Positions 1-64,000 of a stretch of 64,000 bases of DNA are shown here, piece by piece (position 1 is the stretch's first letter; every line of letters begins with the position of its first letter). The position numbers were made by a program, and so were the translations under genes. A model generated the notes under the pieces. It searched no databases. It was not told the DNA's origin and saw only the letters and a list, made by a program, of their open reading frames with translations. Source of the stretch: a virus. Lineage: Duplodnaviria; Caudoviricetes. The stretch is taken from the IMG/VR virus record IMGVR_UViG_3300031853_000001, positions 64,001-128,000 of that record. One strand, given 5' to 3'.

Positions 1-1
1 A

Positions 2-1063
2 ATGGGAGAAGAAGAAAAAATAGCACTTGACGAATGTCAAATGTGGGGTGAGAAGCTGGATAAACCCTATATATTAAATTATCAAAAATTTGGAGCAATG
101 GTAAAACGCGGTGAAATTTCGGCCGCAATGTTTGATTATGTTGCGTGCGATGAAATTCATAATTTAATTAAATATGTCAGAATAGATGAAGCGAATATAT
201 GGAAAAGAAACCCAGAAAGTGACAGAGAAGTAATTTGTTTATTACTTTCGCACGAATCGCTTTCGTATGTAGCCATAGACACTTTGTTTCATTGGGCTGA
301 GCTACAAGGAGTTTGGTGGTTTGGTTTAACCGCGACCGCGGACAACCTAGAAAAATGGCCTCGTCTTAAAAACTATATAAATGAGATCCAAATTCAAGAG
401 CAATTAATGGCGTATGAAGTATTCCAAAAATATGAATACTCAGACGTTCATGTGCTACTGCGAGCGAACCCAGAAGTTAAACGTTTAATTTTTGTCCCTA
501 CAATAGAACAAGGAGAGCAATTTGCGCGCGAAATTCAAGAAAATACAGGACGTAATGTAATAAACCTATGGTCTCGCAACTCAACCAGAACTATGTCCGC
601 GGGCCAGTTAGACACGGTTGAATATTTAAAGAATAAACATTGCTATCCAGACCATATTGATGACATTATATTAACAGAAGCATACGCCACAGGCTGGAAC
701 CTTATTGATGATAACGTTCAAATTGTAATTGTTCATAGCGGAAATAAAGATATTCAAATTCAATTTCCTGGAAGAAAACGTGGAGATTGGCAAATACAAT
801 ATAATTATAATAGTCAGCTAGCATTAAATGATAAGCGACAAGAACGTTATACAAAAGCAAGAGAACGTATTAGCAATCAAAATTGGATTGTGCCAGATGA
901 ATATTTAAATAGGAAGTTAGGAAAACAAGAGAAAGAAGATTTATTAAAAGCAATGAATTATCCAAAGAAGTGGACTTCATTAAAAAAGGATTTAGCACAA
1001 AACTATAGAATAGAACAAACTGGAACTGGTATTTATTATGGGCATATTATTACCAAGTTATGA
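2..1063 (+). CDS. SF2 (DExH) helicase-like protein, 5'-truncated by window edge
   Basis: Motif II CDEIH, motif III GLTAT, second RecA-like domain (IFVPTIEQGEQFA ... TEAYATGW ... QFPGR). Confidence 0.65.
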   Translation: MGEEEKIALDECQMWGEKLDKPYILNYQKFGAMVKRGEISAAMFDYVACDEIHNLIKYVRIDEANIWKRNPESDREVICLLLSHESLSYVAIDTLFHWAELQGVWWFGLTATADNLEKWPRLKNYINEIQIQEQLMAYEVFQKYEYSDVHVLLRANPEVKRLIFVPTIEQGEQFAREIQENTGRNVINLWSRNSTRTMSAGQLDTVEYLKNKHCYPDHIDDIILTEAYATGWNLIDDNVQIVIVHSGNKDIQIQFPGRKRGDWQIQYNYNSQLALNDKRQERYTKARERISNQNWIVPDEYLNRKLGKQEKEDLLKAMNYPKKWTSLKKDLAQNYRIEQTGTGIYYGHIITKL

Positions 1064-1091
1064 GTGATAACATAGGAAAATAGAAAAAAAA

Positions 1092-1128
1092 TTTATCCGG
1101 GGGTGTCTATATTACACCCCCGGATAAA
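1092..1128. repeat. perfect 15-bp inverted repeat (terminator or cruciform)
   Basis: tttatccgggggtgt-ctatatt-acacccccggataaa directly after the helicase stop. Confidence 0.8.
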
Positions 1129-1569
1129 AATTTTGTCGGTAAAAATTACTACCAGTTAAAAACTTGACTTTTTCTAAATTCCAGAAATATAATTTTTAAT
1201 AGAAATAAATACTTGACTTTGCCTGGAATTTAGGCGCACTACTACCCACTATATACCAAATTTCTCTACCTACCAGAAAACCCTACCTCCCCTCCCAAAA
1301 ATTTACTCCCTTACCTTCTCCCTATACTCCAACTTCCTTTATTTAAAATTACTTATCTTCTCCTTTCTTTACACATCAGATGTACCTGTTATTAAATATT
1401 TAAAATGCTATATTTTTCCCTTTTCTCGCGGCCACAAGAAAACCTTGCGTCCCCCTCTACGTTTGTTAAAAGGTGCTTCGCACCTTTTAACAAACCGCTC
1501 CCCAGGGAGCGAGATTTTTGACTTTTGGTAAAATTTGATGTATAATATAAATAAAGGAAGTGAAAGTAG

Positions 1570-2284
1570 ATGAAAAAGGGTAAGGAATATATTGTTAATC
1601 AATATGATAATTATCAAATTGTTTGGTATAATTATTATTTTGAAAATAGAGAAGAATGCGAAAACTATCAATTAAAAGATAACGAGCGAGTGATTGATGT
1701 AAAATTTGCTGCGGAAGACTATCCAAATTTTAAATGGGTAATGTGCGTGCAAGAAATTCGCACAGTTCAAAAAAATGGGAGGTTTAGTATGAATAATGGT
1801 GAAGAATTAAATAACTTTTTTAATAAGAAAGATGAAAAATTTGATGCAGATTATTGTAATGAGAAGACTCACGAAATTATTGCTGCACACGAAAAAGAAA
1901 CTGTTAGAGAACTGATTTTGTTTGCGGCGAAAAGTGGTTGTTTTCGCACAATTTTACCTAGATGTCATTCTGATACTACGAAATGGTTAACTGAATTGGG
2001 TTTTAAAGTTTATTATCAAGGTCAAACAGAAGTAAGTTGGGAGGATTGAGAATATGTTTAATGCGGCGAAAGCCAATTCGCTTATGAATAAGGCAAAAAA
2101 TAATCAGTTGAACAGTTGGTTTAAATTACAGCAAGAAATTAGAGAACGCGCAATTCGCGGTTTTGACTTTCTTTATTTAACAAATCCAAATTATTTAAAT
2201 TTAACAACTTCGTTACAAGTTAATGGGTATGAAGTTGCTTATGATAAAATTGCGGGATTGTGGTATTGTAGTTGGGCTTATTAA
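1570..2284 (+). other. two small hypothetical CDSs (1570-2049, 2054-2284)
   Basis: ORFs with SD sites downstream of a TTGACT/TATAAT promoter; no recognisable motif. Confidence 0.6.
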
Positions 2285-2529
2285 GATTAAATAAGTGCAA
2301 TTTCATTTTCATCTCTACAATTTTATTTTGATTTTATTTTATAGGTATATGGCCTTTAAACCAACCCCTCTTATATTTGCAATTTCATTTTCATTTCAAT
2401 TTGAAATTTCATTTTAAATTTTCGCGCGAAAATATCCCTTAACATAACCCCAGTTTGCAATTTCATTTTCATTTTAAAACTATTTTCGCGCGAAAATTTT
2501 AATTTTATAAAATCCTATAAACCAACCCC

Positions 2530-2558
2530 TTGACTTTATATTAAAATTATATTATAAT
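2530..2558 (+). promoter_or_regulatory. sigmaA-type promoter (representative of about 20 similar copies)
   Basis: TTGACT-17 nt-TATAAT; similar TTGACTTT..AAAATT..TATAAT motifs near 1519, 6537, 9212, 14793, 16814, 40301, 45509, 47535, 51800, 52349, 55992, 57922. Confidence 0.85.
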
Positions 2559-2588
2559 AAATATAGAAAAGAAAAGGAGTTATTGGTT

Positions 2589-3725
2589 ATGTATTTAACT
2601 AAATTTATGAATGAAAATCTCGATTGGCAGACTAAGCTCGTAGCTGCTCCGTATTTTCTGGAAATTCATTCTGATATTATTGAAGGCGTTGAATATTATA
2701 TTTTGAAATATAATATGATTATGTCTGATATGAGCTTGCCTGAGGTTCAAGAAGCTCGTGGTTCCATCTTTCGCAAGAACGAAGATGGCTATTGGATATG
2801 CGTATGCCATCCGTTTGACAAGTTCTTCAACTATGGAGAATCCCAGTCTGCGGTTAATCGCATTGATTGGTCTACTGCTTCTGTTCAGCAGAAGGTGGAT
2901 GGAAGTCTTATCAAATTTTGGTATGGCAATGATGGTTGGGTGGTCTCTACAAATGGAACAATAGATGCTTACAAAGCAGAGTGCGGCGATACCACCTATG
3001 GCGCGTTGGTAGAGCAGGTTATTGACCGTATTCCTAATTTTTTCAAGATGTTAGACCGCGACTATACTTATATGTTTGAACTAACTTCTCCTTTTAATCG
3101 TATTGTTATACATTATGAAGGGGTTAATTTGTGGTATCTTGGTCGACGCAACATTTCAAATCATATTGAAGACAATGAACCCTTGATGATTAGCGGCATA
3201 CTTCATCCCGAAATATACCTCCATCACTCTCTTTCTGAATGTATTGCGGCCGCACACGAAATGGGCGATGATGAAGAGGGATATGTAGTGTGTGATGCGA
3301 ACTTCAACCGTATTAAAATTAAAGGTGATGAGTATTTACGCCTGCATAAAATGCGTGGCAATGGGCCGCTAAATATCACCCAAGTAATAGAAATGTATCA
3401 GAATGATTCTCTTGATGACTTTATCGCCTACTACCCCGAGTTTAAGTCTTTCGTAGATGAAGTTATTGGACAACTGCGACATTTAATTGATATTGCTGAT
3501 ATTGCTTTTTCTGCTATAATGTCACATTCTCCCGCTACTCGTGCGGATTTCGCACAGTATGCTTGCACTTATATCGGACCGTTAAAGTCTTTCTTGTTCG
3601 CACGACTGGATAACAAGGTTGCAAATGCTACCGAATTTTATAAGGAGATGCGCGCGAAGAGTCTTTCCGCGCACCTTCAAACCATTTTAACTCATAAAGA
3701 AATTGGGATTATGGAGGACGATTAA
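2589..3725 (+). CDS. T4 Rnl1-like RNA ligase
   Basis: KFFNYGE, motif I KVDGSL, FEL, EEGYVV, RIKIK. Confidence 0.9.
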   Translation: MYLTKFMNENLDWQTKLVAAPYFLEIHSDIIEGVEYYILKYNMIMSDMSLPEVQEARGSIFRKNEDGYWICVCHPFDKFFNYGESQSAVNRIDWSTASVQQKVDGSLIKFWYGNDGWVVSTNGTIDAYKAECGDTTYGALVEQVIDRIPNFFKMLDRDYTYMFELTSPFNRIVIHYEGVNLWYLGRRNISNHIEDNEPLMISGILHPEIYLHHSLSECIAAAHEMGDDEEGYVVCDANFNRIKIKGDEYLRLHKMRGNGPLNITQVIEMYQNDSLDDFIAYYPEFKSFVDEVIGQLRHLIDIADIAFSAIMSHSPATRADFAQYACTYIGPLKSFLFARLDNKVANATEFYKEMRAKSLSAHLQTILTHKEIGIMEDD

Positions 3726-3728
3726 AGT

Positions 3729-4389
3729 ATGTATGATTATCTTAAAGAATTAGAACAAGAACATAAAGCAGAACTTCTTCAACTAAAAATGCAATGGGAA
3801 GCTATGAAACTTCAAGTTGAGTCAGAGAAGGATAAAAATCCTAAGATGGGCGAAAAACTTGATGCTTACTTAAATATGCTGAAGAATAGTATTAAAGAAT
3901 TGCTATCGAGTAGCGAAGATTGGGATGAAGATTCATTAGCTGACTATAATTATATTTTTGGTGAAGAGAATGAAGATTAAAGAAAAGTTAATTCACTTTC
4001 TTGGCGGCTTAACCCAAGATGAGCACAATGAAGATGTTAATTCTTTAACTAAGGCACATGAAGTTATTTTAGCTAAACTAAATGAAAAAGAAGAACGGCT
4101 TCAAAGAAACTTAAATGCTCTTGAATGGGCAATAGAAGATAGTCGTATGACTGGCAGGATAAATGTGGTTAGAACTGAAAAGCCTATCCATACTATTAAA
4201 ACAGAAAATATTATTCTTGAAGAAGCCTATGAATTTCATCCAGAAGATGAAATTATTGAGCGCGCGAAACAGTATATAGGCGAACAATTATTTCATACGT
4301 TAATGGAAAGTAAGTTAATTGATTTTAAAATGTCTGATGATTTCGGAAAAAAGAAATTAACTGGAACAATTTATGTGAGGGAACCATAA
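3729..4389 (+). other. two hypothetical coiled-coil CDSs (3729-3980, 3958-4389)
   Basis: translationally coupled ORFs, no motif. Confidence 0.55.
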
Positions 4390-4568
4390 GGAGAAAATTA
4401 TGAAACTTTGGAATAAAATTAATTGTCATTTTGGTAATCATAAATATCATTGGAATGATACTTATGTGACTTTAATTAATGAAGATGTTTGTAGAATTGA
4501 ACAAAATTGTTGTTATTGCGGCTATTGTAATTGTTTTCTAACTCATTATTTTAAGGAAGGAAATGTAG

Positions 4569-5081
4569 ATGAATAAAAATACAAAGAAATTAACTTTTAC
4601 GGCACTTGGTATTGCATTATACGTTCTATTAAGTATGACAATGAAAATCCCGCTAATTGGGCATATTGGTCTTGACCTTGGTTATATTGTTTTCGCAGTT
4701 TATTGCTATCATTTTGGCATTCTCCCCGGAGTAATGGTTGGTGGAATAGGCTGTATTTTAGTATCTTTACTAACTTCTGGTTGGTTTCCTCCTGGATGGC
4801 TACTTGGTAATATTCTAATTGGAATATTTTGCGGCTGGCTTTATAAGCACGAAAACACTAATTATGCTATTATTAGTAATATTGTCGTTACTATTGCGGC
4901 AGTTGCTCTTGGTATTTTAGGCGTTAAGACAATTGTTGAGTGTAGCTTATATAGTATTCCTCTCGCGGTTAAAGTCCCAAAGAGCATAGTTGCTTTTGTT
5001 ACTGACGCCATTGTTATGTGTGCAGGAACCCTACTCGCGCGAAACAAGACTATTACTCATTATCTGGAGGACTTCACTTAA
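4569..5081 (+). CDS. ECF transporter S-component (substrate unknown)
   Basis: 170 aa, 5-6 TM helices, N-terminal TKKLTFTALGIALYVLL...KIP...LDLG pattern typical of S-components. Confidence 0.75.
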   Translation: MNKNTKKLTFTALGIALYVLLSMTMKIPLIGHIGLDLGYIVFAVYCYHFGILPGVMVGGIGCILVSLLTSGWFPPGWLLGNILIGIFCGWLYKHENTNYAIISNIVVTIAAVALGILGVKTIVECSLYSIPLAVKVPKSIVAFVTDAIVMCAGTLLARNKTITHYLEDFT

Positions 5082-5430
5082 TGAATACAGTTGAAGACAT
5101 TATTAACCTAATTTCTCGCCGCGACAATATTTCATATCTTGAAGCAATGAATATTGTGAATGAGTGCATGGAAGAAATGGAAGACGCAGTTATACGTGGG
5201 AATTGGCAAGAAGCAGAAGATATTTTAGCATCTTATTTAGGTCTTGAACCTGATTATCTTGATATTTTAATGACGGAGATGTTTTAATATGGAGATTTTA
5301 AACATTCTAATTCTATTTCTAATTGTATTTTATCTTTCTAAACTCCTAGATTTTGGTATTAAACTGTGGCAGGCTCTACCTATAAAAGAAGAGCCAAGCA
5401 CCCCAATTTACATTACAAAGGAGCTTTAAT

Positions 5431-5679
5431 ATGAGGTTTATTAAAAAGCCAATTGCTATTGAAGCTGTCCAATGGACGGGCAATAATGTAGATGAAATTA
5501 TGAATTTTATGGAAGATAACCCTCCCATATTTGACTATTGGAATAGAATAACTATTCAAACTTTGGAAGGAGAAATGAAAGCTCCTGTTGGAAGTTGGAT
5601 TATTCGCGGCCCGAAGGGTGAATATTATCCTTGCCGACAGGATGTATTTGAGGAAACATATGAACAAATTTCTGAATGA
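5431..5679 (+). CDS. conserved phage protein (KKP-IEAVQW / I-TLEG / G-WII-G-KGE-YPC family)
   Basis: widespread phage motif pattern. Confidence 0.7.
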   Translation: MRFIKKPIAIEAVQWTGNNVDEIMNFMEDNPPIFDYWNRITIQTLEGEMKAPVGSWIIRGPKGEYYPCRQDVFEETYEQISE

Positions 5680-7094
5680 TTTTTCGCGTGAAGAACTTGA
5701 AAATATAATTAAAAATCAAGATTATACTATTAAAGATTTGCAAGAGCGTTTATATAGATTAACTGGTTGTCTTGATTTTGGAGGTTGTGACGGAACAGTG
5801 GGTTCTTGTCATTATTGTTTAGCAGAAGACCCTGAAATGTTTGAAAAATGTTGGCAATTTAAATATAAGAGGATTGATAAAAATGATTGCTCTAAATAGA
5901 AAAATGCCGCAAACTTGTTTTGAGTGCCCTTGTATGCAAACTTTATGTATAGATAAAGAAAATATTCAAAATGTTCAATATCTAATTCGTTATTGTGCGG
6001 CCGCGAAGCAAGAAATGGTTGTTATTGAATGGGATACTTCTGAAAGTATTCCCGATGTTTGGATGAATTGGTCTAAACCAAAGTGGTGCCCTTGGAAAGA
6101 AATTTCTGAAAATAAGAATGAAGAATATGCTTGGCAAATGTCTATGGCTGGTTTAGGAGGTTCTTATGCATAATATAAAATGTCCCAAATGCGGCGAAAG
6201 CTATTATATAGAGCGCTATTCTACTATAACCGCGATGTATTTTCCTCCTGTTTATAAAAATGGAATAAATATTAACCCAGATAGAAATATAACTACAACT
6301 GTATGTGAATGTTTAAATTGTAATAATATTTTTAGTTATCGAGCTAAAGGCGGTGAAATTTTAGATGAATAGTTTTTTAGCTGAATTAGGAAGAGCTTTT
6401 GGAGTTGCTTTACTAATAATTATTTCAATTCCAATAATTTTAATTTGTATTATACTTTTTCCATTTGTTGCTTTAATTGGAATGTTATTTGATATATTAA
6501 ATGATAATTACTAATGCGGCATTGCCGCATTTTTATTTGACTTTTATTTTAATTTCTGTTATAATATTTATGAAAGGAGAATAGATATGATAGCAAAACT
6601 AATTTATAAAGATGATTGCTATTATTGTAGTGAATGTAGAATGAAGCAATCTAAAATTTTAGAACCATATTGTTTCTTTTGCGGTTCAACTTTTTCTAAT
6701 TATGAAGAAGAACTTATTAAAGTTTTTAGCAAAGAAGAAGAGGAGCAATTAAATGGATAAAATGAGTTGTGGCATTATTTATGCCGTGAAATTAAATTCA
6801 GAAGGAAACAGATATAAAAGTATTGCTACTTTTATGTCTAAATATACTGGCACACCTGTTGAATATTATACTAATTCAATATTAGAAACAATACTTTCTA
6901 ACGCAGTTGCTGACTTATTAGAAAATCTAAAACATCCTTCTTCTTTCTGGTATAATTATTGGCGTTGGAAGCAATATCCTTGGAACATGAATGATTTTAA
7001 TGCTATTTGCGCATCTTTAACAGAAATCGCGGTTAAAGATAAAAATGATAATTATATAAATGGCTTTATGCCGCTGGAGGATTGTTATGATTAA
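5588..7094 (+). other. run of small hypothetical CDSs, several Zn-ribbon (CxxC)
   Basis: ORFs 5588-5899, 5841-6173, 6166-6372, 6753-7094 with CxxC pairs and SD sites. Confidence 0.55.
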
Positions 7095-7905
7095 CGTGCA
7101 TGGAGAGCCTGTAGAGTTTAAACATTTTAATGATGGCACATTACGTTTAAACGCTACACCAATTTATTCTTTTGATGGGGTAATTGATATTACTTGGCTT
7201 TATGATAATGATGAAGAAATGACACAACTTTATTTTCTTGTAAATCATTTTCGGCAAAGTTATCAAAGTCCTAGAATAATTTTAAATTTAGCTTATATTC
7301 CAAATGCTAGAATGGATAGAGTTAAAAGTGAAAAAGAATGCTTTACTTTGAAATATTTCTGTCAATTTATAAATGATTTAAATTTTGAAAAAGTTATTGT
7401 ATTTGACCCACATTCTAATGTCGCTACCGCACTTTTAGATAGAGTAGAAATTCATGGGCCTTATTGGTGTATTCATTCTCTTTTAAATACCTATCCTTCT
7501 GCTACTCTTGCTTTTGTGGATGAAGGCGGTTATAAACGCTATAAAGATATGATTGATGACCATTATTTTATTTTTGGTGTTAAAGACCGTGATTGGTCTA
7601 GCCAAAATATTAAGTCAATGCAAATTTTAGGCGCCAAACACATGATTGCAGGCCATGATATTTTAATAGTAGATGATATTGTTTCGCGCGGCAGTTCATT
7701 ATATTTACTTGCTAAGCAGCTAAAAGAGATGGGCGCGGAAAATATTTATGCGTGGATTTCTCATTGTGAAGATACAGTATTACAGCCGCATATTAACGGA
7801 CAATCACTATTAGATGTCCCAAATTTAATTACAAAGATATATACTACAAACAGTATTTATCGCGCAAATAACCCTAAAATTGAAGTTGTTAAAGAATTTA
7901 GATAG
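7087..7905 (+). CDS. ribose-phosphate pyrophosphokinase-like protein (Prs/Adps-like)
   Basis: FNDG, YIPNARMDR, FDPHS, PRPP-binding ILIVDDIVSRGSS; SD ggagg at 7076. Confidence 0.85.
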   Translation: MINVHGEPVEFKHFNDGTLRLNATPIYSFDGVIDITWLYDNDEEMTQLYFLVNHFRQSYQSPRIILNLAYIPNARMDRVKSEKECFTLKYFCQFINDLNFEKVIVFDPHSNVATALLDRVEIHGPYWCIHSLLNTYPSATLAFVDEGGYKRYKDMIDDHYFIFGVKDRDWSSQNIKSMQILGAKHMIAGHDILIVDDIVSRGSSLYLLAKQLKEMGAENIYAWISHCEDTVLQPHINGQSLLDVPNLITKIYTTNSIYRANNPKIEVVKEFR

Positions 7906-7914
7906 GAGAAAATT

Positions 7915-9625
7915 ATGTCATTATTTAAGAAAAAATCCACACCAGCGCTACATCTTTTACTTAGTGAAGAACTTTCTCGCGCGAAAACAAAAGAGCAGCA
8001 TCATTTTTATTATGCTCTTTATGATAATGAGCGCGATTTAGCGCAGAAATGGTGTAATAAAAATAAAGTATATATGGAAGTAGACCATCAAACGAATGGT
8101 AATATTTTCTATAAGTTTATATTCTAATGGCTCAAACAGTTTTTGTTGTAGATTTATATGACAAATTTTCTCTTGACCACATTATTTCTAAACATAGAAT
8201 AAATGGCCGATGGTGGGCTATAAAAGAAGTACATTTAGAATGGGGAATCCCTCAATTATCTAAAATTGAGGATGGAAGTCCTATGCCATTTCGTTTATAT
8301 GAAACTATTGAAGAGGCCGAAGATTATATTAAGAAAATAAAAAGATTTGAAGGAGTTAGTTTTTAATGGATTTAAATGTATTCAAATGGTCTTTTAGACC
8401 CCGCTATTATTTAACTCATCCTTGGAAATGGATAAAAGAATTATTCAATAATATTCGCGCGGCATGGATGCGCGCGACTAAGGGCTATTGTTACTCTGAT
8501 TGTTGGAATTTTAATAGTTACTTTTGCGCGGTTGTTCCTCTTATTTTACGTCATATGGCAGATTATGGGATGGGTTATCCTGGTGGGGAACCATTTGATA
8601 CAAAAGAAAAATGGGAAACTTGGCTCCATGAAATGGCCAATAAAATTGAGCGTTTAGACTATGACGATTGGATGGAAGATTTAAACGAATATAGTAAAGA
8701 TTATGAAAAAACCTTTGAAGATGATTTTTATAAAGAAAAGCATCCAAATGGGCCATTTATAACAACTACTTATGATTCTTCTTTAAGCAAAGAAGAAATT
8801 CGTAAGAAATATTACGAACGTTGTGTAGAAATACATAAAATACGGCCACAAGTATTAGAAGATTTTGGAAAGTCCTTCTTTAAATTTTTTGATTGTCTCT
8901 GGGACTGATTTTATAAAAGAGGGAAAAATAATGTATTTTGGGACTAATATAAAGGAGGTATAATTATGGCACAAGCTTATTCAAGACACGTTTGGAGTTC
9001 TAATGAACTAATTACTGAAGCTAAATTAAATCATATTGAGGAAGGTATAGCTAATGCTGACTCTAAAGCCACGGAACAAATTGCTAGTATTATCGAGAAT
9101 AAAGACTTTATAAATGAAAAAGTTGGAGAAATGATTACTAACTTGGGTTTTTCAGTTAATGCGGAAAATCAAACTTTAAATATAGGAATAACGGGAACTT
9201 AATTTAATAGTTGACTTTTTTCTAAAATTTTGTTATAATAAATATAGAAAAGAGAGAGAGAAGATTTTAATATGTTTAAGTATTGTTATGTTTGCGGGAA
9301 AATTATTCCAAATAATGCTCCCTATTATAAGATTGGTGAGAATAGTTATACTTGTCTAAATAATGAATGTTTTAACTTTTATTACTGGGATAATTTAGCG
9401 ACTAAAATGGTTGATAATAAAAATCATGAGTATGCTATTATCAATCAAAAAGTTTATCAAATTGGTAGTGAGAATGATGAACCACGAGGTTTTGGTGGAC
9501 AATCTTGGACTATTCAATTTAATGATGGAGTTATAATAAATACTAATTCTCTTTGGTATCGAGGAGAATTGCCCGGACGATTGCGACATGATTTTAAGGA
9601 TAACGCAAAATTTATAATGCATTAG
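7915..9625 (+). other. cluster of small hypothetical CDSs (7915-8127, 8127-8366, 8366-8908, 8966-9202, 9272-9625)
   Basis: coupled ORFs; 8966-9202 has the W...ITEAKLNHIEEGI motif seen at N-termini of phage structural proteins. Confidence 0.55.
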
Positions 9626-9732
9626 AAAGGATAAAATTAACTTTGTAATTTTACTACAAAGTTAATTTTTTAAGAAGAAAATATACTTATTTTATTATTT
9701 TACCACTACTATTCTAATGGAGGGAATAGAGA

Positions 9733-9930
9733 ATGAGTATAAAAGAAAAATTGCAATACTTTTCTGACCACGGTATGTCAGTTACATACATAGCGAAAAA
9801 AATGAATATTTCGCCGCCGACGCTTACAAAATGGTTAAATGGTCAAAAGGGTATTACACACAAAAATGAAGAATTACTTTATTCCACTCTAAAAGAAATA
9901 GCGAAAGATTTTTCGTTAATATTGGAGTGA
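9733..9930 (+). CDS. small XRE-type HTH protein
   Basis: GMSVTYIAKKMNISPPTLTKWLNG. Confidence 0.75.
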   Translation: MSIKEKLQYFSDHGMSVTYIAKKMNISPPTLTKWLNGQKGITHKNEELLYSTLKEIAKDFSLILE

Positions 9931-10832
9931 GAACAATGGGAAATCTTATTGATTTAACAGGAAAAAAATTTGGCCGTTTGACAGTTTTAGAACGAGATTT
10001 TTCTAAAGAAAGAGTATATTGGATTTGTAAATGTCAATGTGGAAATTTAAAATCTATTCGTTCAGATAGTTTAAAAAATGGGGCAATTCAATCTTGCGGA
10101 TGTTTATGGAAAGAACGAATAAGAGAAAATAATAACATAGATTTAATAAATCAACAATTTGGGAAATTACTTGTAAAAGAAAAAATTATTATTAATAATA
10201 AAACTAAATGGAGATGTTTGTGTAATTGTGGAAAAGAAGTTTTTGTTTCTACTGGTAATTTAACAAGTGGGCATACTAAAAGTTGTGGATGCTTACAAAA
10301 AGAAATTGTTCATAATAATAATTTTATTGATTTAACTGGTCAAACTTTTGGAAAATTAAAAGTATTAGAATTAACAGGAAAGAAAAATAATCGTACTATG
10401 TGGCGTTGTCAATGTGAATGTGGAAATATTATTGAAACTCGTGGCACCGATTTACGTTATAGAAAAAATAGAAGTTGTGGTTGTGTTGAATCTAAGGGAG
10501 AACAAATTATTACTAATTTATTAATACAAAATAATGTTTCTTTTGTCACCCAAAAAAGATTTGCTACGTGTAGAAATCCAGAAACCAACGCTCAATTAAT
10601 TTTTGATTTTTATATTAATGATTCTTTCTTGTTAGAGTATGATGGTGTTCAGCATTATCAAACATCAAGCGGATGGAATAATGAACAACATTTAAATTAT
10701 ACTAAGTTGCATGATAATATAAAAAATCAATGGTGTTGTGAAAATAATATACCATTAAAAAGAATTCCTTATTGGGAATTAGATAGTATAACAATAGAAA
10801 ATATAATGGATAATACATTTTTAATCACTTGA
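9927..10832 (+). CDS. free-standing homing-endonuclease-like protein (3x DLTGxxFGxL/CxCxCG repeats + Vsr/DUF559-like nuclease)
   Basis: repeated Cys modules, SKGE, FDFYI..LLEYDGVQH, LKRIPYW; paralogue of 31983-32696 and 48146-49105. Confidence 0.8.
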   Translation: MRTMGNLIDLTGKKFGRLTVLERDFSKERVYWICKCQCGNLKSIRSDSLKNGAIQSCGCLWKERIRENNNIDLINQQFGKLLVKEKIIINNKTKWRCLCNCGKEVFVSTGNLTSGHTKSCGCLQKEIVHNNNFIDLTGQTFGKLKVLELTGKKNNRTMWRCQCECGNIIETRGTDLRYRKNRSCGCVESKGEQIITNLLIQNNVSFVTQKRFATCRNPETNAQLIFDFYINDSFLLEYDGVQHYQTSSGWNNEQHLNYTKLHDNIKNQWCCENNIPLKRIPYWELDSITIENIMDNTFLIT

Positions 10833-10888
10833 TTTTTTTTAAAAATTATAGTATAATAAATGTATAAAAAGGAGAAAGGAAAATAAAT

Positions 10889-11770
10889 ATGAGTGATATT
10901 AAGCTTCATTTTTTTGTGGGCATTAGTGCGAGTGGGAAAACGACTAAGGCCTATGAAATGTTTGGTAAAAATTCTGTTATTATAGATTCAGATAATGTTC
11001 GTGCACGAATTTGTCCTGGTGGCGCTACTGACCAGTCTATGAACGCCCGTGTTTTTGAACATATGTATCGTGAAACCTGTGAGTGTCTTTCTCGCGGAGT
11101 TTCTGTTTGCTATGTTGCTACTAATCTATCTGCGAAGCGTCGTATTTCCTTTCTAAAAAATATCCGTAAGCGTTTTCCTGGCCTGGAATGTATCTGCTAC
11201 ATTATTAACACTCCTATTGAAACTTGTTATGCGCGAAACGATAGCCGTTCTCGCACCGTTCCTGATTATGTAATCGGACGCCAGCTTCAGTCTTTTCAAA
11301 TTCCGTGCGAAGCAGAAGGATGGTCGCGGATTGAGGTTGTTGATAACTTTGATAAAAAAGAAGAATATCGTGAAGATACTGTAATGAAGGTTATGAAGTT
11401 TGGCTCCCAACAGAATAAACATCATTCTTTAAGTTTATTTGACCATTGCACTAAGTGCGGCCGCCTTGCTGAAGATATGGGATATGGGGATACTTTGCAG
11501 CAGGCCGCGTATATTCACGATTATGGTAAAATCCATACTGCTGTGCGCTGGCCCGATAAGGATGATGACCTTCATTATCCTAATCATGCACAGGTTGGAG
11601 GTTATCTCGCTTTGAATATGGGTTATTCCCTATATGTCGCACAATTAGTTGGAGCACATATGTATCCCTATGCTTCCGCGCGCGAACAGGAAGTTTGGCG
11701 TGTTCGTTTTGGTGAAAAACTTTGGAATGATGTTCTAAAATTACATAAACTAGATTTGGAGGCCCACTAA
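10889..11770 (+). CDS. polynucleotide kinase (P-loop) fused to HD phosphoesterase (Pnkp-like)
   Basis: GISASGKT, DSDNVR, ATNL...RR, RNDSR; C-terminal H...HDYGK...H...H...D. Confidence 0.85.
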   Translation: MSDIKLHFFVGISASGKTTKAYEMFGKNSVIIDSDNVRARICPGGATDQSMNARVFEHMYRETCECLSRGVSVCYVATNLSAKRRISFLKNIRKRFPGLECICYIINTPIETCYARNDSRSRTVPDYVIGRQLQSFQIPCEAEGWSRIEVVDNFDKKEEYREDTVMKVMKFGSQQNKHHSLSLFDHCTKCGRLAEDMGYGDTLQQAAYIHDYGKIHTAVRWPDKDDDLHYPNHAQVGGYLALNMGYSLYVAQLVGAHMYPYASAREQEVWRVRFGEKLWNDVLKLHKLDLEAH

Positions 11771-11771
11771 T

Positions 11772-13714
11772 ATGAAGTTTATCCCAGAAAATTTTGTATC
11801 TTATGATGAAATCGCAACTGCTAATGAGCAAGGAGTAGCAATTGAAGTGCGTCTTTGCCGCAGTTGCCCACTGTTCCAGCCTGATGGTATTCAAACGGAG
11901 AAGCCAATTATTCACGGCTGGTGTGCTCGTCTTTCTGATGAGGAACTTCCACATTATATTCGCGTAACTACGGAAGATTTTTGCCGAGAAAGTCGTATTA
12001 AAGATGAAGTATTATAATAAGAAAGGGTAAACAATGAGTATGTTGCTTTTTATTATTTTTGTTCTATTATTTATATTACTAGACCAAAATGATAATCATG
12101 GAGGTTTTGTATGATTTATATGATGTTTGTTGGGATTATTTTGCTTACTATTGGGTGTTCTGGGATTATCTTTTGTGATGATGAAGATAAAGATGAAAGT
12201 AATTAGTTCAACTTTTCCTGGCCGAATTGCTATTTGTCCTAGTTGTGGGGCGCTTTTTGGTGATATAAAAGATAGTGATATTTATGGTAAAGATTTATAC
12301 TGCTTAATCTGTAAGCAAAAAATTCCTATTGATTATGATAAAAATTATAATGGAATTATAGAGGAGAAAAAAGATGTTGTATAATCCAAATTATTATAGT
12401 TGGGGGCCAGAAGGATGGCGTTGCCCAGAGTGCGGCCGCGTGTATAGTCCTACAACCCCAATGTGTTTTTATTGTAGTAATAAAGAAGGAACTGTTCTAT
12501 CTACGGGAACTGGCATCAATGATAGTAAATGGTGGGAAGAGTATCTAAAACAATCTCAAACTGGAAAACCAGTTGATGATAATCCTTCTACTACAACCTC
12601 TACTACAAATATAGACCCAAATGCCAAGACAATAACTTGGAATAATATGGGAACTGGCCACATTGAAGTTGGTAAAGATGGTTCTATTATGTGGAAAGGC
12701 CCTGTTCCCGAAATTCATTATCCTTCTACTTTACAAGAATGGTTTGAGGTATTTAATAATGAAGAATGAAAAAGCTATTGAGATTTTAGCCAACATTAGA
12801 GTTCAATCTTTATTAGATAATAAACAAGAAGAAGCAGATGCTTTGTTTTTAGGAATGAGGTATTTGGCTTCAATTACAAATCGTCCATATGTCAAATGTA
12901 AATATTGCGGCAAATGGTATAGAAGGCAAGTTGAAGAGCAGGCTTATGATGAAAATGATATAGTCGTATATTATTGTTATTGTCCTTATTGCGGCGAAGA
13001 GTATGAGTGGAATGAGTGTTATTGGAGGTAAATATGATTATTTCCGCGGCCGTGAGAGCAACTGTGAATGGCGAAAAAGTTATCATACCTTGCCACCGCC
13101 ATTGCGATTTCTTCGAAATTATGAAAGTATTACACTGTCAGTATGATAAGGCAAGCGTAGAACAAGGTTTTATAGACTGGAATGAATTAGAACGAAAAGA
13201 AGAATTTGTTTCGCGCGTGGAAGCTTTTAAACGCGCGCAAATAGCAAATCAAATTCCTAAATGTAAAGAACCAACTGAATTATTTAGCGAAATGCTTTGG
13301 TAAAGGAGAAAATATATTATGTTATTTATTATTTGTTTAATCGTTACTGTTATTTCTATTTTTCTAGCTTTTATGTTTAATAAAAAGGATTGTGATATAG
13401 CCAGTTTAATCGCTGGTATTGTCGCTCTTCCTACCGCTGCAGCGACTATAATAATGTTGTTTGTTCTATTAATTACTTATACCGGTTGTCCAAAAACGGA
13501 AGCACAATGGCAAGAACGTTATGCCTCTTTAAATACTAGAATTGAAAATCATATGTATTATCCTTGGGATCGTGAAGATTTAATTGAAGAAGTCCAAAAG
13601 TGGAATGAAGATTTTGCTGCACAAGAGCGCTCGCACAATGATTTTTGGGTAGGTATTTTTAATCCTGAATCTATTGAGGGTTTAGATAAGATTGATTTAA
13701 CGAGGATTGAGTAA
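11772..13714 (+). other. cluster of small hypothetical, Zn-ribbon and membrane CDSs
   Basis: ORFs 11772-12017, 12127-12384, 12374-12769, 12663-13031, 13016-13303, 13319-13714. Confidence 0.55.
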
Positions 13715-13803
13715 TTTATAGAGAAAGTTTTTAACTTTCTCTATAAAATTATTTTTTTAAGTAGAAAACCCCTTGTTCTTGGGCTAGCGAACCCACAATT
13801 ATA

Positions 13804-14019
13804 ATGGAGGTGAGAGTATTGGATACTCAAAAACTTTTACAACAAGTAAATGAAACTGGAACACCAATTGCTTTTATAGCTAAAAATATAGGAAAAGACC
13901 CATCTACTCTTCATAAGTGGATGCGAGGAACAAGTAAATATCTTGCGACAGAAACGCAAGAAAAACTAATTCAAGAGATAAAAAGAATTAAACAACTTTG
14001 GGAAAATATTGAAATTTAA
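13804..14019 (+). CDS. small XRE-type HTH protein
   Basis: IAKNIGKDPSTLHKWMRG; similar to 9733-9930. Confidence 0.7.
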   Translation: MEVRVLDTQKLLQQVNETGTPIAFIAKNIGKDPSTLHKWMRGTSKYLATETQEKLIQEIKRIKQLWENIEI

Positions 14020-14028
14020 GGTGATAAT

Positions 14029-14199
14029 ATGACATTATTTCCAGTTTTTTCAAGACGAATTGTGTCTGAATTAGAAAAATTAGGTTTCCAAGTGGTTAAT
14101 ATTGCCCCTAATAGAAAATTACCTGGTTTTAAAGTTTATTATTTTGAAGAGACAGTAGAATTAAGAAATGCTGTTCAAAAACTTATCCAGAGAAAATAA
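14029..14199 (+). CDS. 56-aa protein, DUF5659-like (not in ORF track)
   Basis: hand translation MTLFPVFSRRIVSELEKLGF...PNRKLPGFKVYYFEETVEL; SD aaggtg. Confidence 0.55.
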   Translation: MTLFPVFSRRIVSELEKLGFQVVNIAPNRKLPGFKVYYFEETVELRNAVQKLIQRK

Positions 14200-14242
14200 T
14201 TCTCTGACACTATTTAACACATATACAACGGAGTTGATTATT

Positions 14243-14587
14243 ATGGCTAATTATGCTAATCAATTAACTATAAAATTAGAGCTTGATAAAACATTATATC
14301 AAGGCGGTGATAATCGCGGCGAAATGTATACGAAAAAAGTATATTGGAAATATAAAAAAGCCGCAATGAAAAAATTAACCGGCAATGGTTATAAACTTTG
14401 GGATTATTTATATTCTTGGGCAGGTGCTAATTCTTTTGATTTTTCACCAAAGAAAATTACAGATGAAATTGGAATTAGCGATAAAGGAATTCGTCTTGCT
14501 AGACAAGAATTAGAACGTTTTAATTGTTTAAAATTAGAAGAAGGAAAAAATAATATTTATATTTTTACTCCTGACGCAATCCTGTAA
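14243..14587 (+). CDS. winged-helix protein, replication-initiator-like
   Basis: LTGNGYKLWDYL...FSPKKITDEIGISDKGIRLARQEL; followed by iteron-like repeats. Confidence 0.5.
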   Translation: MANYANQLTIKLELDKTLYQGGDNRGEMYTKKVYWKYKKAAMKKLTGNGYKLWDYLYSWAGANSFDFSPKKITDEIGISDKGIRLARQELERFNCLKLEEGKNNIYIFTPDAIL

Positions 14588-14770
14588 TTTTTACCGCATT
14601 CAATACGGTAAAAATTACTAGAGTCTAACAATCAAAATTACCATTACCTTTGGTAATTTTTACTAGAGCATACGGTAATTTTTACCAGAGATTATGGTAA
14701 AAATTATAGGAGTAATATAAATAATATATAAATAATTATATAAATAAAAATAAAAATAAAATAAAAATAT
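14584..14770. repeat. iteron-like GGTAAAAATTAC/GTAATTTTTACC repeats plus AT-only tract
   Basis: five near-identical copies in both orientations (14584, 14606, 14652, 14673, 14696), then about 55 nt of A/T only. Confidence 0.7.
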
Positions 14771-14849
14771 GGCGGCAAGCCGCGAAAAATTCTTGACTTT
14801 TTTCAAAATTTCTGCTATAATTATTATAGAAAGTGAAAAGGAGAAGAGT

Positions 14850-15632
14850 ATGAATAAGCAAGAAATCTTCAATCATTTTTCTACAATAATTGACGAAATG
14901 ATTAACAATTCTCTTTTTTGGTCTACCTATTGGCAGCGTCCCTATGGTTTTGGTGATACCATAGACGGAAGCGATTATGACGAAATGCCTGCGCACATTT
15001 TAGTGTGTAGCGGTGCGACTCGTACTTGCCTTGTCGATGAAGACTACGATTGGGTTGTTAAGTTTGATGTTGAAGAAGATGCTTATGGTAGCGCTTGTGA
15101 GCGCGAAGAACGTATTTATGACGCGGCGAAGGCTTATGCTCTTGACCGCTATTTTGCGGAAGTAGTGTATCTTGGTCGCTATACGCGCGAAATTAACTTC
15201 TATGACATCTGCGACATTGAGCGTTGGTGTGATTTGTTTGATTATGACCCGAAGTATTTTGAACAGGCTTTTATGGAGAATGAGGAAAAGTTTGGGCCTA
15301 TTCGTCCTATTGTAATTTCTGTGCCGCTTTATGCCTATCGTAAGGCTACTGCTTATGATTGCGGGCCTGTTGATGCAGATAGTCGTGCTCGCGCGAAGAA
15401 GATTGCTAGTCCGCTTTATTCTCGCAATATTGCGGTTGCAACTGCTTTCATCCGCGAATTTGGTATGGATGAATATAAGGCTTTTTCTGAATTTGGTCTT
15501 GAATGGGATATTAACGACCTTCATTGTAATAATGTTGGGGAAATTGACGGACATTTTTGTATAATTGATTACTCTGGATACCACGACCCTTATTATGATG
15601 ACGAAGATGAAGATTGGAAGAAAGGAGATTAA
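14850..15632 (+). CDS. protein-kinase-like fold protein
   Basis: SGATR..VVKF, E..IY, catalytic-loop-like DLHCNNVG and IIDY. Confidence 0.55.
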   Translation: MNKQEIFNHFSTIIDEMINNSLFWSTYWQRPYGFGDTIDGSDYDEMPAHILVCSGATRTCLVDEDYDWVVKFDVEEDAYGSACEREERIYDAAKAYALDRYFAEVVYLGRYTREINFYDICDIERWCDLFDYDPKYFEQAFMENEEKFGPIRPIVISVPLYAYRKATAYDCGPVDADSRARAKKIASPLYSRNIAVATAFIREFGMDEYKAFSEFGLEWDINDLHCNNVGEIDGHFCIIDYSGYHDPYYDDEDEDWKKGD

Positions 15633-15640
15633 AAATAATA

Positions 15641-16450
15641 ATGGACCATTCTGATATTGGTGCCCGTATGAAGGCATACGAAAATTGTTATAGACTATAT
15701 CTACCGAAGCGCCAGGCCGTTATTGTCCGTATTGATGGCAAGGCGTTCCACAGCTTTACAAAGGGTTTTAACCGACCATATGATACTGTATTCGCAAAGG
15801 CTATGTGGGAAACCGCAAAGCAGCTTTGTGAAAATATTGGTGGTTGTGTGTTTGGTTATACACAAAGCGACGAAATTTCCCTTGTTCTGGTAGATTATAA
15901 GAATATTAACACCGAGCCTTGGTTTGGCAATAATCTACAAAAAATTGTAAGTATCAGCGCGAGTATGGCTACTTTCTTTTTTAGGCAGAATTTTATAAAC
16001 TCTATTGTAAAGCATGACCATCTTTCTCCAGAAGAGCAAAACGCTCATTTTAAAGCTTATGGAGAAAAAATGGCTGTATTTGATGCTCGTGCGTTTATTC
16101 TTCCACGAGAAGAAGTTTCTAATTATATTTACTGGCGGCAACTAGACTGCGTGCGAAATAGTATTCAACTTGCGGGCCAGACTTACTTCTCGCACAAGCA
16201 ACTTCAAAATAAGAATTGCGACCAGATTCAGGAAATGCTTTGGCAAGAGCACCAAGTAAATTGGTCTAAGTATCCTACTTGGTTTAAGAATGGTGTCGCT
16301 ATTTACAAGCAGCCACGAGAAATTTCTTACGCAAATGAAGATGGTTCCGCCGCGTGCGTAGTGCGAGATAAGTGGACTATTGACCTAGAAATGCCAATGG
16401 TTTCTCAAAATCCTGACTTTATTAATAAGTGGGTTATTTTTAAGGAGTAA
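15641..16450 (+). CDS. tRNA(His) guanylyltransferase Thg1 / TLP 3'-5' polymerase
   Basis: RIDGKAFHSFT, YTQSDEISL, FDAR, WRQLDCVRNSI. Confidence 0.95.
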   Translation: MDHSDIGARMKAYENCYRLYLPKRQAVIVRIDGKAFHSFTKGFNRPYDTVFAKAMWETAKQLCENIGGCVFGYTQSDEISLVLVDYKNINTEPWFGNNLQKIVSISASMATFFFRQNFINSIVKHDHLSPEEQNAHFKAYGEKMAVFDARAFILPREEVSNYIYWRQLDCVRNSIQLAGQTYFSHKQLQNKNCDQIQEMLWQEHQVNWSKYPTWFKNGVAIYKQPREISYANEDGSAACVVRDKWTIDLEMPMVSQNPDFINKWVIFKE

Positions 16451-16452
16451 AT

Positions 16453-16806
16453 ATGGCTGAATATAATAAAGTAATGGAAGAGTATAATCGGATGTGCGAT
16501 TATTATTGCAAAAATTATGGTATTGATGAAGAATGCTCGCTTGAATGCCCTTTAAGCGGGAAAAATAATCCAGATTTAAGATACTATTCTGGATGTGATG
16601 AATTTTTATATAAAGAAGCAGAAAAAGCAGAACAAATAATTATGAAATGGGCGCGCGAACACCCACCAATTTATCCAACTATTGGAGAAGTAGTAGAAGA
16701 AATTTGTCGGCTAATGAACATTCCTCCAAAAACGAATCTTAATACTATTTATGATGAGCATTTAACAGAAGAAGCCGCGGATAGATTTAATATTAAACCC
16801 CGTTAA
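16453..16806 (+). CDS. hypothetical Cys-rich phage protein
   Basis: RMC...C..CPL...W..EHP pattern. Confidence 0.55.
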   Translation: MAEYNKVMEEYNRMCDYYCKNYGIDEECSLECPLSGKNNPDLRYYSGCDEFLYKEAEKAEQIIMKWAREHPPIYPTIGEVVEEICRLMNIPPKTNLNTIYDEHLTEEAADRFNIKPR

Positions 16807-16875
16807 TAAATATTTGACTAACTCCCCAAATTATAGTATAATAAATATGTAAGCAAGGAAAGGGGATATTTTGAA

Positions 16876-17310
16876 GTGAATGAGAGGTTTTTTAAATTCG
16901 CGCGTGAAGCGTCCAAGAAAGCGGATTATTGTGGTGATAATGGAAAAGGCCATGCACCCGCGATAGGCGGCGTTGCAGTTTTGAAAGGCTCTATTGTAGC
17001 AGAAGCTTGGAACACCAATAAAACCTCTCCTCTTCAAGCAAAGTATAATAAGTATCGGTATTATAATCCTTCTCTAAAGGATAAATCTCATTGTGAGACA
17101 GTTCTTTGTCAAAGATTGAGATGGAAATTTGGAGATAATTTAGATTGGTCAAAAATTGATATTTATCTTTATAGGGAATATAAAGATGGTAGACTCGCAA
17201 TGTGTCGTCCTTGTTGTAGTTGCTTGCATATGTTGAAAGAAGAATTTGGTATTAAAAGAATTTTTTATACTACTCCAGATGGTTTTTGTGAAGAAAAATT
17301 TAAATTATGA
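16876..17310 (+). CDS. zinc-dependent cytidine/adenosine deaminase-fold protein
   Basis: PAIGGVAV..G.IV...WN, HCE, RPCCSC, GIKRIFY. Confidence 0.8.
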   Translation: MNERFFKFAREASKKADYCGDNGKGHAPAIGGVAVLKGSIVAEAWNTNKTSPLQAKYNKYRYYNPSLKDKSHCETVLCQRLRWKFGDNLDWSKIDIYLYREYKDGRLAMCRPCCSCLHMLKEEFGIKRIFYTTPDGFCEEKFKL

Positions 17311-17391
17311 AAAAAAATTCTATTTTTTATTGTGTATCAACAGCTATAAATTATTGCCCCATTTGCGGCAGAAAGTTAAAGGATACAGAAA

Positions 17392-18111
17392 ATGTTTGAT
17401 GTAGGTCATGTGTTAGTAGGCTCCCAAAATTATAATTTGGACGGCCCCAATAGCGACAGGGATTATAAAATTCTTATGTGCCCTGATTTAGATGACCTTT
17501 ATTTCCGCAGACGAGCAGAAAAAGGTAATCTTCCAGAGGAATATAAAACTAATAGTGAGCATTATAGCGTAATGGACATTCGCACCTTTAACCAAAATGT
17601 CCTTGATGGCAATGTTAATGCTTTGGAAATGCTTTTTTCTACTGGACAAGCAGACCTTAATGCTAGTTTGTTCCGGTGGATGACATATACACAAAAGCTA
17701 TATCAAGATGGCTATCTTGTAACTGTTTTCCCGCATTTCTTTATGACTATGAACGGTCTTGTATTCAATTCTTTTGACCGTTATGGTGTTAATAGAAAAA
17801 CTGCTTCGCGCGCTCTTTACTTTGGTAATTTTGTAGAGTATATTGTAGCAAATAATTTTAAAATTAGTTGGGATAGTTGGAGAAATGAAATTGTAACAAC
17901 TTCCGCGCGCGGAATGCGTTTTGACAAAACTATTCCACTTCCTACCAGAGTGCAATTTGATGTTCGTTTTGATTGTTTGGAACAAATGTCTTTGGATGCT
18001 GCGGCAGAAGCTAATCATAAATTAACTTATGAACAAGTAAACGCTTTTGAGACAAGGAAAAAGGATTTGTTCAATAAAATGAAAGACTTAGTAGTTCTAC
18101 AACTACTTTAA
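17392..18111 (+). CDS. pol-beta superfamily nucleotidyltransferase
   Basis: VGSQNYNLDGPNSDRDY (GS...DxD), GNVNALEML. Confidence 0.8.
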   Translation: MFDVGHVLVGSQNYNLDGPNSDRDYKILMCPDLDDLYFRRRAEKGNLPEEYKTNSEHYSVMDIRTFNQNVLDGNVNALEMLFSTGQADLNASLFRWMTYTQKLYQDGYLVTVFPHFFMTMNGLVFNSFDRYGVNRKTASRALYFGNFVEYIVANNFKISWDSWRNEIVTTSARGMRFDKTIPLPTRVQFDVRFDCLEQMSLDAAAEANHKLTYEQVNAFETRKKDLFNKMKDLVVLQLL

Positions 18112-18236
18112 TTAAAGGAGATATAAATATATGCTATATAATAAGGAAACAACTTTGGCACTAATTAACTATCGTATCAATCTGCTTCGTGCTCGTGGTG
18201 AGCAGATGAATGAACATCTAATTAATGCACTAATCC

Positions 18237-18755
18237 GTGAAGCAAGAGTCATTGAAAATGAAAAGGAGAATAACTAAAATGAAGTATAAGTTTAATATTC
18301 ATCCAGAAGATTGCCGTTATATTGTAAATGAAGATAAGCGTAAGATTATTTGTCTAATTGAGAATACTGAGAATATGTTCACTGCATTTGCAAGCAATAA
18401 TTTTGATATCCCCTATGATTGTATGGATTCTCTTTGGAGCAACGCAACTCCAAAGCATCTGCATGAAAAGCTTCGTATGCCCAATCGTTTTTGGGGCATT
18501 GCTACTTGCGCAGAAGATGATGAGTGGGATGAGGAGAAAGGTAAGCTACTTGCTTTTACAAAGGCCAAGGATAAGTTAAACAAGAGTTTCTTTAAGCGCG
18601 CGAATCTATATATTAACACATTTGATAAGAGTATTAATGATGCTGTTGATATTCTAAATACTCTTGGAGATAAGCTTACTGCTAATACTAAGCATAGATA
18701 TGCTAAGCTTAATGAGCTACTTGGAGATACTGAAAATGGCGTGTCGGAAAATTAA
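18237..18755 (+). CDS. hypothetical phage protein
   Basis: GIATCAEDDEWDEEKGKLLA motif common in phage proteins. Confidence 0.55.
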   Translation: MKQESLKMKRRITKMKYKFNIHPEDCRYIVNEDKRKIICLIENTENMFTAFASNNFDIPYDCMDSLWSNATPKHLHEKLRMPNRFWGIATCAEDDEWDEEKGKLLAFTKAKDKLNKSFFKRANLYINTFDKSINDAVDILNTLGDKLTANTKHRYAKLNELLGDTENGVSEN

Positions 18756-19308
18756 TGATAGATACGCCAATGAAGGCTATATTATAAAAGAAATCAATTT
18801 AGACGACCTCCCTTGGCAAACAAAAGTAAATCGTAATTTCCCAAAAGATGGAAACCCAAATGAGATTTATAAAATTTTTGAAGAATGTAATATGAATAGT
18901 ATAACTCAACAGGCAATTATGCAACAGTATAATGAGTTATATATTTATAATGAAGCAACACCAGAAGAAAGAGAAATTCTGGCCCCACAAGTTAAAGTTG
19001 TATATTCTTTATTCAATCTTCCCGACATTTATTATCCAAAGTTCTATCCGCTAATGGATGAAAAAGAAGTTTGGTCTTTAAATGAACGCGATTTAAGTGT
19101 TAAACTTGGTTCGCGGCTTCAACAACTTGGAGTTTCTTTCTTTGATTATAAGAAGTTTGTTGACGGTGTAGTTAATTTATGTGAAGAATTTAATCTGCGT
19201 GAAGATGATATTCTTCTAAACCCATCTAATATTGGTTATCATCCAGTATTAGGCTTACGAATAATTGATTATGGTTTGACGAATGATAACCAATTACTTG
19301 ACTTTTAA
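18736..19308 (+). CDS. second kinase-like protein
   Basis: C-terminal DILLNPSNIG...RIIDYG. Confidence 0.45.
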   Translation: MACRKINDRYANEGYIIKEINLDDLPWQTKVNRNFPKDGNPNEIYKIFEECNMNSITQQAIMQQYNELYIYNEATPEEREILAPQVKVVYSLFNLPDIYYPKFYPLMDEKEVWSLNERDLSVKLGSRLQQLGVSFFDYKKFVDGVVNLCEEFNLREDDILLNPSNIGYHPVLGLRIIDYGLTNDNQLLDF

Positions 19309-19684
19309 GACATTTTATGATATAGTGTAATAAAGATAAGGAAACTTATCTTAAAATAAAGAAAACGAGGAAATATATGAAGTATTACGACGAAGAATCT
19401 TATCTAGCTTCTCAAGAACCTGAAACACCAGTAATAGAAGCCGAATTTGGTTGTGGTTTCTGCTGGGATAAGAAAAGAAAGAAGTCTAAGGAACTATTCT
19501 TTTTAGATGCCGCAAACAATATGAGGTTATGTAATTATTGCCCTTCTTGCGGTCGCAAGTATGAAGAAGAGTAAGATTCAATCTTACTCTTTCTTTTTTT
19601 ATAGAGTAGAAGAAAATAGAAAATTATTCAATTTATTTCCATACTTTTCTTATGAAAGATATTTTCTAAATCTCGGAGGTTGTT

Positions 19685-20324
19685 ATGAATAGTCTTAATC
19701 AAATGCCTAATAATGGGATGAATTGGAATACAGGCAACTTTAACGGTTACCCTAATCAAACTCCAAATTATTTTGGAGGGATGAATGCGAACAATTTCCC
19801 TCGTTATAGTATAATTCAAGTTCGCGGCCAGAATGGTGCCGAAGCACTACAAATGGCACCAAACAGTAAAGTATTACTTCTTGACGAAACAGACCCCTTA
19901 ATTTGGTTTGTTCAAACCGATGGAGCGGGTTATAAAACTGTAACTCCATACACTATTTCTCCATACCAACCCGCGCCTCCTGTAGATTTAAATTCTATTG
20001 AACAAAGACTTTCAGCATTGGAGGAAAAGATAAATGCCAAATCCTATAATGGAGCAAATAAACAGCGGAAGCAGGCCAGCAATAGGGCCGATGACGCAGT
20101 TGAATCAACAAATCCAGCCAGCTAAACAAGCCTTACGACAAGCGATGAGTTTGAAAAATCCACAAGCAATGATGAATCAAATGCTAATGAACAATCCTAA
20201 TGTTCAACAAGCAATGAATTTTATAAAACAATCAGGGAATAATCCTGCGGCAGCATTCGTCGCGCTAGCAAAGCAAAAGGGTGTTGACCCACAAGCTTTT
20301 ATGAATGAATTATTGAGTCAGTAA
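19685..20324 (+). other. two N/Q/M-rich hypothetical CDSs (19685-20125, 20034-20324)
   Basis: low-complexity N-termini; first genes of a five-gene module. Confidence 0.6.
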
Positions 20325-20400
20325 TTTAATTACTGACTCTTTTATTATGCTAAAAAGTCCGCTATGCGGATTTTTTATTATATATAAAGAGGTGTCCCCT

Positions 20401-21099
20401 ATGAATGGTAATGAAGGACTATCTGCTTCTGATGTTGCTCTATTAACTGGTAATGGCAATAACGGCTGGGGCATGGATGGAGGTTGGGGTAGCATGATTT
20501 GGCTATTCGCAATTATCGCTCTAATGGGCGGCTGGGGCAACGGTGGTTTTGGTGGCAATGGCTATCATCCACAGTATGCAACCCAAGATTTCGTACAGAA
20601 TGGTTTCAACTTTAATGACTTACAATCTCAGAACCGCGACATTATGACAGCTATTAACAATGGAGTTGCTCAAGCTGTCGCAACAACCAATCAAGCTAAG
20701 TACGACAATATTAATGTTATGAAAGACATTCAAACAGCACTTACAGCTCAAATTGGTGATGTAAAAACCAATCAGATGCAATTACTCGCGAATCAGAACG
20801 ACTGTTGCTGCTCTACCAAGATGCTAATTAACGAAGTTGGCAACAACATTATGTCTGAACTAGCACAGGCTCGTTATGAGAATGCTATGAATACTTCCGC
20901 AATTAATGCTAATACTACAGCACAAACTCAACGTATTATTGACCTTATGACCGGCAATACTATTCAAGACTTACGCGACCAAGTTGGACAATTACAACTA
21001 GCTAATCAATTACAAGGTGTAATGCGTTATCCACAAGGATGGACTTATAACGCTGGTACAAATCCCTTCTGTAATGGTGGCTGCGGTTGCAACATGTAA
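20401..21099 (+). CDS. Gly-rich, coiled-coil, CCC-motif protein
   Basis: GWG..GG.W TM segment, NDCCCSTK, C-terminal GGCGCN. Confidence 0.6.
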   Translation: MNGNEGLSASDVALLTGNGNNGWGMDGGWGSMIWLFAIIALMGGWGNGGFGGNGYHPQYATQDFVQNGFNFNDLQSQNRDIMTAINNGVAQAVATTNQAKYDNINVMKDIQTALTAQIGDVKTNQMQLLANQNDCCCSTKMLINEVGNNIMSELAQARYENAMNTSAINANTTAQTQRIIDLMTGNTIQDLRDQVGQLQLANQLQGVMRYPQGWTYNAGTNPFCNGGCGCNM

Positions 21100-21137
21100 T
21101 TAAACACCGAACACATTCAGTGTGTCTAGTTTAATAT

Positions 21138-21175
21138 GAGAGGCACTTGTTTTCGGGCAAGTGCCTCTTTTTTTT
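21138..21175 (+). terminator. intrinsic terminator
   Basis: gagaggcacttg-ttttcggg-caagtgcctct + T-tract. Confidence 0.85.
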
Positions 21176-21193
21176 ATTATAGGAGGAATTAAA

Positions 21194-21610
21194 ATGATTC
21201 AAGTTTATAGTAATGGTGTTACGGTTGCTGCTGGTAGCACTTATCCATTAAATAATGTTACTTTTTATAAAGGTCAAACCGCGGTTCAAAACGCAGTTGG
21301 TTCTGTCGCATTAGATAGAAAAGGCGTTTATGTTGTACAAGTTGATGGTTTCGGCACTGTTGCCGCGGACGGAGTTTACTCTATTCAGTTAGCTGTAAAT
21401 GGAGTTCCAGTACCACAAGCTGTGAGCACTACAACCGCGGCCGCAAATAGTATTGGTTCTGGTAGTTTTACTACTTTAGTTACTGTTTCTCAAAGTGATT
21501 GTCCTTGTAATTGGACTACTTCTGCGACCAATTTGAGCATTATAAATCCTGAAGGAGCAGGTGACGTAACTGAAGGTCATGTTAATATGATTGTTACTAA
21601 ACTTTGCTAA
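21194..21610 (+). CDS. beta-sandwich protein (BclA C-terminal/C1q-like)
   Basis: G.Y.V.V...IQLAVNGVPVPQA..., ends IVTKL. Confidence 0.5.
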   Translation: MIQVYSNGVTVAAGSTYPLNNVTFYKGQTAVQNAVGSVALDRKGVYVVQVDGFGTVAADGVYSIQLAVNGVPVPQAVSTTTAAANSIGSGSFTTLVTVSQSDCPCNWTTSATNLSIINPEGAGDVTEGHVNMIVTKLC

Positions 21611-21623
21611 GGAGGGATGAGTT

Positions 21624-22475
21624 ATGGCACAAGCAAACCAAGAACTACAAACTCTTTATTCAGAGTTAATCAATAGAATGAAGCAGGGAGTAGAAATGCA
21701 CGAACAGCTCGCTGATTATTATGCTTTTCTAAATCTCCCTGGTTATCAGAAATGCCACGAATATCAGATGCTTTGTGAGTTATTAACTTATCGTAAAGCA
21801 AAAGATATGTATATGAAGGAGTATAATCAGTTAGTTCAGCCTACATATATGGTAAGCGGTATGCTTTCCAATATGACCAATATGGCAAATAATAACAATA
21901 GCGGCAATAATAACAATAATACTCCTAATCAGATGAATACAAATAATATGAACAACAATGGAATGACAAGTATGGCTAATTCTGGTAAGAATTATGCGAA
22001 TAATGTTATTCCTACAAATTGGTATAATTATACTCGCTATGATGTTGATGCAGGAACCAAGCGTTCTGCGGTTAAAGATGGATTTAAGAAGTGGCTAGAA
22101 TATGAGAAAGAAACTCGTCAGTATCTATCTCAAATGGCCCAGCGTTTAGAGCAAATGAATGAGCGTGAGGCCGCACGCAAACTAGACCATCTAATTGAGC
22201 ATGTTGAGAAGGAAATTCAAACTGCGGAAAATAAGATGATGGATTTAGAAAGCACTGGATATGATATGTCTTATATTCTACAGCAGCAGAAACCTCTACA
22301 AGAACACTATGCTGAAAAGATTCGTACAATGAATGATAAGAATCTACAATTCCGCCGTCGCGGCGAAGGCAATTATGCCAATTATAATTTAAGTGATTAT
22401 GATGATGAGGATGAAGAAGAGTTCGCACGTTATGGCCACGACTATCCTCGCTATTATCGCAGATATTATCGTTAA
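21624..22475 (+). CDS. ferritin-like four-helix protein with Asn-rich insert
   Basis: H..LADYY.FL.L.GY.KCHEY...E, W.EYEKET, VEKE. Confidence 0.5.
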   Translation: MAQANQELQTLYSELINRMKQGVEMHEQLADYYAFLNLPGYQKCHEYQMLCELLTYRKAKDMYMKEYNQLVQPTYMVSGMLSNMTNMANNNNSGNNNNNTPNQMNTNNMNNNGMTSMANSGKNYANNVIPTNWYNYTRYDVDAGTKRSAVKDGFKKWLEYEKETRQYLSQMAQRLEQMNEREAARKLDHLIEHVEKEIQTAENKMMDLESTGYDMSYILQQQKPLQEHYAEKIRTMNDKNLQFRRRGEGNYANYNLSDYDDEDEEEFARYGHDYPRYYRRYYR

Positions 22476-22482
22476 AAAGTAG

Positions 22483-25400
22483 GTGATGAAAATGATTAGA
22501 TTAATTCAACGTCGTCTAATCATTCCACGCGGAGATACTGGTTCTTTTTCCATACCAGTTTTAAAAAATAGCACCGATAATATCGCAGTTTTTACTATTT
22601 TTGATGAAGTAACTCATACAAAAATGTTTCAAAAAATGGTTCCAAGTGAAGGCGATGTAATTAACATCGCCTTCACGCATAGCGATACCGTTAATTTAAA
22701 ACCGGGTAAATATGTTTGGGATATTAAATATTATAGTAATCCTGAATATATAGATGATGAACTTGTAAATGGAGAAGAAATAGATTCTTATTATGCGGGA
22801 TTTTCACTACCGGTTTGTGAAATTAGAGAAACTGCGGATAATTATTTGGTTTCGCCGGAAGCCCCAACAGCAACTTTATCTCCACAGCAGTTAGAGATAG
22901 TTACTGGCGCGATACATAGCCTAAATGAAGCAATTAGAAAAACTCAAGAAAATGTTGAACATTATCCTGAAATTAGAAATGAAGTTTGGTATGTTTGGGA
23001 CGCGGAATTAGGCGATTATGTTAGCACTAATGTGCGGGCAAATGGTATTGTTGGTAATGGTATTGCTTCCGCGGTTTTAAATAATGATTATACTTTAACT
23101 TTGAATTTTACTGATGGCACTTCTTTTACTTCTCCAAGTATTCGAGGCCAGAGAGGTAATGGAATTGAGGACATCGTTTTAAATAATGATTTTACTTTAA
23201 CTATTACTTATACTGATGGAGATAGTTATACAACTCCATCTATTAGAGGCTCAGTTGGTGCTACTCCACAATTTAGTATTGGCACAGTGCAGGATGGTGC
23301 AGTTGCCGCCGCGAGTATTACTGGAACTGCGGAAAATCCCGTATTGAATTTGACGTTACCGAACGCGAATGTGCCTACGAGAGTAAGTGAGTTGGAGAAT
23401 GATAGTGGGTATTTGACAGAGCATCAGGATTTGAGTGATTATGTACAGAAGACGGATTATGCAGATGATATTAATGCTGGTTTAATACGTGTAAATAGTA
23501 ATTATGGCCTTACGAATGTTTCTAAACAAGACGTAATTACTGGTGAATCAGTAATATATACAGCAGTTATGGAAGCGACTGCCAATAATATTAAAGAAGG
23601 AACAGATAGATATAGAATAATTTCATCAAGAAGAACCCCTAATGCTACATTTTACGGTTTAGCCAAAGCAGCCGGCGATACAACTCAAAGCCAAAGCTCT
23701 AACGCAGTCGGTACTTATACAAATGAAGCCAAAGCCGCAATTCAAACAATGTTAGATGTCCCTTCCAATGCAGACATTCCAACACAAGTTAGCGAGCTAA
23801 CAAATGATGCAGGCTATCTAACAGCAGAAACCGACCCAACTGTTCCCGCGTGGGCTAAGGCCGCACAAAAGCCTTCATACACAGCGGCGGAAGTTGGCGC
23901 GCCTACTGTTGCAGAAATGAATACTGCAATTGGAACTGCTATTGGCCAAATTAATTCTTTTGATATGGCAGTTGTTCAAACATTGCCAACGCAAGATATT
24001 AGCACACATACTATTTATTTAGTTCCTAAAACTGGGGAAACTAATGATGTATATGACGAATATGTGTATATTGATAATAAATGGGAAATGGTTGGTAATA
24101 CGCAGATTGATTTGAGTAATTATGCGACTAAGAGTGAGATACCGGATACAAGTATTTATGCTACAAAAGCAGATACTGTACTTGATACTACATTGAGTAG
24201 GGGGAGAAAAAAAGATACAACAATTGGTGAGGGTAGCTTCGCGTTTGGTAGTAATGTTGAAGCCAGTGGTGCTAATTCATTTGCTATTGGAAACTATGCG
24301 ACAGCAAAAGGAGAATCGTCATATGCAAGAGGCACTTATGCTAAAGCCTTAGGAAATAATTCATCAGCAGAAGGATCATATATACACGCACTTGCTGCTT
24401 CCTCTCATGCAGAAGGTGGCGCAAGTACCAAAACCATAAAATTTACAGGTGAAGCCAACGCAATCATATATAGTATCAATTCATTTATTCCAGTTGGTTC
24501 AATTGTCTCGAATCCATCTGCTCCTAATGGGACATGTTCACTTGTGATGCGCGTAGAACAAATAGATGATTTATGGTATGTAACATTAGATAATACACTA
24601 AATTCAGAAAGTGCATTAATAGAGCAAAGAAGAACAGTTTATATTGGTGGTGCATTAGAAACCTATTCTCACACCGAAGGTTCGAATTCAATTGCTATTG
24701 GACCAATGCAACATGTTGAGGGAAAAAATAATTACGCAGATATAAATTATGCGCATATTGTTGGTAATGGTTTTACCAGCACTCAACGTTCCAATGCCTA
24801 CGCTCTCGATTGGGACGGTAATGGACACTATGCTGGCGACGTCTATGTTCACGCAAACACAGATTCTAGTGGCGGTACAAAGTTAGCCACAATTGAGGAT
24901 ATACCAGAAGTGCCTGTTACTGATGTTCAAGTTGCTGGTGTGAGCGTACTGAGTGATGGAGTAGCGAATGTGCCGGTGGCGAGCAATAATAACGTCGGCG
25001 TGGTTAAAACGTCTAATCAATATGGTATAGCTAATAATCCTGAAAACGGTTTACTTTTTGTTACAAGCTCGACAAGCCCTTTGGTCAAGGCAGGTACTGA
25101 TGACTATAATCCAATTTCTCCGAAAAAACAGCACGAATCCACCTTCTACGGCCTATCTAAAGTCGCAGGCGTAGACCTAGCAAACGAGACAGTTACTCTT
25201 GGCACCTACCCTGAAACATCTAAAACCGCAATTCGTTCAATGATAGGTGCGGCCAGTACTAATGTAATTGCAGTTCAGGATACTCAACCAACTGATACTG
25301 ATACAAAAATTTGGTTGCCTGAAACTGCGGAAACACCTGTTCAAGTGCCTACTGTTGAAGAAATGAATACGGCATTGAGTGAGAAGGTTGATGATGTGCA

Positions 25401-26385
25401 AGTTAATGGGGTTAGTGTGGTAAGTAATGGGGTGGCAAATGTGCCAGTGGCAACAGTTATAAATTTAGGTGTTGTTAAATCAAGTGCCACTGAAGGCATA
25501 GTTATAGATGCGTCTGGTGTTTTAAAGATTTCCACGCCATCATCAAGTGATTATAAGGCATTGTCAAATAAGAAAGCAATTATTCTTAACGCTGCACATC
25601 ATGCAGTATTTTATGCACTTGCCAAGGCCGCTGGCGACACCACACAGTCTGCGTCCTCAAACCCTGTCGGAACTTATACGGACGATGCCAAGGCGGCCAT
25701 TCAGCAGATGCTGGATGTGCCGTCCAATGACGATATACCTGACGTGCCCGTGCAGGATGTACAGGTCAACGGCGTCTCCGTGTTGGATGCGCAGGGTGTG
25801 GCGAATGTTCCTGTGGCGACATCAAACGGTAATTATGGAGCTGTCAGAATAGATACAAATTATGGAATAGCTAGTTATAATAATAACGGCACACTTATGG
25901 TTGTGCCGTCTAATAGCGAACAGATTAAAACAGGCACTAATGGGTTTCGACCAATCGTAGCTACACGACAGCACGAATCCACCTTCTACGGCTTAGCTAA
26001 GGCTGCTGGTGATATTACCCAATCCGCATCTTCCAATGCAGTTGGCGTCTACACCGACAATGCTAAAGCATCCATTAAATCCATGCTCGGTATTCAAGAT
26101 GGCTCAACTGGCACCGTAGACATTACCGGCGCGACACCTACAATTAACGCAGTTGAAAATACACGTTACGTCTGCGGCGAAGTAACATCGCTATCCTTTA
26201 CTCCTCCTTCAAGCGGCATCAGTATTGTTCGCTTTACATCTGGCAGTACAGTAACAGTACTTACAATTCCGAGTACAGTAAAGTTCCCAGAGTGGTTTGA
26301 TCCAACCGCGCTTGAAACTAATACGATATATGAAATTTGCGTTACGGACGGTACGTTCGGGGCGGTGATGTCATGGGCACTGTAA
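22483..26385 (+). CDS. tail fibre / baseplate-associated protein with internal repeats
   Basis: N-terminal RGDTGSF...PGKYVWDI, YadA-like SFAFG/SHAEG repeats, repeated DVQVxGVSV..GVANVPVA and FYGLAKAAGD modules. Confidence 0.75.
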   Translation: MMKMIRLIQRRLIIPRGDTGSFSIPVLKNSTDNIAVFTIFDEVTHTKMFQKMVPSEGDVINIAFTHSDTVNLKPGKYVWDIKYYSNPEYIDDELVNGEEIDSYYAGFSLPVCEIRETADNYLVSPEAPTATLSPQQLEIVTGAIHSLNEAIRKTQENVEHYPEIRNEVWYVWDAELGDYVSTNVRANGIVGNGIASAVLNNDYTLTLNFTDGTSFTSPSIRGQRGNGIEDIVLNNDFTLTITYTDGDSYTTPSIRGSVGATPQFSIGTVQDGAVAAASITGTAENPVLNLTLPNANVPTRVSELENDSGYLTEHQDLSDYVQKTDYADDINAGLIRVNSNYGLTNVSKQDVITGESVIYTAVMEATANNIKEGTDRYRIISSRRTPNATFYGLAKAAGDTTQSQSSNAVGTYTNEAKAAIQTMLDVPSNADIPTQVSELTNDAGYLTAETDPTVPAWAKAAQKPSYTAAEVGAPTVAEMNTAIGTAIGQINSFDMAVVQTLPTQDISTHTIYLVPKTGETNDVYDEYVYIDNKWEMVGNTQIDLSNYATKSEIPDTSIYATKADTVLDTTLSRGRKKDTTIGEGSFAFGSNVEASGANSFAIGNYATAKGESSYARGTYAKALGNNSSAEGSYIHALAASSHAEGGASTKTIKFTGEANAIIYSINSFIPVGSIVSNPSAPNGTCSLVMRVEQIDDLWYVTLDNTLNSESALIEQRRTVYIGGALETYSHTEGSNSIAIGPMQHVEGKNNYADINYAHIVGNGFTSTQRSNAYALDWDGNGHYAGDVYVHANTDSSGGTKLATIEDIPEVPVTDVQVAGVSVLSDGVANVPVASNNNVGVVKTSNQYGIANNPENGLLFVTSSTSPLVKAGTDDYNPISPKKQHESTFYGLSKVAGVDLANETVTLGTYPETSKTAIRSMIGAASTNVIAVQDTQPTDTDTKIWLPETAETPVQVPTVEEMNTALSEKVDDVQVNGVSVVSNGVANVPVATVINLGVVKSSATEGIVIDASGVLKISTPSSSDYKALSNKKAIILNAAHHAVFYALAKAAGDTTQSASSNPVGTYTDDAKAAIQQMLDVPSNDDIPDVPVQDVQVNGVSVLDAQGVANVPVATSNGNYGAVRIDTNYGIASYNNNGTLMVVPSNSEQIKTGTNGFRPIVATRQHESTFYGLAKAAGDITQSASSNAVGVYTDNAKASIKSMLGIQDGSTGTVDITGATPTINAVENTRYVCGEVTSLSFTPPSSGISIVRFTSGSTVTVLTIPSTVKFPEWFDPTALETNTIYEICVTDGTFGAVMSWAL

Positions 26386-28958
26386 AATATACAGGGCCTA
26401 TGGCATCATTCCATTGCCCTACTAATGCGGAAATTAGAAGTTTGAAGGTTCATTTTAGCCCGAAGCAGTTAGGTAGCGGAGATCCTAGTCCGGAGAATGT
26501 AAGACCGATTGTTGGATGGGATGAGGTGGAAGTCAAGACAGCAGGAAAAAATATAGCGGTTTTACCTATTCCTGCTCATGGATTTGAAACAGGAACGTCT
26601 ATATATAGTGATAGACCCAATGGAACATTTGAAAATCTTCAAAACGGTTTTCGCGCGCAGCCTCCGAGTCAATCTACTGGTGTTTATGCTTTATTTGGAT
26701 ATGTATTTGCTGGAATAACTTATACTATATCATTTAATTCCACTTTTGATTTTAGTAGAATACGTATAGAAGTTAGAGATAATGATAGTTTCAATGAAAC
26801 GGCGACAACAGAAGGAGACGGGAGAAGTTTTTCTACGGGTTGGAAAACATATAATAGTTTTCCGTATACTTTTACGCCAAGCAACAACGGTTATTTATGG
26901 GGCTGTTTCCATCAGAATACAAATCCCACATCAGCTTTTATAGTATCTGATATTCAATTAGAACTCGCTTCTTCTGCACCCTATTATGAGCCCTACCAAG
27001 GTTCCACAACAAATTATGAGTTTGGGGTGTTGGGGAAGAATAAGCTTAATGTTAATGGTTATACTCAGCTTCATTCTGTTTCACTTAACAATAATTATTT
27101 AACAAATACTAATACAGATACTCGTGATAATTTTCAATTGTCCGTGGATGGCTATAATGGTTCAACCAGGTTGGGGCAATTGTTCGGACAAATCAATATA
27201 CCAACCGGTGCTTATTCTAATACCTTTGTACTATCAAACACATATGAAAATATGAATTTAATATACATCAAGCATAATGGAATTACACGCGACATTGGTA
27301 TTAGAATTCCAGTAGACCTCGTTGTCGGACAAACGTATACCATAAGTATGGATGTAACTGGAAACGATCCGACTACAGTTGGCGGCTTATCATTCGGAAA
27401 CATCCAACTCGAACTCGGCTCAACCGCAACAGAATACGAATCCTATGACCCAAATCATACGGTGTATGGTGGGTGGGTTGATTTGATTACGGGGGAAGTT
27501 TGTGAAGAATGGAAATCTATTGCATTAGAATCTTTAAATTGGAGTGGAAGCAGCACTAGGGCCAGGGCTTCTAATTCTATAGACTTGGAAATTCCCAGTT
27601 ATACTGTTGCACCTGATTTTATAGCGGAAAAATATTACGCTGCATCATATTCTACAAATTTGACTAATTATCCATCAGCTATAGCTTTGGGTAGCGGAGG
27701 ATTTATCTGTTATTATGACGGAAAAACTTTGCCTAGCGATAAGATGGTTTATAAGTTGTCAGAGCCAATTATATATAATCTCGCACCCACCCAACTCCAA
27801 ACCTTCCTAGGCCAAAACAACGTCTGGTCTAACGCCGATTATGTTGAAGTCGAATACGACTTGCACGAAACGCAAGATATTCTCGCACGTAAGCAATTCA
27901 TTATTGCAAACCAACCCCACATTATTAAACCCGCGGCCGCGCCTTTACAAAACTTCGTAACGGATGTGGTGGCGCCGTTGAAGGAATGTAAGGTGTATTT
28001 TAGTCCGGTGCAGGAAGGAGAAGGTGACCCGAGTCCGGAGAATGTCAGGGCGATTAGTGGATGGACGGGAGTGGAAATATATAGGACTGGAAAGAATATG
28101 TTGGATACGGCTACGAGTGACGAAATCATTGAAAACTGGCCTCTGGTAAGACCAGCATATCAAAAGAGTATCGAGAAACTTCCAACAAATCTTGATTTTA
28201 CGTTACAAGCCAATGTTACGAAAGATTTGGGACAAAATATATCAAATTGCAGACTTTATATGAATGGCGCTTTAATCAGTGGCAAGTTCATAAATACTGC
28301 AACGCCTCTCGGAGTTCACACCGTAACCAATAAACCGGATGCCGATGGTGCATTTACAATTTCTCATAATTATTTAGGTTTTGATAGTTACGGCGCAACA
28401 TTTAACAACATGCAACTTGAACTTGGCACTACCGCCACCGATTACGAACCCTACTCAGGCACAACCCTCCCAATCGACTGGACAACCGAAGCAGGAACGA
28501 TTTATGGTGGGTATGTTGATTTGGTGACGGGGGAAGTTTGGAAAGCTTGGGACATTATTGATCTTGGGACTTGTACTTGGGTACAATATAATAATAATCC
28601 TTCTATATTTTATACACGTAATTTAAATAATTTAAAAGAACATTCTGACCAATATACTGTATTATGTACAGCTTATCCATATGAGCAACAAAAATATGTT
28701 ACAGCCACGAATGATAAAACTATAAATGATTCGCAACAATTAAATTTGGGTAATGTTGCAATTCGTGACACTAATTATACTAATTCTACTCCTGCAGAAT
28801 TTAAAGAAGCAATGAATGGAATTATATGTGCTTATAAACTTGCTACGCCGATTCTTATTACTACTCTCACTCCCACCCAACTCAAAACCCTCCGCGGCAC
28901 CAACAACATCTGGTCATCAGCAAGCGGAGACATCCAAGTAAAATACTGGTCACACTAA
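26373..28958 (+). CDS. tail fibre/receptor-binding protein with tandem CBM-like modules
   Basis: 2x FSPxQxGxGDPSPENVR, 3x QLELGxxATxYExY, GKN motifs. Confidence 0.7.
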   Translation: MGTVKYTGPMASFHCPTNAEIRSLKVHFSPKQLGSGDPSPENVRPIVGWDEVEVKTAGKNIAVLPIPAHGFETGTSIYSDRPNGTFENLQNGFRAQPPSQSTGVYALFGYVFAGITYTISFNSTFDFSRIRIEVRDNDSFNETATTEGDGRSFSTGWKTYNSFPYTFTPSNNGYLWGCFHQNTNPTSAFIVSDIQLELASSAPYYEPYQGSTTNYEFGVLGKNKLNVNGYTQLHSVSLNNNYLTNTNTDTRDNFQLSVDGYNGSTRLGQLFGQINIPTGAYSNTFVLSNTYENMNLIYIKHNGITRDIGIRIPVDLVVGQTYTISMDVTGNDPTTVGGLSFGNIQLELGSTATEYESYDPNHTVYGGWVDLITGEVCEEWKSIALESLNWSGSSTRARASNSIDLEIPSYTVAPDFIAEKYYAASYSTNLTNYPSAIALGSGGFICYYDGKTLPSDKMVYKLSEPIIYNLAPTQLQTFLGQNNVWSNADYVEVEYDLHETQDILARKQFIIANQPHIIKPAAAPLQNFVTDVVAPLKECKVYFSPVQEGEGDPSPENVRAISGWTGVEIYRTGKNMLDTATSDEIIENWPLVRPAYQKSIEKLPTNLDFTLQANVTKDLGQNISNCRLYMNGALISGKFINTATPLGVHTVTNKPDADGAFTISHNYLGFDSYGATFNNMQLELGTTATDYEPYSGTTLPIDWTTEAGTIYGGYVDLVTGEVWKAWDIIDLGTCTWVQYNNNPSIFYTRNLNNLKEHSDQYTVLCTAYPYEQQKYVTATNDKTINDSQQLNLGNVAIRDTNYTNSTPAEFKEAMNGIICAYKLATPILITTLTPTQLKTLRGTNNIWSSASGDIQVKYWSH

Positions 28959-28973
28959 AAGGAGGTGGCATAA

Positions 28974-30789
28974 ATGCCAGTAACAATTTACCCAACAACT
29001 TTAAAATATAAAACAACCAACGGCACTTTTGAAAGCGCCACCGCCATTAAAGGTGATAGCGGTGCAGCAATCACAGTTCAAGTAGAAGGTAGCACACCAA
29101 CTATTGTGTGTGAAGATAACCATAGATATATTTGTGGGGAAGTTTTGAGTTTAAATATTACACTTCCCGATAGTGGTATTGTAGATGTAGTGTTTGAGTC
29201 TGGTAGTACCCCGACTGTGCTGACCGTCACCCCGCCGACAGGGCAGACGGTCAAGTGGGCGAATGGGTTTGACTCGACGAGCTTGGAGGCCGATACAACA
29301 TATGAAATCAACATAATGGATGGTCTGGGGGTGGCTGGAATATGGAATTGATGGACATTAGAAGAAGATTGATGATGGGAATGGGTGAAAATATTGCAAA
29401 CGCACTACGCAGATTAAATATAGCTTATAATTTGACGTTTGAACCAGGTTATGTTGCCAGCAACGGTAATATAAGTCCTGCTTCGGGCACAAACAAAGAA
29501 GTTGTTTCTGATTACATCGAAAATCGTTTTTTAACGGATGAAAGATATATTACTGTTGTCGAATATGTCGGGAACACCACAGGGGTATCTACTGGTGGTT
29601 GGATGGGAATTGGTACGTATGATGATGCAAAAGTATTTAGAAATCGAACCGGGCCATCGGCAGTATTAAATATTCAAATTGGCGAAAATGGATATACGAT
29701 ATTCAATCCTTTTACTCTAACTTACAGCGATGGGTATTGCCGCATATCTTATCGATCTTATGGAAAATCGAATATTTACATTATACCAGCTATCCGATTG
29801 ATGACTGAGGTGTTTAATCCAAATAATATAAGCGGATACACAATATAAAAAGAATAATACTATGTTTAGACAGATTTATATTGTTACTGCTTTTCAAATC
29901 GTAGCCTCTAACACTCACTCGAAGAGTATATAAATTTTTTCTTCTCTTACAAATATAAATATTTTTTCTATTATAAACCCACCTCTATAAAGAATCAATA
30001 TAGTCTTTTTAAAGGCTATAAAAAAGGAGGAAATCATTATGAATCAATATTATATCATAGAAATCCAACAATACGCAAATGGCGAATATGGCCATCAAGT
30101 CCACTTCGCTTATGATGAAGACGCTTCTAAGGCTCGCCTTAAAGCCGAATCCAAATACCACGAAGTTCTCGCGGCAGCCGCTATTTCTGAACTTCAATCC
30201 CACGCCGCCACTCTCTTAACCGCAGATGGCCGCGTAATTATGAACCAATGCTATAAACACACAATTGCTACTCCTGAACCAGAGCAAGAAGTGATTGAAG
30301 ATGAACCAGAAGCTTGATTGGAATTATGAACGTTATCGTACTCGGGATTTACTTCTCGAGTACGATAAAGCAATTATGCCGCCACGCCCTCGCGTGGCTG
30401 GCCTTAGTAATATATATAGTTGGGGCTCTACAATTCCATCAGATGCAGATACTTTAGATTTTCCAATCCCACATCAAAAAGATGTTTCAATTATATATCC
30501 TTGGGAAAATTTACCTATATCAGTATTAACACGGCAATTATACACCATAGCCGAAAAAAGTGGTTTTAGTGGAACAGAGAAAGATTTTGAAGAAAGTTTT
30601 GGAACTTTCTTACAAAATAAACAAATTATCTATGCCAATTACATTGATTTCCCAGTAGTAGGAGAATTAGATAAATTGTATTTTGATTTAGAAGAAAAAA
30701 TCTTATATTACTGGGACCAAGACTACTATCCAATTAACGCTTTGTTAATTGAAAATACTATTCTTGACAATGGAAATGCAGAGGAATAA
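28974..30789 (+). other. four small structural-module CDSs (28974-29351, 29342-29848, 30039-30317, 30295-30789)
   Basis: 28974-29351 repeats the C-terminus of 22483-26385 (N.RY.CGEV.SL...P.SGI..V.F.SGST.TVLT). Confidence 0.6.
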
Positions 30790-30932
30790 GGTGATTTTAT
30801 GGAAGAAATTATTATTTACGAAGAAGAGTTAGAAATTCCCGAAGATTGGGTTTCAAATACAATTTTAGAAAGAGACGGAAAAGGAAATATTATAGAACTT
30901 TTAATACCTGATGATATAGAGGAGGAATAAAT

Positions 30933-33519
30933 ATGTTAGCTACTATTAAATTAGAGAGCAAAGGAGATTTAGTTAAAGTCGCTCAATATTTAATTGGATA
31001 TGCCGAAAGAAAACAAGCAACAAGTATTTATGACCAACTCTTTGCTAATGCTGTTGTAGAATGGCAATCTCGACATAGTTTAGTTACTGATGGTATTATT
31101 GGGGCAAAAAGTTGGGAAATTCTCGCGGCCGAAACACCAACTTGTTCTACTAGTAAAAACAGAACAAGTGCTTATACATGTGCTATTCAATTATTAATAG
31201 GTGGTCTTACAGTAGATGGTGTTTATGGTACAAACACTAAAAAGGCAATTGCCGCATTCCAAAGTGCTTCTGGCTTAAAAGCGGACGGTATTTGCGGCCC
31301 AAAAACTTGGGCGGCTTTAATTACTGGAAATTCTAATGCTACTCCCGTGGGCGCAAGCCAAACTACTAATGGTAAGATATTAAATAATTGCGTAAAATTC
31401 TTACAATGGGATAGTAAGTGGAAAAATGTTAAATATTCTACTCATACTTCTTCTCAAACTATTGGTAATTCAGGATGCGGCCCAACTTCTATGGCAATGA
31501 TACTTGCTACTTGGGAAAATAGTAAAATTACTCCTGTTGAATGCTGTGAAGAAGCCCTTAAAAATGGTTATAGAACTTATAACAGTGGAACAGCTTGGGG
31601 TTATTTTAAATATGTTTTCAAAAATCACGAATGTTTTTCAAAATATGTTGAAACAAGTAGTGTTTCCACTCTTACCGCCGCATTGCGAGAAGGGGCTCTT
31701 GCGGTTTGTAGTATGAATTCAAACGATAATCATTTTTGGACAAGTAGTGGTTGTGTATAAAATGGCCTCTACTATAAAACACACGGTGAACCTGTAAATG
31801 CAGGGTGTCGCATAAGCGGCTAACGGTGAAACCTAAGTCTGAAAAGATATGGCAATACCGTGCCAAGCCTTAATTACAAGGAAGGTGTAAAGACTATTCC
31901 GTAAGGAAGTACACGACTGGTGAAATTCCAGCGTGGAAGTGCCGTGCTTTATTTTAACACAACTTTTAAGGAGAAAAAAAATATGGGAAGAAAATATATA
32001 GATTATACGGGGAAAATAATAAATAATGTTTACATTAAAGAAGTAGACCAAAATAGCGGTGGAGCAGGAAAACATAAGAGATGGATTTGTATTTGCCCTT
32101 ATTGTAAAAAAGAATTTTCTGCCCAATCTAATCATATTAAAGATAAAATTTTATATTCTTGTAAAGATTGTCGAAATAGATATGGTTTTAATGATTTATC
32201 TGGACAAACTTTTGGTCTATTATATGTAAAAGAACGAATATACGAACTTAAAAATGGAACTAAATATTTGTGTAATTGTAAATGTGGGAAAACTTGTATT
32301 GTAGACGGGAGATATTTGACATATGGCTCTATAAAAAGTTGTGGTTGTTTAAAGTCTTCTTATGAAATTTTAATTAAAAATATTCTTACTAAAAATAAAA
32401 TTGCTTTTGAAAAAGAAAAAACTTTTGATAATTGTAAAGATATTAATGCTTTGCGATTTGATTTTTATATTCCTCAATTAAATCTCTTAATAGAGATGCA
32501 AGGAGAACAGCATTTCAAAGCAGTTTCTTTCTGGGGAGGAGAAGAAGGGTTAAAGAAAAGACAACAACATGATGAATTAAAAAGGCAGTTTTGTAAGAAT
32601 AATAATTATAAACTTCTTGAAATTAAATATAATGAAGATATTGAACAAAAAATAAATGAAGAGATAGTCTGGCCGCTGCGAAAGCAGACGGATTAAGCAT
32701 TTTATTGTCGCACGTGGATGCGATGACACTTATATTTACGCTAATGACCCAAATAAGAGTGAAACTCCACGTAAACAGGCCGCGAATAAATTCCAGTCTT
32801 GTATGAAGCAAGCTTTTATTTTCTGGCCAATTATAAAAAAAAATGAGCCAACCCCAATTAAAAATGAACCTACCACAGTAACTAAAAATGAAAACTGGTT
32901 TGATATAAATCCAGAGGGTAAAATTATTGATATTTCTAAGTGGCAAGGAAACATTAACTTTGAGAAATTAAAAAAAGAAGTTGGATTAGTAATTGTCCGC
33001 GCTTCTTGTGGTTCCGATAAAGATATTAAATTTGATGAATACGCGCAAGCAATGATTAAAAATAGAATTCCTTTTGGAGTATATTGTTATTCTTATGCAG
33101 GCACAATAGAAAAAGCGAAGGACGAAGCTAAGAAATTAGTAGTTTATTCTGGAAATTATCCTTTATTTTATATAATGGACGCTGAAGAACAAAAAATTAC
33201 TACTGAAGCTATTAAAGCTTTTGCGCAAGAACTTCGCGCGAATACAAATAAGAAAATTGGGTGTTATGTAGCCCATCATAGATATAATCAATATAAATAT
33301 TCTACTCTACGAGATTTATTTGACATTACTTGGATACCTTGTTATGGCTCTAATAACGGAACAATAGCTGGTTCAAAAAAACCATCTTACGAATGTGATT
33401 TATGGCAATATACCAGCACAGGCAAGATTTCCGGAATTAATGGCAATGTAGATATGAATATTACTATGAAAGAAAATAGAGATTTAAAATGGTTTTTAAC
33501 CAATGAGATAATTGGCTGA
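30933..33519 (+). CDS. intron-split endolysin: 2x PG-binding + C39-like peptidase + GH25 muramidase; exons 30933-31751 and 32698-33519 (546 aa spliced)
   Basis: DGIIGAKSW/DGICGPKTW, GCGPTSMAM; splicing joins WTSSG to HFIVARG..NDP in frame with IDISKWQG...WQYTS.G...G.VD.N. Confidence 0.9.
31752..32697 (+). mobile_element. group I intron
   Basis: exon ends in U (31751); IGS aaaatggcctctact pairs agtagtggt (P1) and exon-2 catttt (P10); P7 agactat/atagtct; P9 ctgc-gaaa-gcag; omega-G at 32697. Confidence 0.92.
31983..32696 (+). CDS. intron-encoded homing endonuclease (Cys repeats + Vsr/DUF559-like)
   Basis: DLSGQTFG, CNCKCG, LRFDFYIP..LIEMQGEQH; ORF runs through P7'/P9. Confidence 0.85.
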   Translation: MGRKYIDYTGKIINNVYIKEVDQNSGGAGKHKRWICICPYCKKEFSAQSNHIKDKILYSCKDCRNRYGFNDLSGQTFGLLYVKERIYELKNGTKYLCNCKCGKTCIVDGRYLTYGSIKSCGCLKSSYEILIKNILTKNKIAFEKEKTFDNCKDINALRFDFYIPQLNLLIEMQGEQHFKAVSFWGGEEGLKKRQQHDELKRQFCKNNNYKLLEIKYNEDIEQKINEEIVWPLRKQTD

Positions 33520-33542
33520 AATGATGCCAAGTAGGTGATTTT

Positions 33543-34073
33543 ATGGCGACGAATACCATAAAAACGAGAATTCAGTTGAAAAATGATACTGAGGCTAATT
33601 GGAATAAAGCTATAAATTTTATTCCGCTAAAGGGTGAGACTATCATTTATACAGCTGATAGTACTCACCCTTTTTCTCGTTTAAAAGTTGGTGATGGTAC
33701 GACTCCTGTAATTGATTTACCCTTTATTGATTCAAATTCTGTTAATGGAATTAATATACAAGCAAAAACTTTAGAAGAATGGAATAGTAAGAAAAATTAC
33801 ATTCCTGCCGCGGGACAACTAATGGTTTATTTAAATTATAGAACAATTAAAAAAGATGAAGAAACTGAAGTTGGAGTAGCAGGATTAAAAATTGGTGATG
33901 GGAGTAGTTATTTAATTGATTTACCATTTCTAGGAGAAATGGAAGAGTCTTTTTATGAACATTTAACTAATACCACTATTCACATTACTGAAAAAGAAAG
34001 ACAATTTTGGAATAATAAAATAAACTGTGAAGACTTCATTACGGAAGAAACTTTATTTTTAAACCGTAATTAA
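33543..34073 (+). CDS. tail protein with Mtd/hyaluronidase-N-like repeats
   Basis: RIQLKNDTEANW...PLKGE...LKVGDG; second copy LKIGDG..DLPF. Confidence 0.7.
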   Translation: MATNTIKTRIQLKNDTEANWNKAINFIPLKGETIIYTADSTHPFSRLKVGDGTTPVIDLPFIDSNSVNGINIQAKTLEEWNSKKNYIPAAGQLMVYLNYRTIKKDEETEVGVAGLKIGDGSSYLIDLPFLGEMEESFYEHLTNTTIHITEKERQFWNNKINCEDFITEETLFLNRN

Positions 34074-34090
34074 AAAAGGAAGGGATTATT

Positions 34091-35146
34091 ATGGCAGATA
34101 TTAGTAAAATAACTTTACCTTCTGGTACTACTTATGACATAAAAGACGCAGTAGCTCGTAGTCAAATTGAAGCCCTAACTGGCGGTGACGCTGTTATCTT
34201 TATTGGAGTTTCTTCTGTAGAATTAACAGACGGTGGAAATGAAACTCCCAAAGTTAATGGAGAAAATAAAACTCCCGCGGCTGGACAGTTATTTTTCTAC
34301 GGCACTCAAGAGTTCATTTATGGGCCAGATAATAAATGGCACGCATTAGGTTCTTTAGATACTTTGGGCGATTTAGCTTATAAAAATAGTGCATCAGGTA
34401 CTTATAATACTGTTAGTGCAGTTTCGGTAACAACCAAAACAACTGCAAATAAAACAGCAACGGTCGCGCCAGCAGCTTCTGGTACAGCAACTTATACTCC
34501 AGATGGTTCTATTTCTGGAATTACTTGGGCAGGTTCCTCTACTACATCCACGGGTAAGTTTACTCCGGCTGGAACAGTAACTACTTCAAATAAAACCTTT
34601 TCTGTCACTGGCTCAGCAGTACCAGCAAGTGGAACCGCAAATTATACTCCTGCTGGTAGCGTTAGCGCCCCAACAATTTCAGTCGCAACTGCGGGTTCGA
34701 CAACAACTATTAAAAATCCTACAAGTAGTACCGTAGTAAAAACAGTTGTTGCTGCAGCTCCAGATGCAACTGCGCCCGCAAACGCAATTACTTATTATTC
34801 TGTAGCCAATGAAACTTTAAGTTTATATCAATTAGGATATACAACTGGTGCTTCTATTACCACAAGTAATGTTACAGTTAAAACTGGTGATGCGGCTTAT
34901 TCAGCTTCTGCACCAACTTTCACTGGAACAGGTACTATGTTAACTACAGCTACAATTAAAGAACCAACCGGAGCTTTTGCTGGTACTGAGGGGAATGTAT
35001 CTGTAACGGGTACTCCAAATGGAAGTATTACAAATCAAGGAACATTTTCTGGAACAGGAGTTCGTTTAGTAACTGGTAATATTGCAGTTCCAGATACATA
35101 TACTGCAACTATTACTTCTGGTACAGAAACAGTTACAGTTTCTTAA
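34091..35146 (+). CDS. Thr/Gly-rich virion structural protein
   Basis: ISKITLPSGTTYDIKD, LGDLAYK, repeated YTPxGSV / FTGTG. Confidence 0.6.
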   Translation: MADISKITLPSGTTYDIKDAVARSQIEALTGGDAVIFIGVSSVELTDGGNETPKVNGENKTPAAGQLFFYGTQEFIYGPDNKWHALGSLDTLGDLAYKNSASGTYNTVSAVSVTTKTTANKTATVAPAASGTATYTPDGSISGITWAGSSTTSTGKFTPAGTVTTSNKTFSVTGSAVPASGTANYTPAGSVSAPTISVATAGSTTTIKNPTSSTVVKTVVAAAPDATAPANAITYYSVANETLSLYQLGYTTGASITTSNVTVKTGDAAYSASAPTFTGTGTMLTTATIKEPTGAFAGTEGNVSVTGTPNGSITNQGTFSGTGVRLVTGNIAVPDTYTATITSGTETVTVS

Positions 35147-35157
35147 TAAAGGAGGAA

Positions 35158-37485
35158 ATGGATATGGCAAATGGTGGTATTATAAATAAAATAAAATTAG
35201 TAGACAAGACCTATAACCTACAAGATGCAGAAGCTTTGCACGTAGGAACTACAGTAACCATACCACAAGGTGGTACTGGCGCGACTACTGCCGCGGTTGC
35301 GAGGGCTAATTTAGAAATTACGCCTGTAAATATTGGGGCTTATGGTGATTATCTTGGTAGTTCTATCACTGATGTGAATGATAAGGATTTAATTGGGTAT
35401 GCTTTCGTACAAAAGAAAAATTGTGCGAATTTACCTGATGCAGAAGATGCTAATACTTTTATTTTTGTAATATTCTCAAAAAATATTCAAATGGCAATAC
35501 CGTATAATTCAAATGGTTCACCTCGTATGTATATACGCTTTAATACTAATTCAAATACTTGGTATCCTTGGAGAGCAATTGGAGATATTGGAGTAGACAA
35601 TATTATTCCAATAGAAAGTGGTGGAACTGGAGCTAGTAGTGCGGCGGCAGCAAGAATAAATTTAGGAATTACTGCGGAAAATCTTAATGCTTTACCATTA
35701 ACTGGTGGAACTTTAACTGGAAATTTAAATATAAAAAGAAATGCTACTCAAGCTTCATTATGGTTTTATAACAAAGATTCTGAGACAGTTGCAGGAGGAA
35801 TTTCTAAAACAATTGATAGCAATGGTGATAATAGAATAGTATTTTCAGTTAGAAATGAAGAGTCAGAGGCAAACGAAGTATATTATTTACCACCATCAGA
35901 TATAATAACTACTGCTAAAGGTTATAATATTTTAACTACTAAAAACCCCGTAACTATAGCACAAGGAGGCACTGGAGCTACAACAGCTTCTCAAGCTCTG
36001 CAAAATCTAGACGCATTTGGAGCTAGTTCATCTAAAGTTTCAACAGATGCTGATATTTTTACATATGGAGCATCATTCTTAAATGCAGATGATGTAGCAA
36101 ATTTGCCAAATAATAGCTCAATAGACTCAAAATATTTTTTAACTACTTTTATGGGTAATTTACAGCGTGCGGAAGTCTTTGGAGACGTTGGAGTAAGAAA
36201 AGTATATGAAAGATATTATTCAAATTCTAAATGGTATCCTTGGGTCCGCACAGGAGTGCGAAATGCGGCAAGATTTATTCAGATTGACCAGGCTTCTAAA
36301 TCAACTATATATAATGAATTTCATTATATGGACATTGGAGAAACAGCTATAATTGAATGGAGCGCAGACCCGGATGTTTCTAAAATATTAACTGTTAATA
36401 ATATGACAGCGCAATCTTTTGAAGGAATTATATATAAAATTTCTGAAGGAGATTATGATTTCTTCGGTAATTTTGGCGCAGGTAATAGAATTGGAGCTTG
36501 GCGAATTACAGGGTTAACTTCTTCTGGTTTTAATCTTGCTTTAATAGGAGATTTCCATCTTTATGTCCCACTAATTAACGGAGTAATTCCAGTTTCTGTT
36601 GGTGGTACTGGAGCTACAAGTGCTTCAGAAGCAAGAACTAATTTAAATATTACTCCCGCGAATATTGGTGCCCTAGCTTTAGACGGGACAAACACTATGA
36701 GCGGCAATTTAAAGATTAAAGTTGATAATCCACATATTAGTCTTTATAAATCAGACCAAGCTTCTTATGTGGCATCATTTTATAGTACCGCAGATGCAAA
36801 TGGAGGTAATAAATTGTCTGTTGCTATAAGAAAAGATGGTAGCCAGGCTGAAATATACTCCTTACCTATACCAGATGCGCATACTGGTTCAGTAGACTAT
36901 CAAATACTTACTTCCAAAAAATTAAATATTACAGATGTTAATGATACCGTACTTTATACTTTTGGTTATTATGGAGGAGCTTCTGTATCGAATCTTCCAA
37001 ATAATACTAGTACGTTTGGTCTTCTTGGTCTTGGTCCTATCCAAATTGCTTATCCCTATGGAGCCTCAGCTTCTGATGTTAATGGAAATATTCACGACCA
37101 AGGTCCAAGACATTTATATATACGTTCTTATATAAATAATAGATGGTATCCATGGAGTACTTTTGATGCAGTATCTTATATTAGACTTGTTGGGGAAAAT
37201 ATAACCGCAGATGGAATAATGGAACAACTTCAAACTTTAACTATGGGAGAAGTAGCAAATATTTATATAGATGCTTATTCTTGTAAAATACTTACTAGTC
37301 AAAAGGTTAATATTTCTGGGTATGGAACTGTTATGAGAGGTTCTTCATTCCAAAATGGTAATTTTTATTTTGATATTGTCACAAATAGTGGTTCGCAAAG
37401 ATTTGCTTGGACTGTTGATAATCTTTCTAATGGAAAAACTTTTTCCGTTGGTAACGTTTATAACTATACTGGTACAGTAGTATAA
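35158..37485 (+). CDS. tail fibre with GGTGAT repeats and knob-like domains
   Basis: 4x GGTGA(T/S)xAxxAxxNL, 3x Y.R...WYPW. Confidence 0.75.
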   Translation: MDMANGGIINKIKLVDKTYNLQDAEALHVGTTVTIPQGGTGATTAAVARANLEITPVNIGAYGDYLGSSITDVNDKDLIGYAFVQKKNCANLPDAEDANTFIFVIFSKNIQMAIPYNSNGSPRMYIRFNTNSNTWYPWRAIGDIGVDNIIPIESGGTGASSAAAARINLGITAENLNALPLTGGTLTGNLNIKRNATQASLWFYNKDSETVAGGISKTIDSNGDNRIVFSVRNEESEANEVYYLPPSDIITTAKGYNILTTKNPVTIAQGGTGATTASQALQNLDAFGASSSKVSTDADIFTYGASFLNADDVANLPNNSSIDSKYFLTTFMGNLQRAEVFGDVGVRKVYERYYSNSKWYPWVRTGVRNAARFIQIDQASKSTIYNEFHYMDIGETAIIEWSADPDVSKILTVNNMTAQSFEGIIYKISEGDYDFFGNFGAGNRIGAWRITGLTSSGFNLALIGDFHLYVPLINGVIPVSVGGTGATSASEARTNLNITPANIGALALDGTNTMSGNLKIKVDNPHISLYKSDQASYVASFYSTADANGGNKLSVAIRKDGSQAEIYSLPIPDAHTGSVDYQILTSKKLNITDVNDTVLYTFGYYGGASVSNLPNNTSTFGLLGLGPIQIAYPYGASASDVNGNIHDQGPRHLYIRSYINNRWYPWSTFDAVSYIRLVGENITADGIMEQLQTLTMGEVANIYIDAYSCKILTSQKVNISGYGTVMRGSSFQNGNFYFDIVTNSGSQRFAWTVDNLSNGKTFSVGNVYNYTGTVV

Positions 37486-37498
37486 GAAGGTGATATAA

Positions 37499-39892
37499 AT
37501 GGCACACATAATGACAAAACGCGGTTCTCAAGATAATATTATTACTTATGAGCATTATTGCGATACTATTGCAGACCGTGAAAATATAAATCCAAATGAA
37601 ATTACTCTAGGTTCTGTTTGTATTGTAGTGGAAGGAGAAAGCGGAGAACTTGAAGTTTATATTGCTAATAGCAATAAAGAATGGAAAGAAATCTAAAGGA
37701 GGAAACTTATGGATATTTTAGATATTATAATAGCCAAAAAGAAATCCTTTACAGGAGAAACGGAAAAATTGGTTCGTCAAGCTAATGAAGCTATGGCAAA
37801 AGCTAATGAAATTGCCGCTAAAGTAGACGATGCCTCAGACGCACTTGCGGCAGCGCAAGAAGCGCAAGACGCGGCCGAAGCCGTAAATATTCGTGCGCAA
37901 GAAATTGCTACTGATTTAGAGAATATGAAAGAAGAAGTAACTTCCGCTGCGAATGAAGTTGTAGATGAAAAACTTGCTACTGCTACAGCAGAACTTCAAT
38001 CTGCTATTGATGAAGCCGTTACAGAAGTTACTGTAGAAGATGATAATAATTCTTCTTATAAAAGTAAGAACGCAAAAGTTCGTAAAAAGGGTATATTAAG
38101 TTCATTTAAGATTATGAAAAATTATACCTCAACTGGTTCTAATGAAGATGGGGCAATGACTCAAAAAGCCATTACCAATGCCCTGAATAGCCAGAAAACT
38201 GAATTAGAAAATAAGATTAAAAACATTAAGCCAAGTGGAAGTGGCTCTGGTAATATTTCTGGTAATATTTCTGCCGCGGACGAAGGTTCTATTGTATCTA
38301 TTGATGAAAATGGTAACATCCAACCAAGTTCTATTACAGAAGCAGACGTAATTCTTACTCAAATTGTTACTGGGACTTATAGAAATGATAATATTGTTGG
38401 GTTAGAATTAGATTATGCTAATAAAACTTATACTCGTTTACAGGCGGCCGCTGGTTTAACTGCGGGCGCAGACTTTGATAAATTTATTTTCTATGGCGGC
38501 CGCAGACGTTGTGCCGTAGATGCTAGTGGTAATATTGAATATTTCTTAACTGGTGAGGAAGATTCCTCTACTTTAGGAAATAAACGAATAATGGTTTATC
38601 AACCTGCTTTCTATTATTTGCGCGTGCCACTATCTGTTTCTAATACTGGAAATGGTTATAAAATTAACAAAGAACATTTATATTTGTCCGCGCAAAAATA
38701 TGCTGGTTTTACACTTCATCCATTATTCAGAGATGAAAATGGTAATGCTTTGCGCTATATTTTAATACCAGCTTTTGAAAGTGGCACCTATAGAGTAAAT
38801 TCTGGAACTTATAACTTAGATGATGCACAAAATGTAGATTTAGAAAATGACTGCTTAGTTTCGGTTATAAATACAAAACCAATTAGTGGAGTAACTCAAG
38901 AGTTTACAGCTAACGCCGCAAAACATATGTGTGAAAATAACGGTGAAGGTTGGAAGATGACAAATCTAGCATTTGAATCTGCAAATCAGATGTTAATGAT
39001 GGTTGAGTATGGCAGCCCAAATCTACAAAATGCTTTTAATGTGGGTATTACTCAACTTTCTAGCACAGCAAACATCAATTTTTCTTGTAATACTGGCTCT
39101 ACTTTAGTATTAAATAATGCCTCTGGCCAAGCGCTATCTACAACTAATATTCGTGAAAATAAAACCAACACTTATACTGCTGCTGGCCAATGTGCTATTT
39201 CTTATCGAGGTTTTGAAAATCCATATGGAAATATGTGGCGTTTTATTGACGATGTTTCAGTTGTAAATAATATTGTTACCTATAAAGATGAAATAATTGA
39301 TTTCAAAATTGCTACGACCGAAAATTGGATAAACACTTTTGGCTTTGATAGAAATCACGATTGGGTATATTTACCAATTGAAGTTAGTTCTAATGCCAAT
39401 AGTAATTTCCCAGTAGGAGATTACTATTACCCACCAATTTCTGCAAATGTTGCTTACACAGGTATTGTCGGTGGTTATTCCGCTTCAGGAACTAATGCTG
39501 GTATTTTCTATTATGCTTTCAATATTGAAAAAGATACTTTCCACTATCAGCACGATACCGCTCGTGTAATGTATATTCCAACTCCAAATTCTGTAGTTGA
39601 TAATAATAACTATAACTTATGGTACGGGGTGGTTTAAATGAAAATTTATGAACATACCTATTCTATGAATAGACCACAAGAAATTGAGACCACTTCAAAA
39701 AAAGTATTTGTTGCTTCTAATATTGAAGAAGTAACTCTTGAAGTAGAAGAAAAAAATATAAATTGTTTTTCTTACACTCTTGCTGAATATGATAAAGATG
39801 AATATCTTGATATACTATTCAAGCAGCAAACTGATATTGCCGCGTTGCAGGAAGAACTTCAGGCCGCAAAAATCTTATTGGGGGTAGAGTAA
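37499..39892 (+). other. structural CDSs 37499-37696, 37709-39637 (tail protein), 39638-39892
   Basis: 642-aa protein has GAMTQKAIT, MVYQPAFYY, GFTLHPLF, YRGFENPYGN.W motifs of phage tail proteins. Confidence 0.6.
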
Positions 39893-39893
39893 T

Positions 39894-40304
39894 ATGGGGA
39901 ATTTAGTTGATTTAGCAATTAAACTTCGTCCATATATTGAAAAAGCTGCCGCAAATTTAGATGATACAGACGCGCTTGAAGCAGTTCAATTGTTTCCTAA
40001 ATGGGAGCCCAATATTCAATATGAGAAAGACGATAGAGTAAGATATGAAAATATCTTATATCGTTGTCTACAACCCCACAATTCTCAAGAATCTTGGACT
40101 CCACTCGCGGCCGCCAGTCTTTGGGCGAAAGTTTTAATTCCAGATGAAAATGTTATTCCTGAATGGGAGCAACCTTCTAGCACAAATGGTTATCAAATTG
40201 GTGATAAAGTAATGTTTGAAGGTAAAGTATATGAATGTCAAATTGCCAATAATGTTTGGTCTCCATCGGCGTATCCCGCAGGATGGAAAGAAATAAATAT
40301 TTGA
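39894..40304 (+). CDS. CBM5/12 (chitin-binding-like) tandem-domain protein
   Basis: W....Y..DDRVRY...LY.CLQ.H.SQ..W.P and Y.IGDKV.F.GKVY.C...NNVW.P..YPAGW. Confidence 0.75.
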   Translation: MGNLVDLAIKLRPYIEKAAANLDDTDALEAVQLFPKWEPNIQYEKDDRVRYENILYRCLQPHNSQESWTPLAAASLWAKVLIPDENVIPEWEQPSSTNGYQIGDKVMFEGKVYECQIANNVWSPSAYPAGWKEINI

Positions 40305-40394
40305 CTTCTATATAATTTTATGTTATAATAAATATGTCAAGAGGGAGAGAGGAATCTCTCTTGACATATTAAAATTATAAGGAGAGGAACTTAT

Positions 40395-40736
40395 ATGAAG
40401 TTTTATAGTGATGTAACACAGCGTTTTTATGACACAGAAAAGGCTTGTCTAGAAGCCGAATTTAAGGTAAAGGAAGAACAGAATCGTCAAAAGATTCTAA
40501 GGGAAAAGGCTGAGCGTGAAGCTAAGGAAAAGCAAGAGAAGCTCGCGGCTGAGCGTAAGGTTCGCGCGAATGAGGTTGAAGAGGCTCGTAAGGCTATGGT
40601 CGCGGCTCAGTCAAAGTATCGTGAAGTGCTTGAAGCCTTCGTGCGCGATTACAAGACTTACCATCTTTCTCTAAATGGCGAAGATGCGAAGGGTCTAATT
40701 CCAACTCTATTCGATAATTTCTTCAGTATCTTTTAA
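40395..40736 (+). CDS. coiled-coil hypothetical protein
   Basis: KFYS.....FYDTEK.C..AE; own promoter at 40301. Confidence 0.6.
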   Translation: MKFYSDVTQRFYDTEKACLEAEFKVKEEQNRQKILREKAEREAKEKQEKLAAERKVRANEVEEARKAMVAAQSKYREVLEAFVRDYKTYHLSLNGEDAKGLIPTLFDNFFSIF

Positions 40737-40765
40737 TTGACTTTAAGTAAAAATTCTGGTATAAT
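40737..40765 (+). promoter_or_regulatory. sigmaA-type promoter of first tRNA cluster
   Basis: TTGACT-17-TATAAT. Confidence 0.85.
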
Positions 40766-40941
40766 ATTTATGTAAGGTTGAGGGAGAGATAATAAAGTTC
40801 GAACATAAAACTCTCTGCTCTATAAGGAAAGTGGGGCCTTAAACCTTATATCAATTCCCGCTGGGCACGAGCAACAGCGTCGTTGAAACGTAAGCCGGTG
40901 CATCGACTTACGTAGGTAGGTACGTGAACCCTACCAAATTC

Positions 40942-41017
40942 GCCGTCATAACTCAATTGGTAGAGTAGCACATTAGTAATGTGCAGGTTTTCAGTTCAAG
41001 TCTGAATGGCGGCTCCA
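40942..41017 (+). tRNA. tRNA-Thr(AGT)
   Basis: full cloverleaf, gcaca-ttagtaa-tgtgc, CCA. Confidence 0.9.
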
Positions 41018-41020
41018 TAT

Positions 41021-41098
41021 CGAGCAGTAGCACAGTTGGTCTAGTGCAGGGTGCTGATAACGCCAAGATCGAAAGTTCAAATCTTTCCTGCTCGACCA
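41021..41098 (+). tRNA. tRNA-Ile(GAT)
   Basis: cgagcag/ctgctcg, loop ctgataa, CCA. Confidence 0.9.
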
Positions 41099-41342
41099 GA
41101 AGCCGCGAGGATGACTGGGAGACGGCATTAAGAGGAGTCATGACCTCATCTCTTTCCCGAGTGTATAACTAGCCTTCAGCTCGATAAATATTGGTGGCTA
41201 GTCGCGACGGGTAGCGTAACAGACGTGAGCATTCGGACATACGCTCGGAAACCACATTCAAGAGATGCAGCATTATTGAGTGAAGGTCTGAAAACGGGGA
41301 AGATTGATATTGGTGCAATCCCTTTCTATCCGACAAATATAA

Positions 41343-41416
41343 TGGGGACTAACCTAATGGTAGGGTATTCGGCTCTGACCCGAAGTGTGATAGTTCAATT
41401 CTATCGTCCCCAGCCA
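41343..41416 (+). tRNA. tRNA-Gln(CTG)
   Basis: tggggac/gtcccca, ttcgg-ctctgac-ccgaa, CCA. Confidence 0.9.
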
Positions 41417-41419
41417 TAT

Positions 41420-41497
41420 GGCTTGGTAACTTATGCGGTCTGTAGTGCTGGTCTGAAAAACCAGAGGGTGATAGTTCGACTCTATCCCAAGCCACCA
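41420..41497 (+). tRNA. tRNA-Phe(GAA)
   Basis: ggcttgg/ccaagcc, ctggt-ctgaaaa-accag, CCA. Confidence 0.9.
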
Positions 41498-41579
41498 ATA
41501 CGCATAGTCGCACTATGCAAGGCTACAGTTCCTAACCTTGGCTTCTAAAACCTGCGAGGATAGCGGCCGAAAGAACTGA

Positions 41580-41682
41580 TAGGCACAAACAGCAATTTTC
41601 TTTATTTAAGTATTGAGAAATTGTAGTATGTTGAACGGTCAAATATTAGAAACCATAGCTATTAAGCAAAACGAGTGCCTAG
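41580..41682 (+). ncRNA. ACAGCAA-scaffold RNA #1
   Basis: taggcac-aaACAGCAA...gtgccta-g; cargo AU-rich hairpins. Confidence 0.7.
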
Positions 41683-41729
41683 AAATAAAGTTGATACTTA
41701 ATCGGTTTCTTTTATTTGACTAATGTTAT

Positions 41730-41805
41730 GCCGGTATAGCGCAGAGTATAGAGCATCAAACTTCTAATTTGAGGGTCGAAGGTTAGAATCCTTCTACCGG
41801 CGCCA
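41730..41805 (+). tRNA. tRNA-Arg(TCT)
   Basis: gccggta/taccggc, tcaaa-cttctaa-tttga, CCA. Confidence 0.9.
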
Positions 41806-41806
41806 C

Positions 41807-41897
41807 GCGGGTTTACTCAAGTCTGGGTTAAGAGGTCTGATTCGAAATCAGATAGGATGTAAAAGTCGCAAGGGTTCAAATCCCTTAGCCCGCGCCA
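41807..41897 (+). tRNA. tRNA-Ser(CGA)
   Basis: tctga-ttcgaaa-tcaga, long variable arm, G73, CCA. Confidence 0.9.
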
Positions 41898-41903
41898 TTT
41901 ATA

Positions 41904-42031
41904 TAGTCGCTCACAGCAATCGTTCTTTATAGAACATATGGGTTCGAATCCCATACCACGCACCAAATCGCGTAGTTAGCCAAATGGTTTAGGCAGATGT
42001 CTAACAAACATCCTTCTATTAAAGCGACTAG
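41904..42031 (+). ncRNA. ACAGCAA-scaffold RNA #2 with circularly permuted tRNA (anticodon AAC, Val)
   Basis: tagtcgct-cACAGCAA...agcgacta-g enclosing T arm, 3' acceptor, ACCA, linker, 5' acceptor, D arm, anticodon arm. Confidence 0.85.
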
Positions 42032-42036
42032 TATTT

Positions 42037-42111
42037 GCCCCGTTAGCTTAACGGATAGAGCATACGGCTACGGCCCGTGAGATGTGGGTCCAATTCCTAC
42101 ACGGGGTGCCA
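42037..42111 (+). tRNA. tRNA-Arg(ACG)
   Basis: gccccgt/acggggt, loop ctacggc, CCA. Confidence 0.9.
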
Positions 42112-42294
42112 CCACTAACAATTTTGGTCTTGTAAAGATAGGGCTATGGCTTTGTTTTAGTTAATTGTTAGTTAAGAAAGACTAAAACAAGACATAATAA
42201 CTAGAATAGTTATAAAAATGTCGCGCCTTACTCAGGAAAAAGAGTCGCCCGCCGCAGGGGTGTCCTAGGTGAAATAAAATACTGCGGACTTTAT

Positions 42295-42381
42295 GGGTGA
42301 GTATGCCTAGTGGCGAGGGCATCTGGCTGTAGACCAGACACGTTAGAAACACCGTGGGTTCAACTCCTACCTCACCCACCA
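42295..42381 (+). tRNA. tRNA-Tyr(GTA)
   Basis: tctgg-ctgtaga-ccaga, long variable arm, CCA. Confidence 0.9.
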
Positions 42382-42385
42382 ATAT

Positions 42386-42464
42386 GGACCGATAGCAGAA
42401 TTGGCATATGCACTGGTTTAAGGTACCAGGTTAAGTGTGGGTTCAAATCCCACTCGGTCTACCA
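42386..42464 (+). tRNA. tRNA-Leu(AAG), short variable region
   Basis: ctggt-ttaaggt-accag, CCA. Confidence 0.85.
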
Positions 42465-42468
42465 AATT

Positions 42469-42540
42469 GCCGTATTAGTTCAACGGTAGAATAATAGATT
42501 CGTAATCTAGATGCTTGTTCAAATCAAGTATGCGGCTCCA
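42469..42540 (+). tRNA. tRNA-Thr(CGT)
   Basis: gccgtat/atgcggc, loop ttcgtaa, very short variable loop, CCA. Confidence 0.8.
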
Positions 42541-42575
42541 CAACCGCATACTTATTTTTTTATAAGGAGGAAATT

Positions 42576-45512
42576 ATGAAAAACAAAATATTTGCATTAC
42601 TTATGATACTAATAATCTTTATTTCTTCGGTAAGTTTCGCGGAAACTCAATTAGAAAGCTATACAAATATTTCTCCTGAAGATGATGAAAACCATTTAGT
42701 ATATACCGAAGTGTGGGAATATTATGTTCAACCAGACGGAACTTTAAGCTCCGGCAAACCAAGAGAGGATTTATCGACTTCAGAACTTGAACCACATAAT
42801 TTCAATGATGAGGGCATTTGTATAGATTGCAATTATGAAAAGGATGTTGTATTTGAAGCAGAAGTAGAAATGTCAAAAACTTTAGGTATTGTTGATATTT
42901 CTCAAACTGTTTCTGTTTATAATTATTTTTATGATAGAGCTACTAAAAAATATAGCGTTCCAATGCAAACTGAAGTCACCCAAAATGGTATAGATTCTTG
43001 GGTACGAGTTAAATTAGATGCCTATAGAACCGTGCGTTCAACAGGTGAGCGCGCGGAAATTAGTTGGGATTTAGCAGATGTTGGTATTTTAGATAGTGAA
43101 GGTAATTTAGTTGCTGAAGGTATTTCTGATTATGTAATTATAGGTGATTACTTATATTATACTAAAATACTTCCAAAAGACTATACTCTTTACATAAGTT
43201 ACTATGGTCGTTTTGCTAATTATCAAGAATTATATAGTAGTTCTTATGTAGGAACTACTCCTAGTTCTGATGCTGTCCAAGGTGAAAACTTTTATCCTGA
43301 TTTTTCTACTGATGACCCTTGGAACAATATAGATATTGAAGCCCGTGAAAAAGACCAAGTTGAGAACAAAAGTAGTTTTGATTTAAAAGTTTTACAAGGT
43401 GAAGGTTTCGCAGATATTTCAGCCGCGGTTACTAACGAAAATGATGAAGAGAATACTAATAGATATATTCTTCCTGGAGATGAATTGAATTTATCTACTG
43501 AATTGAAGATAAATGGGGAAGAAGGGTATGTGTATGATATAATTCAAAAAATTAATTTCGGTATTGAAATGACGCAACTTTTTAATTCTATTGTAGAAAA
43601 CTTTCAAGTTTTCTTGTCTGTAGATAATCAAGATTACACAGATGTAACATCTAGTGAAATGATTGAAGGAAAAGTTTCTTTAGGTAATTATATTAAAGAC
43701 CAGGTGTTAAATTTAATTTATAAAATAAAATTATCTACTTCACTTAATAATATATTTGAAAGTGAGCCTTTTAGTGTTTTAGTAAATTATAAAGCGAAAA
43801 TCGTGGCCACACCTACCCCAAGTCCTAGTCCAACTCCATCGCCAACACCAACTCCATCACCAACTCCATCACCATCACCAACTCCATCACCAACTTTATC
43901 ACCAACTCCATCGTTATCGCCAACGCCATTCATATCACCAACTCCATCATCAACGCCAACTCTATCGCCATCACCAACGCCAACATCAACTCCAATGCCA
44001 ACATCAACTCCAACATCAACTCCAATGTTAACGCCAACCTCAACTCCTACAATTAAACCTACTGAAACGCCAACACCTACACCTACTCCAACTATAACAC
44101 CTACTCTTACGCCGACAGTCACACCTACAATTACTCCTACTGTGACGCCTACTGTTACTGTTACTCCAACAGTTACTGTTACTCCAATAATTATTGTTAC
44201 TCCAACAGTTACACCAAGTTCAACCCCAGTTATAGTTCCTACAGTTACTCCAACAGCTACTCCTACCCCAACAATAATTGTAACCTCTACGCCAACTATA
44301 ACTCCTACGCCAACAGTAACTATTAAACCTACAATTACTCCAAATGTAACTATAACCCCCACCGTAATAATTACAGAGAAACCTACTGATAAGCCAACAG
44401 TAGAACCAACTCCTACTTTGACTGTTACGCCAACTAAAACTCCCACTCCTATTCCAACTTTAATACCTACTAAAACTCCTGTTCCAACAGAAGAACCTAC
44501 TGCAACACCTATACCAACACCTACTTCAACAAGTATACCTACTGCTACTCCTACTGTTGTAATTACTCCAAGTCCAACGCCAATAATTACTCCTACTCCA
44601 ATAATAACAGCAAGTCCTACGCTAACACCAACTATAAAACCTACTCTTACTCCAAGCCCTATACCAATTATAACACCTACACCTACTCTAACAATTTCTC
44701 CAACATCAACGCCTACTTTAACTCCAATTCCAACAGAAAAACCAACGGAGGAACCTACGCGTGAACCAACAGAAAAGCCTACAGCAACATCAACACCCAC
44801 TCCAGTTCCAGCAAACCCAACTCCAACAACAGAACCCAGTTCCACGCCAACTATTACCATCACTCCAACAGTTGAGCCCACCACAGTTCCTACCATACAA
44901 CCAACTGATACACCAGTTGTCACAGTTACCCCTGAAAAACCTAGTAAGTCTCCAAGACCTACTCCCGCACCTACCGAAACAATAAAACCTACTTCAACTC
45001 CACAAATTACTAATATACCTACATTGGAACCTAAATCTACGGAGAAACAGACAAATGAACCTACAATTATACCCATATCAACAGTTAAGCCTACAACAAC
45101 TCCAAGTATCACACTAACTATTGACTCTACAAGAACTCCTATGCCAACGGAAATACTTCCCGCTGACACACCTGTCTCTATTACTCCAAGACCAACACGA
45201 ATCCCACAATCAACAGAAAATTTAATACCTACTCCAAGTCCTACTCCATTAATTACTTATTCACCAGAATATATAGAAGAAATTATAAAAAATATAACTC
45301 CTACGACTCCACAATCTTCATTTTATCAAAAAGTTAGTCAAATGACAGAAACGGAATTAGAAGATTTAATTGAGTTGTTTGATTATAATACGCCTTTATA
45401 TGGAGATTTATTACAGACAGGAGACGATATTCCTCTATATATTCCAATTTCAATTTTAATAGGACTAATGTGTATAGTTGTTTATATAATTTCAAAGAAA
45501 CGTAATCCTTGA
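42576..45512 (+). CDS. secreted Pro/Thr-rich (mucin-like) surface protein with sortase-type anchor
   Basis: signal peptide, acidic N-terminal domain, about 480 aa of TP/SP repeats, C-terminal LQTGD + TM + KKR. Confidence 0.85.
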   Translation: MKNKIFALLMILIIFISSVSFAETQLESYTNISPEDDENHLVYTEVWEYYVQPDGTLSSGKPREDLSTSELEPHNFNDEGICIDCNYEKDVVFEAEVEMSKTLGIVDISQTVSVYNYFYDRATKKYSVPMQTEVTQNGIDSWVRVKLDAYRTVRSTGERAEISWDLADVGILDSEGNLVAEGISDYVIIGDYLYYTKILPKDYTLYISYYGRFANYQELYSSSYVGTTPSSDAVQGENFYPDFSTDDPWNNIDIEAREKDQVENKSSFDLKVLQGEGFADISAAVTNENDEENTNRYILPGDELNLSTELKINGEEGYVYDIIQKINFGIEMTQLFNSIVENFQVFLSVDNQDYTDVTSSEMIEGKVSLGNYIKDQVLNLIYKIKLSTSLNNIFESEPFSVLVNYKAKIVATPTPSPSPTPSPTPTPSPTPSPSPTPSPTLSPTPSLSPTPFISPTPSSTPTLSPSPTPTSTPMPTSTPTSTPMLTPTSTPTIKPTETPTPTPTPTITPTLTPTVTPTITPTVTPTVTVTPTVTVTPIIIVTPTVTPSSTPVIVPTVTPTATPTPTIIVTSTPTITPTPTVTIKPTITPNVTITPTVIITEKPTDKPTVEPTPTLTVTPTKTPTPIPTLIPTKTPVPTEEPTATPIPTPTSTSIPTATPTVVITPSPTPIITPTPIITASPTLTPTIKPTLTPSPIPIITPTPTLTISPTSTPTLTPIPTEKPTEEPTREPTEKPTATSTPTPVPANPTPTTEPSSTPTITITPTVEPTTVPTIQPTDTPVVTVTPEKPSKSPRPTPAPTETIKPTSTPQITNIPTLEPKSTEKQTNEPTIIPISTVKPTTTPSITLTIDSTRTPMPTEILPADTPVSITPRPTRIPQSTENLIPTPSPTPLITYSPEYIEEIIKNITPTTPQSSFYQKVSQMTETELEDLIELFDYNTPLYGDLLQTGDDIPLYIPISILIGLMCIVVYIISKKRNP

Positions 45513-45564
45513 CTTTTTATAAAAATTTTGTTATAATATTTATGTAAGGTAAGGAAATAAAAAA

Positions 45565-45634
45565 GGGGTAGCGTTAAATAACGAGATGAAGATATTTTAT
45601 ATCGGCCCAATTTAATTCTTATAAAGGTGGTCTT
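45565..45634 (+). promoter_or_regulatory. HEG-leader pseudoknot motif, copy A
   Basis: ggg-GTAGC-hairpin-GAGATGAA-GATA tttta TATC-GG-ccc; loop complementary to ataaag at SD. Confidence 0.6.
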
Positions 45635-46273
45635 ATGAATGGATATATTTATAAAATAATTAATAAAACCAATCAAAAAATATATATTGGTAAAACTTTA
45701 TATTCTATTGAAAAAAGATTTAAAGAGCATTTAAAAGATAGCAACAGAACAGAATATCAAGATAGACCACTATATAAAGCTATAAAAAAATATGGCGCAG
45801 AAAATTTTTCAATAGAATTAGTAGAAATAGCTCCAGTAGAAATATTATCAGAACGAGAAATTTATTGGATAAAATATTATAATAGTTATCATTATGGTTA
45901 TAATGCAACACAAGGTGGAGAAGGTAAATCATTATATGATTACAATTCTATTGTAGAACAATATAAACAAGGAAAACTTATAAAAACATTAGCAGAAGAT
46001 TTTGATTGCGATCCTAGTGTAATTAAAAAAGCTATTAAAAATTCTGGAATAGATACTCATATAAATGAAATTAAATCTAAACAAATTAAAATAAGTGCGT
46101 ATGATATAAAAAATCATCAATTAGTCCAAGAATTTTCTTCTCATAAAGAAGTAGGACAATGGCTTTTTGAAAATGGTTATACTCAATCTCAAAATTGGGA
46201 TAATATTTCTGCATCAATAGGCAGAGTAAAAAATGGTTTACGTCAATCTGCTTATGGATTTAATTGGAAATAA
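45635..46273 (+). CDS. GIY-YIG homing endonuclease with NUMOD1-like C-terminus
   Basis: GYIYKI.N..N.KIYIGKT, R...H, EREIYWI, GYN.T.GG, SAYGFNW. Confidence 0.9.
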   Translation: MNGYIYKIINKTNQKIYIGKTLYSIEKRFKEHLKDSNRTEYQDRPLYKAIKKYGAENFSIELVEIAPVEILSEREIYWIKYYNSYHYGYNATQGGEGKSLYDYNSIVEQYKQGKLIKTLAEDFDCDPSVIKKAIKNSGIDTHINEIKSKQIKISAYDIKNHQLVQEFSSHKEVGQWLFENGYTQSQNWDNISASIGRVKNGLRQSAYGFNWK

Positions 46274-46348
46274 AAGAGAATAAGATAATTAGTAGTCGGG
46301 CAGTCTCCAAAACTGCTAGTCCTGGAGCAAAGCCAGGTTCTCCTGCCA
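46274..46348 (+). tRNA. tRNA-Trp(CCA)
   Basis: gcagt-ctccaaa-actgc, T arm cctgg/ccagg, G73, CCA; weak acceptor and D stems. Confidence 0.75.
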
Positions 46349-46349
46349 T

Positions 46350-46772
46350 TTGGTTCCTCCTGTAAAAATCCTCTTGTTCGCGACAAGAAAAAGGAGTGGC
46401 TGGGGCTAACAATATAAGTAAAGTAGAACTTATATTGCGTGTTCGCCATTAAAGAACGCTGGGAGTTCTCTTACCCCATAAGGTAGTCCGGAATACACAT
46501 AAGATTCGCTCGGTTTCCTAACCAACCGTAAGTCAATAAGATAAATTAGGCGGAAGTCCGCTTCGTTAATGTGGGCCACGAATCCGTGCGTGAATAATAG
46601 GCGGTGAGGTGCCCGATAGGCGTGTCAACCAATAGTAGAAAGAGGCACAAATATTTTGGAGAACGCACAACGCGAGTGCGAACTTTTTATGTTATTCTCG
46701 CGGCGAAATCAAATGGCGGCTCGGATGGATTGAGGCCCGGAAGATGCCAATACGAGAAGAAACCGCGAGATT
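46350..46772 (+). ncRNA. unassigned structured non-coding region
   Basis: GC-richer than flanks, multiple hairpins (e.g. tctcgcgg/ccgcgaga), no credible ORF. Confidence 0.45.
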
Positions 46773-46775
46773 TAA

Positions 46776-46851
46776 TGGAAGGTACCAAAGCGGTTATTGG
46801 GCTGGTCTTATAAACCAGTTGCCGCGGGTTCGATTCCCGCCCTTCCAACCA
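46776..46851 (+). tRNA. tRNA-Ile(TAT)
   Basis: tggaagg/ccttcca, ctggt-cttataa-accag, CCA. Confidence 0.88.
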
Positions 46852-46854
46852 TAT

Positions 46855-46929
46855 GGGGCCGTAGTGTAAAGAACACGCTCGGAAAGCAAGGGCCGAGAAA
46901 ACAAAGGGCAGTACCGCGAGGCTCCACCA
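46855..46929 (+). pseudogene. tRNA-Ala-like RNA with aberrant anticodon loop and T arm
   Basis: ggggcc/ggctcc-ACCA with G3.U70; 10-nt loop aaagcaaggg; T stem mostly unpaired. Confidence 0.55.
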
Positions 46930-47385
46930 TTTAAAGGAGAATACAATGAATAAATACAAATTTGGTCGCATTACTTTTGGGACTATTCTTACAGTAGTAA
47001 TGTTTAGTAACGGTTTTGGAATTAATACTTGGCAATTTTGGGTAGTTTATATTTCTGCTTGGATGATGGTTTTTATGACCTATTTGGAGGATTTTAACGG
47101 ATGATTTATTTTAATATATTTTTAGCCGCACTAAATCTTTTTTGTTTCTATGTTTGCCAAGATAATTTAATATATATTCGTGGATTAAATTTAGCATGTT
47201 GTTTATTATCTAGTTTATGTGCCATTGTTAAAGCCACTGAGAGGAACGTATAATGTTTTTAAAAATTTATTTATACTTAGATATTTTATTTACAATATGG
47301 GCTCTTCCAATTCTTATTATGTATTGTTTTATTCCAAACAAAAGTATTACAGAAGGGTTGAGAGAATGGTTTACTGAGTATTAAT

Positions 47386-47460
47386 GCGTTCGTGGGAGAA
47401 TGGTTTATCCGGAAGTCTGCAAAACTTCATATGCCAGTTCAATTCTGGCCGAACGCTCCA
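47386..47460 (+). tRNA. tRNA-Cys(GCA)
   Basis: gaagt-ctgcaaa-acttc, U73, CCA. Confidence 0.92.
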
Positions 47461-47504
47461 TTTATTATAAATTATAGTAATTCAATTTTAAAATACCTAC
47501 CTCT

Positions 47505-47529
47505 AACGCACGGGAAACCGTGCGTTTTT
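47505..47529 (+). terminator. intrinsic terminator
   Basis: aacgcacgg-gaaa-ccgtgcgtt-ttt. Confidence 0.85.
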
Positions 47530-47586
47530 CTATTTGACTTAATAGAAAATTTATGATATAATAATTTTAGAAAGGAGGAAGATAAA

Positions 47587-48048
47587 ATGACACTTGATGA
47601 ATGTAAGTTAAAAACTATTGAACATATTAATCGTGTTCAATTCTATTTACGTTTTTTTATAGATAGATTAACTGATAAAGGAACTCATCATGATGAAAGT
47701 AAATTAGGTGATATTGAAGCACCTATTTTTGCAAAACATACTGAAAATTTAAGTAATATAAAATTTGGCTCTTCTGAATATAATGAAGAACTAAAACAAT
47801 TAAAAGTAGCTTTAGAACATCATTATAAATATAATCGCCATCATCCAGAATATTTTGGTGAAAACGGAATTAATGGAATGGATTTGACAGATATTCTTGA
47901 AATGCTCGCTGATTGGATGGCAAGTACAGAAAGAACTCAAAATGGAGACATTTTTGAATCTATTGAAATTAATGCTAAACGCTTTAATATAGATAATCAA
48001 TTAAAGCAGATATTAATAAATACTGCTAAACTACTAATTAATAAATAA
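47587..48048 (+). CDS. HD-like protein (DUF5662-like)
   Basis: HDESK, HHY..NRHHPE, M.L.D.LEM.ADW. Confidence 0.7.
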   Translation: MTLDECKLKTIEHINRVQFYLRFFIDRLTDKGTHHDESKLGDIEAPIFAKHTENLSNIKFGSSEYNEELKQLKVALEHHYKYNRHHPEYFGENGINGMDLTDILEMLADWMASTERTQNGDIFESIEINAKRFNIDNQLKQILINTAKLLINK

Positions 48049-48145
48049 AATAAGAGGGAGCAATAAATTGGCCATTTATTGAGATAACGATGCCTTAATC
48101 ATTGAGCTCTTATTCATATAAATATCATTATTAAGGAGTGATAAC
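48049..48145 (+). promoter_or_regulatory. HEG-leader pseudoknot motif, copy B
   Basis: aataagag-GGAGC-hairpin-GAGATAAC-GATG ccttaat CATT-gag-ctcttatt; loop pairs attaagg (SD). Confidence 0.7.
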
Positions 48146-49105
48146 ATGTCAAAATTTATTGATTTAACTGGACAGCAATTTGGAAGATGGTTAGTAAAAG
48201 AGAAATCTAGTAAAAAAACTTCTTATGGACAATATTGGATATGTGAATGCCAATGTGAAAAAAGAACTATCAAGGAAATTTGTGGGCGGTCTTTAAAACA
48301 GGGAGAATCTACAAATTGCGGTTGTTTAAAATATAAACATAAAATAGATTTAACGGGTAAAAAATTTGATTATTTATTATGCTTAAAACCTGGAGAAAGT
48401 ATTAAAAGAAATGATGGACGCTCTAAATCAACTTGGATTTGCAAATGTGATTGTGGTAAGATAATAACAATTCAAACAGAAAGCTTACGAAGTGGTCGAG
48501 CTCATAGTTGTGGTTGTAAAAATGCCGATCTTAGACGAGAAGATTTAACTGGCCAACGTTTTGGTAAACTAATAGCCATTAAGCCCGATTCTTCTCATTA
48601 TACATCTGGTGGGAATGCTTTATCTCGATGGGTTTGTCAATGTGACTGTGGTAATACTATTAGTGTAATAACGCAAGCTTTAAAAAGCGGAAATACTCAA
48701 TCTTGTGGTTGTTTAAATTCTAAAGGTGAAAGCCGTATTAAACAATGGTTATTAAAAAATAATATTATTTTTAAAGCTCAATATATTAATAAAGAAATGA
48801 AATATAATAATGGTAGTTATCCACGTTTTGATTTTGCTATTTTTAATGAGAAAAATAAATTACAATTTTTAATTGAGTATCAAGGCGATATTCATTATAT
48901 CTCTCATAAAAGTGGCTGGAATACTCCAGAAGCTCTGGAAAAAAGACAAAAATATGACGAAGAAAAACGTAATTTATGCAAAACTTTTCATATAAATTTA
49001 ATTGAAATTCCTTATTGGGAATTTGATAATATAGAAAACATTTTAAATCAACTGGTAAAACAGTATAAAATTAATACAGCAAAAATTATGGAAGAGCATG
49101 AGTAA
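48146..49105 (+). CDS. homing-endonuclease-like protein (3x Cys repeats + Vsr/DUF559-like)
   Basis: DLTG..FG, CxCxCG, SKGE, RFDFAI..LIEYQGDIH. Confidence 0.8.
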   Translation: MSKFIDLTGQQFGRWLVKEKSSKKTSYGQYWICECQCEKRTIKEICGRSLKQGESTNCGCLKYKHKIDLTGKKFDYLLCLKPGESIKRNDGRSKSTWICKCDCGKIITIQTESLRSGRAHSCGCKNADLRREDLTGQRFGKLIAIKPDSSHYTSGGNALSRWVCQCDCGNTISVITQALKSGNTQSCGCLNSKGESRIKQWLLKNNIIFKAQYINKEMKYNNGSYPRFDFAIFNEKNKLQFLIEYQGDIHYISHKSGWNTPEALEKRQKYDEEKRNLCKTFHINLIEIPYWEFDNIENILNQLVKQYKINTAKIMEEHE

Positions 49106-49114
49106 GGAGAAAAT

Positions 49115-50060
49115 ATGATTACGAATAACGGGGAAATTATTGAAGTAATTCCAGATTTAGAAACCCCAGAAGAAATTGCTAGAAGTTTTTTTCTTGACAG
49201 AGATATTAAACTTGTAGAAAATAAGATTGAAGATTTGAAGCAAGTTCTACTTTCTTTAACTCACAATAATGATAGATTACAGCGTCAATTTAATGAACTA
49301 TATGAAGAAAAATGGGCCGATACTACACTTCAAAATATGAAGAAAGAGTTAGAACAAGTAAAGCAAAATATGTATCGTGGTTTTCCTATTACTGAAGCGG
49401 AAGAAAAGAAAATTAATAATTGGATTTTAAAGCACGATGAAGAAATTCATAATAATCCTAATCATTATCATGGTGTTTCTGGTGGAGGTTATGAATACTC
49501 TTTTCACCCTACTGGTTTAGGCACGATTGGTTATTGTATCTGTGGTATTTGTAAAAGTAAAGCCATCCGTGAAGCTGGTGAAAAATGGTGGGAACATTTA
49601 AAAAATAATAACGGATATATTGAATTTGGAGATTTTGGATAATGAATATTTTTAAAAAAAGAAACGCACAAAACTACCTTCTCCCACCAGAAAAAGAGGA
49701 AAAAATAAAAAATTTACTAGATTCAGCACCTAGATTGCTTTGGCCGCACCCAAATGATGACGTAGAATTTATAATCCCTTTATTTAATGCAGAAAAGCAT
49801 TACAAACATTTAAAAAAGATTATATGGAAAAATAGTAGGAGGTAATTATGGGGGATGAATATAAATATACCTATAAAGAACAAGCCGAACATTTTAAAAA
49901 ATTAGTTCATCAATTAGAAAAAGAAATTAAAGAATTAAATAAAGAAAATGATGAATTACATATAATTATTAATGATTTAAAAGATAAAATTACATATCAT
50001 TGTAATCCTGAAGATACTTATAGAGAAGATTTTACTTTTAATCATTTGACTTTTAATTAA
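49115..50060 (+). other. three hypothetical CDSs (49115-49642, 49642-49845, 49848-50060)
   Basis: coupled ORFs; first has GGGY.YSF.PTGLG. Confidence 0.55.
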
Positions 50061-50136
50061 AATTCTGCTATAATAATATTGTAAAAAAGAAAAGCCCTAG
50101 TCCAGGGCTGACCAAATGAAAAGGAGATTTAAAATT

Positions 50137-51756
50137 ATGACTAATTTCAATCAGGTAGTTTCTAATTTTGTTGCTTCTCAGAATTCTTACCCTGTTCGTA
50201 AGAATATTAGCAAGGCTCACGCTTCTTCCTTTATCAATGCGATGAAGCAAGAGGATAACTTCAAGTATACCGAAAATGGTGCGGTAGCCAAGAAGTCTAC
50301 TATGTCCAAGCTATACGACCTATTTGCACTTGGCGGCTCCTATCGTTCTCGCACCGAGAGCGATTGTATCGTTCTTTTTAAGAACGCATATCAGGAGAAC
50401 CCTGCCTATGCTCTAAAGTGCCTATGGTATCTTCGTGATATTCTTGAGGGTCAGGGTGAGCGTCGTTTCTTCCGTGTTTGCTTAAAGTGGCTTGCTACCT
50501 ACGACAAGCAGGCTGTACTACGCAACCTTGATACCATTGCCCGTGATGGTTTCGGCCGCTGGGATGATCTGTTTGTCCTATTTGACACTCCTTGCGAGGA
50601 TGCTGTTATGAAGCTGATTGAAAATCAGCTAGTTAGCGACCTAAAGGCGTATCAGGCCGGTGCCGCAGTATCTCTACTTGGCAAGTGGATTCCTTCCGAG
50701 AACTCCTCTTCTGCCAAGACTAAGCATAATGCTCGTCGCATTATTGCTGCTCTTCACGTATCTCCTCGTGAGTATCGTAAGACTCTATCTGCTCTGCGTG
50801 AGCGTATCCACGTTGTAGAGCGTCTTATGTCCCAGAACCGTTGGGACGAGATTGATTTCTCTCATCTACCTTCTCGTGCTGGCCTGATCTATCGCAAGGC
50901 TTTCGAGCGTCGCGATATGATTCAGCAGAAGTATCGTGAGTTCGCGAAGGATACTTCTACCAAGGTAAATGCTGGTAAGCTATATCCTTACGACGTTGTG
51001 CGTGAGGCACAGAAGGTTATGCACTGTGATTCCTACTGGAATTATGGTTCTCGCGAACCTCGCCTAGACGACACCCAGCGTCTAATGGTTAATAAGTATT
51101 GGGATAACCTACGTAATGTTTTCCCTGCGGGTGAAAACTTTAACGCTATGGTTGTTTGCGATACTTCTAGCTCTATGCTAAATGGAGCAAGCAATACTGC
51201 TTCTCCTATGCAGGTTGCGGTATCTCTGGCAATGTATGCCGCAGAGCGTGCCAACGGTCCTTTCAAGAACCATTATATCAGTTTCAGCCGTCAGGCTCGT
51301 CTGGTAGAGGTTTTTGGTGCGGACTTCTGCGACAAGGTATCTCGTATCATCCGCTCCAATGTGTGCGAGAATACCAATCTTGAAAGTGTTTTCGACCTAG
51401 TGCTAAATACTGCTATGCAGTATCGCCTACCTCGTAACGCTATGCCTAAGACTCTTGTAGTCGTGTCCGATATGGAAGTAGATCGTTCTGCGGGTATTTC
51501 CAGTCATAAGGAAACCTTTATGGAGTCTATGCGTCGTAAGTGGGCTCAGAAGTGCGGCAACCGCTATGAGTTCCCTGACGTAGTGTTCTGGAATGTGTCT
51601 GCTCGCAACGATACTTTCCTAGACGATCCTAAGAGTGGCATTACTTACGTGTCTGGCTGCAGTCCTGTACTGTTTGAGCAGATTCTGTCTGGTAAGACGT
51701 CTATTGACCTTATGCTAGACAAGCTTAACGCTCCTCGCTACAAAGACATCTACTAA
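50137..51756 (+). CDS. DUF2828-family protein (TROVE/Ro60-like helical domain + vWA)
   Basis: TENGA...ST...DLF, LRD...GQGER, GRWDDL, SL..KW.P, MIDAS-like DTSSSM, TNL..VF, SDME, FWNV, VSG.SP; own promoter (50046) and terminator. Confidence 0.85.
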   Translation: MTNFNQVVSNFVASQNSYPVRKNISKAHASSFINAMKQEDNFKYTENGAVAKKSTMSKLYDLFALGGSYRSRTESDCIVLFKNAYQENPAYALKCLWYLRDILEGQGERRFFRVCLKWLATYDKQAVLRNLDTIARDGFGRWDDLFVLFDTPCEDAVMKLIENQLVSDLKAYQAGAAVSLLGKWIPSENSSSAKTKHNARRIIAALHVSPREYRKTLSALRERIHVVERLMSQNRWDEIDFSHLPSRAGLIYRKAFERRDMIQQKYREFAKDTSTKVNAGKLYPYDVVREAQKVMHCDSYWNYGSREPRLDDTQRLMVNKYWDNLRNVFPAGENFNAMVVCDTSSSMLNGASNTASPMQVAVSLAMYAAERANGPFKNHYISFSRQARLVEVFGADFCDKVSRIIRSNVCENTNLESVFDLVLNTAMQYRLPRNAMPKTLVVVSDMEVDRSAGISSHKETFMESMRRKWAQKCGNRYEFPDVVFWNVSARNDTFLDDPKSGITYVSGCSPVLFEQILSGKTSIDLMLDKLNAPRYKDIY

Positions 51757-51772
51757 GGTTAAGTATAAATTT

Positions 51773-51798
51773 GAGATGGAGAAATCCATCTCTTTTTT
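51773..51798 (+). terminator. intrinsic terminator
   Basis: gagatgga-gaaa-tccatctc-tttttt. Confidence 0.85.
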
Positions 51799-51851
51799 AT
51801 TTGACTTATTATAAAAATTTTGATATAATATTTATAGAAAGGATGAGGAAA

Positions 51852-52208
51852 ATGAACTATTACATTTATTTGGATGATGTGCGCGAAGATGATACTTGGT
51901 TTCGACAGCATTTGAATACCGAGCATTGGATTCCTTGTGTTGTTCGTTCTTATGAGGAAGTAATTCATATTCTTGACCATATGCAAGATTATATGGACAA
52001 GGATGAAGTGCTTATTCTCGACCTTGATCACGACCTTGGCGAAACTGAAGATGGTTACAATGAACTCGCGCACACAGGATATGATGTTTGTAAGTGGATG
52101 ATAGAAAATCATTTCCCTGCCTGCTATTTTCACATTCATAGCATGAACGCTAGTGGTTCTGCGAATATGCGACAACTTCTTACTCACTATGGCTATAAGG
52201 AGATTTAA
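51852..52208 (+). CDS. cyclic-phosphate-processing receiver-domain protein
   Basis: YLDDVR, LDLDHDLG, TGYDV.KW, IHSMN..G..NM. Confidence 0.8.
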   Translation: MNYYIYLDDVREDDTWFRQHLNTEHWIPCVVRSYEEVIHILDHMQDYMDKDEVLILDLDHDLGETEDGYNELAHTGYDVCKWMIENHFPACYFHIHSMNASGSANMRQLLTHYGYKEI

Positions 52209-52667
52209 TATGCTTTTAGATGAAAATAATGATAAAGAAAAGCTTTATAAAATTATTGATTTTCTAATAGAACAAATTAAAAATCTGCAAAGAACTAATT
52301 CTGAAATAAATGAACTTTTGAAAGAATCAATTTTTAGAAAATAATTTCTTGACTTTCTCCAAAAATTCTGATATAATTATTATAGTAAAAGGAAAGGAGA
52401 ATAACATAGTGGAAAAGTACAGACCTATTTATAGAGATATTCACGATTGGGCAATTTTGGACGAACGAACTATTCATGATTTTTCTGAAAACGAAACTCC
52501 TATTCACGTGGTAGAAGTTCTTATTGGAACTCTTCATTATGAGCATATAGATTTTAATCAGCATTATACTGAACATCGCACTCCTATTATTCGTTGGCTA
52601 ACTCGTAATGAATATGATTATCTTTGCGCGAATGAAGGCACCGTAATTTGGTAAGAAAGGATTAAAT

Positions 52668-53318
52668 ATGCGTAAGTACGAAAAAATTGAAACTCTATTT
52701 GCCCGCGATATGGAAGGCACTAAAAAGCTAATGCCGGGTATTTTTCGTGACCCGACTATTGAGTTTCTTCAGTATTGTGATTGGGTATGGACTGAGAAGA
52801 TAGACGGCACTAATATCCGCGTGTATTGGGATGGCCATAAGGTTACTTTTAGTGGCCGTACCGATAACGCAGTTATTCCCGCAGAACTTATCACTCGTCT
52901 AAATGAACTTTTTAGCGGTGAGACTAATGCTCAAATTTTTGAGCAGGCTTTTGGCGATAAGGAAGTTATTCTATTCGGTGAGGGCTATGGTCGTAAAATT
53001 CAGAAGGGCGGTGGCAAGTATATTGCCGATGGCGTTGATTTTATTCTATTTGACGTTCTAATTGGTGAGAATTATCAAGAACGTGAATGGGTTGAAAGCA
53101 CCGCCAAGATGTTTGGTATTAAGGTCGTCCCAATTGTGGGTGGCGGTTCGCTTGAAGACGCTGTAAATTATGTTAAGAAGCACCCTAATTCGATAATTGC
53201 GGAAGATGTACGAGAAATGGAAGGTATTGTATGTAGACCCGCTGTTGAGCTACGTGACCGTCGTGGTAATCGTATTATTGTAAAAATTAAGTGGGAAGAT
53301 ATAAAGGAGCTTATTTAA
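52668..53318 (+). CDS. Rnl2-like RNA ligase
   Basis: motif I EKIDGTN, LFGEGYG, FDV, EGIV, KIK. Confidence 0.85.
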   Translation: MRKYEKIETLFARDMEGTKKLMPGIFRDPTIEFLQYCDWVWTEKIDGTNIRVYWDGHKVTFSGRTDNAVIPAELITRLNELFSGETNAQIFEQAFGDKEVILFGEGYGRKIQKGGGKYIADGVDFILFDVLIGENYQEREWVESTAKMFGIKVVPIVGGGSLEDAVNYVKKHPNSIIAEDVREMEGIVCRPAVELRDRRGNRIIVKIKWEDIKELI

Positions 53319-53530
53319 TATGAATGGATTTTATAAAGTAAAAGTTAATAATTATGGAGAAAAACCCGAAGAATGGTCTGGTGTTGTTGTGGGTAACGAT
53401 GAAGGTGACCTTATGAACAAGGTTATGAAATATTATGGTCACGATAATGTAGAACAAATAAGCTTTTGGTTTGGAGAATTTTATGATAATGATGTCGTAG
53501 AATTTGACGATTTTAAGGATTGTCCATTAT

Positions 53531-53559
53531 TTGACTTTCACTAAAAATTTTGATATAAT
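53531..53559 (+). promoter_or_regulatory. sigmaA-type promoter of tRNA-Met/ncRNA unit
   Basis: TTGACT-17-TATAAT. Confidence 0.85.
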
Positions 53560-53590
53560 ATTTATACAAGGTGAGGGAACTCACCAATAA

Positions 53591-53663
53591 TGCGGAGTGG
53601 CCAAGTAGTTAAGGCAATTGGCTCATACCCAATAGATCAAGAGTGCAAATCTCTTCTCCGCAA
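53591..53663 (+). tRNA. tRNA-Met(CAT), CCA not encoded
   Basis: tgcggag/ctccgca, attgg-ctcatac-ccaat. Confidence 0.85.
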
Positions 53664-54640
53664 CTCAGCGCAAAAGGAGAGCAAGCTGTTACTCCGAGTG
53701 AACTTATCGGCGCTATATAAATAGGAAAAACCAATTAAATACAGTATTTTAAATGAAGTAATAACTGCCATAGAAGTCATGACCTATGATAGAAGACACT
53801 TCATTTAAAGCAACCGGTTGATTTGCGCAATTAAGTCGTTAGAAGCGACTAGAGGGAGAGACCCTGACTAATAAGCAAGTCCATTCTATGAAATGGTAAT
53901 GTCGAAAACCAATTAGTGTAAAGTAGCATACCTTACCAATAATAAGGAGAATCAGCGTAGCGAACTGAATTGGCGTACTGGAATTTGTTGTCCAGAGTAG
54001 GCATAAATCGAGCAGCAATGCGGTAATACCCGTGCACAGGTAGCTAAATTACCCTGGCTCACCAATTATTTTAGAAGATAAGACTTGAGCTTATCTCTGG
54101 CTATGAAGCGAGTGCCGTGCCGCAGATGCGGTGCTTAGTGGAGCCTATGTGGGTTTAGCGTGTCAACCACAATGCGGATAGGTATTAACCGAAAGAAAAC
54201 ACGCTTTAATGGCGCTTTATCCCAAGCCTTTTCGCGGCGGCGCTATAAGTACCAAAAGGTATTATTTAATACTGAGCGTGAAACTAAGAGGGAACTGAAG
54301 GCTGTGCCAAGGTGAAAGGCTAACAGTCCGAGTGATGACCGTTGAAGCCATTCGGTGCATAGTGGTGCCGTTAAAGCGATGGATGCATACATCGTCCACT
54401 TCATTTAATGACTTGATGCTTATCAAGCTAGAACTATCGAGGACGTGTGCGGTGGGAATGTTTGAGATTAGATGTAGATAGTTTAAGTATAGACTTGCGG
54501 TGCAAGCCTAATCAACTGGCGTTCCGCGGCCAGAATACTTTGCGGGCTTTATTGATTCGGGAGGAAGTGTCCGTAGATGAACTTCTCGGAGTAATCGCCA
54601 TAATCGAATCAGCCGTGCGGCTGGCATAATGCCGCAATAT
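53664..54640 (+). ncRNA. about 1-kb structured non-coding region with embedded tRNA-like domains
   Basis: no credible ORF; many hairpins; cloverleaf-like 53907-53975 (loop ccaataa) and ACCA-ending unit 54010-54064. Confidence 0.55.
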
Positions 54641-54760
54641 GGCACCGTAGTGCAAAGGTAAGCACGCCGGCCTTTGTGAGATAGGGTAAAGTGCAGTTCA
54701 ACTCTGCCGTCTCGCACCACAAGCCGGTGATGCTGGGTTCAAGTCCCGCCGGTGCTTCCA
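54641..54760 (+). tRNA. tRNA-Glu(TTC) interrupted by 44-nt mini-tRNA insert (54676-54719)
   Basis: removing the insert gives ccggc-cttt|caa-gccgg; CCA. Confidence 0.85.
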
Positions 54761-54763
54761 AGC

Positions 54764-54856
54764 AAAGAAAAGAGAAGCATAAATCTGATCAATTTATGAG
54801 ATAATGATGCCCTAACATCAAGTCTTTTCTTTAATAAATATTATTAGGGTGATATT
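54764..54856 (+). promoter_or_regulatory. HEG-leader pseudoknot motif, copy C
   Basis: aaagaaaaga-GAAGC-hairpin-GAGATAAT-GATG ccctaa CATC-aag-tcttttcttt; loop pairs ttaggg. Confidence 0.7.
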
Positions 54857-55498
54857 ATGAGTAGAAAATTAAGCCAACAACAATTTGAAGAAAGAGTATA
54901 TAAGACATTTGGAGATAAATATTCTGTAGTAAGTGAATATTTAGGTCAAAGAAAACCTATAACTTTACATTGTAATATACACAATATTGATTTTACAGCT
55001 ACTGCTGAATGTTTCATGAGACAAGCTAATGACACTCGCTCAAGTTGTCCAGAATGTACTGCAGAAAAACGAAGACAAGAAAATAATTCTGTAAAATGTG
55101 AATGTGCTTATTGTCATAAAATTTTTTATTTGTCTCAATCTAAAGCTAATAATTCTAAAAGTGGATTACATTTTTGTTGTAGAGAACATAAAGATTTAGC
55201 TCAAAGAATAGATAGCGGTGAACAATTCGATATAATGCGCCCGCCTCATTATAATGCAATAAAAAATGATACAGGAACAATTGGGACATATCGTATTTTA
55301 GCTTTTAGAAATTATCCCCATAAGTGCGCTGTTTGTAATTGGGACGAAGATGAAGATATATTACAAGTTCATCATATAGATGAAAATAGACAAAATAATT
55401 CTTTAACCAATTTAATTATTTTATGTCCTAATTGTCACGCAAAAATAACTTATGGGAAATATAAATTAATTGATCGAAAACAAATTATATTAAAATAA
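54857..55498 (+). CDS. HNH endonuclease
   Basis: CAVC...LQVHHIDENRQNN...NL..LCPNCH. Confidence 0.9.
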   Translation: MSRKLSQQQFEERVYKTFGDKYSVVSEYLGQRKPITLHCNIHNIDFTATAECFMRQANDTRSSCPECTAEKRRQENNSVKCECAYCHKIFYLSQSKANNSKSGLHFCCREHKDLAQRIDSGEQFDIMRPPHYNAIKNDTGTIGTYRILAFRNYPHKCAVCNWDEDEDILQVHHIDENRQNNSLTNLIILCPNCHAKITYGKYKLIDRKQIILK

Positions 55499-55511
55499 AA
55501 TTAAATAGGAG

Positions 55512-55995
55512 TTGTTGTATATGGCAATCCACGATAGAGCTTATACTCGTACAAAAAGTTGGACTAAGGCACTTCGTAAATACCACATTGATAGAGATAT
55601 TTCCGCAGGTAAATGGTGGCCTATGTACAATAATCTCCATCAATATGCTGATAATAAAATTCATTGTTCCTGTCCAATGTGTAGTGCTAAAACCAACAAC
55701 AAAAAGCGCAATGGGCCTCGTGGATGGGAACCTTCAAAAAATTGGTCTATTTCAGATCAAAAGAAAATTAATAGTATGGAAAGTCAAGTTGAGGAATTAA
55801 ATGATAACTTGGAATAATTTTAAATGTGATTTTCCGTATCATCGTATAGATAATTTTGGCGATTATAGTGAAATGTGGTGCGGACGATTAGAAAAATATA
55901 TTTCTAATTGTAATGATTGCCCATTTAACCAAAAAGAAAAAGAGATGCGTGAAGACCCCAATAATTATCAAAAATGGCTAAAATTACATAATTGA
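55512..55995 (+). other. two small Cys-containing hypothetical CDSs (55512-55817, 55801-55995)
   Basis: coupled ORFs; HCSCPMC motif. Confidence 0.55.
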
Positions 55996-56325
55996 CTTTT
56001 TCTAAAAATTATAGTATAATATATATAGTTAAGGGAAAGGAGATAAATTATTTATGAATTATCTGGATGATTTTCTTGTTGGCCCGCAGAGCGATGAATA
56101 TGATTGGTATTATGAAAATGAAATTCCTGATCCAGAATGGGACAGGAGATGTCGAGGATTGGATAAACTAATACTTGACAAGTAATAAAAATTATGTTAT
56201 AATATTTATAGAAACAAGGAAAGGATGATAATTGTGCGCTTTACGACTCGCAAGTCTCGTACTGTGTTTTCTTCTTCTTGGAGTCGCCGCAAGCAGGCAG
56301 AGATGCTTGATGAGTGGCAGATTTA

Positions 56326-56870
56326 AACGCCAGATTAGTTCAGCAAATTGCGGCCAATATTAATGGCGTTACCGCATTCCTTACTTATAGTTTGGAAGTA
56401 CAAAGGTTTTGAGTAATTGAACCGGTTAAATCAATGCTTGGCGCCGGGTCCACCCTACTGGGCTCGTAAACAAATCGCGGCCAATGGTGAGAAGCGCCAC
56501 CGCTATAAAGGAATGCCCCACGACGGGTTTCGTAAGTTATGTTGAAAGATATATACTAGCTTGGAATAAGCACACGCAAGAGTTGCTATAATGCGCAACA
56601 GAAAAATCCTTTATAATAGGTTAACCTACGGTCGGATGGGAGACGATAAACCCCTTTCAAGCAGTCTCTTTGGCGGTTGGACTTAAAATAAACCACCTAG
56701 GTCAGCAGGACTGATAACTATATATTATAGAAGCAATCTCTTTTATAATATATAGAAAACGCAGCCATAATCCTGTCGTTGCGGCGAACAACGATAAAAA
56801 TCGCTAGTAGCCCAGATACTTACTTAAAGGGTTTTCGCCGCGTTAATCTTGGTATCGGATTGCGGTTGTA
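56326..56870 (+). ncRNA. unassigned structured non-coding region
   Basis: long-range closing stems such as gcattcctt/aaggaatgc and gggttt/aaaccc; no ORF. Confidence 0.45.
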
Positions 56871-56871
56871 T

Positions 56872-57006
56872 CCACGCGTGGTGCAAATGGCGAGACACAG
56901 CGGACTTACGTAGGCCCAGTGGCTTGTTGGAGAGCAACACTCCTTCCTACGACCAAAATCCGCGACGCAAGATACATTGCTGGTTCAAATCCAGTCGCGT
57001 GGACCA
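56872..57006 (+). tRNA. tRNA-Leu(TAA) interrupted by 47-nt mini-tRNA insert (56909-56955)
   Basis: removing the insert gives gcgga-ctta|aaa-tccgc; long variable region, CCA. Confidence 0.87.
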
Positions 57007-57009
57007 TAT

Positions 57010-57086
57010 GAGTTTGTAACCGAATTGGCATAGGTACTTGGCTCAAACCCAAGGTTTTGTGGGTTCGACTCCCACCAAACTCACCA
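57010..57086 (+). tRNA. tRNA-Leu(CAA), short variable region
   Basis: cttgg-ctcaaac-ccaag, CCA. Confidence 0.88.
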
Positions 57087-57154
57087 AAATTTATATTTCG
57101 AGTGCGAATTATAATAATTTGAATTCGATGTTATTACTTATCTAATGTAAGGAG

Positions 57155-57925
57155 GTGGTTAATATGCCACTAAAATATAAATTAGAAGAAGTATTAACAG
57201 AAAATTCTCCTGTTACTAGAAAAGTTTTAAAAGATTATTTAGCAAAATATAATGTTTTAGAATATAAATGTGCAATATGCGATAACAGAGGAGAATGGAA
57301 TGGAGTTTCTTTAACATTACAAATAGACCATATTAATGGTATAAGAGATGATAATAGAAAAGAAAATCTTCGTTGGCTATGCCCGAATTGTCATTCTCAA
57401 ACTGATACTTTTACTGGGAAAAATAAAACTAAAAAAGAAGTTGTTAATTTTACAGTAGAAGAAGCTATTAAAGCATTACAACAAACTGAAAATGTAAATC
57501 AAGCAACCAAATTAATCGGCTGTGCGCAAGGTGGAGCAAATTGGATTAGAGTAAATGATATTAAAAAAAAGTATGGAATTATTCAATCTGGGGATTTAAA
57601 GAAAGAAGAAAAACAAAAGTTTAAAGAAAATCATATTAATGCGAAACCAATTAACTCTATTAAATTATGTAAAAAATGCGGCCGTCCGTTATCGACAAAA
57701 GATGCTGAATACTGTCAAACTTGTATACACGAATTTCAACGAAAATGTGAATGGCCTTCTCGCGAAGAACTTAAAAAATTAATTCGCTCTACACCTTTTT
57801 TACAAATAGGTAAAAAATATAATGTAAGCGATAATGCTGTAAGAAAATGGTGCTTAAATTATGGTTTGCCATCTAAAAAGATGGAAATAAAAGCAATTTC
57901 AGATGAAGATTGGAATAATATTTGA
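57155..57925 (+). CDS. HNH endonuclease with C-terminal HTH
   Basis: CAIC...LQIDHING...DNRKENLRWLCPNCHSQT; VSDNAVRKW. Confidence 0.9.
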   Translation: MVNMPLKYKLEEVLTENSPVTRKVLKDYLAKYNVLEYKCAICDNRGEWNGVSLTLQIDHINGIRDDNRKENLRWLCPNCHSQTDTFTGKNKTKKEVVNFTVEEAIKALQQTENVNQATKLIGCAQGGANWIRVNDIKKKYGIIQSGDLKKEEKQKFKENHINAKPINSIKLCKKCGRPLSTKDAEYCQTCIHEFQRKCEWPSREELKKLIRSTPFLQIGKKYNVSDNAVRKWCLNYGLPSKKMEIKAISDEDWNNI

Positions 57926-58185
57926 CTTTCTTTTAAAATTATAGTATAATAATTATAGTAAAGAGAAAGGATTTATATGAAAGCAAAGTGTAAATGCAGT
58001 TGTATTTGGGACTATTCTTGTAATGATATTAAAGTTGAACCTGACGGTCACGATGTTGTAGTTACTTTATATTGCCCTAATTGTGGGCATCAGCTTTTTG
58101 CTTATAGCCCTAATGACCTAATAGAAAAAGTATCTCCTTCTTATGTTGATACTCATTGTTTTTCAAAATACACTTGGAATAATAC

Positions 58186-58214
58186 TTGACTTTTAGCAGA
58201 AAATCTGCTATAAT
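58186..58214 (+). promoter_or_regulatory. sigmaA-type promoter directly feeding scaffold RNAs #3/#4
   Basis: TTGACT-17-TATAAT, 12 nt upstream of the first stem. Confidence 0.85.
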
Positions 58215-58226
58215 AAATATGTAAGA

Positions 58227-58297
58227 ACGACGGTAGCAGCAGTTTTAATAATAAATATTTTTAATGTAAAAATCCTTATTAGCAAAAATTCCGTCGT
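58227..58297 (+). ncRNA. ACAGCAA-scaffold RNA #3 (variant GCAGCAG)
   Basis: acgacgg-taGCAGCAG...ccgtcgt. Confidence 0.55.
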
Positions 58298-58311
58298 GCT
58301 GATTGAAATTA

Positions 58312-58379
58312 AGGCGGACACAGCAAATAACTATTTAAGCAATAATCTTTTAAATTATGTAGCTAAAATAACCGCCTAG
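58312..58379 (+). ncRNA. ACAGCAA-scaffold RNA #4 carrying a Lys(UUU) anticodon stem-loop
   Basis: aggcgg-acACAGCAA...ataat-cttttaa-attat...ccgcct-ag. Confidence 0.75.
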
Positions 58380-58386
58380 AATTTAT

Positions 58387-58464
58387 GTGCCCGTGGCGCA
58401 ACTTGGCAGACGCGCTACACTTAGGATGTAGATTTTCAGAGTTCAAATCTCTGCGGGCGCACCA
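58387..58464 (+). tRNA. tRNA-Leu(TAG), short variable region
   Basis: ctaca-cttagga-tgtag, CCA. Confidence 0.88.
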
Positions 58465-59117
58465 GTCACTCCTCGCTAATGCGACAAGTCGCGTTAACAT
58501 TTGTTTGTTAGCTACTGTTGGAAAACGCGACTTTAAAATACAAAGAAGCAACAGTAAATAGCTCAAACCGTATGTTGAGACTATCGTAACTATCACATTC
58601 TAGGAGTCCTGACTCGTTATTGGACTTAATACTCAACGGAGTTGGCGCCCAAACAAATCCTAGAATGTATATGGTATCAAGTGAAGAGCCTTCTCGTGGC
58701 GATACTGATTTCGACTAATCTTCACAAAATATTAAAGCGTGCTTTTCCTTGCTGTACACTTGTTGAAAAGCCAAATGTTCCCGTATGAGAATACGCAGGT
58801 TATACCTGTATATTGAAATCCCATAAGACGTCACAAAGGAATGGATAGAAATTACAATGGGCCATTCAGAAAGTAGAACACTTTAATATTTGACTTTTTC
58901 TGAAAATTCTGGTATAATAATTACAGAAACAAGGAAAGGACAAAATAATGAAGATACTTGTTGTAAATAAAGATGAGAAAATACAATTAATTCATCTCCT
59001 AAAACAAGAAATACGCAAACCTGGTTGTCCTTATGAATTACTTACTATTTTAGAAAAACTTAGTCCTGGAGACTATGAATATCTTTTTACAACTATGAAA
59101 TAAAAGAAAGGAAGTAG

Positions 59118-59693
59118 ATACTCCATTTAATAAAATGGTTGAACCAAGTGAAGAAGAGTTAACCACTCTGCTTGGGCTATCTAAATAACAGCCATACGAT
59201 TTAGCGGGATACTACTAAATCGCGGCCACGAAATCAGTAATGATTAGTGATAAGGAGAAACTCTTAATGTTAAGGATAGGCGCTTGGTTATTCGCTAACA
59301 AAAACTTGGCTCCTTGCGGCGTCGTAATAGAAAGCAGATTGAGCAGATTTGCCGAACCCAGAAAAGACTTTAAGGTGGCAGTTAAAGGGACTCTGGGAAA
59401 GCCATAAGACGTTTGGTGTCGTTGAAACCTAGAAATAGGATATAAGCAAGGTTCACAGATAAAGTAGCCTAAAACGACAATGATTCTAATAAGTAATTTA
59501 ATTAGAATAATGTGCTGAATGGTTTAGGTGAAATTTGGGAGTAATCAGTCTCCCCGTTGCTAGCCAAAAGGCAGGATGAAGAAGTTAAAGGGTCGCTACC
59601 TTTGGCTCAGCCTTCATCTTCAACGTGGTTGAATATGTTAGAAGGATAATACAAGTACGGCGAAGGTCGCAACGGTTTTATTAAATGGGGTAT
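59118..59693 (+). ncRNA. 576-nt large structured RNA, ROOL-like
   Basis: 23-bp terminal stem atactccatttaataaaatggtt/aacggttttattaaatggggtat; size and tRNA-cluster context fit ROOL; family not verified. Confidence 0.6.
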
Positions 59694-59700
59694 TTGCCCT

Positions 59701-59795
59701 AGACTTTAAGGTAGCATTGGAGTAATTAACCAATGAGACAAAGATGCTCCTACATCGGCTTAAAGTTTAAAATATAATCATAGGAGTGATTTAAT
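59701..59795 (+). promoter_or_regulatory. HEG-leader pseudoknot motif, copy D
   Basis: agactttaag-GTAGC-hairpin-GAGACAAA-GATG ctccta CATC-GG-cttaaagttt; loop pairs taggag (SD). Confidence 0.72.
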
Positions 59796-60356
59796 ATGCC
59801 AAGGAAAATTGATTTAACAGGAAAAATTTTTGGAATCATACAGGTAGATTCGCCAGCACCAAGTCAATCTGGTAAAACGTATTGGAATTGTCATTGTACA
59901 ATTTGTAATACTAAAAAAGTAATTCAAGGTTGCGCCTTAAAAAATGGTTCTATTAAAACTTGCGGTTGTGGTTGTTCTTTTCATAAACAAAATACTTCAA
60001 AAATTTGTGAAATTTGTGGAAAAGAATTTATTCCAATAAAATTTGGCGGTGCTAGAAAATATTGTTATGAATGTTCTCCGCAAGAAGGCTCAGAAACAGA
60101 TAAGCGCACAGTTATAAGACGAGCTTTAAAAAAGATGCTAGTTGATTATAAAGGTGGAAAATGTGAACGATGTGGATATAATAAATGTTTACGCGCATTA
60201 GAATTTCATCATTTAAATCCGTCTGAAAAAGATTTTGGAATTTCTGGATGTATAACTAAAAATGTAGAAGAATTAAAAAATGAAGTTAATAAATGTATTT
60301 TAGTTTGTTCTAATTGTCACGCGGAAATTCATGAAGAATTAGACGAGGCCCGTTAG
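59796..60356 (+). CDS. HNH endonuclease
   Basis: GGKCERCGY....ALEFHH..P..K.F...KC.LVCSNCH.E.H; stop lies inside tRNA-Asn. Confidence 0.9.
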   Translation: MPRKIDLTGKIFGIIQVDSPAPSQSGKTYWNCHCTICNTKKVIQGCALKNGSIKTCGCGCSFHKQNTSKICEICGKEFIPIKFGGARKYCYECSPQEGSETDKRTVIRRALKKMLVDYKGGKCERCGYNKCLRALEFHHLNPSEKDFGISGCITKNVEELKNEVNKCILVCSNCHAEIHEELDEAR

Positions 60357-60423
60357 TCCAGTTGGCAGAACGATAGACTGTTAATCTATGTCAGCGCTGG
60401 TTCAAGTCCAGCACGGGCCGCCA
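60347..60423 (+). tRNA. tRNA-Asn(GTT)
   Basis: ataga-ctgttaa-tctat, G73, CCA. Confidence 0.9.
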
Positions 60424-60703
60424 TAGTCACATAGAGGACTTATTCTCTATGCTTGCTCAACGTCCCACTTATGTGAACGCGCGAAGTCACATAAGAGAGT
60501 CAACCCTTCCGAAGTACGAAGGAACCCCTAAAATGGTCTGTGGGGATAAGCGGTGTCATGAACCGCCTAATGTAGCTGGCAAAGAGCATAGGTTCGTTAG
60601 GCTCCTAAGAAAAGCCTATCACCATCACGATAGCAAATAAGTGAATAAACGGATACGCGGTTAGCTGACCTTAAAGCTATTCTAATCTAGAGGAGAATAA
60701 AAT

Positions 60704-61243
60704 ATGAGTGACGTAAGACTAAAAATTTTACCTCCATGGACAGTAACAATTCGTAAGTTTGAGGCACTATTTGACGGTGACCCACAAATTGCTTGTAATT
60801 GTAATTTCTCAGGTTCTAATCCTTCTATTGTACTAGCTTGTAATAATGGTGATAAGGTTGCTGCTCTACAGCAGATTCTTCCTTCTGAAGTTGGCTTTGG
60901 CAATATTAAGCTAAAGGTCGCGGTTGATGGTGTTCCTTCTAATCGTACTTTCAAGAGTAAGGTTGAACTATTTGACACGGCTTTCAAGGGGAATCCAGCA
61001 TACGCTTATTCTGCATGTCCTGCTGAGGAAGGTTATCAGTGGATTGGGACTACTTATGTTGTATTTAATAACTGTGTAGTGCAGTTCGCGGCGGACAATC
61101 TAAATGATTGCCATGGTATTATTAGCACCCTATATGAAACTATCGCAAGCGAACTTCTAACTGGCCCCGCTACTGATGGTGTATTTTATAATACAAATGT
61201 AGAACGTGCTGGGCTTGGTCTTTCGCTAGGAGAATGGCCATAA
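60704..61243 (+). CDS. conserved hypothetical phage protein
   Basis: LPPW...LF..DP, L.P....FGN, F.GNP, YVVF...VVQF..DNL.D..G..STLY..IA. Confidence 0.65.
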   Translation: MSDVRLKILPPWTVTIRKFEALFDGDPQIACNCNFSGSNPSIVLACNNGDKVAALQQILPSEVGFGNIKLKVAVDGVPSNRTFKSKVELFDTAFKGNPAYAYSACPAEEGYQWIGTTYVVFNNCVVQFAADNLNDCHGIISTLYETIASELLTGPATDGVFYNTNVERAGLGLSLGEWP

Positions 61244-61464
61244 AAGATAAGTTCACTGGGCTCTTCTAAAGTCCAGTACCAAAGCCGAATGTCACATAAA
61301 GTTAACGACGGTGCGGTATGAAAAGACCACGCTGTAGTGGCACGGGCAGAGCTAATCCGGCAAGGAAAGCGGCGGTTAAAGTGAAATCGCGACGCGGAAA
61401 GAGAAAGAATAACAACCAGTGATGGGTCGAAAGACGTCTTATCAGTTTTCTCGGTCACTTTTAT

Positions 61465-61538
61465 AGTCCGTTAGTTTAACAGTAAAATATAACCCTGTCA
61501 CGGTTAAGTTACGAGGGCAGCACTCGTACGGACTGCCA
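61465..61538 (+). tRNA. tRNA-Asp(GTC)
   Basis: taacc-ctgtcac-ggtta, G73, CCA; atypical T loop ggcagca. Confidence 0.85.
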
Positions 61539-61657
61539 TAGACTCAAACAGCAATATTTTACTTGCATGTGGGGCCGGAAGTATTGGTTTAACTCCAGTT
61601 CTCTCCACCACATGGAGAGATAGTGTAACGATAGCACGCCGTATAGTATGAGTCTAG
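61539..61657 (+). ncRNA. ACAGCAA-scaffold RNA #5 with circularly permuted tRNA (GTG, His-like)
   Basis: tagactc-aaACAGCAA...gagtcta-g enclosing gc-atgtggg-gccgg, T arm, tctctcc-ACCA, linker, ggagaga, D arm, ccg. Confidence 0.82.
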
Positions 61658-61662
61658 TATAT

Positions 61663-62215
61663 CGGGTTGTAGCGCAGTTTGGTAGCGCGCCTCGCTTGGG
61701 AAAAGCGATTTGTGCTTAATTATTATGTTAGACATTACTCAACAAAAAGGAACGATTACAGAATTACGATGTATTTTAGATTTAACTAATTTGGGAATAC
61801 GATGTTTAGTTCCTGTAGATGAAAGTTCTAAATATGATGTAGTAGCAGATTTAAATGGTACTTTTATTAGAATTCAATGTAAAACAGCTTGTTGGGCTAA
61901 AGATACCGTTCAAGAAAAAGTAGCCTTTGAAATAGATACTTGTCGAAGTACAACAAATACTAAAACTACTACTCATTATAAGTATTCTGCTAATGAAATT
62001 GATTATTTTTATACATGGTTTGAAGGACAAGGTTACTTAGTCTCCATTAAAGAAGCAAAAGGTTTAACTTTTAGATGGCGATATGAATATCCTTCTACCA
62101 ATCAAAAACAAGGTATTCATATCGCAGAATTATATAAGACTGAGGAGGTTTTAAAAGCACTCTAAAATTTTCCTGGACGAGGAGGCCGCAGGTTCAAATC
62201 CTGCCTGCCCGACCA
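61663..62215 (+). tRNA. tRNA-Pro(TGG) split by an ORF-bearing insert (about 61699-62174)
   Basis: 5' half cgggttg..cctcg-cttg; 3' half gga-cgagg..ctgcccg-ACCA; rejoined loop cttggga. Confidence 0.88.
61725..62165 (+). CDS. PD-(D/E)XK endonuclease inside the tRNA-Pro insert (I-Ssp6803I-like family)
   Basis: KGTITE, P....YDVV.D..G.FIRIQCKT, Y...EIDYF. Confidence 0.85.
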   Translation: MLDITQQKGTITELRCILDLTNLGIRCLVPVDESSKYDVVADLNGTFIRIQCKTACWAKDTVQEKVAFEIDTCRSTTNTKTTTHYKYSANEIDYFYTWFEGQGYLVSIKEAKGLTFRWRYEYPSTNQKQGIHIAELYKTEEVLKAL

Positions 62216-62326
62216 TAATCAACTGGGTTTGAAGGTTATCCCATTTGAAAAACCTTCCCCTTTCTTTCTTGACTTTTTCTAAAAATTTTGATATAATAAA
62301 TATATCAAAGGAAAGGAAATAAAAAG

Positions 62327-62554
62327 ATGGATAAGAAAGAACTTTCTACTAATGCGGCAAAAGCAGAATTTGTAAAGTCTATTCATAATTGGCTTATGCG
62401 AACTTTAGAGCAAAACAATAAATCTGAATATAAAGATTGTTTTACTGTTGAAGGTTCTAGTATTATGTGCCAACTGCCGCAAGACTACTTTAATTCATGT
62501 AGTATTCCAGCGAACACTAAGATTGAAATGAAGTTTATTTCTAAGAAATCATAA
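62327..62554 (+). CDS. hypothetical protein
   Basis: promoter 62269-62297, SD gaaagga. Confidence 0.6.
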   Translation: MDKKELSTNAAKAEFVKSIHNWLMRTLEQNNKSEYKDCFTVEGSSIMCQLPQDYFNSCSIPANTKIEMKFISKKS

Positions 62555-62558
62555 CTAA

Positions 62559-62651
62559 TAAGCCTTTACTGCAATTACTTAAATGGTTAAATTATTTTGC
62601 TTGAATACAAAATGAGAGAAGGTTCGAGCCCTTCACAATTAAAAGGCTTAG
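62559..62651 (+). ncRNA. ACAGCAA-scaffold RNA #6 (ACTGCAA) with acceptor-less tRNA body
   Basis: taagccttt-ACTGCAA...aaaggctta-g; D-loop aaatggttaa, attttg-cttgaata-caaaat, gaagg-ttcgagc-ccttc. Confidence 0.75.
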
Positions 62652-62666
62652 CAAAGTTAGAAACTA

Positions 62667-62733
62667 AAGGCACAAGCAGCAACAAGACGTTTTAATAATT
62701 TGATAGTGGATTAAATTTATTGAGTGTGCCTTG
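62667..62733 (+). ncRNA. ACAGCAA-scaffold RNA #7 (GCAGCAA)
   Basis: aaggcaca-aGCAGCAA...tgtgcctt-g; inner hairpin loop tagtgga. Confidence 0.65.
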
Positions 62734-62741
62734 ATTATTAA

Positions 62742-62818
62742 GTCGGTTTAGCTTAGCTGGTTAAAGCACTCGCCTTGTAAGCGAGAGACCTTCGGTCCGA
62801 ATCCGAAAACCGGCTCCA
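62742..62818 (+). tRNA. tRNA-Thr(TGT)
   Basis: ctcgc-cttgtaa-gcgag, CCA. Confidence 0.9.
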
Positions 62819-62839
62819 TCTAAAAGAAGGAGTATTAAA

Positions 62840-63286
62840 ATGGGACTTTTTAATCGGTCTAAAAAAGAGCCTACAAAACAATATATTCCACCTGAGCAGC
62901 CTAAAAAATGCGAGCATAAATTTCAAGATTTTCCTTGGTATATAGAAGGAGAAGAAAATGAAGGTAATGTATATGGTTGTAACTCTTGGTATCATCTAGT
63001 AATTAAAGAACCTTATGTTTGTATTTATTGTGGCGAAAGATATGATAAAATATTGTGGGAAATAAGACGATATGGCTCTCATAAAGAAGCAATGCAGGCT
63101 CTAGATGATGTTAATGAAAAATTTAAAGACCGAATAAGACATCGCGCAGAAATTGAAGATATGATAAATGATATGCAATTAGTCGATCCTCAATATTTAC
63201 AATATTATCATATGCTTCAGGGAACAAAAGACCCATCTACTTCTCGATTATATGAGCAAGAAATTAAACCAAAATTAAAAACTTAA
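62840..63286 (+). CDS. hypothetical protein (CxH...CxxC)
   Basis: SD aggag, CEHKF...YVCIYCG. Confidence 0.6.
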   Translation: MGLFNRSKKEPTKQYIPPEQPKKCEHKFQDFPWYIEGEENEGNVYGCNSWYHLVIKEPYVCIYCGERYDKILWEIRRYGSHKEAMQALDDVNEKFKDRIRHRAEIEDMINDMQLVDPQYLQYYHMLQGTKDPSTSRLYEQEIKPKLKT

Positions 63287-63289
63287 TTT

Positions 63290-63409
63290 TATGCGGTCAC
63301 AGCAATTTTAGATTTAATCTAAGTGTCATCGGTTCGATTCCGATTATTCCAGCCATTTAATTTGGAGTGTAGCTCAATTGGTAGAGCATTAGAATTATAA
63401 ACCGCATAG
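63290..63409 (+). ncRNA. ACAGCAA-scaffold RNA #8 with circularly permuted tRNA (Lys/Asn-like)
   Basis: tatgcggt-cACAGCAA...accgcata-g enclosing tctaa, T arm, tattcca-GCCA, linker, tggagtg, D arm, ttaga. Confidence 0.85.
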
Positions 63410-63420
63410 TACGATATTTA

Positions 63421-63487
63421 AGACGCTTACAGCAATTTAATACAGTCGCACACATAAATAATTACATGACTAAGTAATAGAGCGTCG
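63421..63487 (+). ncRNA. ACAGCAA-scaffold RNA #9
   Basis: gacgct-tACAGCAA...agcgtc. Confidence 0.65.
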
Positions 63488-63509
63488 CGTTTTTATTTGA
63501 GGAATTAAA

Positions 63510-63944
63510 ATGAAGTTATATACATCTTATTTCGCGCAATTAAGGAATTTTCCACCAAATCTTGTTGGGCTTTCAACTGCAATTTGGAATCCCAAATGGT
63601 TGAATCCTGGCCGCGATAAAAATGGAGCAATTTGGTTAGATATTCCGCCACTTAAACCTGGGAAGGAGTGCGATGGATTATGTAATGGGAAGTGTGCTCC
63701 AAAACATCCTAATGATTGTGATTTTCTTAAAGTATATCGTAAGCAACTTGATAGGATAGATTTTAAGATGTTTATTGAACATTTAGAAACTCTTGCTAAA
63801 ACTATTCAACTTGGCGAAAATTTAGACGAAGTTAATTTTGCCTTTCTTGTTTATGAAAAGTATGATAATCCTTGTAGTGAACGCGCAATAATTCAACAAT
63901 GGTTTAAGGATAATGGAATGGAGATTGAAGAATGGAAGAAATAA
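63510..63944 (+). CDS. DUF488-like protein
   Basis: KLYTSYFA, PKW, L.P, Y.KQL, L.YEK....CSER..I..W. Confidence 0.55.
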   Translation: MKLYTSYFAQLRNFPPNLVGLSTAIWNPKWLNPGRDKNGAIWLDIPPLKPGKECDGLCNGKCAPKHPNDCDFLKVYRKQLDRIDFKMFIEHLETLAKTIQLGENLDEVNFAFLVYEKYDNPCSERAIIQQWFKDNGMEIEEWKK

Positions 63945-64000
63945 ATAATTATGATTGGCTTCATTATATTCCACAGGGTTGGAAAGAAATTGGCCGACAA

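What the first reader, a model, noticed from the sequence alone, without database searches (positions are those of the whole stretch)
61539..61657. Permuted His-like tRNA (GUG, A73) and a phage Thg1
Seen: the 3' part (gc-atgtggg-gccgg, T arm, tctctcc-A-CCA) precedes the 5' part (ggagaga, D arm, ccg). Joining ccg+gc restores a ccggc/gccgg stem with a GTG anticodon, so the break is in the anticodon stem. It lacks the encoded G-1 and has A73. Established: Thg1 adds G-1 to such tRNA-His. No ordinary tRNA-His is present in this window. Inference: a substrate or mimic for the Thg1 at 15641. A Pro-like reading of the tgggg loop cannot be excluded.
Basis: partly seen in the sequence, partly recalled or inferred. 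Interest (0 to 1): 0.78.

Follow-up and report, generated by a model that had tools for sequence, protein, structure and literature searches.

The report
Phage Y-RNA-like tRNA mimic
The "back-to-front histidine tRNA" is a real, conserved RNA shape, but it is one of at least seven small RNAs in this rumen phage that share a tagged clamp helix and probably dock onto the phage's own Ro60-like protein as tRNA look-alikes; it is not a working histidine tRNA.

Summary
Window 61539-61656 folds as an inside-out tRNA: an 8-bp closing stem, the box ACAGCAAU, a GUG-containing loop, T arm, a 7-bp acceptor stem whose loop reads A-CCA-CAU, D arm, then back to the closing stem. Six related phage contigs keep it, with compensatory changes in the acceptor stem and the split anticodon-like stem, and a G19-C56 to A19-U56 swap.

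The tRNA-His reading does not hold. The GUG loop survives in only 2 of 6 distinct orthologs; loop length runs from 7 to 10 nt and U33 is lost. The phage Thg1 is real but is the bacterial template-dependent type.

The element belongs to a widespread phage RNA family (closing stem + ACAGCAA + cargo) that matches no Rfam 15 family. This window holds at least 7 members. Of 33 viral records with such RNAs, 26 encode a DUF2828/DUF7788 protein, against about 1.4% of deposited phages. In this window that protein (50116-51756) models as a Ro60 ring. A cyclic-phosphate-processing domain and an RNA ligase lie beside it.

Best reading: a Y-RNA-like tRNA mimic for a Ro60-like RNA-repair particle. Binding is inferred, not shown. 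Earlier agents of this scan found the same RNA family on other genomes.

The parts
61539..61546 (+). 5' strand of the 8-bp closing (clamp) stem, UAGACUCA. It starts directly after the CCA of the upstream tRNA-Asp-like gene.
   Evidence: It pairs with 61649-61656 and is invariant in the 6 orthologs. Across the wider family the stem sequence differs from member to member while pairing is kept.
61548..61555 (+). Family box ACAGCAAU (the handle).
   Evidence: ACAGCAA is invariant in 51 aligned short family members. Orthologs of this element show UCAGCAAU, CCAGCAAU and ACAGCGAU.
61565..61578 (+). Anticodon-arm analogue. GC (61565-61566) and GC (61574-61575) close the loop AUGUGGG (61567-61573). CGG (61576-61578) pairs with CCG at 61639-61641.
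   Evidence: The CCG/CGG helix has 2 pairs changed on both sides. Loop sequence and length are not conserved.
61583..61599 (+). T arm: AUUGG / UUUAACU / CCAGU, with U in place of C56.
   Evidence: Orthologs with UUC in the T loop carry GG in the D loop. Those with UUU carry GA. This is consistent with a G19-C56 to A19-U56 swap.
61600..61620 (+). 7-bp acceptor stem UCUCUCC / GGAGAGA, closed by the loop A-CCA-CAU.
   Evidence: Three pairs change on both sides (UCUUCCC/GGGAAGA, UCUCCUC/GAGGAGA). N-CCA is kept in 6 of 7 ortholog rows.
61621..61641 (+). U8-A9, D arm (GUGU / AACGAUA / GCAC), G26, and CCG (positions 27-29).
61649..61656 (+). 3' strand of the closing stem, UGAGUCUA, followed by GUAUAU and then the 5' end of tRNA-Pro at 61663.
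   Evidence: The tail after the stem is G/A-U-U/A across the family.
41904..42030 (+). Sibling RNA: same handle, tRNA-like cargo with a complete AAC anticodon arm and an A-CCA-AAUC acceptor loop.
   Evidence: Its orthologs have a sealed ACA triloop, and the anticodon changes from AAC to AAU.
63289..63409 (+). Sibling RNA: same handle, tRNA-like cargo, G-CCA-UUUAAU acceptor loop.
   Evidence: (partial Rfam YrlA match, 30.4 bits, model positions 23-87).
41580..41681 (+). Sibling RNA: same handle, cargo not tRNA-like.
58312..58377 (+). Sibling RNA: same handle (ACAGCAAA), cargo is a Lys(UUU)-like anticodon hairpin.
   Evidence: Orthologs switch between CUUUUAA and CUGUUAA loops with compensating stem changes.
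62558..62650 (+). Sibling RNA with the box variant ACUGCAAU. The clamp stem stands in place of the acceptor stem of a tRNA-like body.
   Evidence: weak tRNA match 62573-62641, 20.1 bits. Orthologs in L151, L122, L123 and L168 carry ACAGCAAU.
63422..63486 (+). Sibling RNA: same handle, short cargo.
50116..51756 (+). Ro60-like protein (DUF2828 + DUF7788/vWA), the inferred protein partner.
   Evidence: Pfam hits. AlphaFold2 model: pLDDT 79, pTM 0.74. The top 12 PDB fold matches are all Ro60/TROVE, E 4e-8 to 1e-4, over about 520-590 alignment columns.
51771..52208 (+). cREC (cyclic-phosphate-processing receiver) domain protein.
   Evidence: PF20274, E 1.8e-18.
52668..53318 (+). RNA ligase (PF09414 family).
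   Evidence: E 4e-18.
15614..16450 (+). Thg1-like protein of the bacterial TLP type. Its link to the RNA is not established.

Best explanation
The element is a small non-coding RNA of the Y-RNA type: a tRNA look-alike held on a conserved handle. Shown: it is one of at least 7 RNAs in this window built as closing stem + ACAGCAA(N) + cargo + closing stem. The family is widespread in phages and strongly co-occurs with a DUF2828/DUF7788 protein. This phage encodes that protein in the same tRNA/ncRNA island, and its model has the Ro60 ring + vWA fold. Shown: the tRNA-like core (acceptor stem, T arm, D arm, elbow contact) is kept by compensatory changes, while the anticodon-like loop drifts. Inferred: the RNA is cut out of a polycistronic tRNA transcript by the enzymes that trim its neighbours. 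tRNA-Asp-CCA ends at 61538 and tRNA-Pro starts at 61663. Inferred: the handle docks on the Ro60-like protein, and the tRNA-shaped cargo presents a tRNA surface. That surface could recruit tRNA-handling or repair enzymes (the adjacent cREC and RNA ligase, the distant kinase-HD protein and Thg1-like protein, or host enzymes), or it could soak up host tRNA-cutting defence nucleases. It does not decode histidine codons.
For: Family: 90 of 116 viral contigs hit by the pattern ACAGCAAT...GGTTCGAWTCC carry stem-closed elements. 51 short members align with ACAGCAA invariant and closing stems that differ from member to member. Partner: DUF2828 occurs in 26 of 33 records with elements and in 8 of 9 records at least 90% complete among all 48 searched, against 692 of 50,697 deposited phage records. 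In a Felix O1-like coliphage the gene sits directly upstream of the tRNA cluster, which holds three such RNAs. Ro60 fold of the window protein. RNA-repair neighbours. Core conserved, loop not. Sibling orthologs have sealed acceptor loops and shifting anticodons. The order of arms matches the YrlA tRNA-like module (PMC4201824). Phage TROVE proteins with a tRNA-like partner in RNA repair are already in print (PMC7824862). A phage Ro60 binding phage Y-like RNAs has been shown (PMC12135203).
Against: There are no binding, expression or processing data for this RNA. The Pfam TROVE model does not match the protein, and sequence searches of the PDB find nothing, so only the fold links it to Ro60. The handle ACAGCAA differs from the known bacterial Rsr-binding motif GNCGAAN0-1G (PMC4201824). 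The protein gene lies about 10 kb from this element. The encoded N-CCA in all three tRNA-like RNAs of this phage is not needed by a purely sealed mimic. Co-occurrence counts include related records, so they are not independent.
Confidence: 0.68

Rival explanations
1. Two-piece, CCA-ended tRNA-like RNA, the reader's 'substrate' idea in a weaker form. RNase P cuts before G61614 and the 3' side is trimmed to ACCA. The result is a nicked tRNA mimic with free acceptor ends, on which the phage Thg1-like protein, the CCA-adding enzyme or a synthetase could act, as seen for Mycobacterium smegmatis YrlA. This can coexist with Ro60-like binding.
For: A 7-bp acceptor stem followed by N-CCA and a 3-6 nt linker occurs in all three tRNA-like RNAs of this phage. 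It occurs in 16 of 70 family members, against 1 in 64 expected by chance, and is kept in 6 of 7 ortholog rows of this element. M. smegmatis YrlA, with a 7-bp stem, is cut by RNase P and receives CCA in vivo (PMC4201824). Thg1 occurs in 9 of 48 handle-RNA records.
Against: Most family members have short sealed loops such as UUCG, ACA or GCUUU. Orthologs of the sibling at 41904 have an ACA triloop where this phage has ACCAAAUC. N-CCA plus a 3-6 nt linker is also what a birth from two adjacent CCA-encoding tRNA genes would leave behind, given that spacing here is 3-4 nt. Thg1 and N-CCA do not track each other once related records are merged.
Confidence: 0.12
2. Decoy or bait for host anticodon nucleases, acting on its own. 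The tRNA-shaped and anticodon-arm-shaped cargos absorb or report host tRNA-cutting defence enzymes, without needing the Ro60-like protein.
For: Of 53 short family members whose cargo is a canonical anticodon hairpin, 14 are Lys(UUU)-like and 13 Asn(GUU)-like. From my own knowledge, these are classic targets of anticodon nucleases. Orthologous elements switch between these two loops. The phage carries an RNA-repair gene set.
Against: The loop of this particular element is not a conserved canonical anticodon loop. AT-rich composition favours UUU and GUU loops, and the sample is not independent. The strong link to DUF2828 argues that the protein takes part.
Confidence: 0.1
3. True circularly permuted tRNA-His gene. 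The handle is removed, the two halves are ligated across the anticodon stem by the phage RNA ligase, the acceptor loop is opened, G-1 is added by Thg1, and the product is charged with histidine.
For: In this phage the re-joined stem gives a 7-nt loop with U33, GUG and a purine at position 37. There is no other tRNA-His. The phage has an RNA ligase and a Thg1-like gene. The split stem is supported by covariation.
Against: The anticodon loop is not conserved in sequence or length among orthologs. There is no bulge-helix-bulge motif, splicing endonuclease or RtcB. No known enzyme would remove the handle. Position -1 is U and position 73 is A or G, not G-1:C73. The Thg1 is the templated bacterial type. 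The same layout recurs with sealed acceptor loops across the family.
Confidence: 0.05
4. Decaying relic of a tandem tRNA duplication, with no function.
For: The N-CCA-linker layout fits an origin from adjacent tRNA genes. The T and D loops are non-canonical.
Against: It is kept in 6 related contigs at 77-94% identity with compensatory changes, including a tertiary pair. It carries the conserved family handle.
Confidence: 0.05

Closest known systems
YrlA-type bacterial and mycobacteriophage Y RNAs bound by Rsr/Ro60 (Rfam RF02553; Chen et al. 2014, PMC4201824)
   Same: The 5' and 3' ends pair in a stem. The body is a tRNA mimic in the order T arm, closed acceptor stem, D arm. The RNA is encoded near a Ro60-type protein and RNA-repair genes. 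One member (M. smegmatis) has a 7-bp acceptor stem that is cut by RNase P and receives CCA.
   Different: The handle is closing stem + ACAGCAA, not the GNCGAAN0-1G bulged helix. The protein is DUF2828/DUF7788, which Pfam TROVE does not recognise. Rfam YrlA gives no match for this element and 30 bits (cut-off 69) for a sibling. An anticodon-arm analogue is present, and here it is split by the handle.
Thermus phage phiLo Ro60 with its Y-RNA-like Yrl1 and Yrl2 (PMC12135203; PDB 9KOP, 9L5Y)
   Same: A phage-encoded Ro60 ring protein that binds phage-encoded small stem-closed RNAs. These are the best fold matches of the window protein.
   Different: The phiLo RNAs were picked by a CGAA motif and sit next to the gene. 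The paper's text does not mention tRNA-like features.
Circularly permuted tRNA genes of Cyanidioschyzon merolae and Thermofilum (from my own knowledge)
   Same: The 3' half precedes the 5' half, and a short linker follows the acceptor 3' end.
   Different: Those precursors form a bulge-helix-bulge motif, are circularised by the splicing endonuclease and ligase, and give tRNAs with conserved anticodons. None of that is seen here.
Class I RNAs of dictyostelid amoebae (PMC7919456)
   Same: A short stem joins the 5' and 3' ends. A conserved 11-nt motif lies next to the 5' stem strand, with C6, C9, A10 and A11 fixed, which fits ACAGCAA at positions 5-11. The middle is variable, and the mature 3' end carries CUGU, as in many phage members (...CCUGUU).
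   Different: They are eukaryotic, about 60 nt, with no tRNA-like cargo described; the reported binder is an RRM protein. The exact motif is only in a figure I could not read, so the match is partial.

Membership tests
Functional tRNA-His | GUG anticodon in a conserved 7-nt loop with U33 | tested here: not met
   GUG occurs only in the window and L168. The other orthologs have UGUAGGA, AUACAUGGG or GCAUUGAGGA.
Functional tRNA-His | G-1 (encoded or added) opposite C73 in bacteria or A73 in eukaryotes | tested here: not met
   Position -1 is U in all orthologs and position 73 is A or G. Whether G-1 is added could not be tested.
Circularly permuted tRNA gene | 3' half upstream of 5' half, with a linker after the acceptor 3' end | tested here: met
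Circularly permuted tRNA gene | Bulge-helix-bulge at the termini, plus a splicing endonuclease and ligase to circularise | tested here: not met
   The termini form a perfect 8-bp stem next to ACAGCAAU. The genome has no tRNA_int_endo and no RtcB. A PF09414 ligase is present.
Circularly permuted tRNA gene | A joined or circular RNA form exists | tested here: inconclusive
   Four rumen RNA runs gave only one low-depth exact contig (61576-61726) and no joint inside the element.
YrlA (Rfam RF02553) | tRNA-like module in the order T arm, closed acceptor stem, D arm | tested here: met
   The sibling at 63320-63393 aligns to model positions 23-87.
YrlA (Rfam RF02553) | Score at or above the gathering threshold (69 bits) | tested here: not met
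   No match for this element at E up to 10; the sibling scores 30.4 bits.
YrlA (Rfam RF02553) | Rsr-binding stem with GNCGAAN0-1G | tested here: not met
   The stem is followed by ACAGCAAU instead. The motif is as given in PMC4201824.
YrlA (Rfam RF02553) | Encoded near a Ro60 ortholog | tested here: inconclusive
   A Ro60-fold protein lies about 10 kb upstream in the same RNA island, but it is not a Pfam TROVE member.
ACAGCAA-handle RNAs (not found in Rfam 15 or in the papers searched) | 6-10 bp closing stem, 0-2 nt, ACAGCAA(N), cargo, 3' strand, then G/A-U-U/A | tested here: met
   Here: an 8-bp stem, 1 nt, ACAGCAAU, and tail GUA.
ACAGCAA-handle RNAs (not found in Rfam 15 or in the papers searched) | Genome also encodes a DUF2828/DUF7788 protein | tested here: met
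   Family-wide: 26 of 33 records.
ACAGCAA-handle RNAs (not found in Rfam 15 or in the papers searched) | The RNA binds that protein | not testable with these tools
   No RNA-protein binding tool was available. This rests on co-occurrence only.

The most novel reading that the evidence does not exclude
In this phage lineage the Ro60-like particle carries 'live' tRNA mimics. RNase P opens the acceptor loop to give a two-piece RNA with a genuine CCA end and a 5' phosphate. The phage Thg1-like protein, ligase, cREC and kinase-HD enzymes then work on it. It would serve as a repairable bait that draws host tRNA-cutting defence nucleases away from real tRNAs, or as a sensor of such attack. More broadly, ACAGCAA-handle RNAs plus DUF2828 would be a second, unrecognised Ro/Y-RNA system reaching from phages to dictyostelid Class I RNAs.
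Probability: 0.15. Interest if true: 0.8.

Novelty: new variant of a known kind. Interest (0 to 1): 0.55.

Why it matters
Y RNAs with tRNA-like modules are known for classical Ro60 (Rsr). Here the handle and the protein family are both different. The pair is common in phages, including laboratory phages of the Felix O1 type and relatives in Listeria, Staphylococcus, Mycobacterium and Vibrio phages. It matches no Rfam 15 family, and I found it in no paper. If the pairing is real, it defines a second Ro-type ribonucleoprotein that phages place among their tRNA genes and RNA-repair enzymes. That bears on how phages withstand host attacks on tRNA, and it gives DUF2828 a testable function. For annotation, it warns that 'permuted tRNAs' in phage tRNA clusters are mostly mimics, not decoders.

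Tried and rejected
1. blastn of 61400-62300 against deposited phages gave no match.
2. Pfam TROVE, RtcB and tRNA splicing endonuclease were all absent from the genome.
3. Sequence and profile searches of the PDB with the DUF2828 protein gave nothing useful. Only the fold search found Ro60.
4. RNA evidence: four rumen metatranscriptome runs laid on 58300-63500 gave one exact low-depth contig over 61576-61726 and no joint or back-joint inside the element. The apparent 61688-to-62184 joints carry other letters between the two sides and look like other organisms' tRNA-Pro, so they are not splicing evidence. Nothing can be concluded about expression or processing.
5. The minimum-free-energy pairing GGC (61573-61575) with GCC (61638-61640) was rejected, because L123, L124 and L154 would have an A-C mismatch there.
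6. Thg1 versus N-CCA loops: Thg1 occurs in 9 of 48 records, but the N-CCA-bearing, Thg1-positive records collapse to about two lineages. Sealed-loop members also occur in Thg1-positive records. No usable association.
7. A genome-wide scan for 'acceptor strand + N-CCA + complement' returned mostly chance hits.
8. A covariance model of the family was not built; regular-expression and stem scans sufficed.

Full report
**What is there.** The window is bases 64001-128000 of a complete 180,932-bp virus record with 34% G+C. Public runs place it in bovine and sheep gut samples. At 61539-61656 the sequence reads as follows:
- an 8-bp stem strand UAGACUCA, one A, then the box ACAGCAAU;
- a short hairpin region that contains the loop AUGUGGG;
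- GCCGG, four bases, and a T arm;
- the acceptor 3' strand UCUCUCC, then A, CCA and the linker CAU;
- the acceptor 5' strand GGAGAGA, UA, a D arm, G and CCG;
- seven bases, then the stem strand UGAGUCUA.

ARAGORN and the Rfam tRNA model do not call it. The RNA folds better than any of 200 shuffles (z = -3.1).

**Conservation.** A neighbouring protein (60704-61243) fetched 74 related viral loci. Six of them hold an ortholog of the element at 77-94% identity. On the 6 distinct sequences, 99.4% of the proposed pairs are standard. Five pairs change on both sides: three in the acceptor stem and two in the CCG/CGG helix, which becomes CUU/GAG in L151. No shuffle reaches the covariation score, and sliding the partners drops pairing to about 40%. 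Orthologs with UUC in the T loop have GG in the D loop, while those with UUU have GA. That is what a G19-C56 to A19-U56 exchange at the tRNA elbow would look like.

**Why it is not a tRNA-His.** The loop that holds GUG is the least conserved part. It reads AUGUGGG in the window and L168, UGUAGGA in L123, L124 and L154, AUACAUGGG in L125 and GCAUUGAGGA in L151. Its length therefore runs from 7 to 10 nt, and U33 is lost. A decoding tRNA does not tolerate that. Position -1 is always U and position 73 is A or G. The genome does lack any canonical tRNA-His, but it also lacks Val and Ala tRNAs, and phage tRNA sets are often incomplete.

The Thg1 gene is real. Its closest solved relative is the Bacillus thuringiensis Thg1-like protein (E 1e-62), whereas eukaryotic Thg1 enzymes score E 1e-9 to 1e-10. 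From my own knowledge, not checked in a paper here, that bacterial class extends 5' ends by Watson-Crick templating and repairs truncated tRNAs. It is not expected to place G-1 opposite A73.

**The family.** The box ACAGCAAT occurs six times in the window, all on the + strand. Five of the six lie in the tRNA islands and are flanked by a closing stem whose sequence differs each time.
Ninety of them carry stem-closed elements, often several per locus.
- The common plan is a 6-10 bp stem (often starting UAG, AGG or AAG), 0-2 bases, ACAGCAA(N), a cargo, the 3' strand, and then G/A-U-U/A.
- Fifty-one short members align with ACAGCAA invariant and stems that differ from member to member.
- Cargos are either whole inside-out tRNAs or bare anticodon-arm-like hairpins. 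Among the hairpins, Lys(UUU)-like and Asn(GUU)-like loops make up 27 of 53.
- This window holds at least seven members: 41580-41681, 41904-42030, 58312-58377, 61539-61656, 62558-62650 (box variant ACUGCAAU), 63289-63409 and 63422-63486.
- Rfam 15 has no family for them. The only echo is a partial YrlA match (30.4 bits against a cut-off of 69) to the tRNA-like core of 63289-63409.

**The protein partner.** The genome has no Pfam TROVE protein and no RtcB. It does have a 546-aa ORF at 50116-51756 with DUF2828 and DUF7788/vWA domains. This ORF is followed by a cREC (cyclic-phosphate-processing) domain protein and a PF09414 RNA ligase.
- An AlphaFold2 model built on 26 homologs (pLDDT 79, pTM 0.74) has Ro60/TROVE structures as its 12 best PDB matches. 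These include Thermus phage phiLo, Xenopus, Deinococcus and human Ro60, over nearly the full length (E 4e-8 to 1e-4).
- Of 33 viral records chosen because they carry handle RNAs, 26 encode DUF2828. Most of the seven without it are short fragments. Among all 48 records searched, 8 of the 9 that are at least 90% complete have it.
- Among 50,697 deposited phage records, 692 (1.4%) have a homolog.
- In the Felix O1-like coliphage vB_EcoM_AYO145A the gene lies directly before the tRNA cluster, which contains three handle RNAs, one of them tRNA-like.

These counts are not corrected for relatedness, and no binding has been measured, so the RNA-protein pairing remains an inference.

**Known context.** Bacterial Y RNAs of the YrlA type pair their ends in an Rsr-binding stem and carry a tRNA mimic. 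The M. smegmatis RNA, which has a 7-bp acceptor stem, is cut by RNase P and receives CCA (PMC4201824). Aravind and colleagues noted phage TROVE proteins as RNA-repair platforms with a tRNA-like partner, and they defined cREC (PMC7824862). A phage Ro60 has been shown to bind two phage Y-like RNAs and host PNPase (PMC12135203). The present RNAs differ in their handle (ACAGCAA, not GNCGAAN0-1G or CGAA) and in the protein family.

**The CCA question.** All three tRNA-like RNAs of this phage have N-CCA directly after a 7-bp acceptor strand. So do 16 of 70 tRNA-like family members, far above the 1 in 64 expected by chance. Two readings fit.
- These members may be opened by RNase P and expose a CCA end, as in M. 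smegmatis.
- Or the motif may be a birthmark of origin from two adjacent CCA-encoding tRNA genes, which in this phage are spaced 3-4 bases apart.

Orthologs of the 41904 element have a sealed ACA triloop and an anticodon that changes from AAC to AAU. That favours the second reading for that element. Thg1 occurs in 9 of 48 handle-RNA records but does not track N-CCA once related records are merged.

**Processing.** The element begins directly after the CCA of a tRNA-Asp(GUC)-like gene (61465-61538) and ends six bases before tRNA-Pro (61663). The 41904 element lies likewise between tRNA-Ser and tRNA-Arg. Release by the enzymes that trim the flanking tRNAs is the simplest route; this is an inference. 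Laying four rumen RNA runs on the region gave too little cover to say anything.

**Verdict.** The histidine and Thg1 interpretation is not supported, although 'mimic' is right. The element is a Y-RNA-like tRNA mimic of the ACAGCAA-handle family, probably the RNA partner of a Ro60-like protein within a phage RNA-repair set. Earlier agents of this scan reached the same family-level reading on other genomes. I re-tested the co-occurrence and the Ro60 fold here.

Noticed in passing
window 61663-62217: tRNA-Pro(UGG) is split after the anticodon by an insert of about 478 nt (61701-62178). The insert is almost filled by a PD-(D/E)XK endonuclease ORF (PF11645, 61725-62165), and no group I intron match was found. 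The apparent 'spliced' contigs in RNA runs carry other letters between the two sides and look like other organisms' tRNA-Pro. Another agent has reported on this (e1-5823827).
   Followed up: partly
window 54641-54757: A 117-nt tRNA with an insert of about 44 nt in the anticodon loop. The insert contains a T-arm-like hairpin and ends in ACCA. Depending on the exact boundaries, the anticodon reads UUG, UUC, UAC or CAC. Others in this scan read it as tRNA-Glu.
   Followed up: no
window 61465-61538: A tRNA-Asp(GUC)-like gene found by Rfam (45.8 bits) but missed by ARAGORN. Its T loop is GGCAGCA and its D loop AACAGUA lacks GG. It shares the AAGU variable loop and the D-loop type with the neighbouring mimic.
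   Followed up: no
window 62558-62650: A handle RNA with the box variant ACUGCAAU. Its clamp stem replaces the acceptor stem of a tRNA-like body, and the anticodon-like loop has 8 nt (CUUGAAUA). Orthologs carry ACAGCAAU.
   Followed up: partly
window 16876-17310 and the tRNAs at 40942, 42037, 42386: A cytidine/deoxycytidylate-deaminase-like ORF (weak PF00383 match, 22.7 bits, below the 25-bit cut-off) lies two genes after the Thg1-like gene. The phage encodes tRNAs with A34: Thr AGU, Arg ACG, Leu AAG. It may be a phage tRNA A34 deaminase.
   Followed up: no
window 10889-11770: An ORF with a P-loop kinase domain (AAA_33) and an HD phosphohydrolase domain. That layout would suit healing of RNA ends before ligation.
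   Followed up: no
window 59120-59688 and 54098-54209: A full-length ROOL RNA (315 bits) and a drum RNA (70.8 bits) lie in the same tRNA/ncRNA island. ROOL-like contigs reach depths of hundreds to thousands in sheep and bovine gut RNA runs, mostly from relatives (85-95% alike).
   Followed up: partly
family-wide (loci L002-L195): Short handle RNAs often carry canonical anticodon hairpins. Lys(UUU)-like and Asn(GUU)-like loops make up 27 of 53. Orthologous elements switch between the two, with compensating stem changes.
   Followed up: partly
L198:13713-14511 (Escherichia phage vB_EcoM_AYO145A, NC_028825.1): A cultivable Felix O1-like coliphage has three unannotated handle RNAs inside its tRNA cluster, immediately downstream of its DUF2828 'RNA-binding protein' gene.
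   Followed up: partly
family-wide; PMC7919456: The layout of a short end-joining stem, an 11-nt motif with C6, C9, A10 and A11 fixed, and a 3' CUGU in dictyostelid Class I RNAs fits the phage handle. I could not read the exact motif because it is printed only in a figure.
   Followed up: partly

Follow-up and report, generated by a model that had tools for sequence, protein, structure and literature searches.

A homing endonuclease gene without a ribozyme splits the anticodon loop of a phage tRNA-Pro gene

The tRNA-Pro(UGG) gene of a phage from the gut of ruminants is interrupted in its anticodon loop, between tRNA nucleotides 36 and 37, by a 476-nt insert that consists almost wholly of a homing endonuclease gene and contains no ribozyme. 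By sequence comparison, the insert belongs to a large family of phage elements that are actively mobile. The prevailing view is that self-splicing group I ribozymes are the sole means by which tRNA introns are removed in bacteria and phages, and that splicing of tRNAs by proteins is confined to archaea and eukaryotes. Either proteins excise the insert and rejoin the tRNA-Pro, a process not known in bacteria and phages, or a selfish gene has silenced the tRNA.

Results

Anatomy and register of the split tRNA-Pro gene

The window analysed here, 64,000 nt in length, comprises bases 64001–128000 of a 180,932-bp IMG/VR virus record that is rated complete. The phage has a G+C content of 34% and about 26 tRNA genes, and the sequencing runs that contain the stretch come from cattle and sheep gut. 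A tRNA-Pro(UGG) gene with the 476-nt insert in its anticodon loop was located at 61663–62215 using ARAGORN with introns allowed (-i), and the joined halves form a 77-nt cloverleaf with an encoded CCA (Table 1). The split gene is the sole tRNA-Pro gene in the phage genome, in which CCA is the commonest proline codon (43%). A first-pass annotation, made from the sequence letters, had described the two tRNA halves, the insert, its ORF and the pairing between its ends, and was correct in every detail of this observation.

From the sequence of the window alone, splicing in the 35/36, 36/37 and 37/38 registers would give an identical product, as the first-pass annotation had also recognized. Wherever an identical or nearly identical intronless allele exists, which is so in several cases, 36/37 is the only register that works. 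Examples are the tRNA-Thr and tRNA-Ile of locus L004 and their intronless counterparts in L005 and L006, whose exon bodies are identical over 69/69 and 70/70 nt with the anticodon loop left out. Within the Pro family, L004 (3' end CCTAGA) rules out 35/36, and L058 rules out 37/38. In the 36/37 register, the non-coding part of the insert amounts to 25 nt ahead of the ATG and 10 nt past the stop codon. The exon–exon joint of a spliced tRNA-Pro would read CTCGCTTGG/GACGAGG, with the slash marking the joint, and the junction k-mer of the joined tRNA with its phage-specific exon flanks is GCGCGCCTCGCTTGGGACGAGGAGGCCGCAGG.

Table 1. Features of the split tRNA-Pro gene and candidate processing genes (positions in the window)
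Feature	Positions	Strand	Evidence
5' exon, tRNA-Pro(UGG) nt 1–36, ending with the anticodon UGG	61663..61699	+	ARAGORN -i; 36/37 register from relatives; cloverleaf pairs covary in 16 family members
Insert (intron-like element), 476 nt, between tRNA nt 36 and 37	61700..62175	+	No Rfam group I/II match at E ≤ 10; 35 nt non-coding
3' exon, tRNA-Pro nt 37–76 with encoded CCA	62176..62215	+	ARAGORN -i; joined cloverleaf; covariation
P1 5' strand: U33, anticodon U34-G35-G36 and insert nt 1–5; contains the 5' junction	61696..61704	+	Pairs with 62168–62176, probabilities 0.45–0.94; double changes in the family
P1 3' strand: insert nt -8 to -1, followed by G37; the anticodon's partners are nt -3 to -1 (CUG)	62168..62176	+	Pairing, covariation, fold
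P2 5' strand (GTGCTT), closing the ORF loop	61712..61717	+	Pair probability 0.77–0.92; 5/5 main-helix pairs with compensatory changes in 16 sequences
P2 3' strand (AAGCAC), within the last ORF codons	62155..62160	+	Family alignment, covariation, fold
Homing endonuclease gene, 146 aa, PD-(D/E)XK, I-Ssp6803I family	61725..62165	+	Pfam PF11645, PDB 2OST, AF2 fold
T4 Rnl1-like RNA ligase gene, candidate sealing enzyme with a putative link to the insert	2583..3725	+	PF09511, E = 6.3e-16
Predicted RNA-repair cluster encoding a PF09414 RNA ligase, cREC (cyclic-phosphate-processing receiver domain) and a DUF2828/VWA protein; candidates for healing and sealing, with a putative link to the insert	50116..53318	+	Function as predicted in PMC7824862

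The endonuclease ORF

The 146-aa ORF matches the Pfam family PDDEXK_5 (PF11645; E = 2.6e-20, 73 bits against a cut-off of 26) and, by sequence, the homing endonuclease I-Ssp6803I (PDB 2OST; E = 2.7e-6). The AF2 model of the protein (pLDDT 94.2) has 2OST as its best structural match in the PDB (TM 0.76, E = 9e-11), with Hjc Holliday-junction resolvases next, and the catalytic residues E13, D38, Q51 and K53 are invariant across 50 homologues. Sequence, catalytic residues and fold thus bear out the earlier assignment of this nuclease to the I-Ssp6803I family. I-Ssp6803I itself leaves 3-nt 3' overhangs when it cuts DNA.

The ORFs of the family are under purifying selection, as judged from their substitution rates (dN/dS 0.10–0.32 at dS 0.46–1.25). 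They diverge to 31–41% identity, with dS near saturation, and every one examined is intact. In-frame stops occur in 8 relatives; all are TAG, and the ORFs terminate at TAA at the usual length, which indicates TAG recoding and not decay.

A mobile family of inserts at 36/37

The 146-aa protein has 357 close homologues, and the contigs that encode them carry tRNA arrays with one to three such ORFs, each within a tRNA gene. In a profile scan of IMG/VR, the ORF lies inside a tRNA anticodon loop in 65 of 80 loci at default ARAGORN thresholds and in about 75 of the 80 at relaxed thresholds, which add most of the other 15. The inserts are either 450–505 nt long, with an ORF of 137–155 aa, or 650–850 nt long, with an ORF of 205–262 aa. 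The ORF always fills the insert, and longer inserts have longer ORFs only. In the corrected register, the host tRNAs include Pro, Thr, Asn, Lys, Asp, Val, Gly, Ile, Arg, Gln and Glu, and a spare tRNA of the same anticodon is present in the locus for only 2 of 69 inserts.

Syntenic relatives of the phage were retrieved via the neighbouring 179-aa gene. Six of them (L112, L113, L114, L141, L144 and L158) have an intronless tRNA-Pro at the matching place, and among the syntenic relatives the insert is carried only by the analysed window and L115. A blastn search of GenBank phages with 61400–62500 gave no match, and an exact-pattern search of IMG/VR for the intronless anticodon arm recovered nine unrelated tRNA-Pro genes and no close intronless allele.

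A member of the family is also present in a cultured phage, the Enterococcus phage EFP01 (Schiekvirus, NC_047796), where a 463-nt insert splits tRNA-Asn(GUU) at 36/37. By eye, its exons are identical over 71/71 nt to the annotated tRNA-Asn of phage EFDG1 in the printed sequences, and exactly this insert is absent in 29 Schiekvirus relatives; if spliced, the joint would read CTGTT/AACC. The split tRNA of EFP01 is unannotated and its ORF is labelled 'hypothetical protein'. Whether spliced or not, the split tRNA genes of the family are missed by standard annotation. The mobility proposed in the first-pass annotation is borne out by such presence and absence at one site in otherwise matching tRNA genes. 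An identical ORF was also found in two tRNA-Pro alleles with different stems (L013 and L014), which points to recent homing.

The insert ends and the anticodon form an RNA rod

The pairings proposed earlier for the insert ends, GGAAAA with TTTTCC and GTGCTT (61712–17) with AAGCAC (62155–60), are both present. The minimum-energy fold of the whole 553-nt precursor (ViennaRNA) recovers both helices of the rod, P1 and P2, unaided. The anticodon stem runs on into P1, so that the anticodon loop is absorbed into the helix; the 5' junction lies three pairs into P1, and the proximal end of P1 holds the 3' junction on the opposite strand. Since the anticodon is paired with the last three nucleotides of the insert, and the two insert ends with one another, the two junctions are on opposite strands, 3 bp apart. 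In most subfamilies, a conserved 2x2 internal loop follows seven pairs past the 5' junction, and P2 comes after it. The Pro subfamily of the window has a shorter P1 (to i5:-8, where i counts from the 5' end of the insert and negative numbers from its 3' end), a larger internal loop (G-A/C-GAUUU opposite UCUAA-G/A-A) and a 6-bp P2.

This geometry is shared by about 63–69 of 76 distinct inserts; in 63 of the 76 the longest run of pairs follows the diagonal 32:38, 33:37, 34:-1, 35:-2, 36:-3, i1:-4 and onward. Across the 76, positions 34:-1 to i3:-6 are paired in 92–97%, and G-U pairs outnumber A-C mismatches by 104 to 11, an excess that indicates selection on the sense RNA rather than on DNA. The last three nucleotides of the insert track the anticodon, being CUG or CUA for UGG, ACA for UGU, AUC for GAU and AGC for GUU. 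In 16 precursors of the Pro family, 97.3% of cells are paired and 29 of 40 pairs have double changes. Their covariation score of 0.558 compares with 0.21 for shuffles (0 of 500 reached it) and ≤0.12 for slid controls, and the covariation involves all tRNA stems as well as P1 and P2. Taken together, the covariation and the G-U excess show that the RNA structure is under selection.

On the exon side, U33, the anticodon UGG, G37 and the C32-A38 mismatch are retained, and changes occur on the insert side only, such as G to A at -1; the stems 5–10 nt away from the anticodon loop vary freely. Two other structures were considered. A bulge-helix-bulge drawing is impossible given the observed pairing, which is continuous from 33:37 to i5:-8 with the junctions 3 bp apart. 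A terminator-like hairpin at 61692–61708 would compete with P1; its pairing is lost in most relatives, and it is probably due to chance.

Absence of a ribozyme

A permissive Rfam scan (E ≤ 10) of 61300–62500 gave no match to group I introns, group II introns or small ribozymes, and 15 related loci gave no group I or group II match at E ≤ 0.01. As a positive control, the same kind of scan with the full model identified the 336-nt tRNA-Leu(UAA) intron of locus L035 as Intron_gpI (24.5 bits, E = 1e-3), while the PDDEXK_5 insert in the neighbouring tRNA-Pro of that locus gave no ribozyme match. The covariance search thus agrees with the first-pass annotation, which had seen no group I core in the insert.

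The junctions also lack the features of group I introns. The 5' exon ends with G36 and not with U, and in other host tRNAs the anticodon determines whether this exon ends with U, C or G. The last nucleotide of the insert is G here and A in L004–L006, with no constant omega-G, and the exon end pairs with the 3' end of the insert and not with its 5' end. About 200 nt or more of non-coding sequence would be needed for a group I intron; the relatives have 16–46 nt before and 3–19 nt after the ORF, and the 35 nt of the present insert are equally few.

Self-splicing by a ribozyme that escaped these scans, be it a group I core that overlaps the ORF or a small ribozyme of a new kind built from P1, P2 and the internal loop between them, would account for the fixed position of the internal loop (A-C/U opposite C-A in most subfamilies, 7 bp past the 5' junction) and for the conservation of GAGGAGGT, close to the 3' end of the ORF, at the nucleotide level. 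The Rfam group I model is moreover weak on bacterial tRNA introns (Williams 2020, bioRxiv 10.1101/2020.01.27.920355). However, the scan did detect the tRNA-Leu intron of L035, and the divergence of the ORFs, with dS near saturation, means that a conserved 200-nt core would hardly fit. Nor does the plain helix that holds both junctions offer a loop that could form the active site of a small ribozyme. Given these observations and the identity of the exon and insert ends, we consider self-splicing very improbable.

The mini-inserts belong to a different class

The phage also has mini-inserts of 44 and 47 nt, in tRNA-Glu and tRNA-Leu, at 35/36. Each has the shape of an acceptor/T-arm minihelix with a terminal ACCA. 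The short tRNA inserts of relatives, about 50 distinct ones, are likewise minihelices, mostly ending in ACCA, with diagonal runs of 0–6 pairs. No ORF-less derivative of the rod type was found among these roughly 50. The first-pass annotation had proposed that the ORF-bearing insert is of the same class as the mini-inserts, with a register compatible with the same 35/36 site. Neither part of this proposal is supported: the relatives restrict the ORF-bearing family to 36/37, and its continuous helix differs in shape from a minihelix.

The mini-inserts, with their acceptor-like helices, nevertheless raise the possibility that the ORF-bearing insert mimics the top half of a tRNA and is removed by RNase P and the tRNA 3'-end enzymes, followed by a ligase. 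In the 35/36 register, GGAAAA/TTTTCC and one further nucleotide can indeed be drawn as an acceptor-like helix. That register is, however, excluded in relatives, for example by the 3' end CCTAGA, and the insert has neither a T-arm nor an ACCA end. The would-be 5' leader (nt 34–36) is base-paired to the 3' tail, an arrangement that disfavours RNase P, and an RNase Z-type cut one nucleotide past the helix would give the wrong junction. Together with the different geometry of the short inserts (0–6-pair diagonal runs, ACCA ends), these points make removal by RNase P and 3'-end enzymes very improbable.

Protein-dependent splicing or silencing of the tRNA

Our preferred reading, held tentatively and short of an even chance, is that the insert is a protein-dependent intron: a protein endonuclease would cut both strands of the rod, and an RNA ligase would then close the nick and so restore a functional tRNA-Pro. 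P1 would be the substrate of the endonuclease, and cuts after G36 and after insert nt -1 would release the insert and leave the anticodon as a 3-nt 3' overhang. The nicked tRNA (36/37) would hold itself together, its halves being kept in place by the acceptor, D and T arms, and would be a good substrate for a ligase that seals anticodon loops. Sealing might be performed by the phage Rnl1-like ligase or by the cREC-ligase cluster, or alternatively by host RtcB. The cuts might be made by the enzyme that the insert encodes, by a double-strand RNase of the host or by some other protein of the phage. The DUF2828/VWA–cREC–PF09414 ligase cluster stands at the head of the phage tRNA region, and clusters of this composition are predicted to repair RNA (PMC7824862).

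The phage genome has no gene for EndA (PF01974), RtcB or RNase III. No ligase or healing gene is common to 29 insert-bearing phage records, in which Rnl1 occurs in 4, PF09414 above the cut-off in 16, RtcB in 1 and cREC in 12, so that a wandering element must rely on its own protein or on host enzymes. A 3-nt stagger in double-stranded RNA is not the product of any bacterial or phage enzyme known to us. The stagger of RNase III is 2 nt; it is a weak candidate, given that the rod is long enough for it but the cut would result in an anticodon loop of 6 or 8 nt.

Several observations hint at splicing. The exon-side nucleotides of the loop remain tRNA-like while nearby stems vary, and their partners on the insert side alone change. 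The interrupted gene is the sole tRNA-Pro, it reads the top proline codon, and spare copies are rare throughout the family (2/69). The absence of decayed ORFs and of ORF-less rod copies hints in addition that the ORF is needed. In contigs of four metatranscriptome runs (contigs only), no joint from spliced RNA of the analysed phage was seen. One 476-nt 'skip' in the RNA contigs comes from a ~90% similar intronless tRNA-Pro with a different upstream flank and so carries no information on splicing of the present insert, and an exact-match RNA-library contig across the 5' junction represents either precursor RNA or DNA.

The insert may equally be read as a selfish, unspliced homing endonuclease gene whose arrival inactivated a tRNA gene that the phage can do without, with the rod and the tRNA body serving the element; we regard this as a serious possibility, though also one that falls short of probable. 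The split tRNA would fold and, with its ends trimmed by the 3' processing enzymes and RNase P, would clamp both ends of the endonuclease mRNA, much as engineered 'tRNA scaffolds' stabilize RNAs placed in an extended anticodon stem. Such a scaffold role likewise predicts the covariation of the cloverleaf and the continuous P1. It does not, however, require a tRNA-like anticodon loop, and yet U33, UGG, G37 and C32-A38 are kept on the exon side. Repeated recent invasion of working alleles, as in L013 and L014, could explain both the intact exons and the unchanged loop: if homing is recent and frequent, intact exons require no selection on the split gene.

Phage tRNAs are accessory, and EFP01 is viable in culture with a split tRNA-Asn; against this, the split gene is nearly always the only copy of its anticodon in the locus, and here in the whole genome. 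The lack of a common set of splicing enzymes across the 29 insert-bearing records, the failure to find spliced RNA in the RNA contigs, a protein fold that matches DNA enzymes only, and not EndA, and the free-standing homologues that adjoin tRNA genes in Kuttervirus phages all accord with an unspliced selfish gene. The same phages, however, tolerate many ORF-less mini-inserts, which cannot be selfish endonuclease genes, and this suggests that some route for joining tRNAs exists in these systems.

A more specific form of protein-dependent splicing would make the insert an autonomous protein-only intron, whose own PD-(D/E)XK enzyme also cuts the P1 RNA before an RNA ligase reseals the tRNA. The tRNA-side half of P1 repeats the putative DNA half-site of the enzyme, and the 3-bp stagger is two-fold symmetric about the 35:-2 pair, a symmetry that fits the element's own dimer- or tetramer-forming nuclease. 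The structural matches of the AF2 model include only DNA enzymes (I-Ssp6803I and the Hjc resolvases) and no EndA-like fold; EndA has been related to the PD-(D/E)XK fold (PMC3424549). On balance, we judge this autonomous form to be unlikely. If the enzyme does cut P1, the insert would be a bacterial-virus counterpart of archaeal tRNA splicing and a living model of a DNA nuclease becoming an RNA-splicing endonuclease.

Discussion

Gut and rumen phages hold hundreds of members of the family described here, and a cultured Enterococcus phage holds at least one. The family has kept its homing endonuclease, has lost or never had a ribozyme, and has a conserved helix that fixes the junctions at a 3-bp stagger next to the anticodon. 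If the inserts are spliced, they would represent a new splicing route in bacterial systems with a novel double-strand RNA nuclease, and the RNA-repair ligases of phages would have a role beyond counter-defence. If they are not spliced, they would show clearly how a selfish gene can disable the tRNAs of phages and exploit the tRNA shape to the benefit of its own transcript, and phage tRNA counts from standard annotation would be misleading in another way. EFP01 and its host Enterococcus faecium provide a culturable pair in which the splicing question is testable. Full-text literature searches found no published description of ORF-only inserts at 36/37, and the catalogue of group I tRNA introns requires a ribozyme match by design (bioRxiv 10.1101/2020.01.27.920355).

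The closest known relative by endonuclease family is the group I intron in the tRNA-fMet gene of Synechocystis PCC 6803, which encodes I-Ssp6803I. The two elements share the nuclease family, mobility, an anticodon-loop site and an ORF looped out of paired flanks. The Synechocystis intron has 655 nt for a 150-aa ORF (PMC1995217), of which ~200 nt are ribozyme, and is located at 33/34 (fMet.2Ug, Williams 2020, bioRxiv 10.1101/2020.01.27.920355), whereas the phage insert has 476 nt for 146 aa, only 35 non-coding nucleotides, and lies at 36/37. It also differs in having no group I core, no U-1 and no constant omega-G, and in the pairing of its 3' end with the anticodon.

The first-pass annotation had likened the insert to the ORF-bearing introns of archaea. 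This analogy is a loose one. Archaeal bulge-helix-bulge introns, some of which contain homing endonuclease genes, are spliced by EndA and RtcB; they resemble the phage insert in being ribozyme-free and ORF-bearing, with junctions set by a helix in the anticodon region, and their splicing is protein-dependent, as that of the phage insert would be. The archaeal junctions, however, lie in 3-nt bulges 4 bp apart, while those of the phage are in a continuous helix 3 bp apart. The phage has neither EndA nor RtcB, and its ORF is of the PD-(D/E)XK and not of the LAGLIDADG type. Its host is probably bacterial, since a cultured Enterococcus phage has a member of the family and the window contains ROOL and drum RNAs; we know of no EndA in bacteria.

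Among phages, Lak megaphages have short tRNA introns termed 'enigmatic' (Devoto et al. 2019, PMC6784885); these, like the mini-inserts of the present phage, are also non-group-I inserts in tRNA anticodon loops whose removal is unexplained. Both kinds are ORF-less and tRNA-shaped and end in ACCA, in contrast to the ORF-bearing, plain rod at 36/37. Finally, SegB of T4 and the PDDEXK_5 gene beside the tRNA-Asn of Kuttervirus PM10 are likewise selfish nuclease genes among phage tRNA genes, which they probably target. Those genes are free-standing, located between genes and splitting nothing, whereas the phage insert sits within the anticodon loop, with a conserved helix across both of its junctions.

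Sequence features of the insert in tRNA-Pro

A strong Shine-Dalgarno-like word, GAGGAGGT, lies in the final codons of the endonuclease ORF. Nearly all inserts of the Pro family keep its nucleotide sequence, as judged from all 16 rows of their alignment, although no ORF follows it within the insert. A terminator-like hairpin (TCGCTT/AAGCGA, then a T-run) crosses the 5' junction; its pairing competes with the anticodon stem and with P1, the helix formed by the anticodon and the insert ends. The hairpin is retained in the related phage locus L019 and is not found in most relatives.

In eight related loci (L039, L045, L052, L054, L057, L064, L088 and L099) the endonuclease ORFs, at about 1501-1930, contain in-frame stops, every one of which is TAG, often at conserved Gln positions, while the ORFs themselves end in TAA. 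TAG is probably decoded as an amino acid in these phages.

Other interrupted tRNA genes and the surrounding tRNA region

Classical-looking group I introns also occur in the tRNA-Leu genes of the same phage group (L002, L124, L131 and L035), and ribozyme-bearing and ribozyme-less tRNA inserts thus share one array. These group I-like introns measure 198-336 nt when they carry no ORF; those that hold an HNH or some other ORF measure about 680-730 nt. The two short 'introns' reported by ARAGORN themselves resemble tRNAs, complete or in half, nested within the anticodon loop of a second tRNA.

Near the split tRNA-Pro, Rfam called a tRNA-Asp that ARAGORN missed. Its T-arm reads CGAGGGCAGCACUCG and lacks the usual UUC; relatives carry a normal tRNA-Asp at the same place.

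A predicted RNA-repair cluster, which includes a gene for a cyclic-phosphate-processing receiver domain (cREC) protein, is positioned directly upstream of a tRNA-Met gene, and cREC genes are found within the tRNA arrays of L004-L006 too. It could be imagined that the ROOL and drum RNAs of the tRNA region have a part in tRNA handling; ROOL also adjoins a split tRNA in the related locus L042.

Positions of features in the window and in related loci
Feature	Source	Position	Remark
GAGGAGGT	window	62120-62135	
Terminator-like hairpin	window	61692-61708	
tRNA-Asp, anticodon GUC	window	61465-61535	Rfam, 45.8 bits
DUF2828/DUF7788/VWA protein, cREC protein, PF09414 RNA ligase	window	50116-53318	
ROOL RNA, full-length	window	59120-59688	315 bits
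drum RNA	window	54098-54209	
tRNA-Leu with group I-like intron	L002	3969-4739	
tRNA-Leu with group I-like intron	L035	757-1173	
tRNA-Leu(taa)	L124, L131		726-nt inserts
tRNA with ARAGORN 'intron'	L017	4312-4467	'intron' of 81 nt
tRNA with ARAGORN 'intron'	L009	642-778	'intron' of 61 nt
Split tRNA-Asn	L186, Enterococcus phage EFP01, NC_047796	about 105242-105777	
RtcB gene	EFP01	140344-141453	
PDDEXK_5 homologue	L188, Salmonella phage PM10, NC_031128	102249-102740	29% identity

Homologues in cultured phages

The split tRNA-Asn of EFP01 has no GenBank annotation, and the ORF that it encloses, HOR47_gp109, is labelled 'hypothetical protein'; the same phage also carries an RtcB gene. In PM10 the PDDEXK_5 homologue stands free between tRNA-Asn and tRNA-Tyr, with no tRNA interrupted, and appears to show the same endonuclease family in its free-standing form, as carried by cultured Kuttervirus phages.
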